Shown here: piece by piece, positions 1 to 64,000 of the stretch
Layout of the letters: each line of letters begins with the position of its first letter
How positions within the stretch are numbered: the first letter of the stretch is position 1
Source: Sedimentisphaerales bacterium
GTDB lineage: Bacteria > Planctomycetota > Phycisphaerae > Sedimentisphaerales > Anaerobacaceae
Length of the DNA: 64,000 bases
Direction of reading: 5' to 3'
Assembly (NCBI GenBank): GCA_963708075.1
Contig: OY970194.1
Span: 2,400,001 to 2,464,000, forward strand
Made by a program: the position numbers and the translations under genes
The notes under the pieces: model-generated
Databases searched by the model: none
Told to the model about the DNA's origin: nothing
What the model saw: the letters and a program-made list of their open reading frames with translations, nothing else

Positions 1-2
1 TA

Positions 3-629
3 CAGCGTGTTGCGTTCGGCCTGCGTCAGGGGCTCCAGCACCACTTTCGGATCGCTGCCGCGAAGCAGCGGCACCGTGACCGCCGCCCCCAGGATAGAAG
101 AAAGGCCGCTCTCACGGAAGCCGAGAAGCGCATCTACCCACCGGGCTCCGACGCGAGTGCTGACCAGGGCGCCATTGGCGAGCAGACGGTTGAAGCCGAC
201 GTTCCCCTCGACCGTCACGGTCTCATCCGTTCCATCGTTCGAGTAGATCGCGCTGCCGCCTCCGAACAATTGCCACTCGTATCCGTGGCGCACCAGACGC
301 TGGTCGAGAGCCGTCGTATAGAGAAGCTCCTTCTGAAGCTGGTAGTCACGATTACGGGCAGTCGCGACGGCCACCGCCTCCTGCAGCGTCAGGACGCCCG
401 ATACAGGAATGCTTCGATCCGCCTGAAGGTCATGGGGTGACGGTTCGACGTCGCTGATTCTGTAGTTTGCCTTTGTGCCGAGCTCCGGGGCCCACTTCCT
501 GTCGATGATATCGTAGACCCTCTTGTCGGCATCCTGCTTGTAGTTCTTCGGACCACAGCCTGCCAGGATGGTCAAGGCGCCGAGACATACCAGACACAGC
601 CATCTACGGTAATGTGATGTGTCCATCAT
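3..629 (-). CDS. TolC-family outer membrane efflux lipoprotein (5' part; runs off the window edge)
   Basis: Not in the ORF track. Manual minus-strand translation from ATG 629 gives MMDTSHYRRWLCLVCLGALTILAGCGPKNYKQDAD...LTLQEAVAVATARNRDYQLQKE...VTVPLLRGS. It has a LAGC lipobox and an OEP-like LTL.EAV..A..RN motif, and it follows an HlyD-like gene. Confidence 0.75.
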   Translation of the reverse strand, partial: MMDTSHYRRWLCLVCLGALTILAGCGPKNYKQDADKRVYDIIDRKWAPELGTKANYRISDVEPSPHDLQADRSIPVSGVLTLQEAVAVATARNRDYQLQKELLYTTALDQRLVRHGYEWQLFGGGSAIYSNDGTDETVTVEGNVGFNRLLANGALVSTRVGARWVDALLGFRESGLSSILGAAVTVPLLRGSDPKVVLEPLTQAERNTL

Positions 630-683
630 TCTCAGGTGCCTCGGCGTTCAACACGCAAGCAAAGATGCGGCGAAAGCTCGCCG

Positions 684-1913
684 CTACAAGCCTCGGATTC
701 CCACGACCTCGCCGGGGACAAGCGACAATCGTGGCGGAATGTTGATCAGCACGGGTTGTCCCCACTGGGGAACATTCGGGTTACGCCACAGGCGTTGCGG
801 CATCAGTTCCATCGTGGGGCTGATCGACGCAATCTGCGACTCTGCGATCTGCGCCGGTGTCCTGATCTTGACCAGTTCCACCGACATACCCTCTTTGAGC
901 ATGCTCAACTGCTGCTCACTCACGTACGCCACAATTTCGGTTGGCTCCTCCAGTGCGACCGCGAGAATCGGGTCCCCGGCCCGTACTACCTCGCCGACGC
1001 GCCGCATCACCTGTTCGCCCGGCCTTTGCTGTAGCGCATCGTTTTCCTGTACCGGAATGGGGATAATGCGACCTTTGATAGGTGATTTGAGCTCGACGGC
1101 TTTCCGGGATTTCAGCGCCGTGAGTTGTTCAAGGAGTCCCTTCATCAATTCTTCCTGCACCCCGATCTCTTTGCGGATCACCTCCAGCGCCTGATCCACT
1201 GAGGGCCCTGCGATCTCTTGTCCGGCAAACTGCTCCAGCCGCACCTCCGCTTCAGCCATGTCCGCTTTCGCCTGAGCCAGCAATCGCGAGTCCTCGTCGA
1301 TCTTCTTGCTCAGGCTGGCGCACTGCACCTTGACCTTGTCCAGCTCATAGGGTGCAATCACGTCTTCCTCAAGAAGCTTCTCAAGGATCTTCCTCTCCGA
1401 CATCAGATCGCCCAGAGTCAGTTCATCGGCGGCAATCGACCCCTGCAACTGCATGACTCGCACGCGATAATTGTCCGCATCCATGGCGATCCGGTTCAGG
1501 TCTCCTGACCGGCTGATTTCCAGGTTCCGCTTCTCCGCCTGCATCGTCTCCTGGGTTGGGATCAGTTGGGCGGCCAGATGCTCGATTTCGGCCATGACAC
1601 CGGCCAACTCCCCTTTGAGCTCCGCTTCCAGCGTCTGCTCGTTATCGAGGATCGTGTCCACGACCGCCAAGGTCTGTCCGGCGATCACTGGCTCGTATAA
1701 TGCGACCGAAATGTCCTTGATGCGGCCGGTGCTGCTCGCCGCCACCTGGCGCACCTCCCCCCTCGCGATGCCCACGATTTCAAATCGGTGAGCACGCTGA
1801 CGAAGGAGCCCGACTACGCCACCGACAGCCACCAGCCAGACCATCACCGGCACTGCGTGACGCAGGTAGGAGCGTTTCTGCTCGTGACTACTTGGTGCGG
1901 CTTTTCTTCCCAT
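684..1913 (-). CDS. HlyD-family membrane fusion / periplasmic adaptor protein
   Basis: N-terminal TM helix, lipoyl half-motifs (VAASSTGRIKDISV...V.AGQTL; LKSPIKGRI...GEVVRAGDPIL) and a long coiled coil between them. Confidence 0.85.
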   Translation of the reverse strand: MGRKAAPSSHEQKRSYLRHAVPVMVWLVAVGGVVGLLRQRAHRFEIVGIARGEVRQVAASSTGRIKDISVALYEPVIAGQTLAVVDTILDNEQTLEAELKGELAGVMAEIEHLAAQLIPTQETMQAEKRNLEISRSGDLNRIAMDADNYRVRVMQLQGSIAADELTLGDLMSERKILEKLLEEDVIAPYELDKVKVQCASLSKKIDEDSRLLAQAKADMAEAEVRLEQFAGQEIAGPSVDQALEVIRKEIGVQEELMKGLLEQLTALKSRKAVELKSPIKGRIIPIPVQENDALQQRPGEQVMRRVGEVVRAGDPILAVALEEPTEIVAYVSEQQLSMLKEGMSVELVKIRTPAQIAESQIASISPTMELMPQRLWRNPNVPQWGQPVLINIPPRLSLVPGEVVGIRGL

Positions 1914-1921
1914 CGTGCGGC

Positions 1922-2617
1922 CTAGGCTTCGAGGAGCCTCTCCTGCATCGTCAGATTGATGTTCTCGATCCCTTCGACCTTCTCTAACTCGGCGACAAAC
2001 TCATTGTTCATGGCGACATTGCGTATCATGATCTGATAGGCGTATTCGGCCGGTCCGCCGAAACCGCTGTCCTGCACCGAGATCAGGCTGAAGCTCCCAC
2101 AGAACCGATGCAGAATATTGGACACCGGATGGTTTGGACCCAGTGGGCCTCGCAGGCCGAAGCGAAGGAAACCATTGTGAGGCTCATGCGAGCCAAAATC
2201 GGTGAAATGCAGGTACACGGCGATCGAGCACAGAATCAGCGTCCCCAGGATCGACGTCAGGTATCGGTGCGAGCCGCAAGCCATGCCGATCACCAACGCG
2301 CAAAAGACGAAGGCGATGTCACGCGTGTCCTTGAGCACGTTCCGGAAGCGGACGATGGCTAACGCGCCCATCAGCCCGACGGCCGTGATGATGTTGTTCC
2401 CGATCACCGACATCACCATGGAGACGATTACCGTGATCAGGATCAGCGATTGCACATAAGAGCGGGAATAGGACAATCCCGTGTGCGTAAGGTAATAAAC
2501 CCACGCAAGCACCTGCCCCAGCACAAATGCCAGCAGAAGCGAAAGAAGCACGGCCTGGGGAGTGAACATCCCGCTGCCCAGCGACGTGTCCTCCAGGACT
2601 TGCCACCATCTATCCAT
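1922..2617 (-). CDS. DUF4956 family membrane protein
   Basis: Multiple TM helices, GLMGALAIVRFRN..KD.RD signature, F...IGMACG motif and a soluble C-terminal ACT-like region. It overlaps the VTC gene by 8 nt. Confidence 0.9.
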   Translation of the reverse strand: MDRWWQVLEDTSLGSGMFTPQAVLLSLLLAFVLGQVLAWVYYLTHTGLSYSRSYVQSLILITVIVSMVMSVIGNNIITAVGLMGALAIVRFRNVLKDTRDIAFVFCALVIGMACGSHRYLTSILGTLILCSIAVYLHFTDFGSHEPHNGFLRFGLRGPLGPNHPVSNILHRFCGSFSLISVQDSGFGGPAEYAYQIMIRNVAMNNEFVAELEKVEGIENINLTMQERLLEA

Positions 2618-3518
2618 TCCACGGACTCCTCAGGGCCGGGGCACAGAAGCCAAACCGGCACGCCTGTTCGATAGATGTGGCGTACTTGGATACCGAATTC
2701 AACACCAAGCCGAAGTCCTCCACCAGGCGGCTGAGCCACAGGGGATACGTTCCCGTGAACTTGATCTCCAGGATTACGTTGTTCATTGTAACATCATTGC
2801 GCTGCCAGCCGGAACCCCCAAGTCGCACATACGGCTCGTGCGTGACCTTGTAACAGAGATCCCGGTCAAAGGTCACCCTCACCCGGTTCTGGGAAGGGCT
2901 CTCCCAGGCCTGCCTCTTATAGCGGACCAGAACCATCGGGCCGGCATGGATGCTTGCCACGTACAACTGAAACTGATTCAAGGCGGCCTCGTCGGTCGTA
3001 TAGCCTTGCGGGGGCAACGACATGCCCCGGATCAAGACCGGCACATCACCGTCCATCACGCGCGCCCGGCTTTTCATGATCACGCGATTGATCCGCCGCT
3101 TGATCTCAAAGAAACGCGGGTACTCGGGCTCATCCGTGTAGCTGCGAATCCGCAGCTTGAACCGGTTTTTCACCCCCGTCATGGTCTCCCGGCACAGCCG
3201 CAGGTCCGGAGAGTCCAAATACAGGCTGACGATCGGGTAATACCCTCCCCGTTGCAGCTTGGAGTAGCGGTCCGGCTCGAGAAACGGCCTGATATACCTT
3301 TCAATGGCCGCGGTCTCGATCTCCGTAATGAGGTATTTCATCTCATATCGGCACGCGAGCATCCGGTCAACCGTCTTCTTCGGCTGCCGGTCAGGGCGCA
3401 CCTTCGGACTGTCCTTCTGCCCCGGGGCATTGTCACAAGCCCGTCGTTCTGAGTCATTTGTCATCATACCGGCCTTCTCCGCCGCATTACCTGGCGAGGC
3501 CGGATTTCGTAATTCCAA
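2610..3518 (-). CDS. VTC domain (CYTH-like) polyphosphate polymerase domain protein
   Basis: Motifs RYEMKY, SLYLD, KLRIRSY, FEIKRR, RVTFDRDL, ILEIK and SKY. The start could be TTG 3518 or a slightly downstream ATG. Confidence 0.9.
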   Translation of the reverse strand: MELRNPASPGNAAEKAGMMTNDSERRACDNAPGQKDSPKVRPDRQPKKTVDRMLACRYEMKYLITEIETAAIERYIRPFLEPDRYSKLQRGGYYPIVSLYLDSPDLRLCRETMTGVKNRFKLRIRSYTDEPEYPRFFEIKRRINRVIMKSRARVMDGDVPVLIRGMSLPPQGYTTDEAALNQFQLYVASIHAGPMVLVRYKRQAWESPSQNRVRVTFDRDLCYKVTHEPYVRLGGSGWQRNDVTMNNVILEIKFTGTYPLWLSRLVEDFGLVLNSVSKYATSIEQACRFGFCAPALRSPWNG

Positions 3519-3647
3519 ATCCGTGACACTCCTTCATGGTCCGGCCTTGACCTCGCAAACGCAAGTGACGCCCTCCCAAGCAGTTACACGTCATCATTCC
3601 TTAACCTCGCACTGGAGATGGTCAATTCCAGCCCGAGCTTCTTATCT

Positions 3648-3677
3648 ATTTTAACACACGGACCCACTCACAGTCAA
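3648..3677 (-). promoter_or_regulatory. sigma70-like promoter of the VTC-DUF4956-HlyD-TolC operon
   Basis: Minus strand TTGACT-N18-TAAAAT with an extended -10 TG. Confidence 0.55.
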
Positions 3678-3750
3678 GAGCCTGTCACCCAGTTTCCCTT
3701 GTCATCACGCAAAGCCTGACCACGTCCGATAAACCATGATTCCGATGCAT

Positions 3751-6700
3751 CTACGGCTCCTCATGCCTGAGAGGGTCCGGCTCGTTAGCGGCCCCCGGAG
3801 AAGGAACCGCGGAATGCCAGTTGGCGGGGTCGTTGCCATACGCAGCGGAATCCGTCCGGTTCAGGGACATGCCCAAGCCGTTGGCATCCCCGGGCCACGG
3901 GTCAGTGCGCTCAGGGAAATCCCGCCCGTGCGCCCCGTCACTGTACACGACCCGATCCACACGAATCCAGTTACGCGTTCCATTTGCATCCACGTTGCCG
4001 GGCTTGCTGAGCTGGATCTTTGCCGGACCGTTGACCAGCTTGCCGGCGCCCCAGGCAAGAATCTGCACGCCCACAGGGGCCGTGTACTTCGAACTGAACA
4101 AGCCCGTGTCTTTCACCAGCAGCAGGTACTCGCCTGCTGCGAGCGTCACAGGTGGATTCTCAGGCAGCAGCAACTCAACGGATGGCTCCTCCGGATCATC
4201 CGTGAATCGCCAGGGAGCTTCTCTGACTGCGTCGTACAACGTCACAGGCTCATCGCTGATATTGAGCAGCTCCACGTACTCGGCGTCTACAGGATTCTCC
4301 GGATGGTACATGATCTCATTGATCACCACCGGCCCCACTCTCGGAGCAGCATTCTCCGCACCAGGCGTGGCCATGCTCATCGCCACGAAGTTGTATGTAC
4401 CCATGCTCTTCTCGTAGCGACCCAGGGAGACTCCCGCCTCGGAGGCATCGAATTTCTCCTGCTCGCTGTAGCCGGTCAGGACGCCTGCGGAACCGGAATG
4501 CAGATAGACCGTTTCTCCATCGGCGCTCAGGGCAAAGGGCTCATGGCTGCCCGGATCGGCCTGGCTGTTGAAGTGGCGGTTCTCATAGAACACGATGTAC
4601 TCACCGGCGGCGATACTTGCCCCGGCGGCCACCTCGTACTGGGTCAGATTGTTCGCGTCATCGCTGAGGAACCAGCCTCCGATATCAATGGGCTGATCGG
4701 TCGTATTGTGCAGCTCGATCCAATCGGGTCCGCTGTCCTGGGAGTTGGCCAGAAGCTCATTGATGACCACGGAGCCGAGCGGAGGCACCTGGCCGCTATC
4801 GTCAGTACCGGGCGAGCCGCCTGCCTTGGCGCTGGGCCGCCAGACAATCTTATCATCGTACGCATTGGGGTCGGCTGTCCTCGGGTCTCTTACGGTAAGC
4901 GAGAAACCCAGCCCGTCAGTGATATCGAACCAGTTGTCTTCGAGGCGGAAATCGTGAATGTCTGTGCCCACGGCATCGAGCAATTCGATCCGCTCTCCCG
5001 CGTTGTTCAGGTTGCCTACGTACTGGCCCACGACAGGCAGACTCGAGCCGTACCGGGCCTGGAAGGCTGTCGCGTTCCTGACCAGCAGGGAGTAGCGGCT
5101 GGGAGCCAATTCCAGGTCCGGGAAGGTGAAGTAGACGCCATTGGCGAGCTTCACCAGGTTCAGATTGATGCTCTCATCGCCGATGTTGATCAGCTCGATG
5201 AATTCGGTATTGGGATCATTCGGGTCGTCCGTCTCGACCGGGTGGTACATGATCTCGCTAATCCGCAGGTTCTCCGCGATCGGCCCGACGGAGAAGACCG
5301 CCTCGTTCAAAGCGCTCCAGGCGCCGCCGCTCAGTGCCCGGGCCTTGACCTGCACGCTCTTGTCCAGCGTCACGGGACCTGTGTACTTGATGGCGGTCGG
5401 CGAAATCCCACCGCTCGCGGCAGATGTCCCTTGCCCCCACTCCAGCGAGGCCTGGATGATGAAGTCCGAGCTTGTCGGCGAGGAATTCAAGCCATGAATG
5501 GCGAGGATGTTCTGCCCCTGCCGCAACAGGCTGATGTGCTCGTCGATCGGGAAGATCTCGGCGGCATCGCCCTCATGGTTGGCTTGAGCGGCGGAATTCC
5601 ATGCCGGTGTCCCGGTGAACGAGGCCCTCTGCACTTCGACGCCGTTGAGGTAGGCGACAAAACCGTCGTCATATTGGACCCTGAGTGACAGCGACTTGTA
5701 CGTGCTCGGGTCTGCGGCCACATCGAAGGGGATTCGTATGTAGCAGCCCGCCGCGATTCCATACATCTGCCGATTCAGATCGAGGCTGATCAGGGACTCA
5801 TACCCGAGGCTGCGCTCGTAACCGACCCCGCCGGGGCCGCCCGCCACGGTCATCCAGGTCGCATCATTGAAATCCTCACCGCCCTTCCATGCCTCTTCGA
5901 CTTCACCGGTCGGAACGAGGACGCGTTTGGTCGTGTTCTCGGCCACCAGGATCTGGCCTCCGGAGCTCCCCGCCTTCTCCGGCAGCCGCGGATCCGTGCC
6001 GTCCAGGGTGTAGTAGATGTCGTCTGACGCCTGCATTCTCAGCTCGAAGCCAACGGGGACATGCCCGCCGTGCTGATTGAAGCTCGGGGCCCATACGTCG
6101 GGATACCAACCATGGCTCCTCAACTGGTCCAGGACCACCGACGTCCGGTTCGGAAGGCCGAAGTCGCCATAGTCGTTGATGATGCGATTGACCTCGTTCT
6201 CCCAGTCCGCCTTCGTAAACGCGGTCGAGCGCTTCGCGTCGCCCCAGCGAGCGGACTCGGCGATGATGGCCATCTCGATTTGGCCGGCCCGGTCGAGCAT
6301 GCGCTGCCTCGATCTTGCGTAGGCCAGAACCCCGTTGTTGAAGAAATGCTTGTGCACGCGATCGGCCAAGCGCATGCGGAACTCCGGATGTTCGAGCAGC
6401 CTTTGCTGCAACCACTGGGGCGTGAAGTACTCGAAGCGCGCAGATCCGGATGCGTGAAAGGCCCCGTCCGATCCAGGCCCCAGCCATAGCGGTCGATCAA
6501 GGTGTGCTCGGCGTCATGCCGGAACCACTTGAAACCATCCGGATTCGCATGATTGTAGACGCTGTAGTAGTTGTTCGGCCGGTTGTTGCCGAGAAAATTG
6601 GATATAGGCCCGTCAAAATCTCCCGCGTAGAAGGTGCACAGCATGTAGTCGATCAGGTTATCCGGGTCGAGCAGCTTGGGGTACTCGGGGTTGGGCGTCC

Positions 6701-8426
6701 CATCCGGATTCAGGCCCTGGATCCGATAATACGGCTCCTCGACATTGAAGCCGGCCACAGCAGCCTGCCAGAGCAGACGGCAGGCATCCAGGGCGCCGTC
6801 CGTCGCCTCGATGGTGTAGCTGGGGTTGCCGCCTACGGTCTTTACGACGTCGTAATCCTCCTTGCCTCCCCCGAAGTAGGATTCAGCGTACGAGGCTTCC
6901 GGCCGCTCTTCCGTCTGGAACAAACCCCAGTACTGGCCATTGAGATAGAGATGATAGTAGCGACTTCGGGTGTAGGATTGGCCCATGTCCCGCTGCGTGT
7001 CACGAGAGAAGACGTCGCGGAGGAATGTGTGCCTTTCAGACCCGTCATAGGCCCAGGAGTAGTTCTGGCTGGTCCGCAGATCGATGTTTTCGAATTCGTC
7101 CACTCCCTCTTTGCCGAAGAGTGGATACTTGAGCTTTGGCGTGCCGTACTCACTTCGAAAGAACAGGCGAAACGCGTGTTTGGGATTCGAGTCGCTGCGG
7201 CTGTATCCGCCGCGAACCCGCAGTCCGGCGTCAACCTGGAATCCCTCCGTCTCATCCGGATGAATCAACTCGACGGAAACCAGCCGCTCCCACTCCTGTC
7301 CGGTCCGCTTCGCATTCACGTAGATCCCTCGTTGCGAGTCGAAGAGATTGCTCACGTCCGTCGCGAGGGAAATCGTGGGGATGGAAAGCAGTGCATCACC
7401 CATCAGGTCCTTGTACCGGGGATCGTTCACGACATCCGGGTCCATGCCGTAGTCGATCGTCTGCCCGTTGACGCTGCCGGTGGGCCATCCGGGTCCGGGG
7501 GACCCTCCCGTCGGAGACTGCTTGATCACATCGGCAACGAAGATATAGGTGCGAGTCTCTATTGGCGAGGGTTGCCAGCCGGGCTTGACCGCGACCGCAC
7601 GCAGGCAGGCGGTCTTGTTGATTCGCACCGGCTCACTGTACAAGGCAGCCATGCTACTCGGACGGGCGGCATCGGCGACATACGGCACGCTGCCGTCCGT
7701 CGTGTAGTAGATCATCGCCCCTTCCGTCTCGCAGGTGATGGCTACGAAGAACTCCCGATCATGGAAGCCGTGGTCGAAATTGAACTTCGGCTTCCGTGTA
7801 ATCCCCTCGTAGATCCGGACGTTCGGGCCGCCGGGGGTGGGGAATGTCATCAGCCACCACGAGTCGTTCCCATCCGGGAATCGGCCGTAGGAGACGTTCG
7901 CCACCTGCTGGTCAAATGTGATAGTGTCGACCAGAGTGACGCCGTCCTTGTCGAACAGCGCCAGATCCTCGCCGCCGGCATTGAGCGAGAAGTCCGCATG
8001 CAGCCCCGGGTCCGCCACATCCCTGTCGGCCCAAATCACCAGGTAGCCATGGGGTGCAATGGTCGTCTGCGCAGCATCGCTGGTGGGAATGTGCCATTTC
8101 GCGGGTTGGAGCAGATCGTCCGTCAGGTACATCCCGCCGACATCGAACGGTGCGTCCCCCCGGTTATATAACTCAAGCCAGTCGTCCGGCTCGCCTTGCG
8201 GGTCTGAGTACTTGTCGCTCGAGTTTGACGCCAGGAACTCGTTGATGACGATGGGGATAGCCCCTGCCTCCAGATTCGCGTCCACAACCGTGTAATCGGC
8301 AAAGCCGCTACCGTCGCCAAGATCCCGAGAGGATGAAGCAGCTAGCGTGGAACCGCCGATACAGAGAATCAGCGCAAGCACGCGCACGCTGTCCGGCAAC
8401 ACATTCACCTTCGTCCTCCCGTGCAA
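3751..8426 (-). CDS. Secreted CotH kinase family protein with lamin-tail (LTD) and chitobiase/Fn3-like domains; one frameshift near 6441
   Basis: ORFs 6120..8426 and 3751..6411 join if one base is restored near 6441 (...HPDL-ARFEYFTPQWLQQRL). Signal peptide, INE..A/DWIELYN LTD motifs, IYYTTDGS.P, and CotH motifs YLNGQYWGL..TEE and DFDGP...NNYY...RHDAE. Confidence 0.85.
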
Positions 8427-8486
8427 ATAGACAAGTCTACCCGGGCTTCACTCCGCGCAGAAGCTCCGGACAGAAGCCAAAACTGT

Positions 8487-8516
8487 ATTGTAGCATAAAT
8501 CCTGCCATCAGGTCAA
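8487..8516 (-). promoter_or_regulatory. sigma70-like promoter of the first CotH gene
   Basis: Minus strand TTGACC-N18-TACAAT with an extended TG. Confidence 0.55.
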
Positions 8517-8694
8517 TCCTGGCTCCCGGCAAATGTCCCGCCCGCGAGCCAGCGAAAACCGGGACTTCCAGCGCCACAGGTGCGGCCGGCACCCATCCTT
8601 ATAGACGCAATTCCAGCGTCTTAGTTTCAGAAAAACTCTGTGAGCCGGATATGCTTTCCCGCCGCAAATCGCGGTGGCGCGTCAGCACTCAAGG

Positions 8695-9105
8695 TCACTG
8701 GTCGGCGCTGCTCCGCTCCCCAAGAGTATGTGAATCGAAGGACAACCATGGGCGAACCGCCTCGATCGTGGCAGGACCTATGCCTGTAACCCTTCGCAGA
8801 TCTTCGGCGCGTCTGAACGCGGGCCCCTGGCCGCCCCTCTCGCTGAATTGACTGCGGTAGGAGACAATCTGCCGAGCCCGCGCTGGGCCGATTCTCGGCA
8901 GTCTGGCCAGACTTTCGGGCAGCGCATCGTTCGGATTGATCGTGTCCTCGATCGCGAAGTGAACAGGGTGTGCGGATGTATCCGCCACGCTTACAGCAAA
9001 AGTGATGCCGGTTGCCACACAAAGGCATGCAAGACAGAGGAAACCAACCGATTCGATCAGGTCGCCGGACGGCTCGCTCCTGCCGGTGAAGACGCCGGAC
9101 ATCAT
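8695..9105 (-). CDS. comEA: ComEA-like helix-hairpin-helix DNA-binding protein
   Basis: INPNDA..ESL.RLPRIGPARA..IV.YR...F....DL.RV.GIGP motif and an N-terminal TM. GGAGG RBS before ATG 9105. Confidence 0.75.
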   Translation of the reverse strand: MMSGVFTGRSEPSGDLIESVGFLCLACLCVATGITFAVSVADTSAHPVHFAIEDTINPNDALPESLARLPRIGPARARQIVSYRSQFSERGGQGPAFRRAEDLRRVTGIGPATIEAVRPWLSFDSHTLGERSSADQ

Positions 9106-9133
9106 CGGGCACCTCCCTGGGTCGCGTCCGTTC

Positions 9134-10609
9134 CTACCGCTTGAACATGGACACGTATACCCTCTTGAGCGTCTTGAATGCTTCTTTTGCCTCAAGCTGG
9201 TCAGTCAACAGGCCGCTGTACGCAATGGTGTCGTCCGGACCGTCTGCGAGGGTGCCGTAATTGACGGCTTCAACAAACGGTTTGCTCAAAGCAATCTTAT
9301 AGAAGCGATTGAGCCATTGACTTTGCCGAGTGTCATCCCATTTCTGGTGCCACACGCCGGCCACCTGGCTCTCAAATGGGCCGCTGCCGTTCTTGCTGGG
9401 GATCTCGACGTCGGTGATGTACAGCGGCTTGGCCACCACGGCAAAGCAATCGAGAATGGACGATATCTGCATCATGTCCCGCAGATGCATGCCCACTTCA
9501 TCTTTGCCGAAGCGCATCTGCAGTCCGAACGCATCGAAATTGGTCCCGCTCTGGACCACCATATCCATGTAGACAAACGGCGGAATACTGTTGGGCGTCG
9601 TGGCGTAATATTCGCCCCACGGATGGCTGACCTCAATGATTTTGACGGCCCGGCTGCCTGCCGCCTTCACACCCATACTGGCCGCACGCGTCATCTCGAG
9701 GATCTGCTCAAAATTGAAATTGAACTGGTTGTATGCGTTCAGGCCGCTGATCACGTACCATCGATGGACCACGTTGGCATAGCGGGCCACGACTTTGGAA
9801 ACGAACTGATACGCCAGTTCCCGGATCTTCTCGAAGCCAACCCCGGCCTGCAGGAGCCATTGGGGCAGGTGGTCTTCCGTGAAGCGAAGCAACGGTCCAA
9901 CGCCGATGACCACCTTCTTCCCGGCCAGCAGAGAAATGCACTGATCCACGGCGGAGAAATCCAGGTGTCCTTTTCGGGCTTCGATCTGCGCCCAGTTGAC
10001 AGGCACGGTCACCGAGGAAAAGAACTCCGTGAGTTTATCGAAATACTGAGGCTTGGCAATCAGGCGGGGATCGACCCGACAACCGAGACAGCCGCGGCCG
10101 AACCCATGATTCTTACGCCGCTTGTCAAAGAGCAGTTTCCCGTGTCGGATGGCCAGTTTCTCAGAGTATACCATGGCCCTCTTCAGGGCCTCGTCAGCCA
10201 GCCGGGATGCCTTCGCGCCGTTGTCGATGTTCTGGATCGCCTCGATAAACAGGTCCTGGGCCCCCTTCGAAATGTCCTCCATCCCCTCGACGCTATCGAA
10301 AAAGGACCAGTCTTCCCGCCGGTTGGTGATTTGCATAAGCTTGGCGCGGGTGATCTCGACGTTGAGATTATAGGGGCGTTCCCGCTCGGGCAGGCAGGTG
10401 GTGGGCAGCAGGATGCGGCCGAAACCGCTGATCGGCCACAGCAGGGCCAGGCCCGCCGTTTCTACGTTTGGCCTGATGCACTCGACGATGCCGTTGGTGG
10501 CGCCGATTCTCGCCCGGCGGATGCTGATGCCGTCCGTGCCGAACAGGTAGGCGCCGCAGGGCCTGAACTTCTCAACAAGTTCGCCATCTCTGAAGACCTG
10601 AAACTTCAC
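9134..10609 (-). CDS. GH10 (endo-1,4-beta-xylanase)-like TIM-barrel protein, probably non-catalytic
   Basis: W.QIE..KG..DFS..D, P.WL, FDAFGLQM, KPLYITD and GLL....K patterns. No signal peptide, and the catalytic Glu motifs are altered. Confidence 0.7.
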   Translation of the reverse strand: MKFQVFRDGELVEKFRPCGAYLFGTDGISIRRARIGATNGIVECIRPNVETAGLALLWPISGFGRILLPTTCLPERERPYNLNVEITRAKLMQITNRREDWSFFDSVEGMEDISKGAQDLFIEAIQNIDNGAKASRLADEALKRAMVYSEKLAIRHGKLLFDKRRKNHGFGRGCLGCRVDPRLIAKPQYFDKLTEFFSSVTVPVNWAQIEARKGHLDFSAVDQCISLLAGKKVVIGVGPLLRFTEDHLPQWLLQAGVGFEKIRELAYQFVSKVVARYANVVHRWYVISGLNAYNQFNFNFEQILEMTRAASMGVKAAGSRAVKIIEVSHPWGEYYATTPNSIPPFVYMDMVVQSGTNFDAFGLQMRFGKDEVGMHLRDMMQISSILDCFAVVAKPLYITDVEIPSKNGSGPFESQVAGVWHQKWDDTRQSQWLNRFYKIALSKPFVEAVNYGTLADGPDDTIAYSGLLTDQLEAKEAFKTLKRVYVSMFKR

Positions 10610-10758
10610 TCAGTACCTCGATCCAACAGGTTGATTGCGGCACCGCACCCGCAAAGTCATGCGAAGTGTGCTCGCGGCACTATCATAGCACAGAGCGGCT
10701 TTGACGCAACGCAAAAACCCGGTTGCGTGCCCGGGAGCAGCCCGGCGATCGGGTACAA

Positions 10759-11211
10759 TCAGGTTTCTGCCGCATGGGGCCGGCCCGGAAAGGGCCTTTT
10801 CTTGTACCGGACCATGCGCAATCCGTTGCCTCGCTCATTGTACTCGACCACGTCCATATAGGCATTCATGAGCAGCAGGCCGCGGCCTTCCGGCCGATAC
10901 AGGTTCTCGCCCGTCCGGGGATCGGGGATGCTGTGTGGATCGAACCCCCGGCCCTCATCCGTCATCCGGATCTCCACCTTCTCCTCATCGACCAGGTATT
11001 CCAGCACCACTTTCTTGGACGGGTCCATCTTGTTGCCGTGCTTGACAGCGTTGAGGAAGGCCTCTTCCAGAGCCAGATGCACGGCGAACAGATCGTCCTG
11101 CGTATAGCCCTTCTCCTCCAGGAGGGAGAGAAGTCGCTCGCATGGCTCCCTGAGGCCTGATGGCTTGCTTTCTATAACGATGGAAGACTGGATGGGCGTC
11201 TTAGACGCCAT
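10759..11211 (-). CDS. RsbW-like anti-sigma factor Ser/Thr kinase (HATPase_c)
   Basis: LALEEAFLNAVKHGN, DEGRGFDP and GRGLLLM motifs. Confidence 0.9.
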   Translation of the reverse strand: MASKTPIQSSIVIESKPSGLREPCERLLSLLEEKGYTQDDLFAVHLALEEAFLNAVKHGNKMDPSKKVVLEYLVDEEKVEIRMTDEGRGFDPHSIPDPRTGENLYRPEGRGLLLMNAYMDVVEYNERGNGLRMVRYKKRPFPGRPHAAET

Positions 11212-11320
11212 ACCGTAATACCTGCCCTTCTACATCCTCCGGACCAGGCCTGTGCGCAACCCGGTTCGGCCCTCGCGACGGAGGTTTGGCGACGCTGTCC
11301 ACGAGTTGCCGGCCCGGACT

Positions 11321-11701
11321 TCACTGCTGCTGGCGCTCGGGGAAACTGTGAATTGCACTGTCCACATCCTCATGGATCTCGAACACGCTCGTCAGCCGGG
11401 TGATCTTGAACACCTCATAGATGCCGGGGTGAATGTTGCATAGCCGCAACTCGCCCCCCTGCTCATAGATCCTTTTACTGATCCTGATCAACAGCCCGAG
11501 CACGGCAGAGGACAGGAACCTCACATGGCGGAAATCCAGCACCAGATGGATGCGGCTTGCCTGCTCGATCACGGCCTCGATCGACGTTCGCAGCGCTCGT
11601 ACGTCCGTCTCCTCGAGGATTTTCTCGTCGGTAAAGGCTACTACCGTCGCGTCATCCACATACTGCACACTAATTCGCGGCTGACTTACAGCCATATTCA
11701 T
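11321..11701 (-). CDS. STAS domain anti-sigma factor antagonist (RsbV/SpoIIAA-like)
   Basis: LVLDF..V.FLSSAVLG.L and IYEVFKITRL motifs; adjacent to the RsbW-like gene. Confidence 0.9.
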   Translation of the reverse strand: MNMAVSQPRISVQYVDDATVVAFTDEKILEETDVRALRTSIEAVIEQASRIHLVLDFRHVRFLSSAVLGLLIRISKRIYEQGGELRLCNIHPGIYEVFKITRLTSVFEIHEDVDSAIHSFPERQQQ

Positions 11702-11728
11702 CTCCTAAGATTCAAAAAAGACCGCCAG

Positions 11729-11757
11729 ATCCTATGCGGCTGCCCTGCCACTGTCAA
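11729..11757 (-). promoter_or_regulatory. sigma70-like promoter of the STAS/RsbW genes
   Basis: Minus strand TTGACA-N17-TAGGAT. Confidence 0.5.
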
Positions 11758-12036
11758 GTCCTTTGGCCGGATATTGCCTCTTCTACCCGGACCTTCGCCC
11801 GAGATTCCGAAAAATCCCGCCGCGAAAGCAGCAAATTTCCTCCATTTTGAAAAAAACTCTTGCTATTCGAATAAACAATAGATACTAATACCTAATTGGA
11901 TCACCGGAGATGGCAGTATCCGGCCGCCGGTGTTCGGGGTGTGTGTCACGTGAGAGCCGTAAGGTGCAACCGCACGCGGCGCCCATGACTACCATACGGA
12001 TTGTAAGAATTCCTGGTTGTTTGGAAGGAGAATCAG

Positions 12037-12435
12037 ATGAGAGTCAGCAGGTCAACCGGATATGCTCTCTTGGCGGTCGGCTACATTGCCAAGAATCAGG
12101 GTGACGGTGTCGTTCTGTCCCAGGACGTCTCCAAGCAGTATGACATTCCTCTTGAGTACCTGCTCAAGATTCTGCAACAGTTGGTCCGGGCTAATGTGCT
12201 TCGCAGCAAGCGGGGCCCACGCGGCGGTTTCTCCCTGGCCAAGATGCCAAACAAGATTACGATGCTCGAGATTATCGAGGCGGTGGACGGCCCGCTGACG
12301 GGCGAGTTGAGCCTCGCGAACGCCCGTGGCGACAAGTACGCCCAGAGGGCTGAGCAGACCTACAATAAGGCAATTGCCCAAGCCAAGAGCGTCTTCGAGA
12401 AGACGAAGCTGTCGAGCCTGCTGACCGGCAAGTAA
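12037..12435 (+). CDS. Rrf2 family transcriptional regulator (no cysteines, so no Cys-ligated Fe-S cluster)
   Basis: YLLKILQQLVRANVLRSKRGPRGGFSLAK..ITMLEIIEAVDG; AGGAG RBS. Confidence 0.92.
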   Translation: MRVSRSTGYALLAVGYIAKNQGDGVVLSQDVSKQYDIPLEYLLKILQQLVRANVLRSKRGPRGGFSLAKMPNKITMLEIIEAVDGPLTGELSLANARGDKYAQRAEQTYNKAIAQAKSVFEKTKLSSLLTGK

Positions 12436-12521
12436 GGCCCTGCGCCGCCTGTCACAGGTCATCCTGCCCTGCAGTACCGGATTTCGCGCGAGGTTCCTCG
12501 CGAGAGCTTGGGGTGCGCGCT

Positions 12522-12791
12522 ATGCAGATCAGCGAATTTCAGAGGTTCATCGCCCGCAAATACAAGAAGCGGGACAAGGAACGAGGCGTGCCTCGCACGT
12601 TCCTGTGGTTCATTGAGGAAGTCGGGGAGCTTGCTACGGCCTTGGCTTCCAAGGACAAGGCCAACACCGAAGAAGAATTCGCGGACGTATTCGCCTGGCT
12701 GTGCACCCTTGCCAACATCACGGATGTCAATCTGGAGAAGGCCTGCGGCAAGTACACCAGCGGCAAGGTCAAGGGCTTCAAACCCAAGTAG
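12522..12791 (+). CDS. MazG-like nucleotide pyrophosphohydrolase (single domain)
   Basis: EEVGELA...EEEFADV all-alpha NTP-PPase motif. Confidence 0.85.
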   Translation: MQISEFQRFIARKYKKRDKERGVPRTFLWFIEEVGELATALASKDKANTEEEFADVFAWLCTLANITDVNLEKACGKYTSGKVKGFKPK

Positions 12792-13076
12792 GCCGGAGGG
12801 GACGCACAGGATCGGCCCGTCAGGGAAGCATGGCGGGTGAGGGTCTATCTACTTATTCCGATCTCATCGAGTCTGGATTTGAGAGGATCTGCCGCGGCAT
12901 CGGCGCAAGCAGCCCGTGTGTGACTACATTTCATGAGGCGGGTACGGCTTCACTTGCGAGAAGAAATCATGCGAGGATGCACAACCTGCGGAAGGTGTCC
13001 AAGGCCCTTCTCGTGGGGCAAACGTCTCCGCGCGCCTGACGGAGTCATGCAGGCCCGGAAGACATGGCCGCACACA

Positions 13077-13872
13077 TCACTCGGTGGTGGCTCGCGTGAT
13101 GCCCAGCAGTTCGAGCGAGTCCCGTTCGATCACGTTGCGGATGCTGGCTCGAGGGACGGTCGGCAACTGCGTGTCGGCCAGAAGCATGTTGAACCCCAGG
13201 AGCGTCTCGATGCATTCTCCTGCGTTTGCCAGGGGGAAACCGCTGCCGAACAACAGTTTGTCCATGACGTCACGCTCATACGCCGCCACGACAATATTGT
13301 AGGTCTGCCAGACCTTGCCCGGCCGGATCGTCAGGTCGGCGAAAACTCGCTCGTGCTTGGACACCATCGACAGGGTCTGCTCGATAAACGGCACGCCCAT
13401 ATTGCCGATCACCATGTTCAGCTCAGGAAAGGCCCGCGCCACTTCGTCCAGCAGATACGGCTGTGCGTACTCCAGGATGGCGCCGGCCCTCAAGGTATGA
13501 CTGCTGTTGTGAAAGAAGACCGGCAGGCCCATCTCCTGCACCGCGGCATAGAACCGCATCGCCCGGCTGTGTACAGGATGAAAGCCGCATAACGAACAGT
13601 AAATGACGAATCCTCTCAGGTTGAGCTTTTCCACCTGAGATCGAAGGCTCTTCTCGTCGATACGGTCCTGCGTCGGATCCACCACGGCAAAGCCCACCAT
13701 CCTGGTTTTGTTCCGATCCATGTACTCGGACAGTTTCCTGTTCACTGTCTCACGGGAGTCATCCGGGCTGGCAAGGACAATACATGCATCGACGGTTCTC
13801 TACTGCCGTCAGATGCTCCGAGGTGTCCACCTCACTCAACGAACGGACATGCGTATGACAATCCACAATCAT
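13077..13872 (-). CDS. Amidohydrolase_2 family protein; one frameshift near 13797
   Basis: An upstream MIVDCHTH (metal-binding HxH) frame from ATG 13872 joins ORF 13077..13745 if one base is removed (...TAVE-TVDACIVLA...). LPVFFH and KLLFGSGFP motifs. Confidence 0.8.
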
Positions 13873-14256
13873 GGCCACATCCTACCTGTGCCGCGTGCCC
13901 CCCGCCGCCGCTATGCACAAGGTCGGTTATCTTAAATCCCGTGCCGCAGTACGTCAAGAGCAAATATCCGCCGTGCGGAATCCTGGACGATACTCCGCTT
14001 GACCCCGGCTCTCCCAGCCGGTACGATGACGCTTACCGGGGGAATCGCGTGCCCTGGTGAGAGATGACAACTGCAAGGGTCCATTCCTCCTGTTTTCGGC
14101 ATGCTTCCGAAATGGAATTGAATATTCCGTGCGAACAAGCGTCTGTATGATGGAAAAGATGAGGCCGGCCCATTGCCGCAGTGGCATGCCGTAAGCCCCG
14201 TCCCGGATTTGCTGAGTTGCAGGTCCTGAAATATAGGCAGGCATTAGGAGGCATAC

Positions 14257-14670
14257 ATGGATTGCCCAACGTGCCACAATGCCATGATTACGCTGGAACT
14301 GGCCGACGTGGAGATCGACCACTGCACGAGTTGCGGGGGTATCTGGCTTGATACCGGTGAGCTCGAGATATTGCTGGGCGATCCGGCACGGGCCAAACAC
14401 CTCCTTCGTTCCTTCCAGCAGAGTGGCTCGGCGACCGAGCTGCCTCGCAGGTGTCCCATCTGCGACAAGAAAATGGCAAAAGTCGCTGTTGGGCGGTCCG
14501 ATCCCCTTCTAATGGTCGATAAATGCCCTCGCGATGACGGCCTCTGGTTTGACAGGGGTGAGCTTCAGGAGGTCCTGACCCGGGCCGACTTGGACGACGG
14601 TAACAGAATTCAGCAGCTCCTGGCCGATATATTTGGCAGAGATCGAGAGAAACACGGTGCAAAACCATAA
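14257..14670 (+). CDS. Tandem zf-TFIIB (zinc ribbon) protein
   Basis: CPTC...DHCTSCGGIWLDTGEL and CPIC...DKCPRDDGLWFDRGEL; AGGAGG RBS. Confidence 0.85.
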   Translation: MDCPTCHNAMITLELADVEIDHCTSCGGIWLDTGELEILLGDPARAKHLLRSFQQSGSATELPRRCPICDKKMAKVAVGRSDPLLMVDKCPRDDGLWFDRGELQEVLTRADLDDGNRIQQLLADIFGRDREKHGAKP

Positions 14671-14811
14671 GCAACACATTATTTCACTGGACACCCCGGC
14701 AGGGTATAATTCCTGCCTGGATGATGGATGAGTCCGGACGCGAATCGTTCGCGTGGAGAGTACATCGTGTAGCGCACTTTGTGTGGAACTGTTTGATGAA
14801 AGGATCGAATC

Positions 14812-14898
14812 ATGGGATCGTGGACTTGGATTCTCCTGGGTGTTGCTGCTGTCCTTCTCGTTGTGGCCCTGGTAATGAAGAAGGGGAAATCCTCGTAA
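14812..14898 (+). CDS. Small 28-aa single-pass membrane peptide (below the ORF-track cutoff)
   Basis: GAAAGGA RBS 7 nt before ATG. Translation MGSWTWILLGVAAVLLVVALVMKKGKSS* is one hydrophobic helix plus a basic tail. It ends 35 nt before lemA. Confidence 0.55.
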   Translation: MGSWTWILLGVAAVLLVVALVMKKGKSS

Positions 14899-14933
14899 CG
14901 TAGTATCCGTCCGTCCGACAGAAGGGAAAACAC

Positions 14934-15503
14934 ATGCCCGGAACACTGATAGCATTGGCCGTACTTGTCGGTATTGTCATCCTGCTGGCCCTCGCGGTAA
15001 TCGGCATCTACAACTCGCTGATTCGCCTGCGCAATCAGGTCGACAATGCCTGGTCGCAAATCGACGTCCAGTTGAAACGCCGTCACGACCTGATCCCGAA
15101 CCTCGTGGAGACGGCCAGGGGCTACATGAAGCACGAGCGGGAGACCTTCGAGGCCATCACCAAGGCACGAAGTGCGGCGATGGGCGCCAGGACCGTCTCC
15201 GAAGCCGGCCAAGCGGAAGGCATGCTCGCAGAAGCGCTCAGCAGGTTCATGCTCGTGGTCGAGAACTACCCCGACCTCAAAGCGAACCAGAACTTCCTCG
15301 CATTACAGGAAGAGCTGACGAGCACGGAGAACAAGATCGCGTTTGCCCGCCAGAACTATAACGATCAGGTCTTGTACTACAACAACAAGATTCAGATGTT
15401 CCCGTCCAATATTCTGGCCGGCATGTTCAACTTCACCAAACGTGACTTCTTCGAAGTGCAGACGCCGGGCGAGCGGGAAGTGCCAAAGGTCAGTTTCGCC
15501 TGA
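14934..15503 (+). CDS. lemA: LemA family protein
   Basis: YNSL..LRNQVDNAWSQIDVQLKRRHDLIPNLVE and ENYPDLKANQNFL.LQEEL..TENKIAFARQ.YN motifs. Confidence 0.97.
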   Translation: MPGTLIALAVLVGIVILLALAVIGIYNSLIRLRNQVDNAWSQIDVQLKRRHDLIPNLVETARGYMKHERETFEAITKARSAAMGARTVSEAGQAEGMLAEALSRFMLVVENYPDLKANQNFLALQEELTSTENKIAFARQNYNDQVLYYNNKIQMFPSNILAGMFNFTKRDFFEVQTPGEREVPKVSFA

Positions 15504-15691
15504 TGAGCGACCGGCAGAAGGCGAAGCAGTACACGTAGCCACAGGGCATCTGTGGCCGGCGGCTCCTCCTGGCGCCGCATGGGACGGACAGAATCACAAT
15601 AGGTTGATGGCGTGGCAGATCGCAGGCTGAGTGCGGTGGAGGAAGGAGACCTGCCCGGGGGAAATATTTTCGCTTGAACGAGACGACAACA

Positions 15692-16924
15692 ATGTGGGAA
15701 CTCATCCGCGCGAACAAGCGAAACTCTGTCGCGCTCATGATCCTGATGGCTCTTGTGCTGTTTCTGCTCGGCTCCGTCATCGGTTTGGCCGTCTTTGGCC
15801 CGGAAGGCGGGCTGATGGGCATGGGAATCGCGGCGGTCGTCTGGCTGGTGCTGGCTATGGTCAGCTTCTCCTCCGGCGATCAGATTCTTCTCGCCGCCAG
15901 TCGCGCGCAGCGCGTCACTCATGACGTTCACCCGCAACTATTTAATATCGTGGAGGAGATGAAGATCGCGGCGGGTCTGCCTGCCATGCCGAAGATCTAC
16001 ATCATCAACGATCCGGCGCCAAATGCCTTTGCGACCGGCCGCAGCCCCCAGTCCGCCTCCATCGCCGTCACGGCCGGCCTGCTGGCGAGGCTCAATCGTG
16101 ACGAGCTGCAGGGCGTCGTCGCCCACGAAATGAGCCACATCCTGCACCGTGACATCCTGTACATCACACTCGCAGGCATTATGCTCGGCGGCATTACCCT
16201 GCTCTCCCAAGCCTTCCTGCGCGGCTCGTACTATGGCTCAATGGGCTCGCGACGACGCTATTCCAGCGACCGTGGTGGTGGGCAGGCACAGGCCATTCTC
16301 CTGCTCATTGCGGTCGCCGCCGCTATTCTGGCGCCGATCATGGCCTATCTGCTCTACTTTGCGCTGTCCCGCCGGCGCGAGTACCTGGCCGACGCCGGCG
16401 CTGCCCGGCTGACCCGCTACCCGGAAGGCCTGGCCAGTGCACTGGAGAAGATTGCCAGTGACCCATCGCCGCAATTGGCCTCAGCCAGTAAGGCGACGGC
16501 CCCGATGTACATCGCCAACCCCTTCAAGCGACGCGGGGGAATGGGCCTCTCCGACCTGACCAGCACTCACCCCCCGATCTCCGAGCGCATCCGCATCCTG
16601 CGCAGCATGTCCCAGGGGGCGTCCTATCGGGACTATGCGCGGGCGTATGTAACCGTCACCGGCACGAAGAACATCATCCCCGCTTCCGCCCTGTCCGGCG
16701 GAGAAGTCTCGCTCCGGCCCGGTGAGATTCAGCCGGCGGCGCAAGAGCCACCCGCCAAGCAGGCCCACCAGGTTGGCGACATCATGCGAAAGGTGAACGG
16801 CTTCTCGTTCCTCACATGCCCGTGCGGCCTGAAGCTCAAAGTCCCGCCGAACTTCAAGGCCGACAAGGTCAACTGCCCCCGCTGCGACCGGACCCTCCAC
16901 CTCCGCCCCCAGCCCCAGATTTGA
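15692..16924 (+). CDS. htpX: HtpX-like M48 zinc metalloprotease with a C-terminal zinc ribbon
   Basis: PNAFATG, HEMSH, REYLAD and STHPP motifs; C-terminal CPC...CPRC. Confidence 0.9.
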   Translation: MWELIRANKRNSVALMILMALVLFLLGSVIGLAVFGPEGGLMGMGIAAVVWLVLAMVSFSSGDQILLAASRAQRVTHDVHPQLFNIVEEMKIAAGLPAMPKIYIINDPAPNAFATGRSPQSASIAVTAGLLARLNRDELQGVVAHEMSHILHRDILYITLAGIMLGGITLLSQAFLRGSYYGSMGSRRRYSSDRGGGQAQAILLLIAVAAAILAPIMAYLLYFALSRRREYLADAGAARLTRYPEGLASALEKIASDPSPQLASASKATAPMYIANPFKRRGGMGLSDLTSTHPPISERIRILRSMSQGASYRDYARAYVTVTGTKNIIPASALSGGEVSLRPGEIQPAAQEPPAKQAHQVGDIMRKVNGFSFLTCPCGLKLKVPPNFKADKVNCPRCDRTLHLRPQPQI

Positions 16925-17014
16925 CCTTGAGCGCGCAGGCAAAGCGTCGCGCTACGGCTCGGGTGCGACCGGAATGCGGTGGCAGCATGTGGCCGCCGTG
17001 TGCGGACCGTGCCC

Positions 17015-17296
17015 TCTTTCGTCCCTTGCGGGACTGGCTTTTGTCCTTGGCCCCGGTTCCCCAGCGATGAATCGCTGGGCTATTCTCTATCGCCCTCCGG
17101 GCTTGGACTGCGTCATGGCTGAGCTTCATGGTCCTGCCAAACTGAAGGCTATTCTCTATCGCGCTCCAGGCTTGGACTGCGCCGCAGTCCTCTTGCATCG
17201 GCCCATCCGCCCCACAGGGGCGATCGACAATAGCCCACCGTTTCAACGGTGGGTGCCGATAGCCGATCTATCCGAAAGCCCCATAGAGGCGAAAGA
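17015..17296. repeat. Inverted pair of REP-like palindromic elements (REPIN-like) with an internal 35-bp direct repeat
   Basis: Left unit TCTTTCGTCCCTTGCGGGAC...CCCAGCGATGAATCGCTGGGCTATT..CGCCC. Right unit (reverse complement) TCTTTCGCCTCTATGGGGC...CCCACCGTTGAAACGGTGGGCTATT..CGCCCC. GGCTATTCTCTATCGC.CTCC.GGCTTGGACTGCG occurs twice (about 17078 and 17147). Confidence 0.7.
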
Positions 17297-17385
17297 AGAC
17301 TGGGCCGCGCTCTTGTGTCGGGTGGAATCCGAATCCGCCACCGTATGCCGACCGCACCCTTTCCCTGAAAGAAAGAAGATTTCTC

Positions 17386-17414
17386 TTGACGGCTTCATTG
17401 GCCTCGCGTACAAT
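17386..17414 (+). promoter_or_regulatory. sigma70-like promoter
   Basis: TTGACG-N17-TACAAT, about 290 nt before the ATG at 17707. Confidence 0.55.
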
Positions 17415-17706
17415 GCACAGCGGAAAATGCAAAGGCGGGCAAGCAGTTTTGTCATAACTTATATCGCCATCATATTTTGACTTCATTTCATACCGCCCAC
17501 CTTCGCGAGTGAGTGTTTTCTGCGTCATGGGAATACCGTGCCTTCAGGGCATCGGCAGGCGGAGTGGCAATGTGCGCGGAGAATTCTCCAATTGCAGAGA
17601 TCGTTCGATTCCACAGGCATGAAGCGAAGGTGTTCTGCGCCGACAGACGCGGGTGTGTGCCCGCGCCGGTACTCATACCTATCATCTTATTGGAAAGGAG
17701 CGGAAA

Positions 17707-19506
17707 ATGGACAGGATCAGAAATCTTGGAGCTGTGGCAACCATCGGTTTGTTCCTGATGGCCCTATGCAGCACGGCCTCCGGCAAGATCATCTATGTGG
17801 ATGACACGGCAGCCGGGGCCAACAACGGCACTTCCTGGGCGGATGCGTTCAGCTCCCTGCAGGATGCCCTTACGAAGGCTGGGCAGGGTGACGAGGTGCA
17901 CGTCGCGCAGGGCACATACAAGCCCGCTGCGTCACCAGGGATGGGCGGCAACACAGGTGATAAGGGAGCGAGTTTCCGCCTGATCAGTGGCGTGAAATTG
18001 GCGGGCGGGTACGCCGGCGCTGGTGTGGCCGAGCCGGATGACCGCGACCTGCAATTGTATCCGACAGTTCTCACCGGCGATCTCAAGGACAACGATGCAG
18101 AGAACAGCGACCTCCCGAGCCTCCCGAATGACCCAACTCGATCCGACAACAGCACTTACGTCATTGTCAGCCAGAACAACGACTCAAGCACCCTACTGGA
18201 CGGTTTTGTCATTACGGCCGGTGCACGGAGCGGCCTGAATTGCGCCGGCAGTAGTCTCGTTGTCGTGGATTGCGTCTTCCGGCAGAACTCCACCACGTTC
18301 GACGGTGGCGCGGTGCATCAGGAGACGAGTGGCGTGGCCACATTTACGCGCTGCACCTTCACGGAAAACTACGCCAAACAACACGGCGGAGCCGTCTACA
18401 CCCAGGCCGGCGTCACCCTGACCGATTGTGCGTTCGTCGCCAATGAGGCCGGGATGGCGGGTGCCGCCGTCTACAACGCCGCGGGCAACACCGTCATGAC
18501 CGGCTGCACATTCACGCGAAATGCCGCCACTGCGGACGGGGCCGTCGAACATATCGGCGGCTGGCTGACGGCCAGAAACTGCACGTTTACCGACAACTCG
18601 GGTAAGGACGGCGGCGCCATCCACCTGCTCAGTGGTCACGCGGAGTTTGCTGACTGCCTGTTTGAGAACAACTCGGCCTCTGCAAAGGGTGGCGCCCTCT
18701 TCTACGATGGCGGCAGTTCAGAAAACGTTCGCAACTGCCTCTTCATCGGCAACTCGGCCGAACGCGGCGGTGCGGTCTTTGGATTCGGCCGGTCTACCAT
18801 CCGCAACTGTGTGTTTGAGGACAACTCTGCCAAGTCGGGAAGCGCCGCAAGCGCGGACTGTTACGCACCGAGCTTCGTCCATTGCGTCTTCTTTGCCAAT
18901 CCTGCCGATGACGGCGCCTGTGTTGCCCAAAACGCCTGCAGCAGTCGATCCGTCACCTGGGTCACTATCACCAATTGCATCCTTTGGGACAGTGGCGGCG
19001 TCTCCGTGGCCCAGACAAGCAAGGCGACCGCCACTTCCAGGGTCACCTACAGTCTCATTCAAGGCGGCTCGCCCGGGGAAGGCAACATCGACGCCGACCC
19101 GCTGTTTGCGATTCCGGGCCGCTGGGACCCAAACGGCATCCGGGATAACACCAGTGATGACTTCTGGGTCAATGGGGACTATCACCTGCGGTCCCAGACC
19201 GGACGGTGGGATCCTCTCAGCAAGAGTTGGGTCGTTGACGACGTAACCAGCCCGTGTATTGACGGCGGCGATCCGGCCGGCCCAATTGGGCTTGAGCCCT
19301 TCCCGAACGGTGGCGTCATCAACATGGGCATCTACGGCGGGACAGCCGAAGCGAGTAAATCTTACTTCGGCCAACCTGTCTGCCAGACGATCATCCCCGG
19401 CGACATCAATGGTGACTGCCGGGTGGACATGGCCGACCTCGAAATCATGATGAGTCACTGGCTTGAGGACGCGAACCCATCCCAGAACCCTCCCCATCGC
19501 AGGTGA
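17707..19506 (+). CDS. Secreted right-handed beta-helix (polymorphic-membrane-protein-like GGA(I/V)/FxxN repeats) protein with a C-terminal dockerin-like motif
   Basis: Signal peptide, IIYVDD.A.GANNGTSW.DAF, repeated F..N.A..GGAV, DYHL.SQ.GRW, SPCIDGGDP and GDINGDCRVD..DL. GAAAGGAG RBS. Confidence 0.85.
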   Translation: MDRIRNLGAVATIGLFLMALCSTASGKIIYVDDTAAGANNGTSWADAFSSLQDALTKAGQGDEVHVAQGTYKPAASPGMGGNTGDKGASFRLISGVKLAGGYAGAGVAEPDDRDLQLYPTVLTGDLKDNDAENSDLPSLPNDPTRSDNSTYVIVSQNNDSSTLLDGFVITAGARSGLNCAGSSLVVVDCVFRQNSTTFDGGAVHQETSGVATFTRCTFTENYAKQHGGAVYTQAGVTLTDCAFVANEAGMAGAAVYNAAGNTVMTGCTFTRNAATADGAVEHIGGWLTARNCTFTDNSGKDGGAIHLLSGHAEFADCLFENNSASAKGGALFYDGGSSENVRNCLFIGNSAERGGAVFGFGRSTIRNCVFEDNSAKSGSAASADCYAPSFVHCVFFANPADDGACVAQNACSSRSVTWVTITNCILWDSGGVSVAQTSKATATSRVTYSLIQGGSPGEGNIDADPLFAIPGRWDPNGIRDNTSDDFWVNGDYHLRSQTGRWDPLSKSWVVDDVTSPCIDGGDPAGPIGLEPFPNGGVINMGIYGGTAEASKSYFGQPVCQTIIPGDINGDCRVDMADLEIMMSHWLEDANPSQNPPHRR

Positions 19507-19886
19507 GCGGGTCCGCAGACAGTGCGCGATGCAGTCGTCGGCTTCTGCCTGGCTGCCTGGCGGCATGCGACGGCGATGACGTTGGGCGGGTCTGCCCCCC
19601 CTACTGAGGAACTGGGGGACTGGCCGAGTCTTGTGCAGGCTGTTGTGAGGCGACAGTGTCCGGCGGCGTTGGCGCAGACTCTTGTGACGTCGGAGGACCG
19701 GGTGGAGTCTGCGCGGGTGGCGCGGCAGGCTTAGCCGCCGAAATTCATCGTCAAACCGGCCAATAGCAGTGAAAGGCATGCAAGTCGTATTCGCATGGAC
19801 ATACGCCCCAGAGTTGCTGATCGGGCACTCAGGCCACTATCAGAGTATTCGAAATGCGCAGGACGTGACCAAACCCCACTGTCACG

Positions 19887-19914
19887 AAAAAAGTCCCGCC
19901 TTTCTGACGGGACT
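19887..19914 (-). terminator. Rho-independent terminator of the cold-shock gene
   Basis: Minus strand AGTCCCGTC-AGAAA-GGCGGGAC followed by TTTTTT. Confidence 0.75.
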
Positions 19915-19951
19915 CCTTAGCTTGCGACCATCGGACCCGAATGTTGCGCGC

Positions 19952-20155
19952 TCAGCAGGCTCGAACTGCTGTTGCTTGTGGTCCTTTCCTCCCTTGGCCG
20001 ACTGTGTACTCGACCTCCTGGCCTTCCAGAAGCGACTTGAACCCGTCGGACTCGATGTTCGAGAAGTGTACGAACAGGTCCTCGCCTCCGTCGTCCGGCG
20101 TGATGAAGCCGAACCCTTTCTTGGCATCAAACCACTTGACTTTGCCTCTACTCAC
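19952..20155 (-). CDS. csp: Cold-shock protein (CSD)
   Basis: [15 protein letters not shown]...DLFVHFS; GTG start behind an AAGGAG RBS. Confidence 0.95.
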
Positions 20156-20499
20156 TGTCCTACTCCTTCGTCCCTCGTTCTGCGAAACGGTGATTCGCTG
20201 ATCTCGCCGGGGGCATTCCTCCTGAGGGATCAAGAAATACTCCCCGCAGAAATCAAAAAAATCCTACTTTAGCCCGTTGCCGCCTGTCAACAAAATTCTG
20301 GAAGAAATCCCCCATTTTTGAGGGGAGTTTCTGCCCTCGTCTTTCGCGATGTTTCAGCCAAAAACAGGGGATGTCACGCTGCCTCCCCCTCTGAATGTGG
20401 GGGCCATACAGGGTCCTGAAGTCCCGGCTTCGCCATGTGGTGACATTCGGGTGGCTTTTGACCGACTGTTATTGTGTAAGAACCCCTCGCACAAGTGCC

Positions 20500-23250
20500 T
20501 CAGGCAAGCGGTTTCCCGTCGTTGAGGGCCTCATACGCGGTGATGTACCTCGCGACCATATTATCCAGACTCCAATTGTGCCTGGCCTCCCTCATGATCC
20601 TTCTTGCCTGTTTTTCCCACTCCCTCGGATGCTCGTGAAAATACCTGTGGTTCTGAACGGTTGCCTTCAGACCCCACCACAGGCCGGCGGCATTATAGTC
20701 ACGGAACAGGGTGCCATTGCCGCTGTCGATCGGGGCACCCCACGCCCGCAGGCTCAGTGGCTTGATCTTGTCACTGTACCCGCCGGTATCCCGGTTGGTG
20801 GCCGTCGCGCCGTAGAGGTTACCGACGACATCAATCTGGCCGAATGGCTCATAGAGCGACGCCCCGAACACGTCACTGGCTGCCGCATACCCGAGAATGC
20901 TGAGGTTCTGGTCGAAACGATGATAGGTGATCCGCCCCTGCGAAGCACACGCGATCCGGCCCATGATGTCCGCGTGTGTCCAGTCCCCGCCCACGGGGTC
21001 GCCCACGACCGCAATCTGCACGCCCGGATGCTCGTCAACAAACCGTTGGGCGATCTCCTCGATCAGCTCGATCCCCTTCTGCATAAGATCGAGCCGGGAG
21101 GGCCAATATAGAAGGATCGCCTCCGGATCGACGTTCAGGCCCATCCTCTTCTGGAACTTGACCAGATTGAGTCTCTTGGCCTCAACGATATCGTCGTCGG
21201 GGCCGAAACACCTCGCCAGTCCCGGCTTGTCCACCTCCGGATTCTCCTCCTGGTTCTCCGGGTACACGTCGGGCGAAATGCCATTGGGGATCACCAGCGC
21301 GGAACGATTCACATACTTGACCTTCGTCTCCTCGCGAACGCTCCAGGGGATGATCGGCCGGTCCAGGAAGTAGTCCCCCACCACCTCCTTCAGGAACCTC
21401 TCCCCCACGTAACTGATCCTCGTCGCGCTCTTGATCGCGGTAGCCTGGCAATCCACACACTGCTGCTGGGATTCGAAGGAGATGTACATCGCACCCCAGA
21501 GTTTCGCCAGGTTCACGCCGTAGAACATGTCCAGCGGCACGTGTCCCGTGTGCGTGTTGTGGACCGTGTGCAGGACCGGCACGCCTCGCATCTTGGCGTA
21601 TGCCACAATGACCCCGCCCGCCATCCAGTCATTCGTGTGCAGGATAGCCCGGCCTTCATACTGGCTGCGGATCTCCTTGAGGTACGTATTGACCACCTGC
21701 TTCTGGAATTCCGCCGCGTTGGCCAGAGGCGAGCCGTCGTAGGCGCTGCGATAGCCCTCGAAGATGGCTGAGCTGACCAGGTGCACGTTCTCGGGATTGA
21801 GCTGATGCCGCTTCTGGATCCATTCGCTCTCGCTGAGACCCGCCTCCTCCCGAAACCGGGTGGCCAGGTTGATCGTGACCAGGTGCACCGGAATCGCCCG
21901 GATCGAGAGCCCTTTGCACAACGCGGAGATGACGTCCCCCAGTCCGCCGCTCTTGCCGGAGACGTATTTGGCGAATTGCCCCATTCCTTCCGAGGGTAGC
22001 CTGGCCGTCTCGGGCGTGATGATAATCACCGGCGTTCGTGTGCTCCGCGTGAGGATGTTAAAGCTCTTGACGTTGTGAGACAGCTCGTCGGCGGCGTGGG
22101 TCAGCGTGTAGGCCGCTGTGGCCACCGAATCATACGGATTGCGATCGTGCTCGGGCGAATTGCCATTGCGGCCCTCGCCGTTGAGATACAGCAAGTGATC
22201 GGCCGTGGTCAAATAACGGAACTTGTGCAGAAGGTCGCCCCCCGCCCGCCTCGCCTCCGGCTCCAGGTTCTCCAGGCTCCGGAAGAGCACCTGCTGCGCC
22301 CGTGAGCTCAGGAATGCAAGCGTCTCCGGAGCCCCGGACTGGTCCGGGCGCTCCGGCTCGGCGCAGTCCACCATGGGGCAGCTCGTGATCTGAAACCATT
22401 CCGCCACCTCGGTCGGGTTCGCCGGCACGATATCCATGTACTTGGGGAACTCCTCCGGCAAACCTCGCCAGAACTCCTCCACCTTGCGATACGGCAGCGT
22501 CCCCTGCTCCACGAGCGGGAAGTCGCAGACAAGCACAACAATCTCGCCGCCCACCTGATGAATGAGATCGGCGTACTCGCCGGCGGTCGGGAACACATCG
22601 CCGGTTGTCGCCGACAGCCTCCGGCTGAGAAAGGCATTGCGAGGCAGCACGGCCAGTTTGCGAGGTCGGCCCTTCCTGCCTCGCACCCGATAGACCGCGT
22701 TCACAGCCGCCGGCTTGCGATCCCGCACGTTCACGATCCGATCGCACAGCTCGCACAGAATCGCCGTGAAGCCCATGTCCGCCACGATGTTGGCAACCTC
22801 GTTATCGTACAACAGGCCCGTATTCGCGAACGCCGTCGGCTTCACCCCGAAGATGCTGCTCATCTTCTCCCGATGCAGCGCAACCTGCTCCTTGAACTCC
22901 GTTTTCTCAGGGTCAGGGAAGAAGGACACAAGTGAATGGTAATACGTTTCCTCCAGAAACTCGACCTGCCCCTGGTGGCTGGCGGAATGCTCCAGCTCCC
23001 GCAACGCATCGAGGACGGCCGGCTCGTAGAGGTCGGCCTGCTCCAGGAAGGTCCCCGAGATGCTGAAGCTGACCTTGAAGTTGGGGTGCTCCCTGACAAG
23101 CTCCGTGAACATCCGGGTCAGGGGTAAATAACATCGCTCCGCTCCCTGCTGAAAGATCTCGCTGTTCTTCTGATCCCAAAGGAAGGTTGCATCATCCGGG
23201 CTCAGTCGAAACGGCTGGTGCAAGCGCAGGCATACAGTCACCAGAGGCAT
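20500..23250 (-). CDS. glgA: Fusion of an N-terminal GH57 (alpha-amylase-like) domain and a C-terminal GT5 glycogen/starch synthase
   Basis: GH57 motifs HQPFRL, FSISG.FLEQ and ETYYHSL. GT5 motifs KSGGLGDV, H.NDW, T.HN, I.NGI, R...QKG and SLYEPFG. One continuous ORF. Confidence 0.85.
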   Translation of the reverse strand: MPLVTVCLRLHQPFRLSPDDATFLWDQKNSEIFQQGAERCYLPLTRMFTELVREHPNFKVSFSISGTFLEQADLYEPAVLDALRELEHSASHQGQVEFLEETYYHSLVSFFPDPEKTEFKEQVALHREKMSSIFGVKPTAFANTGLLYDNEVANIVADMGFTAILCELCDRIVNVRDRKPAAVNAVYRVRGRKGRPRKLAVLPRNAFLSRRLSATTGDVFPTAGEYADLIHQVGGEIVVLVCDFPLVEQGTLPYRKVEEFWRGLPEEFPKYMDIVPANPTEVAEWFQITSCPMVDCAEPERPDQSGAPETLAFLSSRAQQVLFRSLENLEPEARRAGGDLLHKFRYLTTADHLLYLNGEGRNGNSPEHDRNPYDSVATAAYTLTHAADELSHNVKSFNILTRSTRTPVIIITPETARLPSEGMGQFAKYVSGKSGGLGDVISALCKGLSIRAIPVHLVTINLATRFREEAGLSESEWIQKRHQLNPENVHLVSSAIFEGYRSAYDGSPLANAAEFQKQVVNTYLKEIRSQYEGRAILHTNDWMAGGVIVAYAKMRGVPVLHTVHNTHTGHVPLDMFYGVNLAKLWGAMYISFESQQQCVDCQATAIKSATRISYVGERFLKEVVGDYFLDRPIIPWSVREETKVKYVNRSALVIPNGISPDVYPENQEENPEVDKPGLARCFGPDDDIVEAKRLNLVKFQKRMGLNVDPEAILLYWPSRLDLMQKGIELIEEIAQRFVDEHPGVQIAVVGDPVGGDWTHADIMGRIACASQGRITYHRFDQNLSILGYAAASDVFGASLYEPFGQIDVVGNLYGATATNRDTGGYSDKIKPLSLRAWGAPIDSGNGTLFRDYNAAGLWWGLKATVQNHRYFHEHPREWEKQARRIMREARHNWSLDNMVARYITAYEALNDGKPLA

Positions 23251-23537
23251 CGTTGCCAACTCCTTAAGATGCTCAGCGTCACAACTGCGGATGAATACAG
23301 GTCAAAACTACACGGACTACTTTACCCCCGTGTATTCGATCTTGCAAGCCCGAACTGCGTCCGGCATTACCGATGCATGGGTAATCACCGGTCATCCTGC
23401 AAAGGCCGGCGGCGGATGCGCCCGGAAGCTGCGGATGCGAATGCGCCAGCGGGCTCTCTATCGGACCAAGCACGCGTCCCGCATGTGATTGCCAGTTCCC
23501 CCGCCGCTGAAATTGTGGCAGAAAATCTCTTGCAGAT

Positions 23538-24389
23538 TCACGGCTTGGTTTCATTCGCCCTGGCGGAAGCATTCTTCTTTGCTCTGTGCAGCAATTTGTA
23601 CGCCCAGTCCTCGAAGAACAGAGGATAAAGATTCATTTTCTCCGTCGCCAGACGCACCCCCATGCGAGTGAGCAGATGCTTGACTTCCTCTTTGTGATCC
23701 GGAAACTGGGCGGTGAGCTGCCTCTTGTACAGCCGCCGCAACATGCGACGCCTTTCATCCTTGACCTCTTCGTCCTTGCCCGCAGCCCGGAAGAAGCGGC
23801 GGATCTTGTCCAGCTTCATGTTCTCCGTCTTCTGCAGGTAGCGGACCAGCCGGCGGGGAACCTCATCGGGAATCACGAAATCCTCATCGATCCCCCTCGT
23901 TTCCAGCTCGTTGGGCTCGTACTGAAGGAACGGGTCGAAGAAGAACACGGCCGGATAGTAATCCACGCGGTGCGAACCCAGGTAAGAAACGAAAACGTCC
24001 ATGCTATGGCCGTTTTGAAACAAGGTCACCGGCCCGTCGCCGATACAGATGCTGTAGCATAGCTTGTTGAAATCGCGCCGGTTGTAGCCGACGATGGCAT
24101 TGAACGGCCGCCGAAGCCTTGGCAATGTCACCCGCCGCACGTCGAAGATGATCAGCCGCGAGGTGGTCGTATCCTTCGCCATCTTCTCGACCTGCTCCAG
24201 GGCGCCGCGGACGCTCGTCGCGTCGGGCCGGATCACGGCACAATGCTTGAACCGCTCATCCGCCCGGATTCTCTCGCGGACATCCGTGCCCAGGATTGGA
24301 TCGACCGTCAGTATGTGAATCTGGTCCCGCCTGTTAGGGTGGGTCAATATGTCCAGCTTGTTGTCGGTAAGATGGTAAGTGTCTTCCAC
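23538..24389 (-). CDS. Hypothetical protein (possible atypical receiver-like N-terminus)
   Basis: 283-aa ORF with codon usage like its neighbours; ILTVD and LIIFDV patterns. Confidence 0.65.
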   Translation of the reverse strand: MEDTYHLTDNKLDILTHPNRRDQIHILTVDPILGTDVRERIRADERFKHCAVIRPDATSVRGALEQVEKMAKDTTTSRLIIFDVRRVTLPRLRRPFNAIVGYNRRDFNKLCYSICIGDGPVTLFQNGHSMDVFVSYLGSHRVDYYPAVFFFDPFLQYEPNELETRGIDEDFVIPDEVPRRLVRYLQKTENMKLDKIRRFFRAAGKDEEVKDERRRMLRRLYKRQLTAQFPDHKEEVKHLLTRMGVRLATEKMNLYPLFFEDWAYKLLHRAKKNASARANETKP

Positions 24390-24537
24390 CGTCGCAAAAT
24401 CCTTCGCCTTGAGATATCACCGGTGCACAGAACCATTACGTTGCGGCTGTGCCACGGTTCACGCGGCCCGCATTGAACAGGGCAAGGGTTGGAGTGACTT
24501 GATGATAGTCGGCCCGCTGTCAGCAAGGTAGCCCCAT

Positions 24538-25341
24538 TCACCACCAGAAGCATGGGTTCTGATATATCTGCCATTTCCAGCGGTGCTGCATCTCCTCAAA
24601 ACGTCGCCACTCGCCGTGGCCATCTACGAAGAAGATGTTTCCGCCCGTGGCCTTGGTGCCTTTCTTCAGATGGTTGGACCTGTCATAAATCTGCCATCGC
24701 GTCCAGCAGCCGCCGATGGCCCGACTGAAATCGGCCGTGTCCCGGTTGGGCCCATCGCTTACCGTCACGTCCGAAATCAGCTCCACCATGGCGGGCGGCT
24801 GTTTTGTGCTGATGAGAGAACGGACCCACTCCTTGGGCTGGCCGTCCGGGCTCATAGGCGGGTGATCCCAGTGCCCACCAGTTGGCGTCGTGATATCAAT
24901 GAAGTAGTAGTAGCCCATGATCCGGTGAAAATCCTTGCGTTTCGCGATATCCGTGGGCTCAGGTGTGGCATAGGTTTCCGGCGTGCCGGCCGGGAGGTTC
25001 TCCCCGTAACGCCAGAAGATGATCCGATCCCGCTGGCTCCAGGAGGGGCAGTAGAAGATGTGCCGGTCGAACCCACCGCTCTGCATGAGGTAGTCTGCCG
25101 TCCAGTACGAGATATCGAAGAGCCAGCGATCCACCACCGTATTCATCGGGAGCTTGCCATCGTAATCATGGCCATACATGAACAGGCCCATGCCCATGTT
25201 CTTCTCGTTATGGGCACACGCGGTACGCCGGCCCTGCTCCCGCACCACGCTCAGCGCAGGCATGAGAATGCCCATTAACAGTGCGATGATCGCAATCACC
25301 ACCAACAGCTCTATAAGCGTGAAGCCTCTCTGGTTGCGCAT
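24538..25341 (-). CDS. Prepilin-type N-terminal cleavage/methylation protein (DUF1559 / H-X9-DG type)
   Basis: [26 protein letters not shown] and C-terminal NH...GNIFFVDGH. Confidence 0.92.
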   Translation of the reverse strand: MRNQRGFTLIELLVVIAIIALLMGILMPALSVVREQGRRTACAHNEKNMGMGLFMYGHDYDGKLPMNTVVDRWLFDISYWTADYLMQSGGFDRHIFYCPSWSQRDRIIFWRYGENLPAGTPETYATPEPTDIAKRKDFHRIMGYYYFIDITTPTGGHWDHPPMSPDGQPKEWVRSLISTKQPPAMVELISDVTVSDGPNRDTADFSRAIGGCWTRWQIYDRSNHLKKGTKATGGNIFFVDGHGEWRRFEEMQHRWKWQIYQNPCFWW

Positions 25342-25445
25342 GGCAAACCTCACTCCCGGATTGTCAATGACAGACGGCCGCCGCAGGCAATCTCACGCCG
25401 GCAGCATGCCCTATAGCATACCATTCCGACGGGAATACCCCAAGT

Positions 25446-25808
25446 CTAATCAGCGAATTCGGCGGATTTCCTGCCGCGCCGTCGCCGCCTTTGCTTCTGC
25501 TTGCGAATCTTCTCCGCTTTCGCCGCCGCCGGGCTCTCGTGGCCCAGGCTCTTGAGCTCCAGCAACTCGCACATCCGCTTTCTCGCGTAGTACCGGTTCA
25601 GCCGCTGGGACCGTTCCTGTTGCATCTTCACCTCCAGTCCCGTCGGCCCATGCCGCAGGTAGACACAACTGGAGGTCTTGTTGACCCGCTGCCCGCCCGG
25701 CCCGGAGGACCGGACGAACTTCTCCTCCAGGTCCTGCTCGCGCAGCCCCACCGCCGCCATCCGCGCCTCCAGCTCCGCCTGCTTCTTCTGCGTGACTCCG
25801 AAGTCCAT
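25446..25808 (-). CDS. Stand-alone GGQ release-factor domain protein (codon-independent peptidyl-tRNA hydrolase-like)
   Basis: RSSGPGGQRVNKTSSCV...H.PTG...ERSQ..N and a basic tail RKQKQRRRRRGRK. Confidence 0.88.
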   Translation of the reverse strand: MDFGVTQKKQAELEARMAAVGLREQDLEEKFVRSSGPGGQRVNKTSSCVYLRHGPTGLEVKMQQERSQRLNRYYARKRMCELLELKSLGHESPAAAKAEKIRKQKQRRRRRGRKSAEFAD

Positions 25809-26070
25809 CCTCTTCTACGCCTTCATTCCAAACTATCACCGTCGCCAGCACAACCCCGCGTCATATCCTGCCTGTCGGGTTATTCAATTATACCCTCATC
25901 CGCCATGGACTGCATAGTCCTCCCTCGTGACCCGCGGACTCACAACCGGTGACTGCTCTCTGTCTTTGACCCTGATTCCTGCTGACTCTCCCCTTGCCCT
26001 TTTGTCCCCTTCGGCCCTACAATCAGGAATAATGGCCACGCCATTCCAGGGCTTGAAAAGGAGAGTGGAA

Positions 26071-27570
26071 ATGAAGAGGCTCGACATGAGATGGGGTCTG
26101 GTGCTTGCTGTTTTGTGCATGGTAGCGATGGACTCGCAGGCAGAGACATCCGGCCAACGCAACATCATACAGATCGAGAATGAAAAGGCCGGGACGACGG
26201 ATTGGCTCCTGACGAAGATCAAGAGGGGGTCGGTGGCGCCTCGGTACGCTCCGGAGGATGAGAACTACGACAAAGGGTGGCGTCGGCGAAAGGAACTGGA
26301 GGGGTATTGCTCCCACACGAGCATCAGGGCGGGAGAAACCCTCGACGTTTACGTCAGCACCGATCCTGCCGATCAATACAAAGCCGAGATCTACCGCATG
26401 GGTTACTACGGGGGCAGCGGTGGACGGCTGATGCGAACGATAGGCCCCTTGCAGGGGGCCGTTCAACCCACGCCCGAGGACGGCCCCCGCCGTCTGATAG
26501 AATGCAAGTGGAGCAAAGGTTTCAGCCTTGAAATCCCGAAGGACTGGGTGAGCGGCGTCTATCTCGGCAAGCTCAGCACGCTCAAGACGCAGGCCGAAAG
26601 CTATGTGATCTTCATCGTGCGGGATGACCGCAAAGCGGATTTGATGTTTCAGTGCTCCGATCTGACCTGGTTGAGCTACAACCGGTGGCCCAATTGGCGG
26701 TCGTTGTACGATTTCGGAACGGATCCCTGGGGCGCGTCGAATCGAAGGCCCGGCAACGACGTGGGCTTCGATCGGCCCTACGCCATCTACTGGAACGGTT
26801 TTCCCGCCGGGTTCGAGCCGCTGACAAACGGTTCGGGCGAATTCCTGATGATCGAGTTCCCCCTGGCGTTCTGGCTGGAGAAGGAGGGCTATGACGTCAC
26901 GTACATCTCGAACGTCGACACACACGCGGATGGAAAAGGGCTGCTCCGAGGCAAGGGGTTCGTCTCGGTCGGCCATGACGAGTACTGGACGAAGCAGATG
27001 TTCGAGAACGTAACGAATGCGCGAGATGCAGGCGTGAGTCTCGCCTTCCTGTCCGGCAACAGCATTTCGGGAGAGGTTTCCCTTGGGCCGAGCACGGATG
27101 GCCGGCCCAATCGTCTGATCCGCAGGGTCGGCGGCTTCAGCGGCGAGCAGGCCCTGATGGGAGCAACGTCTTACGGCGTCGGTTTCGCGGATTGGACGTG
27201 CGGCGACCCAAACCACTGGGCGTTCGAGGGGACGGGAATGAAGAAAGGCGACCGCGTGGCCCAACTCATCGGCTGGGAGCACCACGGGCCCCCTCTGGCG
27301 CAGCACGAGGGTCTGGAAGTCCTGTCGAGCGGACCCGTCTACGGCTGGAACGGGGAATTGCGCAGCGCGACCTACGCGACGACCCTGTACCGGTGGAAGA
27401 AGGGCAACCTCGTCTTCAATGCAGGGACATGCTGGTGGAATATGGTGCTCTCGACGCCGCCCGGGTTCATGAATCCGCCCAAGAGATACTTCCTGCAGGC
27501 CGACCCCCGTATCCAGCGGATTACCCGGAACGTCCTCGACAAGATGATCTCCGCAAGCTTCGTGGAATGA
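26071..27570 (+). CDS. Secreted N,N-dimethylformamidase beta-subunit-like (DUF6605) protein
   Basis: Signal peptide, EIYRMGYYGG.GGR, TW.SYN.W, FDRPY, WLEKEGYDVTY, SVGHDEYW and AFLSGN motifs. Confidence 0.8.
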   Translation: MKRLDMRWGLVLAVLCMVAMDSQAETSGQRNIIQIENEKAGTTDWLLTKIKRGSVAPRYAPEDENYDKGWRRRKELEGYCSHTSIRAGETLDVYVSTDPADQYKAEIYRMGYYGGSGGRLMRTIGPLQGAVQPTPEDGPRRLIECKWSKGFSLEIPKDWVSGVYLGKLSTLKTQAESYVIFIVRDDRKADLMFQCSDLTWLSYNRWPNWRSLYDFGTDPWGASNRRPGNDVGFDRPYAIYWNGFPAGFEPLTNGSGEFLMIEFPLAFWLEKEGYDVTYISNVDTHADGKGLLRGKGFVSVGHDEYWTKQMFENVTNARDAGVSLAFLSGNSISGEVSLGPSTDGRPNRLIRRVGGFSGEQALMGATSYGVGFADWTCGDPNHWAFEGTGMKKGDRVAQLIGWEHHGPPLAQHEGLEVLSSGPVYGWNGELRSATYATTLYRWKKGNLVFNAGTCWWNMVLSTPPGFMNPPKRYFLQADPRIQRITRNVLDKMISASFVE

Positions 27571-27735
27571 TCGAGGTCGGGACAGAGACGCCGAACCGCC
27601 GCGCTGATATGCCGCTGTCACAGGTCCCGAATTGCCAGATCAACTCCGCTGGTCCGGTGACGATGTCACCCGTGCCGCGTGAGTCCGGACGCATAGGAAA
27701 ATCTTTTTTGGTCCGAAAAAAAATCCTCATGCATA

Positions 27736-27764
27736 TTGACGCCATGGACCGATAATAGTAAAGT
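27736..27764 (+). promoter_or_regulatory. sigma70-like promoter followed by a ~375-nt leader
   Basis: TTGACG-N17-TAAAGT. Confidence 0.45.
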
Positions 27765-28144
27765 CTCGCTGCTACAATTCAGTTGGGGGTGGCAGAAGAA
27801 ACCAGAAGCAGGTTGAAGGATCAACAGCCAAAGAGTCTTGTGAAGGAACAAAGCTGAGAGTGGGCCGCGATTCATCGGCGGGCGGTGCAACATGCCGCGA
27901 CAGCCGGTTGTGAATCTGCGGTCGGCTTGATGCGCGTGACGAGGACAAAGCTGAATATGGTTGGCCCTGAGAATACCTCTCTTACCTGTACTTGTCCTGC
28001 ATTGACTCCCCCGTAGGACAGGCGCAACAAAAACACAGCGCTTGCGCAAGCGACACAGCCGACTTTTGACACGATCGTTCAGAGCGTGGCGGTTTGGAGG
28101 CCGTCTGAACACAGTTTGTAGTTTGACTCTGTGGGTAGGTAACA

Positions 28145-31100
28145 ATGGTTCCAAGAAACACAAAGTATGTCATTTCAGCAGTATTGTGCATTCTCGGTTC
28201 ACAGGCGGTAAGTTCCGCAGCGGACTACTATGTCAATGCGGCCGGCGGCAATGACGGCAATAGCGGCCAGAGTTCCGCCGCGCCCTGGCGGACGGTCGCC
28301 AAGGTCAACGCCGTCAGCTTCGCCCCCGGCGACCGCATCTTCTTCGCCCGCGGCGGCATCTGGCGTGAGTCGCTGATGCCTCGCACCTCCGGCGTCGCCG
28401 GCAGTCCCATCACCTTCGGGGCCTACGGCTCCGGCGCCGCCCCGGTGCTCGCCGGGTCCAACGATCTGACCGGCTACACCTGGCGTAAGAGCGTCAGCGG
28501 CACCAACACGTACTACGGCTACGCCTCGGGGATCGAGCCGCCGGACGTGGTCTGGCTCAATGGCGCCCCTTGCACCCGGGGCACCGCCGGCAGCCTGGCG
28601 GACCATCAGTGGGATTGGAATAACCGCGATTCGCTGGGCTTTTCCACCGTCTACATCCGCGATGACTCCGGCATGCCCGGCGTCAGCGGCGTGCTCGTCG
28701 AATCCGCGGCCCGGGACTACACCGTCTTCGCCTCCGGCAAGAGCTATCTGACGTTCGAGAACCTGGAGGTTCGCCACACGGACGATTACGGCTTCAGCTA
28801 CGGCGTGATGCACTTCAACTCCTGCAAGAACATCACCATCCGCAACTGCACGGTCCATGACGTCACCGCCAACGGGATCAAGTTCATCGGCGCCGGCAGC
28901 GCCAATCACGTCATCCAGGACAATGTGGTCTACAATGCCCTGCCGCCGTGGAGCTATCCGTGCCTGATCAGCATGTTCGACACGAATACGGCGACGATCT
29001 CCCGCAATACGATCTACAACGCGGTCGGGCAGTGGGCGGTCGGCATGATGGTCCTGAACAGTTGCAGCAACCTGACCATCGAGCAGAACAACATCTACAA
29101 CTGCAACGGCGACCACGTATACCTGCGAGGCTACGCCTCCGGCAACACCGTGCGATACAACTACCTGCACGATGGGTCCGGCACCGGCGTGATGATCCGC
29201 GAAGGAGCCAGCAATAACAAGGTCTATGGCAACCAGATCGCGGAAACCGGTGCGGGCGTCTCCATCAACAACACCGGCGGCGCCACCAGCTATAACCTGG
29301 TCTACAACAACACCATTTGCAGCGAGGCCCGCAGCAACGGCGGTGGTATCGTCGTCGTCGGCGCCCACGCAGGCACCCAGATCCGCAACAACTGCGTCCG
29401 GACCAATGATGAGTATGCGCTCTTCTTCGATGCGGCGGCGGCCGGCGTGGTGACCTCGAACAACAACTGCGTGTACAACACCAGTTCATTCCGCCTGATC
29501 CACTGGGCCGGCGCCAATTATCTGATGAGCGGCTTTGCCACCTATCAGAGCGTCAGCGGCCAGGACCGCAACTCCATGGCCCGCGATCCGCTGTTCGCCA
29601 ACCTGGGCGGCCGCGATTTCACCTTCCAGAGCAGTTCCCCCTGCATCGGTACGGCCGTGGACCTGGGCGATACCTACCGTTATGACTTGGCGCCGGCAGC
29701 ACCTGGCCCAGTGGCGTGCGAACGCTCGATCAGCGCGCCTACGGCACCTGGGAGATCGGCGCCTACGTGTACGGCAGTGCGCCTGCCACTGGCTACACAC
29801 TGACGACCAGTGCCACCAACGGCACGATCACGCGTACGCCCAACCAGAGCAGTTATACCTCGGGCACGACAGTCACCTTGCAGGCGACGCCGAACAGCGG
29901 CTACGTATTCACCGGCTGGTCGGGCGATCTGACCGGCACGACCAACCCGGCCACGCTCGTGATGAACTCGAACAAGTCCGTCACCGCCAATTTCACCCCT
30001 GTGCCCAGCACGACGTACACACTTACCGTCAGTGCCACCAATGGCACAGTGACCAGAACGCCAAGCAAGACCAGCTACGCCTCCGGCGAAACAGTCACCC
30101 TGCAAGCGACGCCGAACAGCGGCTACACGTTCACCGGCTGGTCGGGCGATCTGACAGGCACGACCAACCCGGCGACGCTCGTGATGAACTCGAACAAGTC
30201 CGTCACCGCCAACTTCGCGGCCTCCACGGGCGGCACTACGACGAAGAAGGTAGGTACTACGACCGTGTTCTCGAGTGTCACGAAGGAGGCGAACCGCCGA
30301 GCGACGCCGTACACAATGGCCGAGACGGGGCAATTGCAGAGCATCAGCATTTACCATCAGGGTGGCTCCGGGCGGATGCTCCTGGGCGTCTATGCCGATA
30401 GTTCGGGCAAGCCGGGCTCGCGCCTTGGGATAACCAGTACCACTACGGTCAGTAGCATCAGAGGCTGGCAGACAGTGGCCTTGCAGAGCCCCGTGGCGGT
30501 GTCCGCAGGTCAGAAGATCTGGCTGGCATGGGTCTTTGAGCGTATTCCGGGGATTCGCTACACCAAGGGGACTCCGGGCCGGGCAAGTTCACCGGACCTC
30601 TGGCCGGGCGGCATGCCTGCCACCTTCGGCACGTCGACTCTGGGTAACTACATCTATAGCATCTACGCGACCTATGCCACAACGTCTACCATCAGCAGTG
30701 ATACTACCGCTCCCACGAGCGGGGCTGTAGGGACCACGACCGTGCTCTCAAGCATCACCAGGGATACCAACCGCCGGGCGATGGCGTACACGGCGCCTGG
30801 GGCCGGGCAACTGCAGAGCATCAGCATCTACCATCAGGCCGGCTCCGGCCAAATGATCCTGGGGGTCTATGCGGATAGCTCCGGCAGGCCGGGCTCTCGC
30901 CTTGGCGTGACCAGTTCCACGACCGTTAGCAGCACGACCGGCTGGCAGAAAGTCAATCTGCAAAGCCCGGTGGCGGTGTCCGCTGGTCAGAGGATCTGGC
31001 TGGCATGGATCTTCCAGAGCAATCCGGGGATTCGCTATGCCAGCGGGATTCCGGGCCGGGCCAGTTCCTCCGGCCTCTGGTCGGGCGGCATGCCCACCAC

Positions 31101-32361
31101 GTTCGGCACTTCCACTGTGGCCAACTACATCTACAGCATCTATGCGAGTTATAGCTCGACCTCCGGCACGGCGGCAGCCTACTCAATCGCAGCCGACGAG
31201 ATGCTGGTAGAGATGCCGACTATCGATGACAGTTCTGAAGCTATCATGACGCCAAAGGCTAAGGGCAATATCCCGCAGACCAGGGGTACTTCCAGGGCTG
31301 CAGAACGTGCCCGTACGCCCAAGGCGGAAGAAAGCGTAACCGATGGTCAGGAGCAGATCCCGCCGGCGATTGTCGATGGCGATCTCATGCCCGATCCCGC
31401 TACGACAGCCAACACGATGATGCTTCTACGGGTTCGCGATGCAGGCAAGGGCGTCAATCCTGCCTCCGTGAGTATCGAGGTGGACGGCCATATCGTCTAC
31501 AGCGGTGATGTGGAGGCATCGAACACCAGCTATGGTGTCTGTGTGCGAACCGGGACCAAGGCGGACTACAGGTACCTCTATCAGCCGAAGGAATCCACCG
31601 GCGAGCAGGTCGTCGTGGCGGTCAATGCCCGCGATCTGGCCGGCAATGTGATGCCCGAGCAGACGTACCTGTTCGATACCGCGGCCTCTGTGCCCGCTCC
31701 CACGCAGAGCATTGCTCCGGAGCCGGCTGGCGAGGATCAAAACAGCGTGTCCGATGAGGCCATCCTGGATCAAAGCAATCTCGATCAGCGTAGGCCCGCC
31801 ATCGTACGTGATGGTACCGGCAACACCTGGTCCGCCTGGCAGGCGGGCGATGTCGGACAGCGGCAGATCTACGTCTCTCGCGTATCCGAAGGTGTGGAAA
31901 CGGCCGAGGATACGTTCCAGGTAACCCAAGGCGAAGGCGATCACTGCAATCCCGCCATCGCCGTGGATGGTGCAGGCGTTCTCTATGTCGTCTGGCAGGA
32001 GAGCACGCGTGGCAACTGGGACGTGTGTACGTCGGTTTCGCCCGACGGCAAGGCATGGTCGTCGCCGAAGGCGATCGTCGATGCCAATGACAACCAGGTG
32101 AATCCCGCCATCGCCGCCAGCCGGCAGCCGAACGGTCTGGTTGCTGTCCTCTGGCAGGATGATCGGGCGGACAACCAGGACGTGTACATGGCCACATCGA
32201 CCGATGCGTTCACTACCGCTGAAGTCACTGCGGTGACTTCCGACGAGGCGGATCAGACCGATCCGGCCGTGATCGTCGACGGTGAAGATGCCATCTTCAT
32301 GCGGTGGACGGACACGAGGACCAATTCGGCCGCTGAGGTGGAAGCTCCTCAAGAGCCGTAA
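28145..32361 (+). CDS. Large secreted modular protein: parallel beta-helix, 2x InlB-B-like repeats, 2x ~140-aa beta-sandwich repeats, BNR-like C-terminus; one frameshift near 29693
   Basis: ORFs 28145..29803 and 29716..32361 join if one base is restored (DLAP-GSTWPSGVRTLDQRAYGTWEIGAY). YYV...GND.NSG.S..APWRT; VTLQATPNSGY.FTGWSGDL occurs twice. Confidence 0.82.
29871..30212 (+). repeat. Intragenic direct repeat (222-bp period) encoding InlB-B-like repeats
   Basis: Near-identical GCGACGCCGAACAGCGGCTAC...AACAAGTCCGTCACCGCCAA at about 29884 and 30106. Confidence 0.85.
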
Positions 32362-32393
32362 CCCCATCGCATCTGTCAGCTTGCATCTCTTCG

Positions 32394-32433
32394 GGGCGCC
32401 GGGCAAACCCTTGCACGGCGCCCTGAGTCTTTT
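32394..32433 (+). terminator. Probable terminator hairpin between convergent genes
   Basis: GGGCGCCG...CGGCGCCC stem followed by a T-rich tract. Confidence 0.45.
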
Positions 32434-32508
32434 CCGGGGCCGGACATTTCCGGGACGGCACTTGCACGGCCAGGGTCAAGTCGGCGCCACAGTATGCAGG
32501 CGGCCTGA

Positions 32509-32772
32509 TTAGACTACATCCGGCTCTTCTTTTTGGCCCTCGTACTCCAAAGAGCCTGAGCGTTCTGACGCCGTGGTCAGCCATTTGCGAAGCTGGTCCA
32601 TGTCTTTGGCCTCGATCTCTCCGACGTCGGCCAGCTCCTCCAGGTTGTGGATCCAGCCTCGCCGCTCGCGGAACTCGATGATTGCCTCGGCTTTGCTGTT
32701 GTCAACGCCCGGAATCTCCGCCAACTCCTCCCTCGATGCTTCATTGATGCTGTATTTCCTGTGCTCCGCCAT
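32509..32772 (-). CDS. Small helix-hairpin-helix (ComEA-like) protein
   Basis: INEASREELAEIPGV...KAEAIIEFRE.RG....LEEL; AAGGAG RBS. Confidence 0.8.
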   Translation of the reverse strand: MAEHRKYSINEASREELAEIPGVDNSKAEAIIEFRERRGWIHNLEELADVGEIEAKDMDQLRKWLTTASERSGSLEYEGQKEEPDVV

Positions 32773-33087
32773 GGTTGTCTCCTTTGTCATTGTGCGCTCG
32801 TATAGGCCCACCTGCAGGCATTACGCCACCGGCGACGCGAGGTTGGGTGGCGCAGGACTATGTCTGCTATGGTTTGGTGCGGCAATCAGGGCCGGCAGAA
32901 GGCTCAGGGAACTCATGAGGGACCGTTTCCAGTCGAGACTTGTTTCGATAAACCCCGTGAACAGATTGAAGGACAGATATACCCTCCCCTAGGCATATTC
33001 CTGATTGTCTGTCCTCCAGGGCCGGAGTAGAGGGATGGGGATGGACCGGACAAGTAAGGCGTATGATGATGAATATGCGAGGATATC

Positions 33088-33528
33088 ATGATGCTTCAAG
33101 AAAGGACTTCCCGGCGGGACTTTCTCTGCCTCGGCGCGGCAGCAGCAGTCGCATGCGGCGGTTGTGCAGTTCTTGGCTCCCGCAAGGCGGACGTAACGGC
33201 CGAACCAAAACAAGGGGTTATCCGCCTGACCGGGGCTCAGTCAGCAGCCCTGCTCGCGTCCGAGGGCAGTACTCTTGTCAAACCCAAGGGGCTTCGCGAC
33301 AAAATCCTGGTGATGCACCTCACTGACAACGCCCTGCTTGCCGTCAGTGCGATCTGTACGCACCGGGGCTGCACGGTCAACTATAACAAGGACATGGGTC
33401 GCATCGACTGTCCCTGTCACGGCTCGCAGTACTCGCCGGACGGCAGCGTCATCCGAGGCCCAGCCAAACGCCCGCTCAAGCAATACAAAGTCACGACAGA
33501 GGGCGGACAGGTCCTGATCATGGTTTGA
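33088..33528 (+). CDS. Tat-exported Rieske [2Fe-2S] (lipo)protein
   Basis: SRRDFL Tat motif; CTHRGC...CPCHGS..GPA canonical Rieske motifs. Confidence 0.92.
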   Translation: MMLQERTSRRDFLCLGAAAAVACGGCAVLGSRKADVTAEPKQGVIRLTGAQSAALLASEGSTLVKPKGLRDKILVMHLTDNALLAVSAICTHRGCTVNYNKDMGRIDCPCHGSQYSPDGSVIRGPAKRPLKQYKVTTEGGQVLIMV

Positions 33529-33550
33529 GCCACTCGCCAATACATGGCTA

Positions 33551-34384
33551 TCATTCCACAGCAGCGATTGTGCGTCTGATGCACCGAAAACCCCGATCAT
33601 CATCCCACGGATATGGGGGATACTTGGGGTTGGGGTCGCACTCTTGCAGGCGGGGCTCGACTGTCTCTACCAGGAGGTTGCCGGTCATGCTGCCCAACCG
33701 GGTTCGATATGCGGGACAGCGGGTCCACGCCCCGCCCCGTAGGGCGAAACAGGTCTCGCCCACCTTGCAGTACTCCCATGCATTGCCCACCATGTCGTGC
33801 AAACCCCAGGGGTTTGGCAGCTTACGGCCGACGGGGCGCGTGCCTGTGCCGTCCGTATTGCAGCGGTGCCAGGCATATCGACCGTCAACGTCGTCCCCCC
33901 AGTAAAACGCCGTGGAGGTGCCGGCCCGACAGGCGTAGACCCATTCTGCTTCCGTCGGCAGATCCATCCCGGCCCACCCTGCATATTGCAGAGCATCGGC
34001 ATAACTGAGGTATACAGCCGGATGGTTCGCCGCCTGCCTGAAACCCGGGCTTTTCCAGGTGAAGCGGTTCCCGGCTTTCTCGGCGTCCGTGACGTACCCC
34101 GTTTGGCGGACAAACCGGCGAAACTGTCCGACCGTCACTTCCGTCTGTCCCAGCCAGAACCCATTCTCAAACGTCATCTGCTGTGAAACCGTCTTCTCCG
34201 GATTGTTCGGGTCCTTTGGCACAGCAAGGATTTGGGCCAGGAGGCTCCCCGCAGGGACCCGGACGAACTTCATATCGTCCTTCGGATTGCGCCACACCCT
34301 TGCCTGTGAATGAGATTGCGTGGCACACGCCGGCAGGAGACTCAAGCTGCTCACGCACAAGACCATCAATGTTCTGCGAACCAT
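33551..34384 (-). CDS. Formylglycine-generating-enzyme (SUMF1/EgtB/PvdO) domain lipoprotein
   Basis: TEVTVGQF..FV, LPTEAEW.YACRAG, PNPWGLHDMVGNAWE, RGG.W and GFRC motifs; LPAC lipobox. Confidence 0.88.
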   Translation of the reverse strand: MVRRTLMVLCVSSLSLLPACATQSHSQARVWRNPKDDMKFVRVPAGSLLAQILAVPKDPNNPEKTVSQQMTFENGFWLGQTEVTVGQFRRFVRQTGYVTDAEKAGNRFTWKSPGFRQAANHPAVYLSYADALQYAGWAGMDLPTEAEWVYACRAGTSTAFYWGDDVDGRYAWHRCNTDGTGTRPVGRKLPNPWGLHDMVGNAWEYCKVGETCFALRGGAWTRCPAYRTRLGSMTGNLLVETVEPRLQECDPNPKYPPYPWDDDRGFRCIRRTIAAVE

Positions 34385-34398
34385 GTCCACACCTCCGG

Positions 34399-34872
34399 TC
34401 AGATGGCCACGATCAGTGTGTCTTCGATGAGATTGACAGGGTAGGACTTGAGCGGTGTCTCGGCGGGCCCTTTCACGATCTGGCCGCTCAGGTCGAAGAT
34501 GGAGTGGTTGAAGTTGTTGCATTGCAGGATGCCGCGATTGCGGTTGTAGCTGATGGTCTGCCCGCCATGCGTGCAGAGCCGCGATAACGCGAAGTATTCC
34601 CGCCGGTCGGCCCGCACGAGGATTAATTTAAGTGACTTCTCCTCGTTGGTGACGTAGACGGCGGTGCCCACTTCGCCCAGCGAATGCGCCTTCGTCAGGT
34701 CAATTACCAGGCGGTTCTGCTCGATGGTCAGACTCGCAGGTTCCAGGTCCGGCGTGTCACAGCAGGTCGATCGCGGTGAGACAGGGCCATTCGTTGCTCG
34801 GCATCCGCAAACACCGCCCGCCAGCAGTGCGGAAGCGCGAATCACATCTCTTCGGCTCATCTTCCGTTGCAT
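34399..34872 (-). CDS. Tat-exported Rieske-like protein with an atypical second motif
   Basis: SRRDVI Tat motif; CTHGG...CNNFNHS.F..SG...KGPA..PL. Confidence 0.8.
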   Translation of the reverse strand: MQRKMSRRDVIRASALLAGGVCGCRATNGPVSPRSTCCDTPDLEPASLTIEQNRLVIDLTKAHSLGEVGTAVYVTNEEKSLKLILVRADRREYFALSRLCTHGGQTISYNRNRGILQCNNFNHSIFDLSGQIVKGPAETPLKSYPVNLIEDTLIVAI

Positions 34873-35050
34873 GCCAGTTCACTCCAGGTAAAACGTGATC
34901 GGTCAGCCACGACTACAAATGCAGTTGCGCGGGGGACCCCCATGTTACAGGCACATGCGGCAAAAGTGTGCGACTAAATTTCGTGGGGGAGATTCTGTCG
35001 GCCGGTTGGGAAAGCTCGTCTTTTGGGCCTTTTTCACGCGGGGCACAAGG

Positions 35051-35121
35051 GTCGTGCGAGGATGCACGACCTACGAAGAGTGCCGACGGCTCTGGGCGTA
35101 GGGTGGGCGTCCTCGCCCGCC
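35051..35121. repeat. Inverted pair of GTAG-type REP elements
   Basis: Minus copy GTAG-GTCGTGC-ATCCTC-GCACGAC at 35051-35074. Plus copy GTAG-GGTGGGC-GTCCTC-GCCCGCC at 35098-35121. Confidence 0.7.
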
Positions 35122-35258
35122 CTGCGAAGCCATCGGGGCCCACGAAATGTAGTCACGCACCGGCAAAAGCGGAGCGCGATTTATCATTGCATTTTGTGCC
35201 CTGTGGCGGTACATAGGAATGAACAGTTCAGGCTTCGTCACTTGAAAGGGATCAGCCC

Positions 35259-36486
35259 ATGTTGAAAATCGGGATGATTGGAGCAGGTTTTGTCGCGAAG
35301 TTCCACGAGCGGGCCTTGCGGTCCGTGCGGAACGTGGAACTCGCGGGGATCTATGCGCTGAAGGGCGCCGAAGCCCTGGCCCAGGTCGCCCGGCAGGACC
35401 ACCTTGGTGACACGAAGGCCTACAACTCCATTGCTGAGCTGACACGAGCCGTGGATGTCGTCTGCATTTTCGCCCCGAACTTCGCCCGCGTCGAGATGAT
35501 GCGGGAGATCGCCCGGGCCGTCGAGGACGGCGCGGAGATCAAGGGCATCATCATTGAAAAGCCCCTGGCGCGCAACGTCAGTGAGGCGGACACGCTGGTG
35601 CGAATCGCCAAGGCGATGAATGTCCCTACGGCGTACTTCGAAAACCAGATCCACATGCCCGCCATCGTCCAGGCCCGTGCCCAACTGCTCCAGGTGGAAA
35701 AGGCGATGGGCGCCCCTCATCTGGCGCAGCGCCGAGGAGCACGGCGGTCCCCATGAGCCCTGGTTCTGGAACCCCACCACGCAGGGCGGCGGCGTCTGCT
35801 GCGACATGGGTTGTCACAGCATCGCCTGCGGCATGTACATGATCACCCCGGCCGATAAACCCGTGAATTACCTCAAGCCGCTACGCGTCAGCGCGACGAT
35901 GGCACTGCTCAAATGGGGCAAGCCGCCGTGGATCGGCCAGCTCAAGCAGCGCGGGGTGGATTACTCCGCTACGCCTGCCGAGGATTATTCCAGCGTCACC
36001 CTTGAATTCGAGGACCCGGGCACCGGGCAGCGCAGCGTCGTCCAGGCGACGAACTCCTGGATGTACGACGCTCCCGGGCTTCGCCTGCTGATGGAGACCT
36101 TCGGGCCGGGGTATTCGTATACCGTCAACTCCCTGCAGTCGCCTGCGGGCATGTTCATCAGTGACGCCGCGGCGACCGCCGTGGCGGATAGCGAGCTAGC
36201 CCTGGAGAAATCCCAGGCGTCCCGTGGGGCGCTCATCCTGCAGCCCGACGAGATCGCTCTGTACGGCTACATCGCCGAATGGATCGATGCGCTCCAGGCG
36301 TTCGAGAAAGGCCGGGATGCCCTGCTCAACTTCGAATATGGCAAGCTGATTGCGACGTTGATCATGGCGGCGTACATGGCGCACGAGAAGCGAAAGGTCA
36401 TCGATCTGACGGATGCGCGTATCCTCAGCGAGCTCGAGAACTACGTCCCTCTGATCCAGCAGGGCAAGGGCAAACAGGTGCTGTAG
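35259..36486 (+). CDS. Gfo/Idh/MocA family oxidoreductase; one frameshift near 35725
   Basis: IGMIGAGFV Rossmann motif, EKPLA, GGG...DMGCH. The two ORFs join as ...PHLA-RSAEEHGGPHEPWFW if GC is restored. Confidence 0.85.
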
Positions 36487-36669
36487 AGTCGCCGGCGGCG
36501 TGAGCATCAGTTCCCGTCTTCGCCTTTGGACGTGGACACATCCTCATGGATGAGGACTTTACGATCCGGATTATTGGCAGAAAACTGAGAGCACCCAGGC
36601 CCCGGAATCGTATGCATACCATGCGTCGTGTGAGTGAATTGGCAATCATCGTAAGGATTGAGCAGAACA

Positions 36670-38301
36670 ATGTCCGGATCGAATGGGAGAAGATACAGGC
36701 TGCGAATTGTCGTGCCGGCGTTTCCGGGATTCAACATCTACTCCAGCATCGCCAGCATCACTACGGCCCTGGGTCCGGTATGCGTGGCCAGTGCCGTGAA
36801 CGAGATGGAGGGCTGGGATGCGGAGGTGATCGATGAGAACAATCTGGGCCGATACGGCCCGCGAGGTCCTCACGGGGGGGCCGATCACGATATGCTTCAG
36901 GAACAACGGCCCGCCGATGTCGTCGGGTTCTACGGCGGTTTGACCAGCACGGTCCCTCACCTGTACGAACTGGCCCGGCAGTACAAGCGGCACGGCGTCA
37001 TAACCATCGCCGGCGGGCAGCACTTCGCAGGCGACAATATCGCCGAGGCGCTGTCCTCGGGCATCGATTACGTGGTTCTGGGCGAAGGCGAGTGGACGAT
37101 CCGCGAGCTTCTGGCTGCTGTGCAGGGTGGCCGCGATGTACGCGACATCCAAGGCATCGCCTACTTGCAGAATGGCCAGGTGGTCAACACCGGGCAGCGC
37201 GAGCCGCTTACAGAGTTCAGCCTGCTCCCCTATCCGGATTTTTCCCTGGTCCGCTATGCCCGAATCAAGATCTATCCGGTCGAGCGGGTGCGCGGCTGCT
37301 GCATGAACTGCGAGTTCTGTACGGTCAAGGGCAAGCCCCGGCCGGCACCGGTCGAACGGCTGCTCGGAAGCATCAGCGAGCTCGTGGAAACCCACAAGGC
37401 CAGGAGTTTCTTCATCGTCGATGACCTGTTCGGCCAGGACCGTGAGGAGACGCTGCGCTTTTGCCGGCTGCTCGCAGAGTATCAAGAGCGTATTGGCAGG
37501 CAATTAGTGACAACCGTGCAAATCCGGCTGGACAAAGCCAGAGACCCGGAACTGTTGGCCGCCATGCGTCAGGCGGGAATCCGGAACGTGGCCATCGGTT
37601 TTGAGTCGCCCATCGACGAGGAACTGAAGGCTATGAACAAGCATCTTGATTCCGGGCAGATGCTATCCCTTGTCCGGGTCTTTCGCCGAGCCGGGTTCAC
37701 CGTGCACGGAATGTTCATCTTCGGTTACCCGATGCCGCCGGGGGTCGAGTTCACCATGCCCCTCGCGGAGCGGGTGCAACGATTCAAGAGCTTCATCCAC
37801 CGGGCCAAGATCGACACCGCACAGGTCCTGCTCCCCGTCCCCCTGCCCGGCACGGCCCTGCGCCGCCGGCTCCAGGAGCAAAACAGGGTCTATCCGATCC
37901 AGGAGGTTGGCTGGGAATACTATGACGGCAATTTCCCGCTCTTCGAGCCCGATGACTCGATCGATCCGGAACAACTGCAACGAGCGGGCAAGAGGATCAT
38001 GAGCCGCGTGTACCAGTTCCACTACCTGTTCCTCGTGGTGGCCAGCATCCTTTCCTTCCCGGCGCTGGCCCTGTCGCTTCACCGCCTCAATTTTGCCTGG
38101 CGACAGTGGAACCGGCGATGGCGTAGCCGCGTCATTCGTTTTGGCGGCTGGATCACCATCCGCAAGTGGACCTCCAATTTCCGGAGGAGCGATTTCCTCC
38201 AGCGTCTGCAAACCGCCAGGGAGCAGTTGCGCACCGGGCGCAGCCCTGTTCCCTGCCGCCAGCAGACCGACCGACCTTTGCAGCCTTCTGACCGCGTGTG
38301 A
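36670..38301 (+). CDS. B12-binding domain radical SAM protein
   Basis: IAGGQH, VVLGEGE, RGCCMNCEFC (CxxxCxxC), IVDD.F, IGFES and P.PGT motifs. Confidence 0.9.
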   Translation: MSGSNGRRYRLRIVVPAFPGFNIYSSIASITTALGPVCVASAVNEMEGWDAEVIDENNLGRYGPRGPHGGADHDMLQEQRPADVVGFYGGLTSTVPHLYELARQYKRHGVITIAGGQHFAGDNIAEALSSGIDYVVLGEGEWTIRELLAAVQGGRDVRDIQGIAYLQNGQVVNTGQREPLTEFSLLPYPDFSLVRYARIKIYPVERVRGCCMNCEFCTVKGKPRPAPVERLLGSISELVETHKARSFFIVDDLFGQDREETLRFCRLLAEYQERIGRQLVTTVQIRLDKARDPELLAAMRQAGIRNVAIGFESPIDEELKAMNKHLDSGQMLSLVRVFRRAGFTVHGMFIFGYPMPPGVEFTMPLAERVQRFKSFIHRAKIDTAQVLLPVPLPGTALRRRLQEQNRVYPIQEVGWEYYDGNFPLFEPDDSIDPEQLQRAGKRIMSRVYQFHYLFLVVASILSFPALALSLHRLNFAWRQWNRRWRSRVIRFGGWITIRKWTSNFRRSDFLQRLQTAREQLRTGRSPVPCRQQTDRPLQPSDRV

Positions 38302-38398
38302 ATGGTGTCTCCGGTCGAACGGATGGCAATGCCGCAGTTTCACAGATCCTGCGGCTGAAACTACCACGCTCGGCGCCTCTCACAAACCCACCTGCCGC

Positions 38399-38637
38399 GT
38401 GCCATGTCTACGCTTGTACGCGTTTGACGTGAAACCTCCCCTGCTCCGGGTGGCACCGCCAAATGCGGTGACGGCGCTGTCTCGATAGGCCCGGCCACTC
38501 CGAGAGCCCACAGACAAACGAGTTTGTCCGTGCCACCCAAGATCATGCCTTCATGGGCTAAGCACGTACCTATGCGTGCGTAGACATGTTCGATTCAATA
38601 GGCACAGCATGCTTACGTGAGCGTAAGCATGGCACCC
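38399..38637. repeat. Cluster of GGGTG-headed REP-like palindromes between convergent genes
   Basis: Minus GGGTGGCACGGACAAACTCGTTTGTCTGTG (38509-38538), minus GGGTGCCATGCTTACGCTCACGTAAGCATG (38608-38637), plus GGGTGGCACCGC..GCGGTG (about 38448), and a CATGTCTACGC/GCGTAGACATG inverted pair. Confidence 0.6.
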
Positions 38638-38741
38638 ATGGCCTTGAGACATGCTCGGAACGACGGTCTCTTTCTGAGACTATCCGGGAAGCGACATACC
38701 TGTCTCTTCCCGGATAGTTGCAGGGCTTACGAAATGGGATA

Positions 38742-39060
38742 TCAGTACCGGTCGCCGCGTCCGCCGCGTCCGCCACCACCACCGCCGTATCCGCCGCCGC
38801 CGCCACCGCCTCGCTTCGGCGTCTTGGGCTTCGCTTCGTTGACCATGATGCTTCGGCCGCGAAGGTCCGTGCCGTTGAGGGCCGCGATGGCCGCGTCGGC
38901 ATCTTTGCGCCGGCATCTCGACGAACCCGAATCCTCGCGATTCACCGCTGAACCGATCCTTCACGACGCTGGCGGATTGCACATCGCCGTAGGTGGCGAA
39001 AAGCTGCCGCAATTCCTCGTCCGTGACCTCGAATGACAGATTCCCTACGTAGATATTCAT
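38742..39060 (-). CDS. RRM RNA-binding protein with a Gly-rich tail; one frameshift near 38908
   Basis: MNIYVGNL (RNP2) and RGFGFVEM (RNP1), then [22 protein letters not shown] in another frame. The two parts join if two bases are restored at GCGC. Confidence 0.9.
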
Positions 39061-39469
39061 CTTCTACTCCTTTGCTTCATTGAGCGTGTGTCCCGGCCTC
39101 GGCAACGGTCTCCGATCAGCACGGGGCTGCACCTTCACTTCGATTTTATACTCTTCTTGTATCCTATAGAATCAGCGAAAAGAGGGGATCAAAGGCGGGA
39201 AATCAGTATCGGGTCAATCAACGTTGATTCCACTCTCACGACGCATCATCCAGTTTCTCCTGTAATATTTTGGCAGGATACCGCGCCACAGGAGCCGTTG
39301 CAAGCACCAAATTTCATCTATTTTCGAAAAGAATTGTAGTTATTTTGCTTATGGGGGACAGGGGAAGGTTCCAGACAGCAAATTGATTTGGACACCGGCT
39401 TCTGTTAACATTGTCCCATGCCGTAGAATGCTGAATGTTGATTACGGGCAACTGGAAGGGGTAAGGAGT

Positions 39470-41455
39470 ATGCTTAGAAACCTGTGGGGTGTATCGATCC
39501 TGTTTACAGCTTTCCTTGTGTTTGGCGATGGAGCGGCTGCGTACGCTGAGGAGGTTGTCCGGTTGGGGGAACTGGATCTCTCGAAGATGTCGAGCGGGTG
39601 GGGCAAGCCGCTGGCGGACAAGACGGTTACAGACAAGACAATCTCCATCGGCGGGCAGGCGTTCGAGCACGGCGTAGGGACCCACGCCGAGTCACTATTC
39701 TATGTAAAGCTCGACGGCAAGACGGAGCGATTCCGTGCGCAAGTTGGCGTGGACGATGCGACCAACGGCAGAGGGACGGTGCGGTTCCAGGTGTACGGCG
39801 ATGGCAAAAGGCTGTTTGACAGCCGGACGATGAAAGGCGGGCAGAAGGCCAAGACCATAGATGTGTCACTGACAGGCGTTCGGTATCTGATGCTGATTGT
39901 GACCTCAGGCAGCGACGGGACCGATTTCGACCACGCGGACTGGGCGCAGGCGGAGTTTGTCGTCGCCGGCGACAAGCCGCAGGCCCTCGATGTGCCGAAG
40001 CCGCCTGTAGAGGAGCGAATCGTCCTTACGCCCAAGCCCGGACCTCAGCCGAAGATCAACGGGCCGAAGGTGTATGGCGCCCGGCCGGGCCGGCCCTTCA
40101 TCTATCGTATCCCCTGCACGGGCACACGGCCCATTCAGTTCGCGGCCGCCAACCTGCCGCAGGGTATGGAACTCGATGCCGCGACCGGTATCATCACCGG
40201 TCGCGTGCCGAAAGAACGAGGCGAAACGGTCGTGACCATAGAAGCGAGGAATGAGCACGGATCGGATCTGCGGACATTCAAGCTGTTGGTCGGCGACATG
40301 CTGGCCCTGACGCCGCCGATGGGCTGGAACAGTTGGTACATCCATTACACCCACGTGACTGAGGAGCATATGCGCAACGCCGCCGACGTGATGATCTCCT
40401 CCGGCATGGCGGACCACGGTTACCAGTACGTCAATATCGATGACTGCTGGATGAAGCAAAAGGGGGACGAGCCCTATCGCGATAGCCAGGGGGCCATCCT
40501 GCCCAATGCGAAATTCCCGAACATCACGGGCATGGTCGATTACATCCACAGCAAGGGCCTCAAGGCCGGACTTTACACCGGGCCCGGCCCGTGGACCTGT
40601 GCCGGCTACGTCGCCAGCTACGAGCACGAGCAGGCCGACGCCGAGAAGTTCGCGGAGTGGGGGTTCGATTTCCTCAAATACGACTGGTGCTCCTACAGCC
40701 AGGTCGCCGGCGGCAAGGACCTCGAACACCTGCAACGGCCCTACAAGAAGATGGGCGACATCCTGAAGGAGTTGCCGCGAGACATTGTGTACAACCTTTG
40801 CCAGTACGGCATGGGCGACGTGTGGACGTGGGGCGCCGAGGTTGACGGCCACTGCTGGCGGACTACAGGCGACCTGGGCCTGGAGCAGGGCGCCCTGCTG
40901 CCTGGGTTCTACAACATCGGCCTGAGCAACGCCCGGCACTACGAGTATGCCGGCCCCGGCCACTGGAACGACCCGGACTACATCCTGATCGGCTGGGTAG
41001 GCAACGCCCACAACGTGAATGAGCCGGGCCAACCGACGAAGCTGACGCCCAATGAGCAGTACAGCTACATGTCCATGTGGTGCCTGATGGCCTCCCCGCT
41101 GTTCTTCTCCGGCGATATGGCTAAGCTCGACGACTTCACAGTCAATGTCCTGTGCAACCCCGAGGTGATCGACGTCGATCAGGACCCGCTCGGCAAGCAG
41201 GCCAAGCCACTGGTGCAGAACGACGAAACCCTGATAATGGCCAAGCCCATGGAGGACGGCTCACTGGCCGTGGGCCTGTTCAACCTGGCGGAACTGCAGC
41301 GAGAAATCACTGTGGACTGGACACTGCTTGGCATCGATGGCCCGCGCCAAGCCCGCGACCTGTGGCGGCAAAAGGACCTCGGCCGATCTACGGACCGCTT
41401 CACCGCGAGCGTTCCCCGTCATGGAGTGGCCCTGATTCGACTGCGTCCGGAATAG
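39470..41455 (+). CDS. GH27 alpha-galactosidase with an N-terminal NPCBM/NEW2 domain and an Ig-like domain
   Basis: HGVGTHA NPCBM motif, TPPMGWNSW, YVNIDDCW, DFLKYDWC, WRTTGD and WNDPD. Confidence 0.93.
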   Translation: MLRNLWGVSILFTAFLVFGDGAAAYAEEVVRLGELDLSKMSSGWGKPLADKTVTDKTISIGGQAFEHGVGTHAESLFYVKLDGKTERFRAQVGVDDATNGRGTVRFQVYGDGKRLFDSRTMKGGQKAKTIDVSLTGVRYLMLIVTSGSDGTDFDHADWAQAEFVVAGDKPQALDVPKPPVEERIVLTPKPGPQPKINGPKVYGARPGRPFIYRIPCTGTRPIQFAAANLPQGMELDAATGIITGRVPKERGETVVTIEARNEHGSDLRTFKLLVGDMLALTPPMGWNSWYIHYTHVTEEHMRNAADVMISSGMADHGYQYVNIDDCWMKQKGDEPYRDSQGAILPNAKFPNITGMVDYIHSKGLKAGLYTGPGPWTCAGYVASYEHEQADAEKFAEWGFDFLKYDWCSYSQVAGGKDLEHLQRPYKKMGDILKELPRDIVYNLCQYGMGDVWTWGAEVDGHCWRTTGDLGLEQGALLPGFYNIGLSNARHYEYAGPGHWNDPDYILIGWVGNAHNVNEPGQPTKLTPNEQYSYMSMWCLMASPLFFSGDMAKLDDFTVNVLCNPEVIDVDQDPLGKQAKPLVQNDETLIMAKPMEDGSLAVGLFNLAELQREITVDWTLLGIDGPRQARDLWRQKDLGRSTDRFTASVPRHGVALIRLRPE

Positions 41456-41630
41456 CGGGCGGCTGGGAAAACCAGGCAAATGCCCTTGCACGAGCGGGTC
41501 GCTGCGGATAGAATACTGCTGATGCCGCGTCGAGATTCCGGTCGAGTTGTTCATTCGGCTGTCGGCCGGTGGAGCATACGGGTTCTTTGCGAGTCTGATC
41601 AGGCCCGTCTTGAGACCTGGAGGTACTGCT

Positions 41631-42479
41631 ATGCGATCCAGAGGGTTCACACTCATCGAACTGCTCGTTGTCATTGCCATTATCGCCCTGCTGATGGCCA
41701 TCCTGATGCCCGCCTTGAGCAAGGCCAAGAACCAGGCCCAGGAGATGGCCTGCAAAGGCAATCTCAAGAACTACTGCCTGGCCATAACCATGTACCTCGA
41801 CGATAACGACGGCAGATTCCCCCTGCCGGAGAGCTGCTACTTCTCACAGCCAAGGCCCTATCCCATCGAATCCGGGATGAGTGAGGCCCTTCACCTGCGC
41901 TGGTGCAACGACGATGTCAACCTGAGTAAACACCCGGAATTTGCGGGCCCGTTCTTCCACTACCTGGCCAACGCCAAGGCCTTCATTTGTCCTACGTTCA
42001 AAACCCTGGCCGTCCGTAACTCCCAAGACCAGTTCTTCATGGCCGCCGGCGCAACGGTCAAGCATTACAGACCGTGGTACAACTACACGATGAATGCCTA
42101 TCTTGGCAGCGACAACGCGGGCGTGCAAGTGACCGGTGTGAAAAAGATCTCCCAGGTGAAACAGCCCGCCAATACATTCTCCTTTGTGGAAGAGAGCTCG
42201 CTGGTTGACACCAGCTACAACGCCTCGGGTCTCAACGACACGTTCATGGTCCCGGGGGATGACAACATGGTCAAGGGCTGGCTCAGCAAAGTCGGGGGCA
42301 ATCCCAATCTCATAAGACCCGGTCCCGAGGGCGTCGGACAGTTCTATGACGTGGTCAGCGGCTTCCACAACGCCTCCGCCGCCGACCTGTTCAGCGGCAA
42401 AGGCAACTGCGCGATCTTGGACGGCCACGTCGAAGCCTTCACGCGTGCGGAGACCTTCCCCCACGCCTACCCGCGATAG
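41631..42479 (+). CDS. Prepilin-type N-terminal cleavage/methylation protein (DUF1559 / H-X9-DG type)
   Basis: [27 protein letters not shown]-terminal H...GNCAILDGH. Confidence 0.92.
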
Positions 42480-42497
42480 CGAGCGAAGGACGTGCCG

Positions 42498-45400
42498 TCA
42501 GTTGGCTGCGCCGGGCGAGGCGGTGGCGGCTTTCCAGTTGGCCGGGTCGTTGCCGTAGGTCGCCGGGTCAATCCGGTTCAGGGATGAGCCCTGGCCGTTC
42601 GCCCCGACGGGCCACAGGTCAACGCCACCGAGGAAATCGTCCGGATGCGCACCATCGCTGTAGGTGACACGATCCACGCGAATCCAATACCGCGTCCCAT
42701 CCATATCCTGCCCCCCCGGCCTGCTGAGCTGGACCTTTTCGCTTCCATTGGCCAGATTGCCGTGGCCCCAGGCGAGGATCTTCATCCCCGCCGGGACCGT
42801 GTATTTCGTGCCGAACAGGTTCAGATCTTTCACCAGCAGCAGGTACTCGCCGGGGGCCAACGTCACGGCCGGCTTCGCGGGCAACAACAGCTCGATCCCT
42901 GGATTTTCCGGGTCATTGCTGAATCGCCAGGAGGCCTTCTCTCCTGCATCGTACAGCGTGACAGAGTCGGCACTGATATTGAGAAGTTCCACGTACTCCG
43001 CGTCGGCAGGTATGCCCGGATTGTACATGATCTCATTGATCACGACCGGCCCCACCAACGGATCGGCGTTGGCCCGACCCGGCGTGGGCGCCTCCAAGGC
43101 TACGAAATCGTAGCCGCCCGTGCTCTTATGGTGGCGGCCCAGTGAAACGCCGGGGTCGGAGGCCTCGAATTTCTGCTGTTCGCTGTAGCCGGTCAGGACT
43201 CCTTCGGAGCCCGAATGCAGGTACACGGTTTCCCCGTCACCACTGAGGCGCGAACGGATCTCTGCAGCCCGGATCATCGGGATTGCCGAAGTGCTCATTC
43301 TCACCGAATACCAGATAGCCGCCGGCGGGAATGCTCGTGCCGGCCGCGATCCGATATTTCATCAGATCGTCCGCATCGTCGCTGAGGAACCAACCGCCGA
43401 TATCGATGGCCTGGCCGGTCGTATTGTACAGCTCGATCCAGTCCGGCCCGGCGCCCTGCGAGTTGGCCAGCAGCTCATTGATCACCACGGCTCCAAGCTC
43501 AGCCACCTGGCCTTCATCGCCGAAGCCCGGCGAGCCGCCCGCATGCACGCTGGGCCGCCACGAATCTGCCTCCCCGAGTGCGTTTGGGTCTGCCGTCGGC
43601 GGGTCCCTGAGCGTGAGGGAAAAACCCGGGCCGTCGGTGACATCGAACCAGTCGTCCTCGAAGCGGAAATCGTGAATAGCCGCGCCCGTGGCATCGAGCA
43701 GTTCGAGCCGCTCGCCCGCATTATTCAGACTGCCCGCGTATTCCCCTGCCACGGGCAATCCTGCCCCGTACTTCCCACCGAACGCAACCGTGTCCTTGAC
43801 TACGAGGCAATAGCCGCCGGGAGCCAGAATGTAGCTGGGGAACGTGAAATCGACGCCATTGGCGAACTTCACCAGTTTCAGGTTGATCGTTTCGGCGCCG
43901 ACATTGGTCAGCTCGATGTACTCGGTATTCGGATCGTCGGGACTGCCTGTGTCGAGCGGGTGGTACATGATCTCGCTGATCCGCAGGCTTTGGGCCACCG
44001 GGCCAACCGCATACACCGTCTCGTTCAACGCGCTCCACCGACCATCAAAGGTCCGGGCCTTGATATGCGTGCTCTCGGTCAGTTGCACAGGGTTGCCGAA
44101 CTGGATTGCCGTCGGCGAGACGGCCCCCTGGCTGATCTCTCCCGCCACCAGCTCCACGGAGAGCAGGAAATCGGAGCTGTCAAGGGGCGTGTTGAGACCG
44201 TGGATGGCCAGCAGGTTCGTGCCCTCCCAGAGCAGACTCGCATAATCGGAGATGTCGAAGCTTGCCCACGCCATGGCGGCCTCATCCGCATTGCCACCGG
44301 AGGCGAGGGAGTTCCACTGGGGCTCGCCTGTGAAGTTCAGGCGGGCCACCTCCGCTCCGTTCAGGTAGGCCACGAAACCGTCGTCGCAGCGGACTTTCAA
44401 TATCGTGTTGGAGAACCCCGTCTTGCTCACTGTGAACGGAATGCGGATGTAGCAGCCTCCATTGATCCTGTACATCTGGCTCTGCACGTCGATGCCGATG
44501 TAATCACGGTAGCCTGTGCCCGCCTCGTAGCCGACGCCGCCGGTCCCGGCCGTCCACGAGGAATCATCGAAGAGATTCGCGTACCAGACATTGCCTTCCC
44601 CGACTTGCAGCCCACCGGCACTGACGTCGCCGACGAGGCGGAACTGGTTGGCGTTGAACGAGGTGATGTTGCCTCGCGCCGCGAACAGCTCGAGCTCGGA
44701 GCCGCCGCCCCGCTCGTAGAAGACCAGCCGCAGGTCATGTGACCCTGCCTCGGTGACATTGAAAACGGTCAGCGTATCGCCCGGTCCCCGCGGATCTGGG
44801 TAGGAGCTCGTGTACGTCTTGCCCTTCCTGGTCAGCGTCATCGAGAAGCCGTCATCGCTGTTGACGCCAAAGGTCCATTCGCCTGTCGCCGGGATCATCA
44901 CCTTGCCCGTCACGAGAACCACGAAGTCCTCGACATCGGCATCCAGGGTCGTGCCCGGGAAGGGTCGGTCGTTGTCGAAATTGCCTAGGCTGCCCGTGTT
45001 GAAGTAGTTGATAACCCTGGCCTGCTCCCTGGCCACGGCGGCCTGCTGCGTGGGATTGGCGATGACGCCTTCAGCCGCCGCAATGCTATCGACGGCCACG
45101 GTAGCCTTGTAGTACGTGACCTGGAAACCGGCCGGGATGTTGCTGAGCAGATTGCCGCCGTTGGCCACACTGGGGACCAGGACCCGCTTCGGCGCATTCT
45201 CCGCGAGCAACGTGACGATCTTGCCGTCCGTGGATTGCCACGCAGGCACGCGAGGATCGCTGCCGTCCGTGGTGTAGTACGCGCGTCCCCTGGCAACACT
45301 CATGGTGAGCAGACTGTTGGACGGGACCATCCCGCCCTGCCTCGGTGTACCGTTTATGCTGAATACCGGGACGGGCGTTGTGGGGTAAAGACCCGCATTC

Positions 45401-48400
45401 TTCAACTGGTTCTGCACGATCGCCGGACGCTGCGGCATGTACGTGCCCAGGATGTAATCCCGCATTTTACGCCAGTCGGCGAGTGTGTACGGTGTTGCAC
45501 TGGACTGATCTCCCCACCGCGCCGACTCCGCGATGATCGACAGCTCGACCTGATCCGCCAGTTTCTTGTAGCGCGCGTACGAAGGCCCGAAGGTCGCGGG
45601 CCCGTCGTTGAAGAGATGCTTCTGCGTGTGATCGCCGAAGAGCAGACAGAACTCGGAATTCTGTCGCAGGGCGGCGTAGGGAATCGCGGCGCCATCCCTC
45701 ACATTGGTCACGTTGGCGTTGAGGTCGGACCAGATGACAATCGCCCCCTCCGCATCCCAGTTGAAGAATTTGAAGCCCGTGGAATTCGGGGGCCGGCGGC
45801 AGGCGGCATAATAGTTGTGCCCCGGCCAGTCGCCCGTGCCGCCCCAGAAGTTGGAGAACATGTAGTCGATGTAATTATCGACGTCGAGCAGATCGTCATA
45901 GGCGGGGTTGCGGATCCCGTCCGGGTTGTTGCCCTGGATTCTCTGGTAGGAGGCAGGGTCGGACAATCCCGCCCGGGACCGGCTGAGCATGGCGTTCCAC
46001 GTGGTCAGATTGCCGTCGCCCCTGGCCTCGCCGCGATTGACGGCATCCCACTCTTCCTCGTCCCCTCCGAAATAGGCGGCGCAGAAGGATTCGACCGGTC
46101 GCTCCGTCAAGTTGTACAGGCCCCAGTACAGCCCGTTGAGATACAGGTGCACGAACGTCCCATGGACAGCGACCTGGCCCAGCGACAATTGGGTCCGCCG
46201 CATGAACTCATCGATGATATATTGTGTGTTGGCCCGGCCCCAGTCATTCCAGCCATCGTTGGCCCCGGCTCGCAGAATGATCATGTCGAAGCTGGTGGTC
46301 GCGTCGTCCTCCTCGAACAGCTTGAAATCCAGCTTCGTCGGGCCATAGTCACGTTTGAACAACAAGCGGAACGACTTCTTGCGGGTCAGATTGTATCCAC
46401 GGAACGCACCGCCGTAGATCCGCAGCCCCGCATCGACGTGAAAGCCCGTCGTGCCGTCGGGGTTGATCCACTCGACAGACACAGGGCGTTCCCACTGAGT
46501 GCCCTGGCCCCACGGATCCGCGTGAAGCCCCTGCGCCCGAACAGATTGTCCACGGTGCTCACGACAGACATCGTGGGCAGGGACAGCAGGGCCGGCTTGA
46601 GCTGATTCCGATACTGCGCGTTGTTCACAACATCCGGGTCCATCTCATAGTCGGCGTTGGTGGAGCCCCACAGTGCCGGGAAGCTGAGCGGATTTTTCGG
46701 CTGTTGCAGCACCTTGTCGAGGAAGATGAACGTGTGTGTCTGCACAGGACTTGACATCCAACCCGGCTTGAACGCAGCTACGCGCAAGCAGGTCGTCGTG
46801 CTTATGGTGATCGGGCCCGAGTACGTCAGGCCGCTGATTTCCGTTGGCTTTGTTCCATTCGTCGTGTACCGGATCGCGGCCCCGGGCGTATCACAGAAGA
46901 TGCTCAGCGGGAACGACGCCGAGTAGAAGCCTCGCTCGCGGCTGAGCTCGGGCGTGGCCACAAGATCGACAGCCCCGGAGACATTGGCCTGGCCGGGCGT
47001 CGGCGTGACGAAGTACTGTGGAATCCTGATCTGTCCGGAGGCGCCCAGTTCCGGCGCAGCCAGGAAGACCGAATTGGCTTTGTCATCATTGAGCCCCTGG
47101 ATCGCGAGCACATTGCGGCCATCGCGTAGCAGGCCCTTGTGCCGGGAGAGGTCGAGCACGGCCGGATCACCCATCAGCAGATCGGAACGATCACTGTCGG
47201 CTCTGGAGTCCCAGCGAGGCGTGTCCGTGAAATTCGCCCTTGCCACTTCCGTGCCGTTGAGCCAGGCCACGAAGCCATCCTCGTACCGCATTTGCAGCCG
47301 CAGCGAGTTGAAGAACGCCGTTTCTTCGGCGTCGAACTCCGCACGCACCCACACCGACGCGTTCACGCCGAGCATCCTGTCCCTCAACAGGTTGTTCGTC
47401 TGGCTCCCGAAGGTCACATTGTTGAACGCCGCGACGGTGGTCGTGCCCGTGGCGTGGGAGGTCACGCACATGCCCATGTAGGCATCCTGACCCATGGCAA
47501 TCACCTCGGTGCCCTGCTGCACCCAGTTGATCCCGTTCGGGGAACAGTAGCCGCTGAAGACGTTGCCTCGCCGAGTGATCCGGACCCAATAGGGAGGTTT
47601 GAAGGCATTGCCCTGCGCCGCGGTGGTGGCGCCGCCCACGGCCGTGCGCCGCAGGAAGGCCGTGCCGCTTCGCGGGGAGACAACCTGGGTGGCATGCCGG
47701 GAGTTCGCAGCGAGCGTCTCGCGGATCATAACCCCGGCCTTGGCCCAAGCGTCTGTATCGATCACGGCCATGACGAGCGCCGTCAACTCACCGTCGCCCC
47801 GGACGGGCATATAAAGGTAATAGAACGAATCCGCGGAACCGCCGATGTCCGCACCGTCGCCAAAGACCATGAATGTCGTCGCAGTGGGCAAGTTGTGACC
47901 ACCGGGGATGGCGACATTGCCGATATCCCGGCCCACCAACTGCGAGGTCTGCGAGAAACCCAGGCTGGCGGTCGCTGTGGGCCAGCCGTCGTCGTTGAAG
48001 CCCACGGCCGTCCAATCCCGTTCCGCATCCTCGGGAAGCGGGACATGGTAGGCCACTGTCGAGCCGGAGCTGATGAACTGCGCGGCCGACTGGCCCAGAC
48101 CGTACGAGACATCCGTCAGTTGCTCAGGGTAGCCCGGATCGTACTCGTCCGCCACGGTGCGGCCGTCGCTCTTCACCAGGGCCAGGTAGCCCCCCGCGGC
48201 GGCCAGTTGGAAATTCGTGTGCAGCTCCCCTGCCGTCCGGTCTTTGCCGGAGGCAAATACGATCAGATAGCCATTCGGATTCAGTTTCGTCCCGCTGGGA
48301 AATTGCCACTTGGTCAGGTTGCCGCTGTTATCCGTCAGGTACCACCCGCTGAGATCGAAGATTCGGTCGGTCGGATTGTACAGCTCGATCCAGTCGGACG

Positions 48401-48744
48401 AGTCCCCGTCGGCATCAAGGAGTTCCCCTCCCACGAGCGGCAGGCGGCTGCCGTTGCTGGCCAGGAATTCGTTGATGACCGGGGTCTCGTCGTTGGTGCG
48501 CCAGTTCCGTCCCAGCCGCGAGAAATCGGCCAGAGTCACCTCGCCGTCGCCATCCAGGTCCGCCGGGCACCCCAGGGTCTCCGCATTCGGCATCCAGCCA
48601 GCTATCGGCGAGGATTCGCAGGTCGACAAAATCGACCTTGCGGTCGGTGTTGAGGTCCCCCACCGGGTAAACGGCCGCCCCCGCTGTAAGAGTCCCTAAG
48701 ATGCTCAACAATACGACCAGGCGCCTGTCTCTCATGCGGAACAT
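42498..48744 (-). CDS. Giant (~2080 aa) secreted CotH kinase with dockerin-like, lamin-tail and PA14-like domains; three frameshifts (about 48572, 46536 and 43250)
   Basis: ORFs 48415..48744, 46386..48629, 43237..46482 and 42498..43304 join with single-base fixes. GDLN.D.KVD and ADLDGDG motifs, LTD motifs, CotH YLNGLYWGLY..TE and GDWPGHNYY..WDAE, PA14-like SDDG..YERGGG. Confidence 0.82.
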
Positions 48745-48829
48745 CTCCTCCGGTACACTTCGTTGCCACGACAGCGGCTACTGACTATATCGGTCGAATA
48801 GTGCTGTAAGTCCTGAGATCCATGCGTCC

Positions 48830-48859
48830 ATTATATCATTTTGCACGCATCGCCGTCAA
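48830..48859 (-). promoter_or_regulatory. sigma70-like promoter of the second CotH gene
   Basis: Minus strand TTGACG-N18-TATAAT with an extended TG. Confidence 0.6.
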
Positions 48860-48964
48860 AACGTTATCGGCCCACGTGCCATACATTGCTCATCGACTGC
48901 ATGTCATCTGCCGATAAAGAGGTAGAACCGTAAATGCAAGCAGTGAATCACGCAGGAGCATGGC

Positions 48965-50371
48965 ATGCAGGCAAGACTCAGGTTCCTCGGGGCCGCTCAG
49001 AATGTCACGGGGTCACGGCATTTGCTGGAGATCGATGATACGAGGATCCTGGTCGATTGCGGCCTGTACCAGGAGCGGCAGTTCGCATCGCGCAACTGGG
49101 ACCCGTTCGACGTGCCGCCGGCGAGCATCGACGCCGTGCTATTGACCCATGCACACCTGGACCACTCCGGCCTGCTGCCCAAGCTGGTGAGGGAAGGCTT
49201 CAAGGGACGCATCTATTGCACGCCGGCGACGGCGGAAATCGCACGCATCATCCTGCTCGACGCGGCGAATATTCAGGAAGAAGACGCGGCCTACAAACGC
49301 AAGAGGCACAAGAAGGAGGGACGCCAAGGTCCCTTTGGCGATGTGCCCCTGTACACTGTCGAGGATGCGCAGCGTTGCACGCCGCTGTTTGAAGGCGTGC
49401 CCTACGGGGAGCAAGTGGAAATCGCTCCGGGCGTGCAGGCGATGTTCTCCGATGCCGGTCACGTGCTCGGTTCCTCGTTCATTCATGTCGCTGCCCATCG
49501 CGATGGCGACACCAAACACGTGCTGTTCTCGGGCGACGTGGGCCGGGCGAATCGGCCCTTCCTGAACGATCCGGATGCCGCCGGAGACGGTGATTACGTG
49601 CTCGTCGAATCCACGTATGGGGACCGCGTGCACGGCGGGCCGGAGGATATCAAGGCCGCCATCGCCGAGGTCGTCAACGCGACCAGGGCCGCCGGGGGAA
49701 ATATCATCGTGCCGAGCTTCGCCCTGGAACGATCCCAGGAACTGCTCTACTACATCGATGAGCTGCTAATTCGGGACGCCATCCCACAGATCATGGTCTT
49801 TCTCGATAGTCCGATGGCGGGCGCGATCACGAGAGTGTTCCAGCGACATCCGGAGTTGTTCGACAGCCAGATGCATCAATTCATCAAGAAGAATGGCTCG
49901 CCGCTCAGCTTCCCGGGACTCAAGATTACCGAGACCACGAAGGAATCGAAGGCAATCAATCACATCAAGGGCACGATCATCGTCATCGCCGGCTCCGGCA
50001 TGTGCACCGCCGGCAGAGTCAAGCACCATCTGGTCAACAACATCTCCCGCCCGGAGAGCACCATCATGTTCGTCGGTTACCAGGCCACCGGCACGCTCGG
50101 CAGACGCATCGTTGACCGCGACCCCGAGGTCCGCATCCTCGGCCAGAATTATCCGGTCAAGGCCCGCATCGTCCAGATCCAGGGGTTTTCCGCTCACGCC
50201 GACAAGGAAGAGTTGCTGCAATGGTTGAAGTCGCTGAGTAAGCCGCCGCACAAACTCTTCATCGTGCATGGTGAAGTCACAAGCGCCATGCATTTCGGCC
50301 AGTTCATCCGCGAAAGAACCGGCTGGGAGGTCGCCGTACCCGCCTACCGGGAAGAGGCGATCCTGAACTGA
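48965..50371 (+). CDS. MBL-fold beta-CASP RNA-metabolising metallo-hydrolase
   Basis: THAHLDHSG, AGHVLGS, SGD, ESTYGDR and FSAHAD motifs. Confidence 0.93.
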   Translation: MQARLRFLGAAQNVTGSRHLLEIDDTRILVDCGLYQERQFASRNWDPFDVPPASIDAVLLTHAHLDHSGLLPKLVREGFKGRIYCTPATAEIARIILLDAANIQEEDAAYKRKRHKKEGRQGPFGDVPLYTVEDAQRCTPLFEGVPYGEQVEIAPGVQAMFSDAGHVLGSSFIHVAAHRDGDTKHVLFSGDVGRANRPFLNDPDAAGDGDYVLVESTYGDRVHGGPEDIKAAIAEVVNATRAAGGNIIVPSFALERSQELLYYIDELLIRDAIPQIMVFLDSPMAGAITRVFQRHPELFDSQMHQFIKKNGSPLSFPGLKITETTKESKAINHIKGTIIVIAGSGMCTAGRVKHHLVNNISRPESTIMFVGYQATGTLGRRIVDRDPEVRILGQNYPVKARIVQIQGFSAHADKEELLQWLKSLSKPPHKLFIVHGEVTSAMHFGQFIRERTGWEVAVPAYREEAILN

Positions 50372-50716
50372 CCACGCCGCTCGGGCCAATCACTTCTGCA
50401 TTCATGTGAATAGCCGCAGGCCAGGGCTATCGCATCTAAATTGGCCAGCCGCGATTCCTTGTTCAGAAACGCAGGTTGGTTCAGGTGATTGACGACCGCA
50501 ATGTCAGGTTGGCCACCATCCGATCAGCGTTTTCGGGGCCAAGAGGGCCAGCTCGAATTTAGATGCGATAGCCCTGAGCCGCAGGCTTAGGCTCCTTGAA
50601 TGTACCGCATATCGGTGGTAGCATGGACTATTGATTGTTCGAACCATGTTTTGGATATGCGGGACCGACAGGAACGGGACGAACACGGCCCGCCGGATGA
50701 AATGAGGTGAGCGTCT

Positions 50717-52111
50717 ATGAGCGATAGGAAGACCGGGAACATCACTCGCAGGGATTTGCTGGGCGGGGCTGCGGCGGCAGCGGCTTTCACTGTGGTGCCG
50801 AGCCACGTACTTGGCGGCGCCGGCAATGCGGCGCCGAGCGAGAAGGTCAACGTGGCGATCATCGGCACGGGCGGCCAGGGCACCGTGAACATGAAACAGC
50901 TCTTCAACGAGCCCGACGTGCGCATCGCCGCCCTGTGCGACATTAACGAGGTCAGCGACTACAGCATGTTCTACTACGGCGGCACAGCCGGCCTCAACCC
51001 CGCCATGGAGCTGGTCCAGCAGAAGTACGGCCAGCCTTGCGCCACCTACCACGACTACAACGAGATGCTCGACAAGGAGGATATTGACGCCGTCCTTGTC
51101 GCCACGCCGGACCACTCGCACGCCGTGGTCTCGCTGGCTGTCCTCGCCAAGAAGAAGCACCTGTACTGCGAGAAGCCCCTGTGCCGCACGGTCTATGAAA
51201 CCCGTATCGTCACCGAGGCAGCCCGCAAGGCCGGCGTCGCAACGCAGCTTGGCAACTTCGGACACTCCAGCGAGGATATCCGCCTTACCTGTGAATGGAT
51301 CTGGGATGGCGCGATTGGCGACGTCCGCGAGGTCCATGCCTGGACGAACACGGGCGCTCGCCGCTGGAGCGATCTCACAGACCGGCCGAAGGACACGCCG
51401 CCGGTGCCCGCCGGTTTCGACTGGCAACGATGGCTCGACCCCGTTCCGCCCCGACCCTACCACCCCGATTACGCCCCGGTCCGCTGGCGCGCCTGGTGGC
51501 AGTTCGGCTCGGGCACGATCGGCGACTTCGCCTGCCATCACCTGGACCCGGCCTTCTGGGCCTTGAAGCTGGACCAGGTGGATCGCTTCCAGGTCGAGGC
51601 CAGCTCCTACGGCACGACCGAGGAGGTCTGCCCCGCCGCGTCGCTCATCTACTTCGACGTCCCCGCCCGCGCGGGCATGGCGCCGGTCCGCATCACGTGG
51701 TATGAAGGCGGAGTGATGCCGCCGCGACCGGCCGAGTTGGAGGAAGGCAGGAGCGTCGAGGACAACGGCATTCTCTTCATCGGCACCAAGGGCAGCATTC
51801 TCGGCGAGGGCTGGGGACGCTCACCGCGCATCATCCCGGAGGCGAAGATGCGAGCCTACAAGAGGCCACAGAAGACCCTGCCCCGCGTCGCCGGCCACCA
51901 TCGCAACTGGCTCGACGCCTGCAAAGGCAAAGGCCGGCCGAGCACACATTTCGACTACTCCGGCCCGCTCACGGAATTCGTCCTGATGGGCAATGTCGGC
52001 CTCCGTGCCGGCAAGAAGCTCGACTTCGACTGGAAGAAGATGATAGTGACCAACGTCCCCGAGGCCAACAAGTTCATCAAGCCGGTCTACCGCGAAGGCC
52101 GGACGCTGTAG
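50717..52111 (+). CDS. Tat-exported Gfo/Idh/MocA oxidoreductase
   Basis: TRRDLL Tat motif, IIGTGGQG, ATPDH.H, YCEKP and G.IGD..CH. Confidence 0.92.
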   Translation: MSDRKTGNITRRDLLGGAAAAAAFTVVPSHVLGGAGNAAPSEKVNVAIIGTGGQGTVNMKQLFNEPDVRIAALCDINEVSDYSMFYYGGTAGLNPAMELVQQKYGQPCATYHDYNEMLDKEDIDAVLVATPDHSHAVVSLAVLAKKKHLYCEKPLCRTVYETRIVTEAARKAGVATQLGNFGHSSEDIRLTCEWIWDGAIGDVREVHAWTNTGARRWSDLTDRPKDTPPVPAGFDWQRWLDPVPPRPYHPDYAPVRWRAWWQFGSGTIGDFACHHLDPAFWALKLDQVDRFQVEASSYGTTEEVCPAASLIYFDVPARAGMAPVRITWYEGGVMPPRPAELEEGRSVEDNGILFIGTKGSILGEGWGRSPRIIPEAKMRAYKRPQKTLPRVAGHHRNWLDACKGKGRPSTHFDYSGPLTEFVLMGNVGLRAGKKLDFDWKKMIVTNVPEANKFIKPVYREGRTL

Positions 52112-52120
52112 AGAGAAGCA

Positions 52121-52190
52121 TTGGTCCTATTGGTCCTATGCGTCCTATAGGTCCTATGTGGACGTCGTGGACGTATAGGACCTATAGGAT
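52121..52190. repeat. 9-bp tandem repeats arranged as an inverted hairpin between convergent genes
   Basis: TTGGTCCTA TTGGTCCTA TGCGTCCTA TAGGTCCTA, then the inverted ATAGGACCT ATAGGAT. Confidence 0.8.
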
Positions 52191-52204
52191 TGCAGGCGAT
52201 CCTC

Positions 52205-53569
52205 TCAGTCTTCCGGCAGCGGCTTGCCTTTGGTTTCGGGCGCCCAAATCAGGGCGAACAGTCCCAACGCGAAGATGAACGACAGCATGGTCGCGGCCTT
52301 GCGGAATGGCTCGTTGACGTTGTGCTGCAGCAGTTGACCGTTCAGGAACATGAGCATCGGCGGGAACCCGGCGGCCAGATAGCGCACCGTGTTGTAGCAG
52401 AACCCCACGCCTGTGCCCCGTAGCCGTGTCGGGAAGATCTCCGGGAAGTAGATCGAATAGCCGCCGAACACCGACAGATGGGCAAAGCCCAACATGGGCA
52501 GCATCCAGTAGGCATCGGTGGCGGATTTCAGGCTATTGAAGACGAAGATGGTCACGACCAGGCAGAGAGTGAAGGCGCCACCAAAGGCCAGACGCCGCCC
52601 CACACACGTCGCCACAATGGTAAAGGTCATCATCCCCAGGAAGGACCCTACATCCTGCAGAGCCGTGCCGTAGCCGCGAACGACATCGATAACATTCTGC
52701 GGCTCTCCTTTGAGGGCAGTGGAGATCAGCTCCGGTGTGAAGAAGCCGATGCCCCACAGCCCCGCCATGCCGGCCAGTCCCAGACACACCCCGACGAAAA
52801 GGTTCCGCCGCCAGACCGGGTGGCGCAACAGGTCGGGGATCGAGCCGAAGCGTTTATCTTTATCCAAGCCTTGGGCGGCCCTGCGCTTGGCCTCCTTCCA
52901 ACGCTCAGGCTCGCGCAGAACGAAAATCATGGGCACAACGAGCAGGGCCGGAAGAATTCCGACGAAGAACATGATCCGCCAGCCGGACATGCCATGCCAG
53001 AAGTCCGCCTGGCCCGGCCGAATCTGCGTGCTCAGCAGCGAGCCGACGATATTGCCGCAGGCCGACAGCGCCTGGAGCGAGCCCAAGGCAATCGCGCGAA
53101 ACCGGCTGGGAACGCTCTCCGCCACGAGCGTGGTGGCTGCTCCAAACATGCCTCCGACGCCCAAGCCGACGAGAAAGCGGTAAATCAGGAACTCGTAACC
53201 GGAGTGGGCCATACCCGACAAGCCCGTGAACCCGGAATAGATCAGCAGCGTTACGACCATCGTTTTAACACGGCCCCATCGATCGCTCATCATTCCGAAG
53301 ATGATGCCGCCGGTGGCCCAGGCGATCATCATCACCGCGGTGGCCCAGCCGCTCCAATCCTTCACCACGGCATCGGTGGCTCCGACGCCGAGCACCTCCC
53401 GCAGGGCCGGCTCACGGGACAGGATGAAGATCCGCTGGTCCATGCAATCGAACAGCCAACCGCACGAGGCGATGATCACGACCAGCCAGTGGTAGGCGTT
53501 GAGTTCCGTCCACCAGGGTCTTGCGGCGGCGATTTGGCCCATCGGAATGGATTCGGCGGATTCAGCCAT
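52205..53569 (-). CDS. MFS transporter
   Basis: About 12 TM helices; G.MSDRWGR, RFLVGLGVGG, ESVP and PEIFPTRLRGTG motifs. Confidence 0.93.
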   Translation of the reverse strand: MAESAESIPMGQIAAARPWWTELNAYHWLVVIIASCGWLFDCMDQRIFILSREPALREVLGVGATDAVVKDWSGWATAVMMIAWATGGIIFGMMSDRWGRVKTMVVTLLIYSGFTGLSGMAHSGYEFLIYRFLVGLGVGGMFGAATTLVAESVPSRFRAIALGSLQALSACGNIVGSLLSTQIRPGQADFWHGMSGWRIMFFVGILPALLVVPMIFVLREPERWKEAKRRAAQGLDKDKRFGSIPDLLRHPVWRRNLFVGVCLGLAGMAGLWGIGFFTPELISTALKGEPQNVIDVVRGYGTALQDVGSFLGMMTFTIVATCVGRRLAFGGAFTLCLVVTIFVFNSLKSATDAYWMLPMLGFAHLSVFGGYSIYFPEIFPTRLRGTGVGFCYNTVRYLAAGFPPMLMFLNGQLLQHNVNEPFRKAATMLSFIFALGLFALIWAPETKGKPLPED

Positions 53570-53928
53570 CTGCTATTCTCCTTGTCTACATGCGGCCCCC
53601 GCCCTCGGGGGTAACGGTGTAAATTCCCCCGCCGGCAGCCGGGCTACCCACAATAAACGGATACGCCTGCGGGTCCACCCGGCCAATGACACGGACGCAC
53701 GGGCCGGTTGCGGATGTCCCAAGGCACAACCGCGACACAGTGTATCCCCAAGCCACCCGAAAGGAAACTGATTTTTCCTCACGCCGGGGAGCAGTTTGAC
53801 CGTGATGCGGCTTCCACCTGCAGTCCGAGACGGGGAAACACTCACATCAAGGAAGGAAAAACCCACCTTCTCTCTTCTGATTGCGGACCAGTGTGCCGCG
53901 TATCAAGGTTCGTGTTTAAGGAGTGCGT

Positions 53929-54675
53929 ATGATTTGGACCTATGCGCTGGCCAGCGTCGTACTTGTCAGCCTCTTATCACTGACGGGTATCGTCTTTCTG
54001 ATGATCGACAGGGCCAGACTGCAGAAGATGTTGCTCGTGCTCGTCAGTTTCGCCGTGGGCGGACTGGCGGGCGATGCCTTCATCCACCTGATCCCGGCAG
54101 CGTTCCGAGATCTGGGGCTCACGCTGTCTACGTCCCTCCTCATCATCCTGGGGGTGATCCTGTTCTTCGCTGTGGAGAAACTTATCCGCTGGCGTCATTG
54201 CCATCTGCCCTTTTCTGCGCAGCATGTCCACCCGGTGGCTGTCCTGAACCTGGCCGGTGACGCGGTGCACAACCTCATCGACGGCATCGTCATCGGGGCC
54301 AGCTACGCGGTCAGCATTCCCATCGGCGTGACCACAACCATTGCCGTCGTACTGCATGAGATCCCCCAGGAAATCGCCGACTTCGGCATTCTTGTCCATG
54401 CAGGTTTCACAGTCCGACGCGCGCTGCTGTTCAACCTTTTGTCTGCTCTGACGGCGATCGGCGGGACGGTCATGGCCTTGACCATTGGGCCGCGCGTCGA
54501 GTCGTTTTCCCTCATCATGCTCCCAATCACCGCGGGCGGGTTCATCTACATCGCCGGCTCCGACCTTATTCCCCAGATCCAGGAGGCGTGCGACGGCATA
54601 CGCGTCACACTGGCCCATTTCTTCGCCATCCTGCTTGGCATCGGCCTGATGTCCCTGCTGACACTGCTCGACTGA
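53929..54675 (+). CDS. ZIP family metal transporter
   Basis: DAVHNLIDG, HEIPQE and AGGFIYIA.SDL motifs; His-rich loop. Confidence 0.93.
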   Translation: MIWTYALASVVLVSLLSLTGIVFLMIDRARLQKMLLVLVSFAVGGLAGDAFIHLIPAAFRDLGLTLSTSLLIILGVILFFAVEKLIRWRHCHLPFSAQHVHPVAVLNLAGDAVHNLIDGIVIGASYAVSIPIGVTTTIAVVLHEIPQEIADFGILVHAGFTVRRALLFNLLSALTAIGGTVMALTIGPRVESFSLIMLPITAGGFIYIAGSDLIPQIQEACDGIRVTLAHFFAILLGIGLMSLLTLLD

Positions 54676-54708
54676 ATCGGGAGAGACCGCCCCGCATGAA
54701 TGTCAATA

Positions 54709-54964
54709 AGTGGAGTTCTGCAAAATGGAAGTTGGACTTATTATTCAAGAAAATCCGCTTTGGGATTTCCTTGAATCGACAAGTGGTTCGTGCGTGTTGC
54801 ACACCCCGCGAGGGTCTGTTTTGCCGCGTGTAGCAAGGCAATCTCCGGTCGCTTCCCAGGGCACACATCATGCACCCCTGGCGTCTGTTGTTGGAGAAGG
54901 AAAAATGAAAAGCGCATTTTTCCTTCCCCAAGTAAGCCCAACTTCCATTTTGCAGAACTCCACT
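54709..54964. mobile_element. MITE / non-autonomous IS derivative (256 bp) with 32-bp terminal inverted repeats
   Basis: Left AGTGGAGTTCTGCAAAATGGAAGTTGGACTTA (54709-54740) matches the reverse complement of 54933-54964 at 31/32 positions. The interior is AT-richer than the flanks and has no ORF. A possible AAT target duplication flanks it. Confidence 0.8.
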
Positions 54965-55048
54965 CAATGATTGCCGGATACCGCACGTCGGCGGCGAATG
55001 TGGTATCATAGGCGTAGATGCACGCTGGCGTGTTTTGCAGGAGCCTGT

Positions 55049-55963
55049 ATGAAGATTCGTCGAATCGTCCGAGTTGCTTTACTGGCGTTACTTGCAGTTG
55101 TGGTGGCCGCCGCCGTCGTGGTTGGAGGGCTCTGGTGGTACTTCCATCCATCGTTTGAGCGAGTGGATCGCGTCGTCTATACGCAACGGCACGGCGTGGA
55201 CCTCACCTTTGACTGTCTGCGCCCTTCGCGACCTAACGGTCTGGGGATTGTCGTCATGGTCAGCGGCGGCTGGCGGTCCGGACCCGAGGGCTTTCGCTCC
55301 TGGATGACAGCGCCCCTGCTGCGTCGTGGATACACGATTCTTGCCGTGTCCCATATGTCTCAGCCCGAGGCGACCGTCATGGAGATCGTGGAGGACGTGA
55401 ACCGGGCCGTGCGATTCATCCGGCACCACGCGAAGGACTACGGCATCGATCCCAACCGCCTCGGGGTCACCGGCGGCAGTGCAGGCGGGCACTTGAGCCT
55501 CATGCTCGCCACTCGCGGCGGACCCGGTGCGCCCGATGCCGCTGATCCGGTGGATCGAGAGAGCAGTGCCGTGCAGGCGGTGGCAGTCTTTTTCCCGGTC
55601 ACGGACCTGCTGAATCTTGGACGCTCCACCGAAAACCCCGGCGACGGCGGCCCCCCGAAGAGTTTCGTCAAAGCCTTCGGGCCGCAGGCAACAGACCCGG
55701 CCGCGTGGAAGAAAATCGGCAGAGACCTGTCGCCAATCTACCATATCACCCCCGCCCTGCCACCCGTGCTGATCATTCACGGCGGCGCGGATACACTCAC
55801 CCCGCTGGAGCAATCCGAATGGTTTGTGGCCCGTGCCGGCGAGGCTGGAGGCACGATAAAACTCGTGGTCCGTCCGGGCAAGAAGCACGGCTGGCCCACC
55901 ATGCTCTGGGATATCCGCCAGTTCGCGAACTGGTTCGACCGGTATTTGCGCCCAGCACGTTAA
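55049..55963 (+). CDS. Membrane-anchored alpha/beta hydrolase (esterase/lipase)
   Basis: N-terminal TM, SGGW, GGSAGGHL nucleophile elbow, HG.AD and HG motifs. Confidence 0.88.
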   Translation: MKIRRIVRVALLALLAVVVAAAVVVGGLWWYFHPSFERVDRVVYTQRHGVDLTFDCLRPSRPNGLGIVVMVSGGWRSGPEGFRSWMTAPLLRRGYTILAVSHMSQPEATVMEIVEDVNRAVRFIRHHAKDYGIDPNRLGVTGGSAGGHLSLMLATRGGPGAPDAADPVDRESSAVQAVAVFFPVTDLLNLGRSTENPGDGGPPKSFVKAFGPQATDPAAWKKIGRDLSPIYHITPALPPVLIIHGGADTLTPLEQSEWFVARAGEAGGTIKLVVRPGKKHGWPTMLWDIRQFANWFDRYLRPAR

Positions 55964-56176
55964 GCCACAGGCCGTAAGCCATAGGGGCTTATCTTACAGA
56001 GACCATGCCTGTGGCCACCCAGCCGCCAGCGAAACGCTCACCGGTATTTGCGTCAAATCCCCACCCCGCGCATCGCCCCTGTCGGTGTAGCATTCGACTG
56101 TAGTATCGTTTTGCGTTTCTGACGCGGGTCAGACTAGCGCGGTGCCAGCCGCCGGATAGGAAAGGGAGATGCTGCC

Positions 56177-57538
56177 ATGGGAAACCGTAGAATTGCGTTC
56201 GCGATGGTGCTGTCTTTCATTGTAGCGGCTTGTGGTGTTTCCACGGGATGGGCGGATGAAGTGACGTACTGGAACCAGGTGGCGCTGGAGATCATGCAAC
56301 AGAGTGCAACGCACCCGCCGAAAGTCGGTCGGGACCTGGCGATCATGCACTCCGCGATGTACGACGCGCTGAATGCGATTGAGGGGACGCACTACCCTTT
56401 GTTCTACGAACCTTCTGTTACAGGGCCGGCATCACAGGAGTCTGCCGTTGCGGCGGCTGCGCATCAGGCACTCGTGAACCTGTACCCCGCGTATGCAGCG
56501 AGCCTGAACCAAATGCTCAACACCAGACTGGCCGCCATTCCGGATGGGGCCGCCAAGAGTAACGGCGTCGCGCTGGGGCAGAGCGTCGCCGACAACATGC
56601 TTGCCCTGCGAGCCTCGGACGGATCCAATCTCAGCGCTGATTATCCGGGAAGCACCACGCCCGGACAGTGGCGTCCTACCCCGCCGGGGTACAAGCCCGC
56701 CCTGGCACCACTGTGGGGCAACGTCACTCCATTCAGCATTTCCAGCGCGGATGACTTTCGTCCCGGCCCTCCCCCCGCACTCACCTCTCCGGAGTACGCC
56801 GCGGGCGTCGAGCAGACGAAAGAACTCGGGCGTTCCAACAGCACAACGCGAACGCCGGACCAGACCCAGATCGCCACGTTCTGGAGTGACTCTCCCGGCG
56901 CTACGGCCTCTCCTGTGGGCAAATGGAACCTGATCGCCCAGACACTGGCCGAACAACAGGGCAACTCCCTGGCTGAGAACGCGCGAATGTTCGCCCTGCT
57001 GGACGTCGCGCTGGCCGATGCAGGAATCGTCTGCTGGGACACGAAGTACACTTACGGTCTGTGGCGGCCGGAAGATGCCATCCGCCTGGCTGACACGGAT
57101 GGAAACCCGGCGACCCAAGCTGATCCCTCCTGGACTCCCTACCTGGCCAGCCCCGCCTTTCCAGAGTACACCTCGGGGCATAGCACCTTCAGTGCCACCG
57201 CAGCGGAGATGCTAGGGCTCTTCTTCGGCACCGACGATATCCCATTCGAGACCATAGCGGGCTTTGATGTCCTGGCGGGAGTCACGCGATCTTACGACAG
57301 CCTGTCTGAAGCCGCCCTCGAGGCGGGGATGAGCCGCATCTATGCCGGCATTCATTTCAACTTCTCCAATGTCACCGGTCGAGAAGTGGGGCAGGCCATC
57401 GCCGACTACGTGTTTGCCGCCAACACACAGACAATCCCTGCTCCCGGAAGCCTGATCCTGGTACTCATCGGGGCGGCCTGCCTGATCAGAAGCCGACGCA
57501 TACGCCGTACCGAACCGGAATCCATGAATACTCGGTGA
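56177..57538 (+). CDS. Vanadium-dependent haloperoxidase / PAP2 superfamily protein with a PEP-CTERM-like C-terminal anchor
   Basis: KYTYGLWRP, YTSGHS and SRIYAGIHF motifs; signal peptide; C-terminal IPAPGSLILVLIGAACLIRSRRIRR. Confidence 0.88.
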   Translation: MGNRRIAFAMVLSFIVAACGVSTGWADEVTYWNQVALEIMQQSATHPPKVGRDLAIMHSAMYDALNAIEGTHYPLFYEPSVTGPASQESAVAAAAHQALVNLYPAYAASLNQMLNTRLAAIPDGAAKSNGVALGQSVADNMLALRASDGSNLSADYPGSTTPGQWRPTPPGYKPALAPLWGNVTPFSISSADDFRPGPPPALTSPEYAAGVEQTKELGRSNSTTRTPDQTQIATFWSDSPGATASPVGKWNLIAQTLAEQQGNSLAENARMFALLDVALADAGIVCWDTKYTYGLWRPEDAIRLADTDGNPATQADPSWTPYLASPAFPEYTSGHSTFSATAAEMLGLFFGTDDIPFETIAGFDVLAGVTRSYDSLSEAALEAGMSRIYAGIHFNFSNVTGREVGQAIADYVFAANTQTIPAPGSLILVLIGAACLIRSRRIRRTEPESMNTR

Positions 57539-57743
57539 TATCCTTCAGGACATCGATCAGAGAAATCCATCCCGTAAATCTTCTCAACATCGCTTGCCTG
57601 CCGGAGGCTGCGGAGGTAGACTGACTACCGTGACGGAGGTCCATCGCCTGCGGGACATTTACAGAGCAACATGGTTGGAGAGACGTGAGCAAGAGGCAGA
57701 AACACGCCCAAGGCCCGTGAAAGAGGGGCAAAGGAGAGAGATC

Positions 57744-59144
57744 ATGAGCAGCATGTCGCGAAGAGCGTTTCTGAGAACCAGTGTCGCAGCGGGGGCAGTG
57801 GCATCGCTGGGCGGTCCCGCCGGGCGTGTCGCAAGCAGCGCGCAGGACAAGCCCACCGGCCGGCCCAACATCGTCTTCATACTGTCGGATGACCATGGCC
57901 TGGACGGCGTTGGATGCTATGGCTCCGACCGTCACAAGGGACGGACCCCTAATCTGGACGCTCTGGCCGCCGACGGCATCCGGTTCGAGCGATGCTATTC
58001 GACGCCGCTGTGCGGGCCGACGCGCTGCGAGATCATGACCGGCCGCTATCCCTTCCATACGGGCGGTCTGACCAATCGCACGGCGGGAAAGCCTGTGCCA
58101 CAGGACGAGTACCCGCTGGCCCGCATCCTCAAGGAGGCCGGCTACGACACCTGCCACGTCGGCAAATGGCGGCAGATGGGGTTGACACCGGGGGATTGGG
58201 GCTTTGGCGAGTACGTCACCGACCCCACCGCCGGCGGCTGGTACTGGCAGAAGAGCTACACGAAGAACGGACAACTTATCGAAACAGAGAACGAGATTTA
58301 CTACCCCGACGTCACGCACGATTATGCGGTGGATTTCCTGCGCCGGCACGCACCCAGCGGCTCGGCAGCAGGCAAGCCGTTCTTCCTCTACTACGCCTCA
58401 CATCTTGTCCACGGCCCGATCCTGCGCACCCCGGACAGCAAGCCGGGCGAAGAGGATCCCGTGACCCTCTACAATGACAACATCGCGTACCTCGATAAGC
58501 AGGTCGGCGCCCTGGTGTCGGAAGTGGACCGGCTGGGGCTCCGGGAAAACACGCTGATCGTCTTCTCCGGCGATAATGGCACAGCGCAGCGATCAGGTAC
58601 TATCAACGGCCGGCAGATCAATGGCCAAAAGGGCACCATGCTGGAAGGCGGCGCCCGTGTGCCGCTGATTGCCAACTGGAAAGGCGTTGCGCCGGCAGGA
58701 CGAGTGCTCAAGGATCTCGTGGACTTCAGCGATGTGTTGCCGACATTCGCGGAGGTGGCGGGGACGAAGCTGCCGCAGGGGCGCACGTATGACGGCCGTA
58801 GTTTCTCGCCCCAAATTCGCGGCGGCAAGGGCAACCCGCGCGAGTGGATTTTCGTGCAGCTCGGGCGAAGGTGGTACGTCCGTGACGACGGTTGGAAGCT
58901 CAATGAGGCCAGCGAGCTGTTTGACATGAAGGACTCGCCGTTTGTCGAGCAGCTCGTGCCCGCCGACTCCAAGGACGGAGCCGCCGTGGGGGCACGCAAG
59001 CGGCTTGCGGCAGTGCTGGACAGACTCAATCCCGCCGGCGGAAAGACGATCTCCGCGGAGGACGAAGCCGCCGAGAAGACCCGTGCCCAGAAACAGCGTC
59101 AGGGCGGCGCCAAGAAGCAGGGCCGGCGCAAGCTCAACCGGTGA
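57744..59144 (+). CDS. Tat-exported arylsulfatase-like sulfatase
   Basis: SRRAFL Tat motif, PNIVFILSDD, CGPTR (CxPxR), GKW and SGDNG motifs. Confidence 0.93.
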   Translation: MSSMSRRAFLRTSVAAGAVASLGGPAGRVASSAQDKPTGRPNIVFILSDDHGLDGVGCYGSDRHKGRTPNLDALAADGIRFERCYSTPLCGPTRCEIMTGRYPFHTGGLTNRTAGKPVPQDEYPLARILKEAGYDTCHVGKWRQMGLTPGDWGFGEYVTDPTAGGWYWQKSYTKNGQLIETENEIYYPDVTHDYAVDFLRRHAPSGSAAGKPFFLYYASHLVHGPILRTPDSKPGEEDPVTLYNDNIAYLDKQVGALVSEVDRLGLRENTLIVFSGDNGTAQRSGTINGRQINGQKGTMLEGGARVPLIANWKGVAPAGRVLKDLVDFSDVLPTFAEVAGTKLPQGRTYDGRSFSPQIRGGKGNPREWIFVQLGRRWYVRDDGWKLNEASELFDMKDSPFVEQLVPADSKDGAAVGARKRLAAVLDRLNPAGGKTISAEDEAAEKTRAQKQRQGGAKKQGRRKLNR

Positions 59145-59198
59145 GCGCCCGCCGGGGAGAAAGAATCCTGGTGGGCCCTGCTGCGGTCGCACGGTGCG

Positions 59199-60311
59199 TC
59201 ATTCAATTTTGAGGGTAATGGCGTTGCCGAAGTGCCGCCCATCTTTGAGGTAACCGATGACCGTCAGTGGAGTCTCGCCATCGGTGGGTATCGCCTGCAG
59301 GAGCCTCGCCCTGTCAAACGAGGCAATGGTGATGACCTGGCCGGTCAGCCACAGGAACGTCGTACGCTTCGTGGCTTGCACGCCGAGGGGAGCCAGTATC
59401 ACCGGCTTGGTCTCGTCCACATTCATGGGAAAGTAACCTCTGGGCAGCGTGAGGAACACCGTAACCGGATCGACACCCACATACCGCTTTATCACAGAGG
59501 GCGTGACCGAGACGTCTGCCTCCACATCCACCCGTTCGTCGCCTCCCGGCGTGTTCGGGTCATCCGGCGGCTTGGGCGTGTCTGTGCCCACGATCACCCC
59601 TTGATCAAGCGAGAAGTTGTCGACGAATGCCTTGCCGGCATCCACGACCGCGCCTTCGGTATACAGCCCCATGAAGACGTAGATCGGCTTACGACCCCAG
59701 CGTCCGCGTACAAGATCGGGCAGGATCTGCCATGCGTTTTCAGGGCCGTAGCCCGCCTCGCCCATGTAGATCGTATCACTGGCTGCATCGTAAGAGATGT
59801 GAAGGGTCACTTTGTTGCGGGACCGGCCATCGAACTCCCATCGCACTTCGTATCCGTCCTTCCATTCGCGCCAGAAGCTGCGAAAGAGACTGACACAGCC
59901 AATGCCGAAGGAAACGTACTGCTTTCGCGGCTCGACATTGCTGGGACTCACACCGAACGTGATCCAGCCGCCCTCCATCGTCACCGGGTCATAGTTCAGG
60001 TCCAACCGCATCGCGAAGTCATGGTTCGGGTCGATGGGCCACTTATCGGCGACGTACCCGGTCGACATGGGATTCTCGTTCGTCTTGGCTGTGAATTCCA
60101 GACGCTTGTTGATCTCTTTCACGGTGCAGTTCGTGCTGTCCGCGTACACCTTCCACAGTGTCCCCTTCTTGTTGTCGTCGAAGTTGTCCTGTTGGACGGC
60201 CTGTGTCGTCGTCGATTGCGCCCGCGCGACGCTCCGCAGAATTCCCAACTGTCCCATCACGATGCCGATGGCGACGGCTGCCACGATGTACCGGATTAGA
60301 TTTCGCATCAC
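59199..60311 (-). CDS. Hypothetical secreted protein
   Basis: 370-aa ORF with a signal peptide, two beta-rich domains and a Pro-rich linker. Confidence 0.7.
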   Translation of the reverse strand: MMRNLIRYIVAAVAIGIVMGQLGILRSVARAQSTTTQAVQQDNFDDNKKGTLWKVYADSTNCTVKEINKRLEFTAKTNENPMSTGYVADKWPIDPNHDFAMRLDLNYDPVTMEGGWITFGVSPSNVEPRKQYVSFGIGCVSLFRSFWREWKDGYEVRWEFDGRSRNKVTLHISYDAASDTIYMGEAGYGPENAWQILPDLVRGRWGRKPIYVFMGLYTEGAVVDAGKAFVDNFSLDQGVIVGTDTPKPPDDPNTPGGDERVDVEADVSVTPSVIKRYVGVDPVTVFLTLPRGYFPMNVDETKPVILAPLGVQATKRTTFLWLTGQVITIASFDRARLLQAIPTDGETPLTVIGYLKDGRHFGNAITLKIE

Positions 60312-60776
60312 ATCCCCCTAGTTTCGATCAGTGATCTGGACTCTGCCTGTCGGCCGCCTCCGGCGGCGCAAGCGTTTACCGCGTCCTGGCTTCGCGAAAT
60401 CCTTTTCGTGGCGGCTTTCGGGCGCACACGCAGCGTGCTGAGACGTACACGGCTAATCGGGCCCGACGCTACTATACGCGGAGGCTCCGATGGCCACTCA
60501 GCGGCAACCTTCTCTCGGCAGCCCTACTCCATTCAGCCGCTCCTCCAATCCAATTTCCTATTATACCCTCCCGCCGCAGCTTTGTCCAGCATTTTACTGA
60601 AGTTACAGCATTCCAGCAATCTCGAAAGCGGCAGGGACATTCATTCCTTCCCCCTGCAAAGGAGCACGATTCCCATGCCGTCCCGAGGCTCATCGCCTTT
60701 GGGGGACCTATAAAATACGGGCTACGTGCATATTATGGCCTGCGGTCTGAGGGTTGACCAGCCGAACGGGTCCGGC

Positions 60777-61940
60777 TCACCCGTCCTGCAGGAACTTCTT
60801 GATCATCGCGGCGCAGACGCGATCCAGGCCCTCCGCGGCGTCATCGCCTCCCCGGTTGGTCGCCACCAGCACGGCAAAGTTTTTTCGCGGGGCGACCCAC
60901 ACGACGCAGTAGTTCATGCGGTTGCTGCCGGCGTGCTGGAGGACCTTGCCGCCACCCCAGTCGCGATCGCAGAGTCCCCAGCCAAGGGCGTACTCGCCGC
61001 CGAAGGGAGGCTCCTTCAGTTGCCGGACCTGATCGGGCGGCAGCAGCCCCGGCTCTCCTCGCGTGGCCGCCAGAATACACTGGACATACTTCGCCCAGTC
61101 ACAGATCGAGCAGTGGACCCGTCCTGCCGGCGTGATGAACGGCGGATTGTCACTCGTTGGACCCGGATTGACCGGGGTAATCCGGTCGCCCTGTTTGCGA
61201 TGCTGCCAAGGCGCATCGACATGTCCCCTTGTGCCCATCGCCCCGAACCCTGCCGATTTCATACTCAAAGGTTCGAAGAGCAGACGCTGCAGGAGGACTT
61301 CATAGTCTTCGCCCGTGATGGTCTCCGCAATCACCCCGGCGATGGCGAAACCGGCGTTGGAGTACTCCTGCTTGTCCCCCGGCTGGTTGATCGGGGGCCG
61401 GCACAGGACGATCTCCGTCACCCGTCTCCGCTGCTCGCGTGGCGATTTCATGGCTGTGATCTTCTTGAGTTCCTCGTCCCCTACGGGGGCAAAGCCATCC
61501 GTCATCGGCGGCACCCCGGCGCGATGGGACAGCAGATGAACCAGTGTCACGCCGCGATAATCCGGATGCATCTTATCCTTCAAATCCGGGAAGTACTCCG
61601 CGAGCGTGGTCTCCCACTTCAATTTGCCCTGCTGGACGAGCAGACCGATCAGTGATCCCGTCATAGCCTTCGTGCATGAGCCCAGGTGGAAAGGATCGTT
61701 TGGCTCCACCTTGATATCGCCGCCGTATTTGCGCACGCCGACGACGCCGGCCGCATGGAGCTTGCCATCCACAATCACCGCCGCGGCCAGCGCCGGGAAC
61801 GCATACTCCTCCCGCACACCCATCAGATCCGGCGCAAGATCGACTACCGGCGATGCCCACGTTGCCGGCAATCCGGGGCAGGCTATCGTGAGTAGAACCG
61901 CGGCCGCACAGAACGACCTGACGAATGACTGCATGCTCAT
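60777..61940 (-). CDS. Serine hydrolase (beta-lactamase class C-like family)
   Basis: SCTK (SxxK), LL.H.AG, YSN and HAG motifs. GAGGTGGAG RBS before ATG 61940. Confidence 0.9.
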   Translation of the reverse strand: MSMQSFVRSFCAAAVLLTIACPGLPATWASPVVDLAPDLMGVREEYAFPALAAAVIVDGKLHAAGVVGVRKYGGDIKVEPNDPFHLGSCTKAMTGSLIGLLVQQGKLKWETTLAEYFPDLKDKMHPDYRGVTLVHLLSHRAGVPPMTDGFAPVGDEELKKITAMKSPREQRRRVTEIVLCRPPINQPGDKQEYSNAGFAIAGVIAETITGEDYEVLLQRLLFEPLSMKSAGFGAMGTRGHVDAPWQHRKQGDRITPVNPGPTSDNPPFITPAGRVHCSICDWAKYVQCILAATRGEPGLLPPDQVRQLKEPPFGGEYALGWGLCDRDWGGGKVLQHAGSNRMNYCVVWVAPRKNFAVLVATNRGGDDAAEGLDRVCAAMIKKFLQDG

Positions 61941-62069
61941 GCGACGACTCCACCTCAAGCACAAGACAACTCCTTCCAGCATCACTCCAGCATTATCACC
62001 TCGGCTCTCGGGAAGGGCAATAGCATGCCTGTGCCGCCGCAGCAGCCGGCTCAAACCGGGATTATGCCC

Positions 62070-62107
62070 AAAAAGCCGGGGCCTGTGTCCTACGAACACA
62101 GGCCCCG
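62070..62107 (-). terminator. Rho-independent terminator of the LamG gene
   Basis: Perfect stem GGGGCCTGTGT/ACACAGGCCCC followed on the minus strand by GGCTTTTT. Confidence 0.7.
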
Positions 62108-62160
62108 TTCGATACCACGGAAGATGACCATCCATGAGAACCGTGCACCGGCTCCCAGCC

Positions 62161-64000
62161 TCAGAACGGCTTGGCCACCGGCGCGGTGTTACCCGCCAGC
62201 CACAAGATTTCCTCCGGGGACAATGCTCGGTTGTAGACCCGCACCTCGTCGAGCAAGCCATTGAACAGCTTGTACAGGCTGCCGTCCGGGTGGTACGTCA
62301 TCGCTCCGATATAGGCATTGTGCTGCGACGTGCCGGAGAGATCGTACGTCGCCGGAATCGTGCTGGTGCCTTCCAGTTGCCCATCGACGTAAATCCGCAG
62401 GACCGTACCCGCTCTCTGGCCAACCACGAAATGCCACTGGTCATCATTGGTCACACTCGTGGAGTTCGTCACGTACTTGGTCACATCGTCATCGGTCACC
62501 AGCGTGGCCACTCCGGAGGTAGTTTCACTCATGATCAAGCCATAACGCTTGCCCCCGGTACTGTCTCCGCCCTTGCCCACGATGGTTCCCTTCTCGGCAT
62601 CGGTGGTGCCCGTCATGGTGGTCTTGTACCAGGCCGTCACGGTCCAATCTCCGGTGCCGAAGTCCAGGGACGCAGGACTGCCCAGGTCCAGATAGCCGGC
62701 CTTCTGGACTTCGACCGCAGACCCGCCATCGGGTCGGCCGGAGGGGACGAATGTCGCCTGTTTGACCGTGCCATTCAACCCGTGGCCGGACGTGTCGTTG
62801 GCATTGCCTTCGCAGGCATACAGCGCCAGCAGATTCGTTTTGCCCGGATCTGTCGGCGTATAGTATTCGGGGGTCTTGGGATACAGCCGCATGTCGTCGA
62901 TGTACACCTTGCCTGTGGCGCCGGAGCCTTCGACACCGATCGTTAGCTTGGTTACGTTGCTCAGACTTCCGCCGACGGTGGACAAATCGATGTTCCAGGG
63001 CAGCCACGCTGTTTTCGCGATGTCGCCCGTACCGCCGTTGTACGGCACCTTGGTGCTATTGATCTTCACGTACAGTTGTCCGCCATTGCCGGCCGCACCC
63101 CGGAAATAGAGCGAAAGGCTCTTGATCCCACCGGCGGTCCAGTTCTGAGGTGTATCGTAAGTCCGCGTGGTCTCGGAATAGGAAGGCGCGGCCGTGTTGT
63201 CATATTGCAGAGGCATGGACTGTTTGCCGCCATGGATAATGGTCTTCTCCATGATATCGCCGGCCAGGGGATCGTAACCGACCGTGGCGCCGGTGCTATT
63301 GCCCGGATTGCCTTTCGGGAAGAACTCGTCTTCCGAGAAGCCCCAGCCGTCGACCCAGGTCTGGAACACCCGCTTTGGCGAGTCGTTCGTGTAGCGCTCG
63401 AAATCGTCGATGACCTGATACTCCTTGACGGTGAAGGCCCATACGTCGCCTTCCCACGAGGCGGGGGTCGCCGCATCGTTGACCTCGTCCACCCTCCAGT
63501 AGTAGGTCTTTCCAAAATCGAGGGCGGTCAGATCGAAGCTGTGCGTATTGACGGTCTTCACGGGGGCCGAGCCACTGGCCACCGCGTCATTGCTGTCGCT
63601 CACATAAACCTTGTGCGAAGCCGCCTCACGCCCCGGCCGCCAGTTCAAAGTGAGATCCGGCTCCTGAGCCGTTGCATTGACGGCCGGCTGGGGCTCCCTT
63701 GCCTGAACGGGAACGTAGAGGAACCGGACTTCGCTCAAACCGCCGTAAGGCGACCCGCCCCACGTGCTGTTGATGGTCAGCTTGACGTACTTTACGAAAA
63801 CGCCGCCGAAATCGACGACGGTATCGTGAACGTAGTCAGGCGAGCCAGGTGCACGTGTGAACACCGGTACGCCGGCCAGTGGAGTCCACGTATTGGCGTC
63901 GATTGAATACTCGACGACGACATCTTTGGCTCCAAAGCCGACAATACTCTCCAACTGCTGGTTGGAGTTCCAGACCCACATCTCATCCAGCTTGTAGACC
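62161..64000 (-). CDS. Large secreted protein with discoidin-like, Fn3-like and LamG domains (3' part; start lies outside the window)
   Basis: WN.NQ...VEYS.D...W, YYWRVDEVN, D.QWHFVV...YVDG and F.G.LDEVRVYNRALS motifs. The frame is open to the window edge. Confidence 0.85.
   Translation of the reverse strand, partial: VYKLDEMWVWNSNQQLESIVGFGAKDVVVEYSIDANTWTPLAGVPVFTRAPGSPDYVHDTVVDFGGVFVKYVKLTINSTWGGSPYGGLSEVRFLYVPVQAREPQPAVNATAQEPDLTLNWRPGREAASHKVYVSDSNDAVASGSAPVKTVNTHSFDLTALDFGKTYYWRVDEVNDAATPASWEGDVWAFTVKEYQVIDDFERYTNDSPKRVFQTWVDGWGFSEDEFFPKGNPGNSTGATVGYDPLAGDIMEKTIIHGGKQSMPLQYDNTAAPSYSETTRTYDTPQNWTAGGIKSLSLYFRGAAGNGGQLYVKINSTKVPYNGGTGDIAKTAWLPWNIDLSTVGGSLSNVTKLTIGVEGSGATGKVYIDDMRLYPKTPEYYTPTDPGKTNLLALYACEGNANDTSGHGLNGTVKQATFVPSGRPDGGSAVEVQKAGYLDLGSPASLDFGTGDWTVTAWYKTTMTGTTDAEKGTIVGKGGDSTGGKRYGLIMSETTSGVATLVTDDDVTKYVTNSTSVTNDDQWHFVVGQRAGTVLRIYVDGQLEGTSTIPATYDLSGTSQHNAYIGAMTYHPDGSLYKLFNGLLDEVRVYNRALSPEEILWLAGNTAPVAKPF

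Follow-up and report, generated by a model that had tools for sequence, protein, structure and literature searches.

A CotH-Linked VTC–DUF4956 Cassette with a Dedicated HlyD Adaptor in Sedimentisphaerales: a Candidate Machine for Polyphosphate Synthesis and Export

Introduction

CotH kinases are numerous in the genus of the Sedimentisphaerales bacterium studied here (10–27 per genome in 24 of 24 genomes) and, since no ATP is to be expected beyond the cytoplasm, the phosphate donor of these abundant, likely secreted enzymes is a question. One of their genes heads a row of five, cotH–VTC–DUF4956–HlyD–tolC, at the left end of our window, i.e., the whole stretch of 64,000 nucleotides that was analysed (contig OY970194.1, positions 2,400,001–2,464,000). 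The first three families have already been published together, without a function: a secreted CotH, a polyphosphate polymerase and a DUF4956 protein described as MgtC-like plus ACT are contiguous in Gram-positive pel loci (10.1101/768473; PMC12345266), and the accessible parts of these papers neither propose nor test a mechanism for the trio. The present cassette differs from the pel loci in having no pel genes and in adding HlyD and TolC. For this form, as for the activity of a bacterial VTC protein, a literature search found no paper, subscription papers and bioRxiv supplements being outside its reach.

Organisation of the Locus

The minus strand carries all five genes, and the families named in the preliminary description were confirmed by Pfam: cotH (3751..8426; PF08757, E 7e-12), VTC (2610–3518; PF09359, E 6e-35), DUF4956 (1922–2617; PF16316, E 3e-13), the HlyD adaptor (684–1913; PF13437, E 8e-9) and the 5' part of tolC (209 codons, 3..629; PF02321, E 7e-18). 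The tight spacing given in the preliminary description was reproduced from the coordinates (8-nt overlap of VTC and DUF4956, 8 nt between DUF4956 and HlyD, 54 nt between HlyD and tolC), while 232 nt separate cotH from VTC. This last gap holds a sigma70-like site (3648..3677, minus strand, motif scan), a possible internal promoter; promoter and terminator counts in the region are not above those of shuffles (for sigma70-like sites, 5 vs. 3.6 ± 1.7). The whole tolC gene (genome C1:2398998-2400629) ends 1,003 bases beyond the left edge of the window and encodes a 543-aa OEP/TolC lipoprotein. It is followed by a gene for a 365-aa secreted-looking protein without Pfam match (an atlas search gave an LTD lead at 0.87) and then by leuS; no ABC or RND gene was found 3' of tolC among the genes left of the window, so that the operon is as free of pumps as had been proposed.

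The cotH gene is split in the assembly (6120–8426 and 3751–6411) through an assembly error, one base missing at 6440. Contigs from three of four sequencing runs (two studies) carry the extra base, one of them being otherwise identical, which makes cotH one continuous ORF with about 1,558 codons; a pseudogene is ruled out, since these read-derived contigs restore one ORF. Three of the eight RND genes of the genome are also split in the assembly. The CotH product combines a signal peptide, an LTD, a Fn3-like/CHB_HEX_C domain, the kinase domain and three further LTDs. Two catalytic Asp columns are invariant across 11 CotH and were matched, via a paralogue, to the equivalents of D228 and D251 in B. 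cereus CotH (5jd9), a direct phmmer search with the CotH domain of the window having matched no CotH structure. With the Bacillus spore-coat kinase (5jd9/5jda), these proteins share the CotH domain and both Asp columns, but they are large, bear signal peptides, are decorated with LTDs and number about 28–30 paralogues, scattered over a genome in which VTC and DUF4956 are each single-copy. They are likely secreted, a call that rests on our reading of their N-termini and not on a hydrophobicity proxy for signal peptides, which is weak (20/30 CotH ORFs pass, vs. 526/1,087 long ORFs of any kind), and they may be located at the surface.

A Vtc4-like Enzyme

The VTC protein (302 aa; true start possibly near 3362–3467) is a tunnel domain throughout, and no protein of the operon matches the SPX domain in Pfam. 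Its profile matches yeast Vtc4 (3g3q) with an E-value of 2.5e-26, and residues R57, K61, R123, R125, K140, E251, K253 and K278 correspond, in a numbering counted by hand, to R196, K200, R264, R266, K281, E426, K428 and K458 of Vtc4. Each of the eight is invariant wherever its column is covered, in 108–111 of 113 HlyD-type sequences; together they comprise the equivalents of catalytic R264, R266, E426 and K458 (R123, R125, E251, K278), and the enzyme also keeps most of the basic exit path. TTM hydrolases are marked by a patch of four Glu (PMC4641920, accessible text). Two of the patch positions are basic here (R57 and K253), and a third probably is (K149, the Glu90 position being inferred, not aligned); with Arg and Lys at the equivalents of Glu2 and Glu171, the second metal site described for the hydrolases would be lost. 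One patch Glu, E59, absent from Vtc4, is retained in 108 of the 113 sequences. The acidic motifs are intact in a CYTH protein that this genome also encodes. By residue comparison, VTC thus resembles Vtc4 more than the TTM hydrolases and is likely a polyphosphate polymerase, as initially supposed, rather than a plain triphosphatase. Neither PPK1 nor PPK2 was matched in this genome (92.8% complete). A role for VTC as a PPK1 stand-in was considered and rejected, PPK1 being present in 6/41 VTC-positive and 5/20 VTC-negative relatives (p 0.48).

The Membrane Protein and the Adaptor

DUF4956 (231 aa; AlphaFold model, pLDDT 84.8) comprises an MgtC-like five-helix membrane domain, a cytoplasmic ACT domain and a conserved loop, R90-F-R92-x3-K96-D97-x-R99-D100. 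Its match to the MgtC Pfam family lies under the cut-off (E 0.0013). In fold searches, the ACT fold was matched, MgtC C-terminal domains appearing at Z 7.5–7.6 amid many ACT folds, and the membrane domain had no match reaching Z ≥ 8, its best ones (Z 7.3) being scattered helical bundles and MATE/MOP halves and the top 50 including no VTC chain. The membrane pore of VTC is basic (PMC9911596, accessible text), whereas the basic residues of DUF4956 sit in one cytoplasmic loop and its membrane helices hold none. Compared with the yeast VTC complex (Vtc4/Vtc3/Vtc1; 3g3q, 7ytj, 8i6v), the cassette has a homologous tunnel enzyme with its catalytic residues, encoded by a gene abutting that of a small multi-helix membrane protein. 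It differs in that the enzyme lacks SPX, is not fused to the membrane part and keeps one acidic-patch Glu, that the membrane part joins an MgtC-like domain to an ACT domain instead of being a recognisable Vtc1 helix bundle, and that an adaptor and TolC are appended. Natural VTC–DUF4956 fusions were discarded as evidence (one match with a single sequence, seven with a profile, all singletons or pairs, the best looking frameshift-garbled), and no DUF4956–HlyD fusion was found among the matches listed.

The adaptor has an N-terminal membrane helix with an invariant W26, a long hairpin and a beta-barrel with a conserved Pro/Trp loop, at which the polypeptide stops. Among solved structures, EmrA is its closest relative (E 5e-24), and EmrA itself works with a membrane-embedded transporter; adaptors of the MacA and RND types use a membrane-proximal domain. 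Across 201 genomes of the phylum, 17 of 18 matches to this adaptor at E ≤ 1e-35 lie in DUF4956 cassettes (16 adjacent, one split by a contig end), as do four of the five matches outside the set used to build the profile (226–352 bits; outlier 134). Apart from the LTD lead noted above, atlas searches returned generic adaptor clusters only. In a quick IQ-TREE search, 33 of 33 HlyD-linked DUF4956 sequences fall in one clade of 35 rows (SH-aLRT 99), which has clade-specific membrane residues. Judged from these comparisons, the adaptor belongs to an EmrA-like subfamily dedicated to DUF4956. As in EmrAB–TolC, RND, MacAB and type I secretion systems, a membrane-anchored adaptor is paired with a TolC-family channel, but the operon has no MFS, RND or ABC gene, and the candidate inner-membrane partner is DUF4956 plus the likely polymerase.

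Conservation of the Neighbourhood

The cassette arrangement recurs in 38/40 order-level regions around VTC matches, far beyond chance, and of the 80 closest genome loci, 79 have HlyD behind DUF4956, the remaining one being at a contig end. The preliminary description had expected a conserved HlyD/TolC linkage without pumps. The absence of ABC and RND pumps holds across relatives: ABC or RND genes were found in the fetched flanks of 4/128 HlyD-type loci, all upstream and none downstream (some loci are counted twice, and the profile screen covered the ABC and RND families). The sole RND gene near such a locus has its own adaptor, and a generic adaptor taken as a control (L214) has ABC genes directly behind it. 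The linkage itself stands only in part: HlyD is conserved and dedicated, but only one DUF4956 clade has it as an addition; it is present in 12/60 phylum-level loci, most cassettes being without it. TolC was seen next in only 1/12 HlyD loci outside the order and is missing behind HlyD in 11/74 order-level loci with room (L152 counted as present); its linkage is thus largely a feature of the order. Many copies of the trio lie outside pel loci, contrary to a statement in the accessible text of PMC12345266, and the trio also occurs in monoderms and in an archaeon, which have a single membrane to cross. We take VTC, DUF4956 and CotH to be the ancestral core, to which one diderm clade later added HlyD, in some cases along with a linked TolC.

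In three loci (L086, L089, L097), the CotH slot is occupied by a secreted dikinase-like enzyme (His-swivel and ATP-grasp), whose fold is unrelated to CotH; counting metagenome loci as well, such enzymes stand in for CotH in six loci. The enzyme was rejected as a regular operon member: VTC/DUF4956 lie beside it in only 3/80 metagenome loci (2/41 where both flanks extend to 1.5 kb or more), which makes it a recurrent but minor partner.

Co-occurrence of the Cassette and CotH

The tie between CotH and the cassette proved stronger than first claimed, as it extends to gain and loss at the genome level. In the order (61 genomes), CotH is present in 41/41 VTC-positive genomes and absent from 16 of the 20 VTC-negative ones, both states being found within six families; in the phylum (201 genomes), 46/53 DUF4956-positive genomes carry CotH and 46/53 CotH-positive genomes carry DUF4956. 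These genomes are kin, not independent, and co-occurrence p-values overstate. Exceptions exist: VTC was not matched in six CotH-positive genomes of the phylum (86–93% complete), in which at least three of four CotH inspected have signal peptides, nor in the order-level genomes G024 (91% complete, 8 CotH) and G021 (76%, 16 CotH). Beyond the phylum, 14 control genomes were surveyed: B. subtilis, whose CotH acts inside the mother cell, has CotH without VTC or DUF4956, and the three families occur together in B. thetaiotaomicron, C. glutamicum and M. acetivorans. As the cassette is gained and lost together with the CotH family, it probably produces a phosphate donor and would deliver this donor to CotH beyond the cytoplasm.

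Discussion

Observed gene order, families, residue conservation, pump-free surroundings, clade structure and genome co-occurrence lead us to propose, tentatively and at somewhat less than even chances, that VTC, DUF4956, HlyD and TolC form a machine for the synthesis and export of polyphosphate that supplies many likely secreted CotH kinases. On the cytoplasmic side of a DUF4956 oligomer, VTC would use ATP to build polyphosphate, and the oligomer would thread the chain through the inner membrane; in the HlyD-linked clade, the dedicated adaptor would dock on DUF4956 in the place of a pump and hand the chain to TolC. One machine could thereby give a phosphoryl donor to many CotH, provided that these use polyphosphate. 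As CotH has Sec-type signal peptides, its first stop is the periplasm, and a TolC duct would pass by any CotH that remains in this compartment. In S. intermedius, deletion of the DUF4956-like gene or of cotH alters the same phenotype, whereas a polymerase-gene deletion still aggregated, with no clear defect described in the accessible text (PMC12345266).

A cargo of ATP or short triphosphate, with DUF4956 as a gated channel and VTC as its cytoplasmic binding or gating subunit, is a rather unlikely alternative that fits the same co-occurrence data. Known enzymes with dikinase chemistry draw on the beta-phosphate of ATP, and the alternative client of the cassette is dikinase-like; moreover, this genome has no detected PPK2 to remake ATP from polyphosphate. 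The characterised CotH of B. subtilis uses ATP (10.1101/469122, accessible text). Against such a cargo, VTC retains the whole catalytic set of Vtc4 and the basic positions at the exit, and losing ATP to the medium via TolC would be costly.

Less likely still, the cassette and CotH would make or export a phosphorylated surface polymer or its precursor, in the manner of synthase-dependent secretion, or the MgtC-like/ACT protein would signal phosphate status, rather than any of them supplying kinases with energy. In favour of this reading, DUF4956 joins an MgtC-like to an ACT domain, the trio lies within pel exopolysaccharide operons (10.1101/768473) and its loss changes Pel levels (PMC12345266), both according to the accessible texts. 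However, no polysaccharide synthase was found directly beside the cassette among 48 flanking proteins scanned, and two findings better fit a shared donor: the cassette is lost along with dozens of CotH genes not linked to it, and a phosphotransferase of unrelated fold takes the slot of CotH in some loci.

We consider it improbable that HlyD and TolC serve an ABC, RND or MFS pump encoded elsewhere, exporting, e.g., CotH or its products, their place behind DUF4956 reflecting co-regulation only. The genome does offer 61 ABC-ATPase matches and eight RND genes, and an adaptor–ABC–MacB-like operon between two cotH genes begins with the closest TolC paralogue (E 4e-96); yet the adaptor subfamily tracks one DUF4956 clade phylum-wide, nearly always a few bases away, and, ending at the beta-barrel, it is without the membrane-proximal domain of MacA/RND adaptors. 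The distance matrices of DUF4956 and the adaptor correlate (r 0.87), as shared descent would also produce. Adaptor–TolC ducts are known as exporters, which speaks against the equally improbable inward flow, where VTC would be a triphosphatase or polyphosphate-degrading enzyme and surface kinases or scavengers would capture phosphate compounds entering via TolC–HlyD–DUF4956: E59 and the prevalence of hydrolases among bacterial TTMs (PMC4641920, accessible text) favour it, but the second metal site would be lost.

Returning to polyphosphate export, a broader version of it is possible though doubtful: VTC–DUF4956 would be a general extracytoplasmic "power line" of bacteria and archaea, feeding polyphosphate to secreted CotH and dikinase-like families, which one diderm clade wired to an adaptor and TolC as a polymerase-driven tripartite exporter. 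The cassette offers a direct, testable answer on the phosphate donor of secreted CotH, and streptococci, clostridia and bifidobacteria, for which there are tractable strains and mutants, also have its core trio in their pel biofilm loci. If true, the proposal would assign a function to DUF4956, provide the first bacterial VTC-type polymerase and a route by which polyphosphate gets out of the cell, and add a fourth kind to the inner-membrane partners of adaptor–TolC ducts.

Gene Order and Integrity of the Locus

The source genome is a single contig of 7.5 Mb (OY970194.1, hereafter C1), on the minus strand of which cotH lies upstream of the genes for VTC (2610-3518), DUF4956 (1922-2617), a HlyD-type adaptor (684-1913) and a TolC-family lipoprotein of 543 aa, which has only its start inside the window and runs past the left edge. 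The gene spacings given in the preliminary description were borne out on recount, and inspection of the sequence further left, which it had proposed, revealed a 365-aa secreted-looking protein and leuS behind tolC, and no pump following them. This protein (L002:5826-6923, left of the window) has no Pfam match and an LTD-like lead at 0.87; it is kept in that position across the genus and family and shares homology with the N-terminal portion of a CotH protein at L037. Upstream of cotH are found a GH10-like protein and a ComEA-like helix-hairpin-helix gene (9134-10609 and 8695-9195), then anti-sigma/anti-anti-sigma genes, and the window holds another cotH near 43237-46482.

The cotH next to VTC is interrupted in the assembly. 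Because contigs from three of four runs (two studies) have one extra base at 6440 and three of the eight RND genes of the same genome are split in the same way, it is a single gene of ~1,558 codons. Its product starts with a signal peptide and contains four LTDs as well as a CotH domain, in which both catalytic Asp columns are retained. Many single-base indels affect the whole assembly, and several cotH genes are broken.

Probably Secreted Phosphotransferases Associated with the Cassette

The likeliest, though still tentative, reading is that VTC polymerises polyphosphate (polyP) into a DUF4956 pore and that, in one clade, an adaptor on DUF4956 hands the chain to TolC for a surface CotH. The source genome has one VTC, one DUF4956 and 30 CotH-bearing ORFs, some of them pieces of split genes and most with signal-peptide-like N-termini; neither PPK1 nor PPK2 has a match in it. 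Among 61 genomes of the order, CotH is present in all 41 VTC-positive genomes and absent from 16 of the 20 VTC-negative ones, with one weak copy in two more and many copies in two others (76% and 91% complete); PPK1 follows no such pattern in these relatives. Since both states occur in six families, even inside one genus, unlinked cotH genes have been lost with the cassette repeatedly. Across 201 genomes of the phylum, 46/53 DUF4956-positive genomes have CotH and 46/53 CotH-positive genomes have DUF4956. Of the seven with CotH only, one has a divergent VTC and six have no VTC match, which could be about what 7–14% incompleteness would produce, although the CotH proteins of these six are secreted-looking (signal peptides in at least three of the four inspected). 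Within 14 control genomes, VTC, DUF4956 and CotH are all found in B. thetaiotaomicron, C. glutamicum and M. acetivorans, and CotH alone in B. subtilis. Four genomes (G176, G225, G241 and G255) have 40–70 CotH candidates each; in three of them VTC is divergent and DUF4956 is represented by a weakly matching gene, the two not lying together in the regions fetched.

At three loci devoid of cotH, where DUF4956 forms a small clade in the tree, the slot behind DUF4956-VTC is taken by a protein bearing a signal peptide, in which a His-swivel motif precedes an ATP-grasp domain (PPDK_N) related to PEP synthase (L086:4587-7019, L097:9316-11757, L089:8558-11713). These dikinase-like proteins are probably secreted enzymes that sometimes occupy the slot of CotH beside DUF4956-VTC. 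Members of the family have signal peptides, and some have EF-hands or LTD-like inserts. The five dikinase-like genes of the source genome (C1:998829-1000784, 893501-897040, 5676252-5679848, 1395263-1398230, 5422647-5425868) stand away from the cassette, two with an LTD-like insert. The family occurs in 11/201 phylum genomes, 10 of which have VTC (6/7 once the four profile-building genomes are dropped), and adjoining VTC genes are uncommon (3/80 metagenome loci).

That two unrelated secreted phosphotransferase folds lean on one module argues that the cassette supplies them with a phosphoryl donor. Dikinase chemistry would fit ATP no less than polyP, so that the cargo might instead be ATP or a short triphosphate, which we consider unlikely. 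A role in surface-polymer synthesis or phosphate signalling appears quite improbable. Published accounts place the trio with the accessory genes in pel loci of Gram-positive bacteria (10.1101/768473; PMC12345266), and a table of C. perfringens loci includes it (PMC2879425), no mechanism being given there.

An Adaptor Dedicated to One DUF4956 Clade

In the order, where 40 regions were fetched around 46 VTC matches from the 61 relatives, the order VTC-DUF4956-HlyD is found in 38 regions, with TolC next in 33 of these, the other two holding a different cassette without HlyD. A second cassette type without HlyD, DUF4956-CotH-VTC (L051, L077, L079, L080, L081, L085, L088, L090), has a CotH of 840–940 aa, with a beta-helix match in two, and a DUF4956 from a distant clade; some genomes carry two cassette types. 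HlyD follows DUF4956 in 79 of the 80 closest loci of the genome collection, the remaining one breaking off where its contig does; TolC comes next in 63 (L152, with a frameshifted hlyD, being hand-counted as present), whereas 11 have room but no TolC and five lack room. Behind HlyD at L076:6194-6844, the place of TolC is taken by a lipoprotein, one domain of which resembles tyrosine/dual-specificity phosphatases.

Conversely, the adaptor profile yielded 18 matches (E<=1e-35) in the 201 phylum genomes, with nine candidates scored per genome and 13 of the 18 already in the profile: 16 lie directly behind DUF4956 and one is parted from it where the contig stops; the lowest-scoring match, at 134 bits, is a generic adaptor with ABC genes next. 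Four of the five held-out matches are cassette members (226–352 bits). A quick tree built from 76 DUF4956 proteins places every one of the 33 HlyD-linked members in a single 35-member clade (SH-aLRT 99), which has conserved membrane residues of its own; clade-specific residues include F31, Q35, R118 and Y135. The two further members are the case split by a contig end and what looks like a single loss. At the phylum level, by contrast, HlyD is found in 12/60 fetched DUF4956 loci (of 66 matches), and TolC next in only one of these 12 (Pfam scan of eight downstream genes; two loci near contig ends). HlyD is therefore a dedicated add-on of one DUF4956 clade, and linked TolC mostly a feature of the window's order; the conserved linkage proposed earlier holds for HlyD within this clade, not phylum-wide.

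The ABC/RND pump behind tolC that would have spoken against the preliminary description is absent from the locus. Profiles built from the ABC and RND genes of the source genome matched in the flanks of 4/128 HlyD-type loci, some fetched by two routes, upstream in every case and never downstream; the RND found upstream of one locus has its own adaptor and TolC. A pump encoded elsewhere might serve HlyD/TolC, the nearest TolC paralogue heading a MacAB-like operon that has a cotH gene on either side (TolC-adaptor-ABC-MacB-MacB, L223, C1:6523261-6541371). This seems very unlikely to us. The best solved relative of the adaptor is EmrA and its chain stops at the barrel, features that suit a membrane-embedded partner better than a pump of the RND or MacB kind. 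A Trp (W26) in the membrane helix of the adaptor is invariant, and a Pro/Trp loop of its barrel is conserved.

VTC and DUF4956 as Candidate Polymerase and Pore

A 39-sequence VTC profile matches yeast Vtc4 (E 2.5e-26). Counted along the profile alignment, R57, K61, R123, R125, K140, E251, K253 and K278 of VTC correspond to R196, K200, R264, R266, K281, E426, K428 and K458 of Vtc4, among which R264/R266/E426 and K458 are described as catalytic (PMC9911596, PMC4641920). Each of the 14 tunnel positions examined shows no variation among the sequences that cover it (108–111 of 113 HlyD-type VTC sequences). Of the four-Glu patch described as distinguishing hydrolases of the triphosphate tunnel fold from the polymerase (PMC4641920), two motif positions are basic in HlyD-type VTC, a third is probably basic and E59 is still Glu, while the CYTH protein of the source genome retains the acidic motifs. 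The residue pattern leans, tentatively, towards a polymerase. A VTC acting as a hydrolase, with uptake as the direction of flow, appears highly improbable.

In the DUF4956 model (pLDDT 84.8), five membrane helices are combined with an ACT domain, as described for the streptococcal homologue (PMC12345266). Its only conserved charges sit in one loop (R90, R92, K96, D97, R99, D100), which, from the helix order of the model, would face the ACT side and could accept a nascent chain there. A structure search with the membrane domain alone gave no clear match, and no reliable VTC-DUF4956 fusion was found.

Relation to Known Systems

Our literature searches found nothing on the HlyD/TolC form of the cassette or on the activity of a bacterial VTC. 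In its proposed working the cassette is likened to yeast VTC, and its outer components are those of a tripartite exporter; it shares some but not all defining features of each. Added here are the DUF4956 clade, reciprocal adaptor and acidic-patch tests, the loss of the cassette together with cotH genes not linked to it, and the dikinase-like enzyme as a substitute client. In the proposed mechanism, VTC would polymerise polyP into the pore formed by DUF4956, and in monoderms, archaea and most diderms the core trio (VTC, DUF4956 and CotH) would provide the machinery for crossing a single membrane; in one clade, the added adaptor would dock on DUF4956 and the chain may then be handed to TolC for use by surface CotH.
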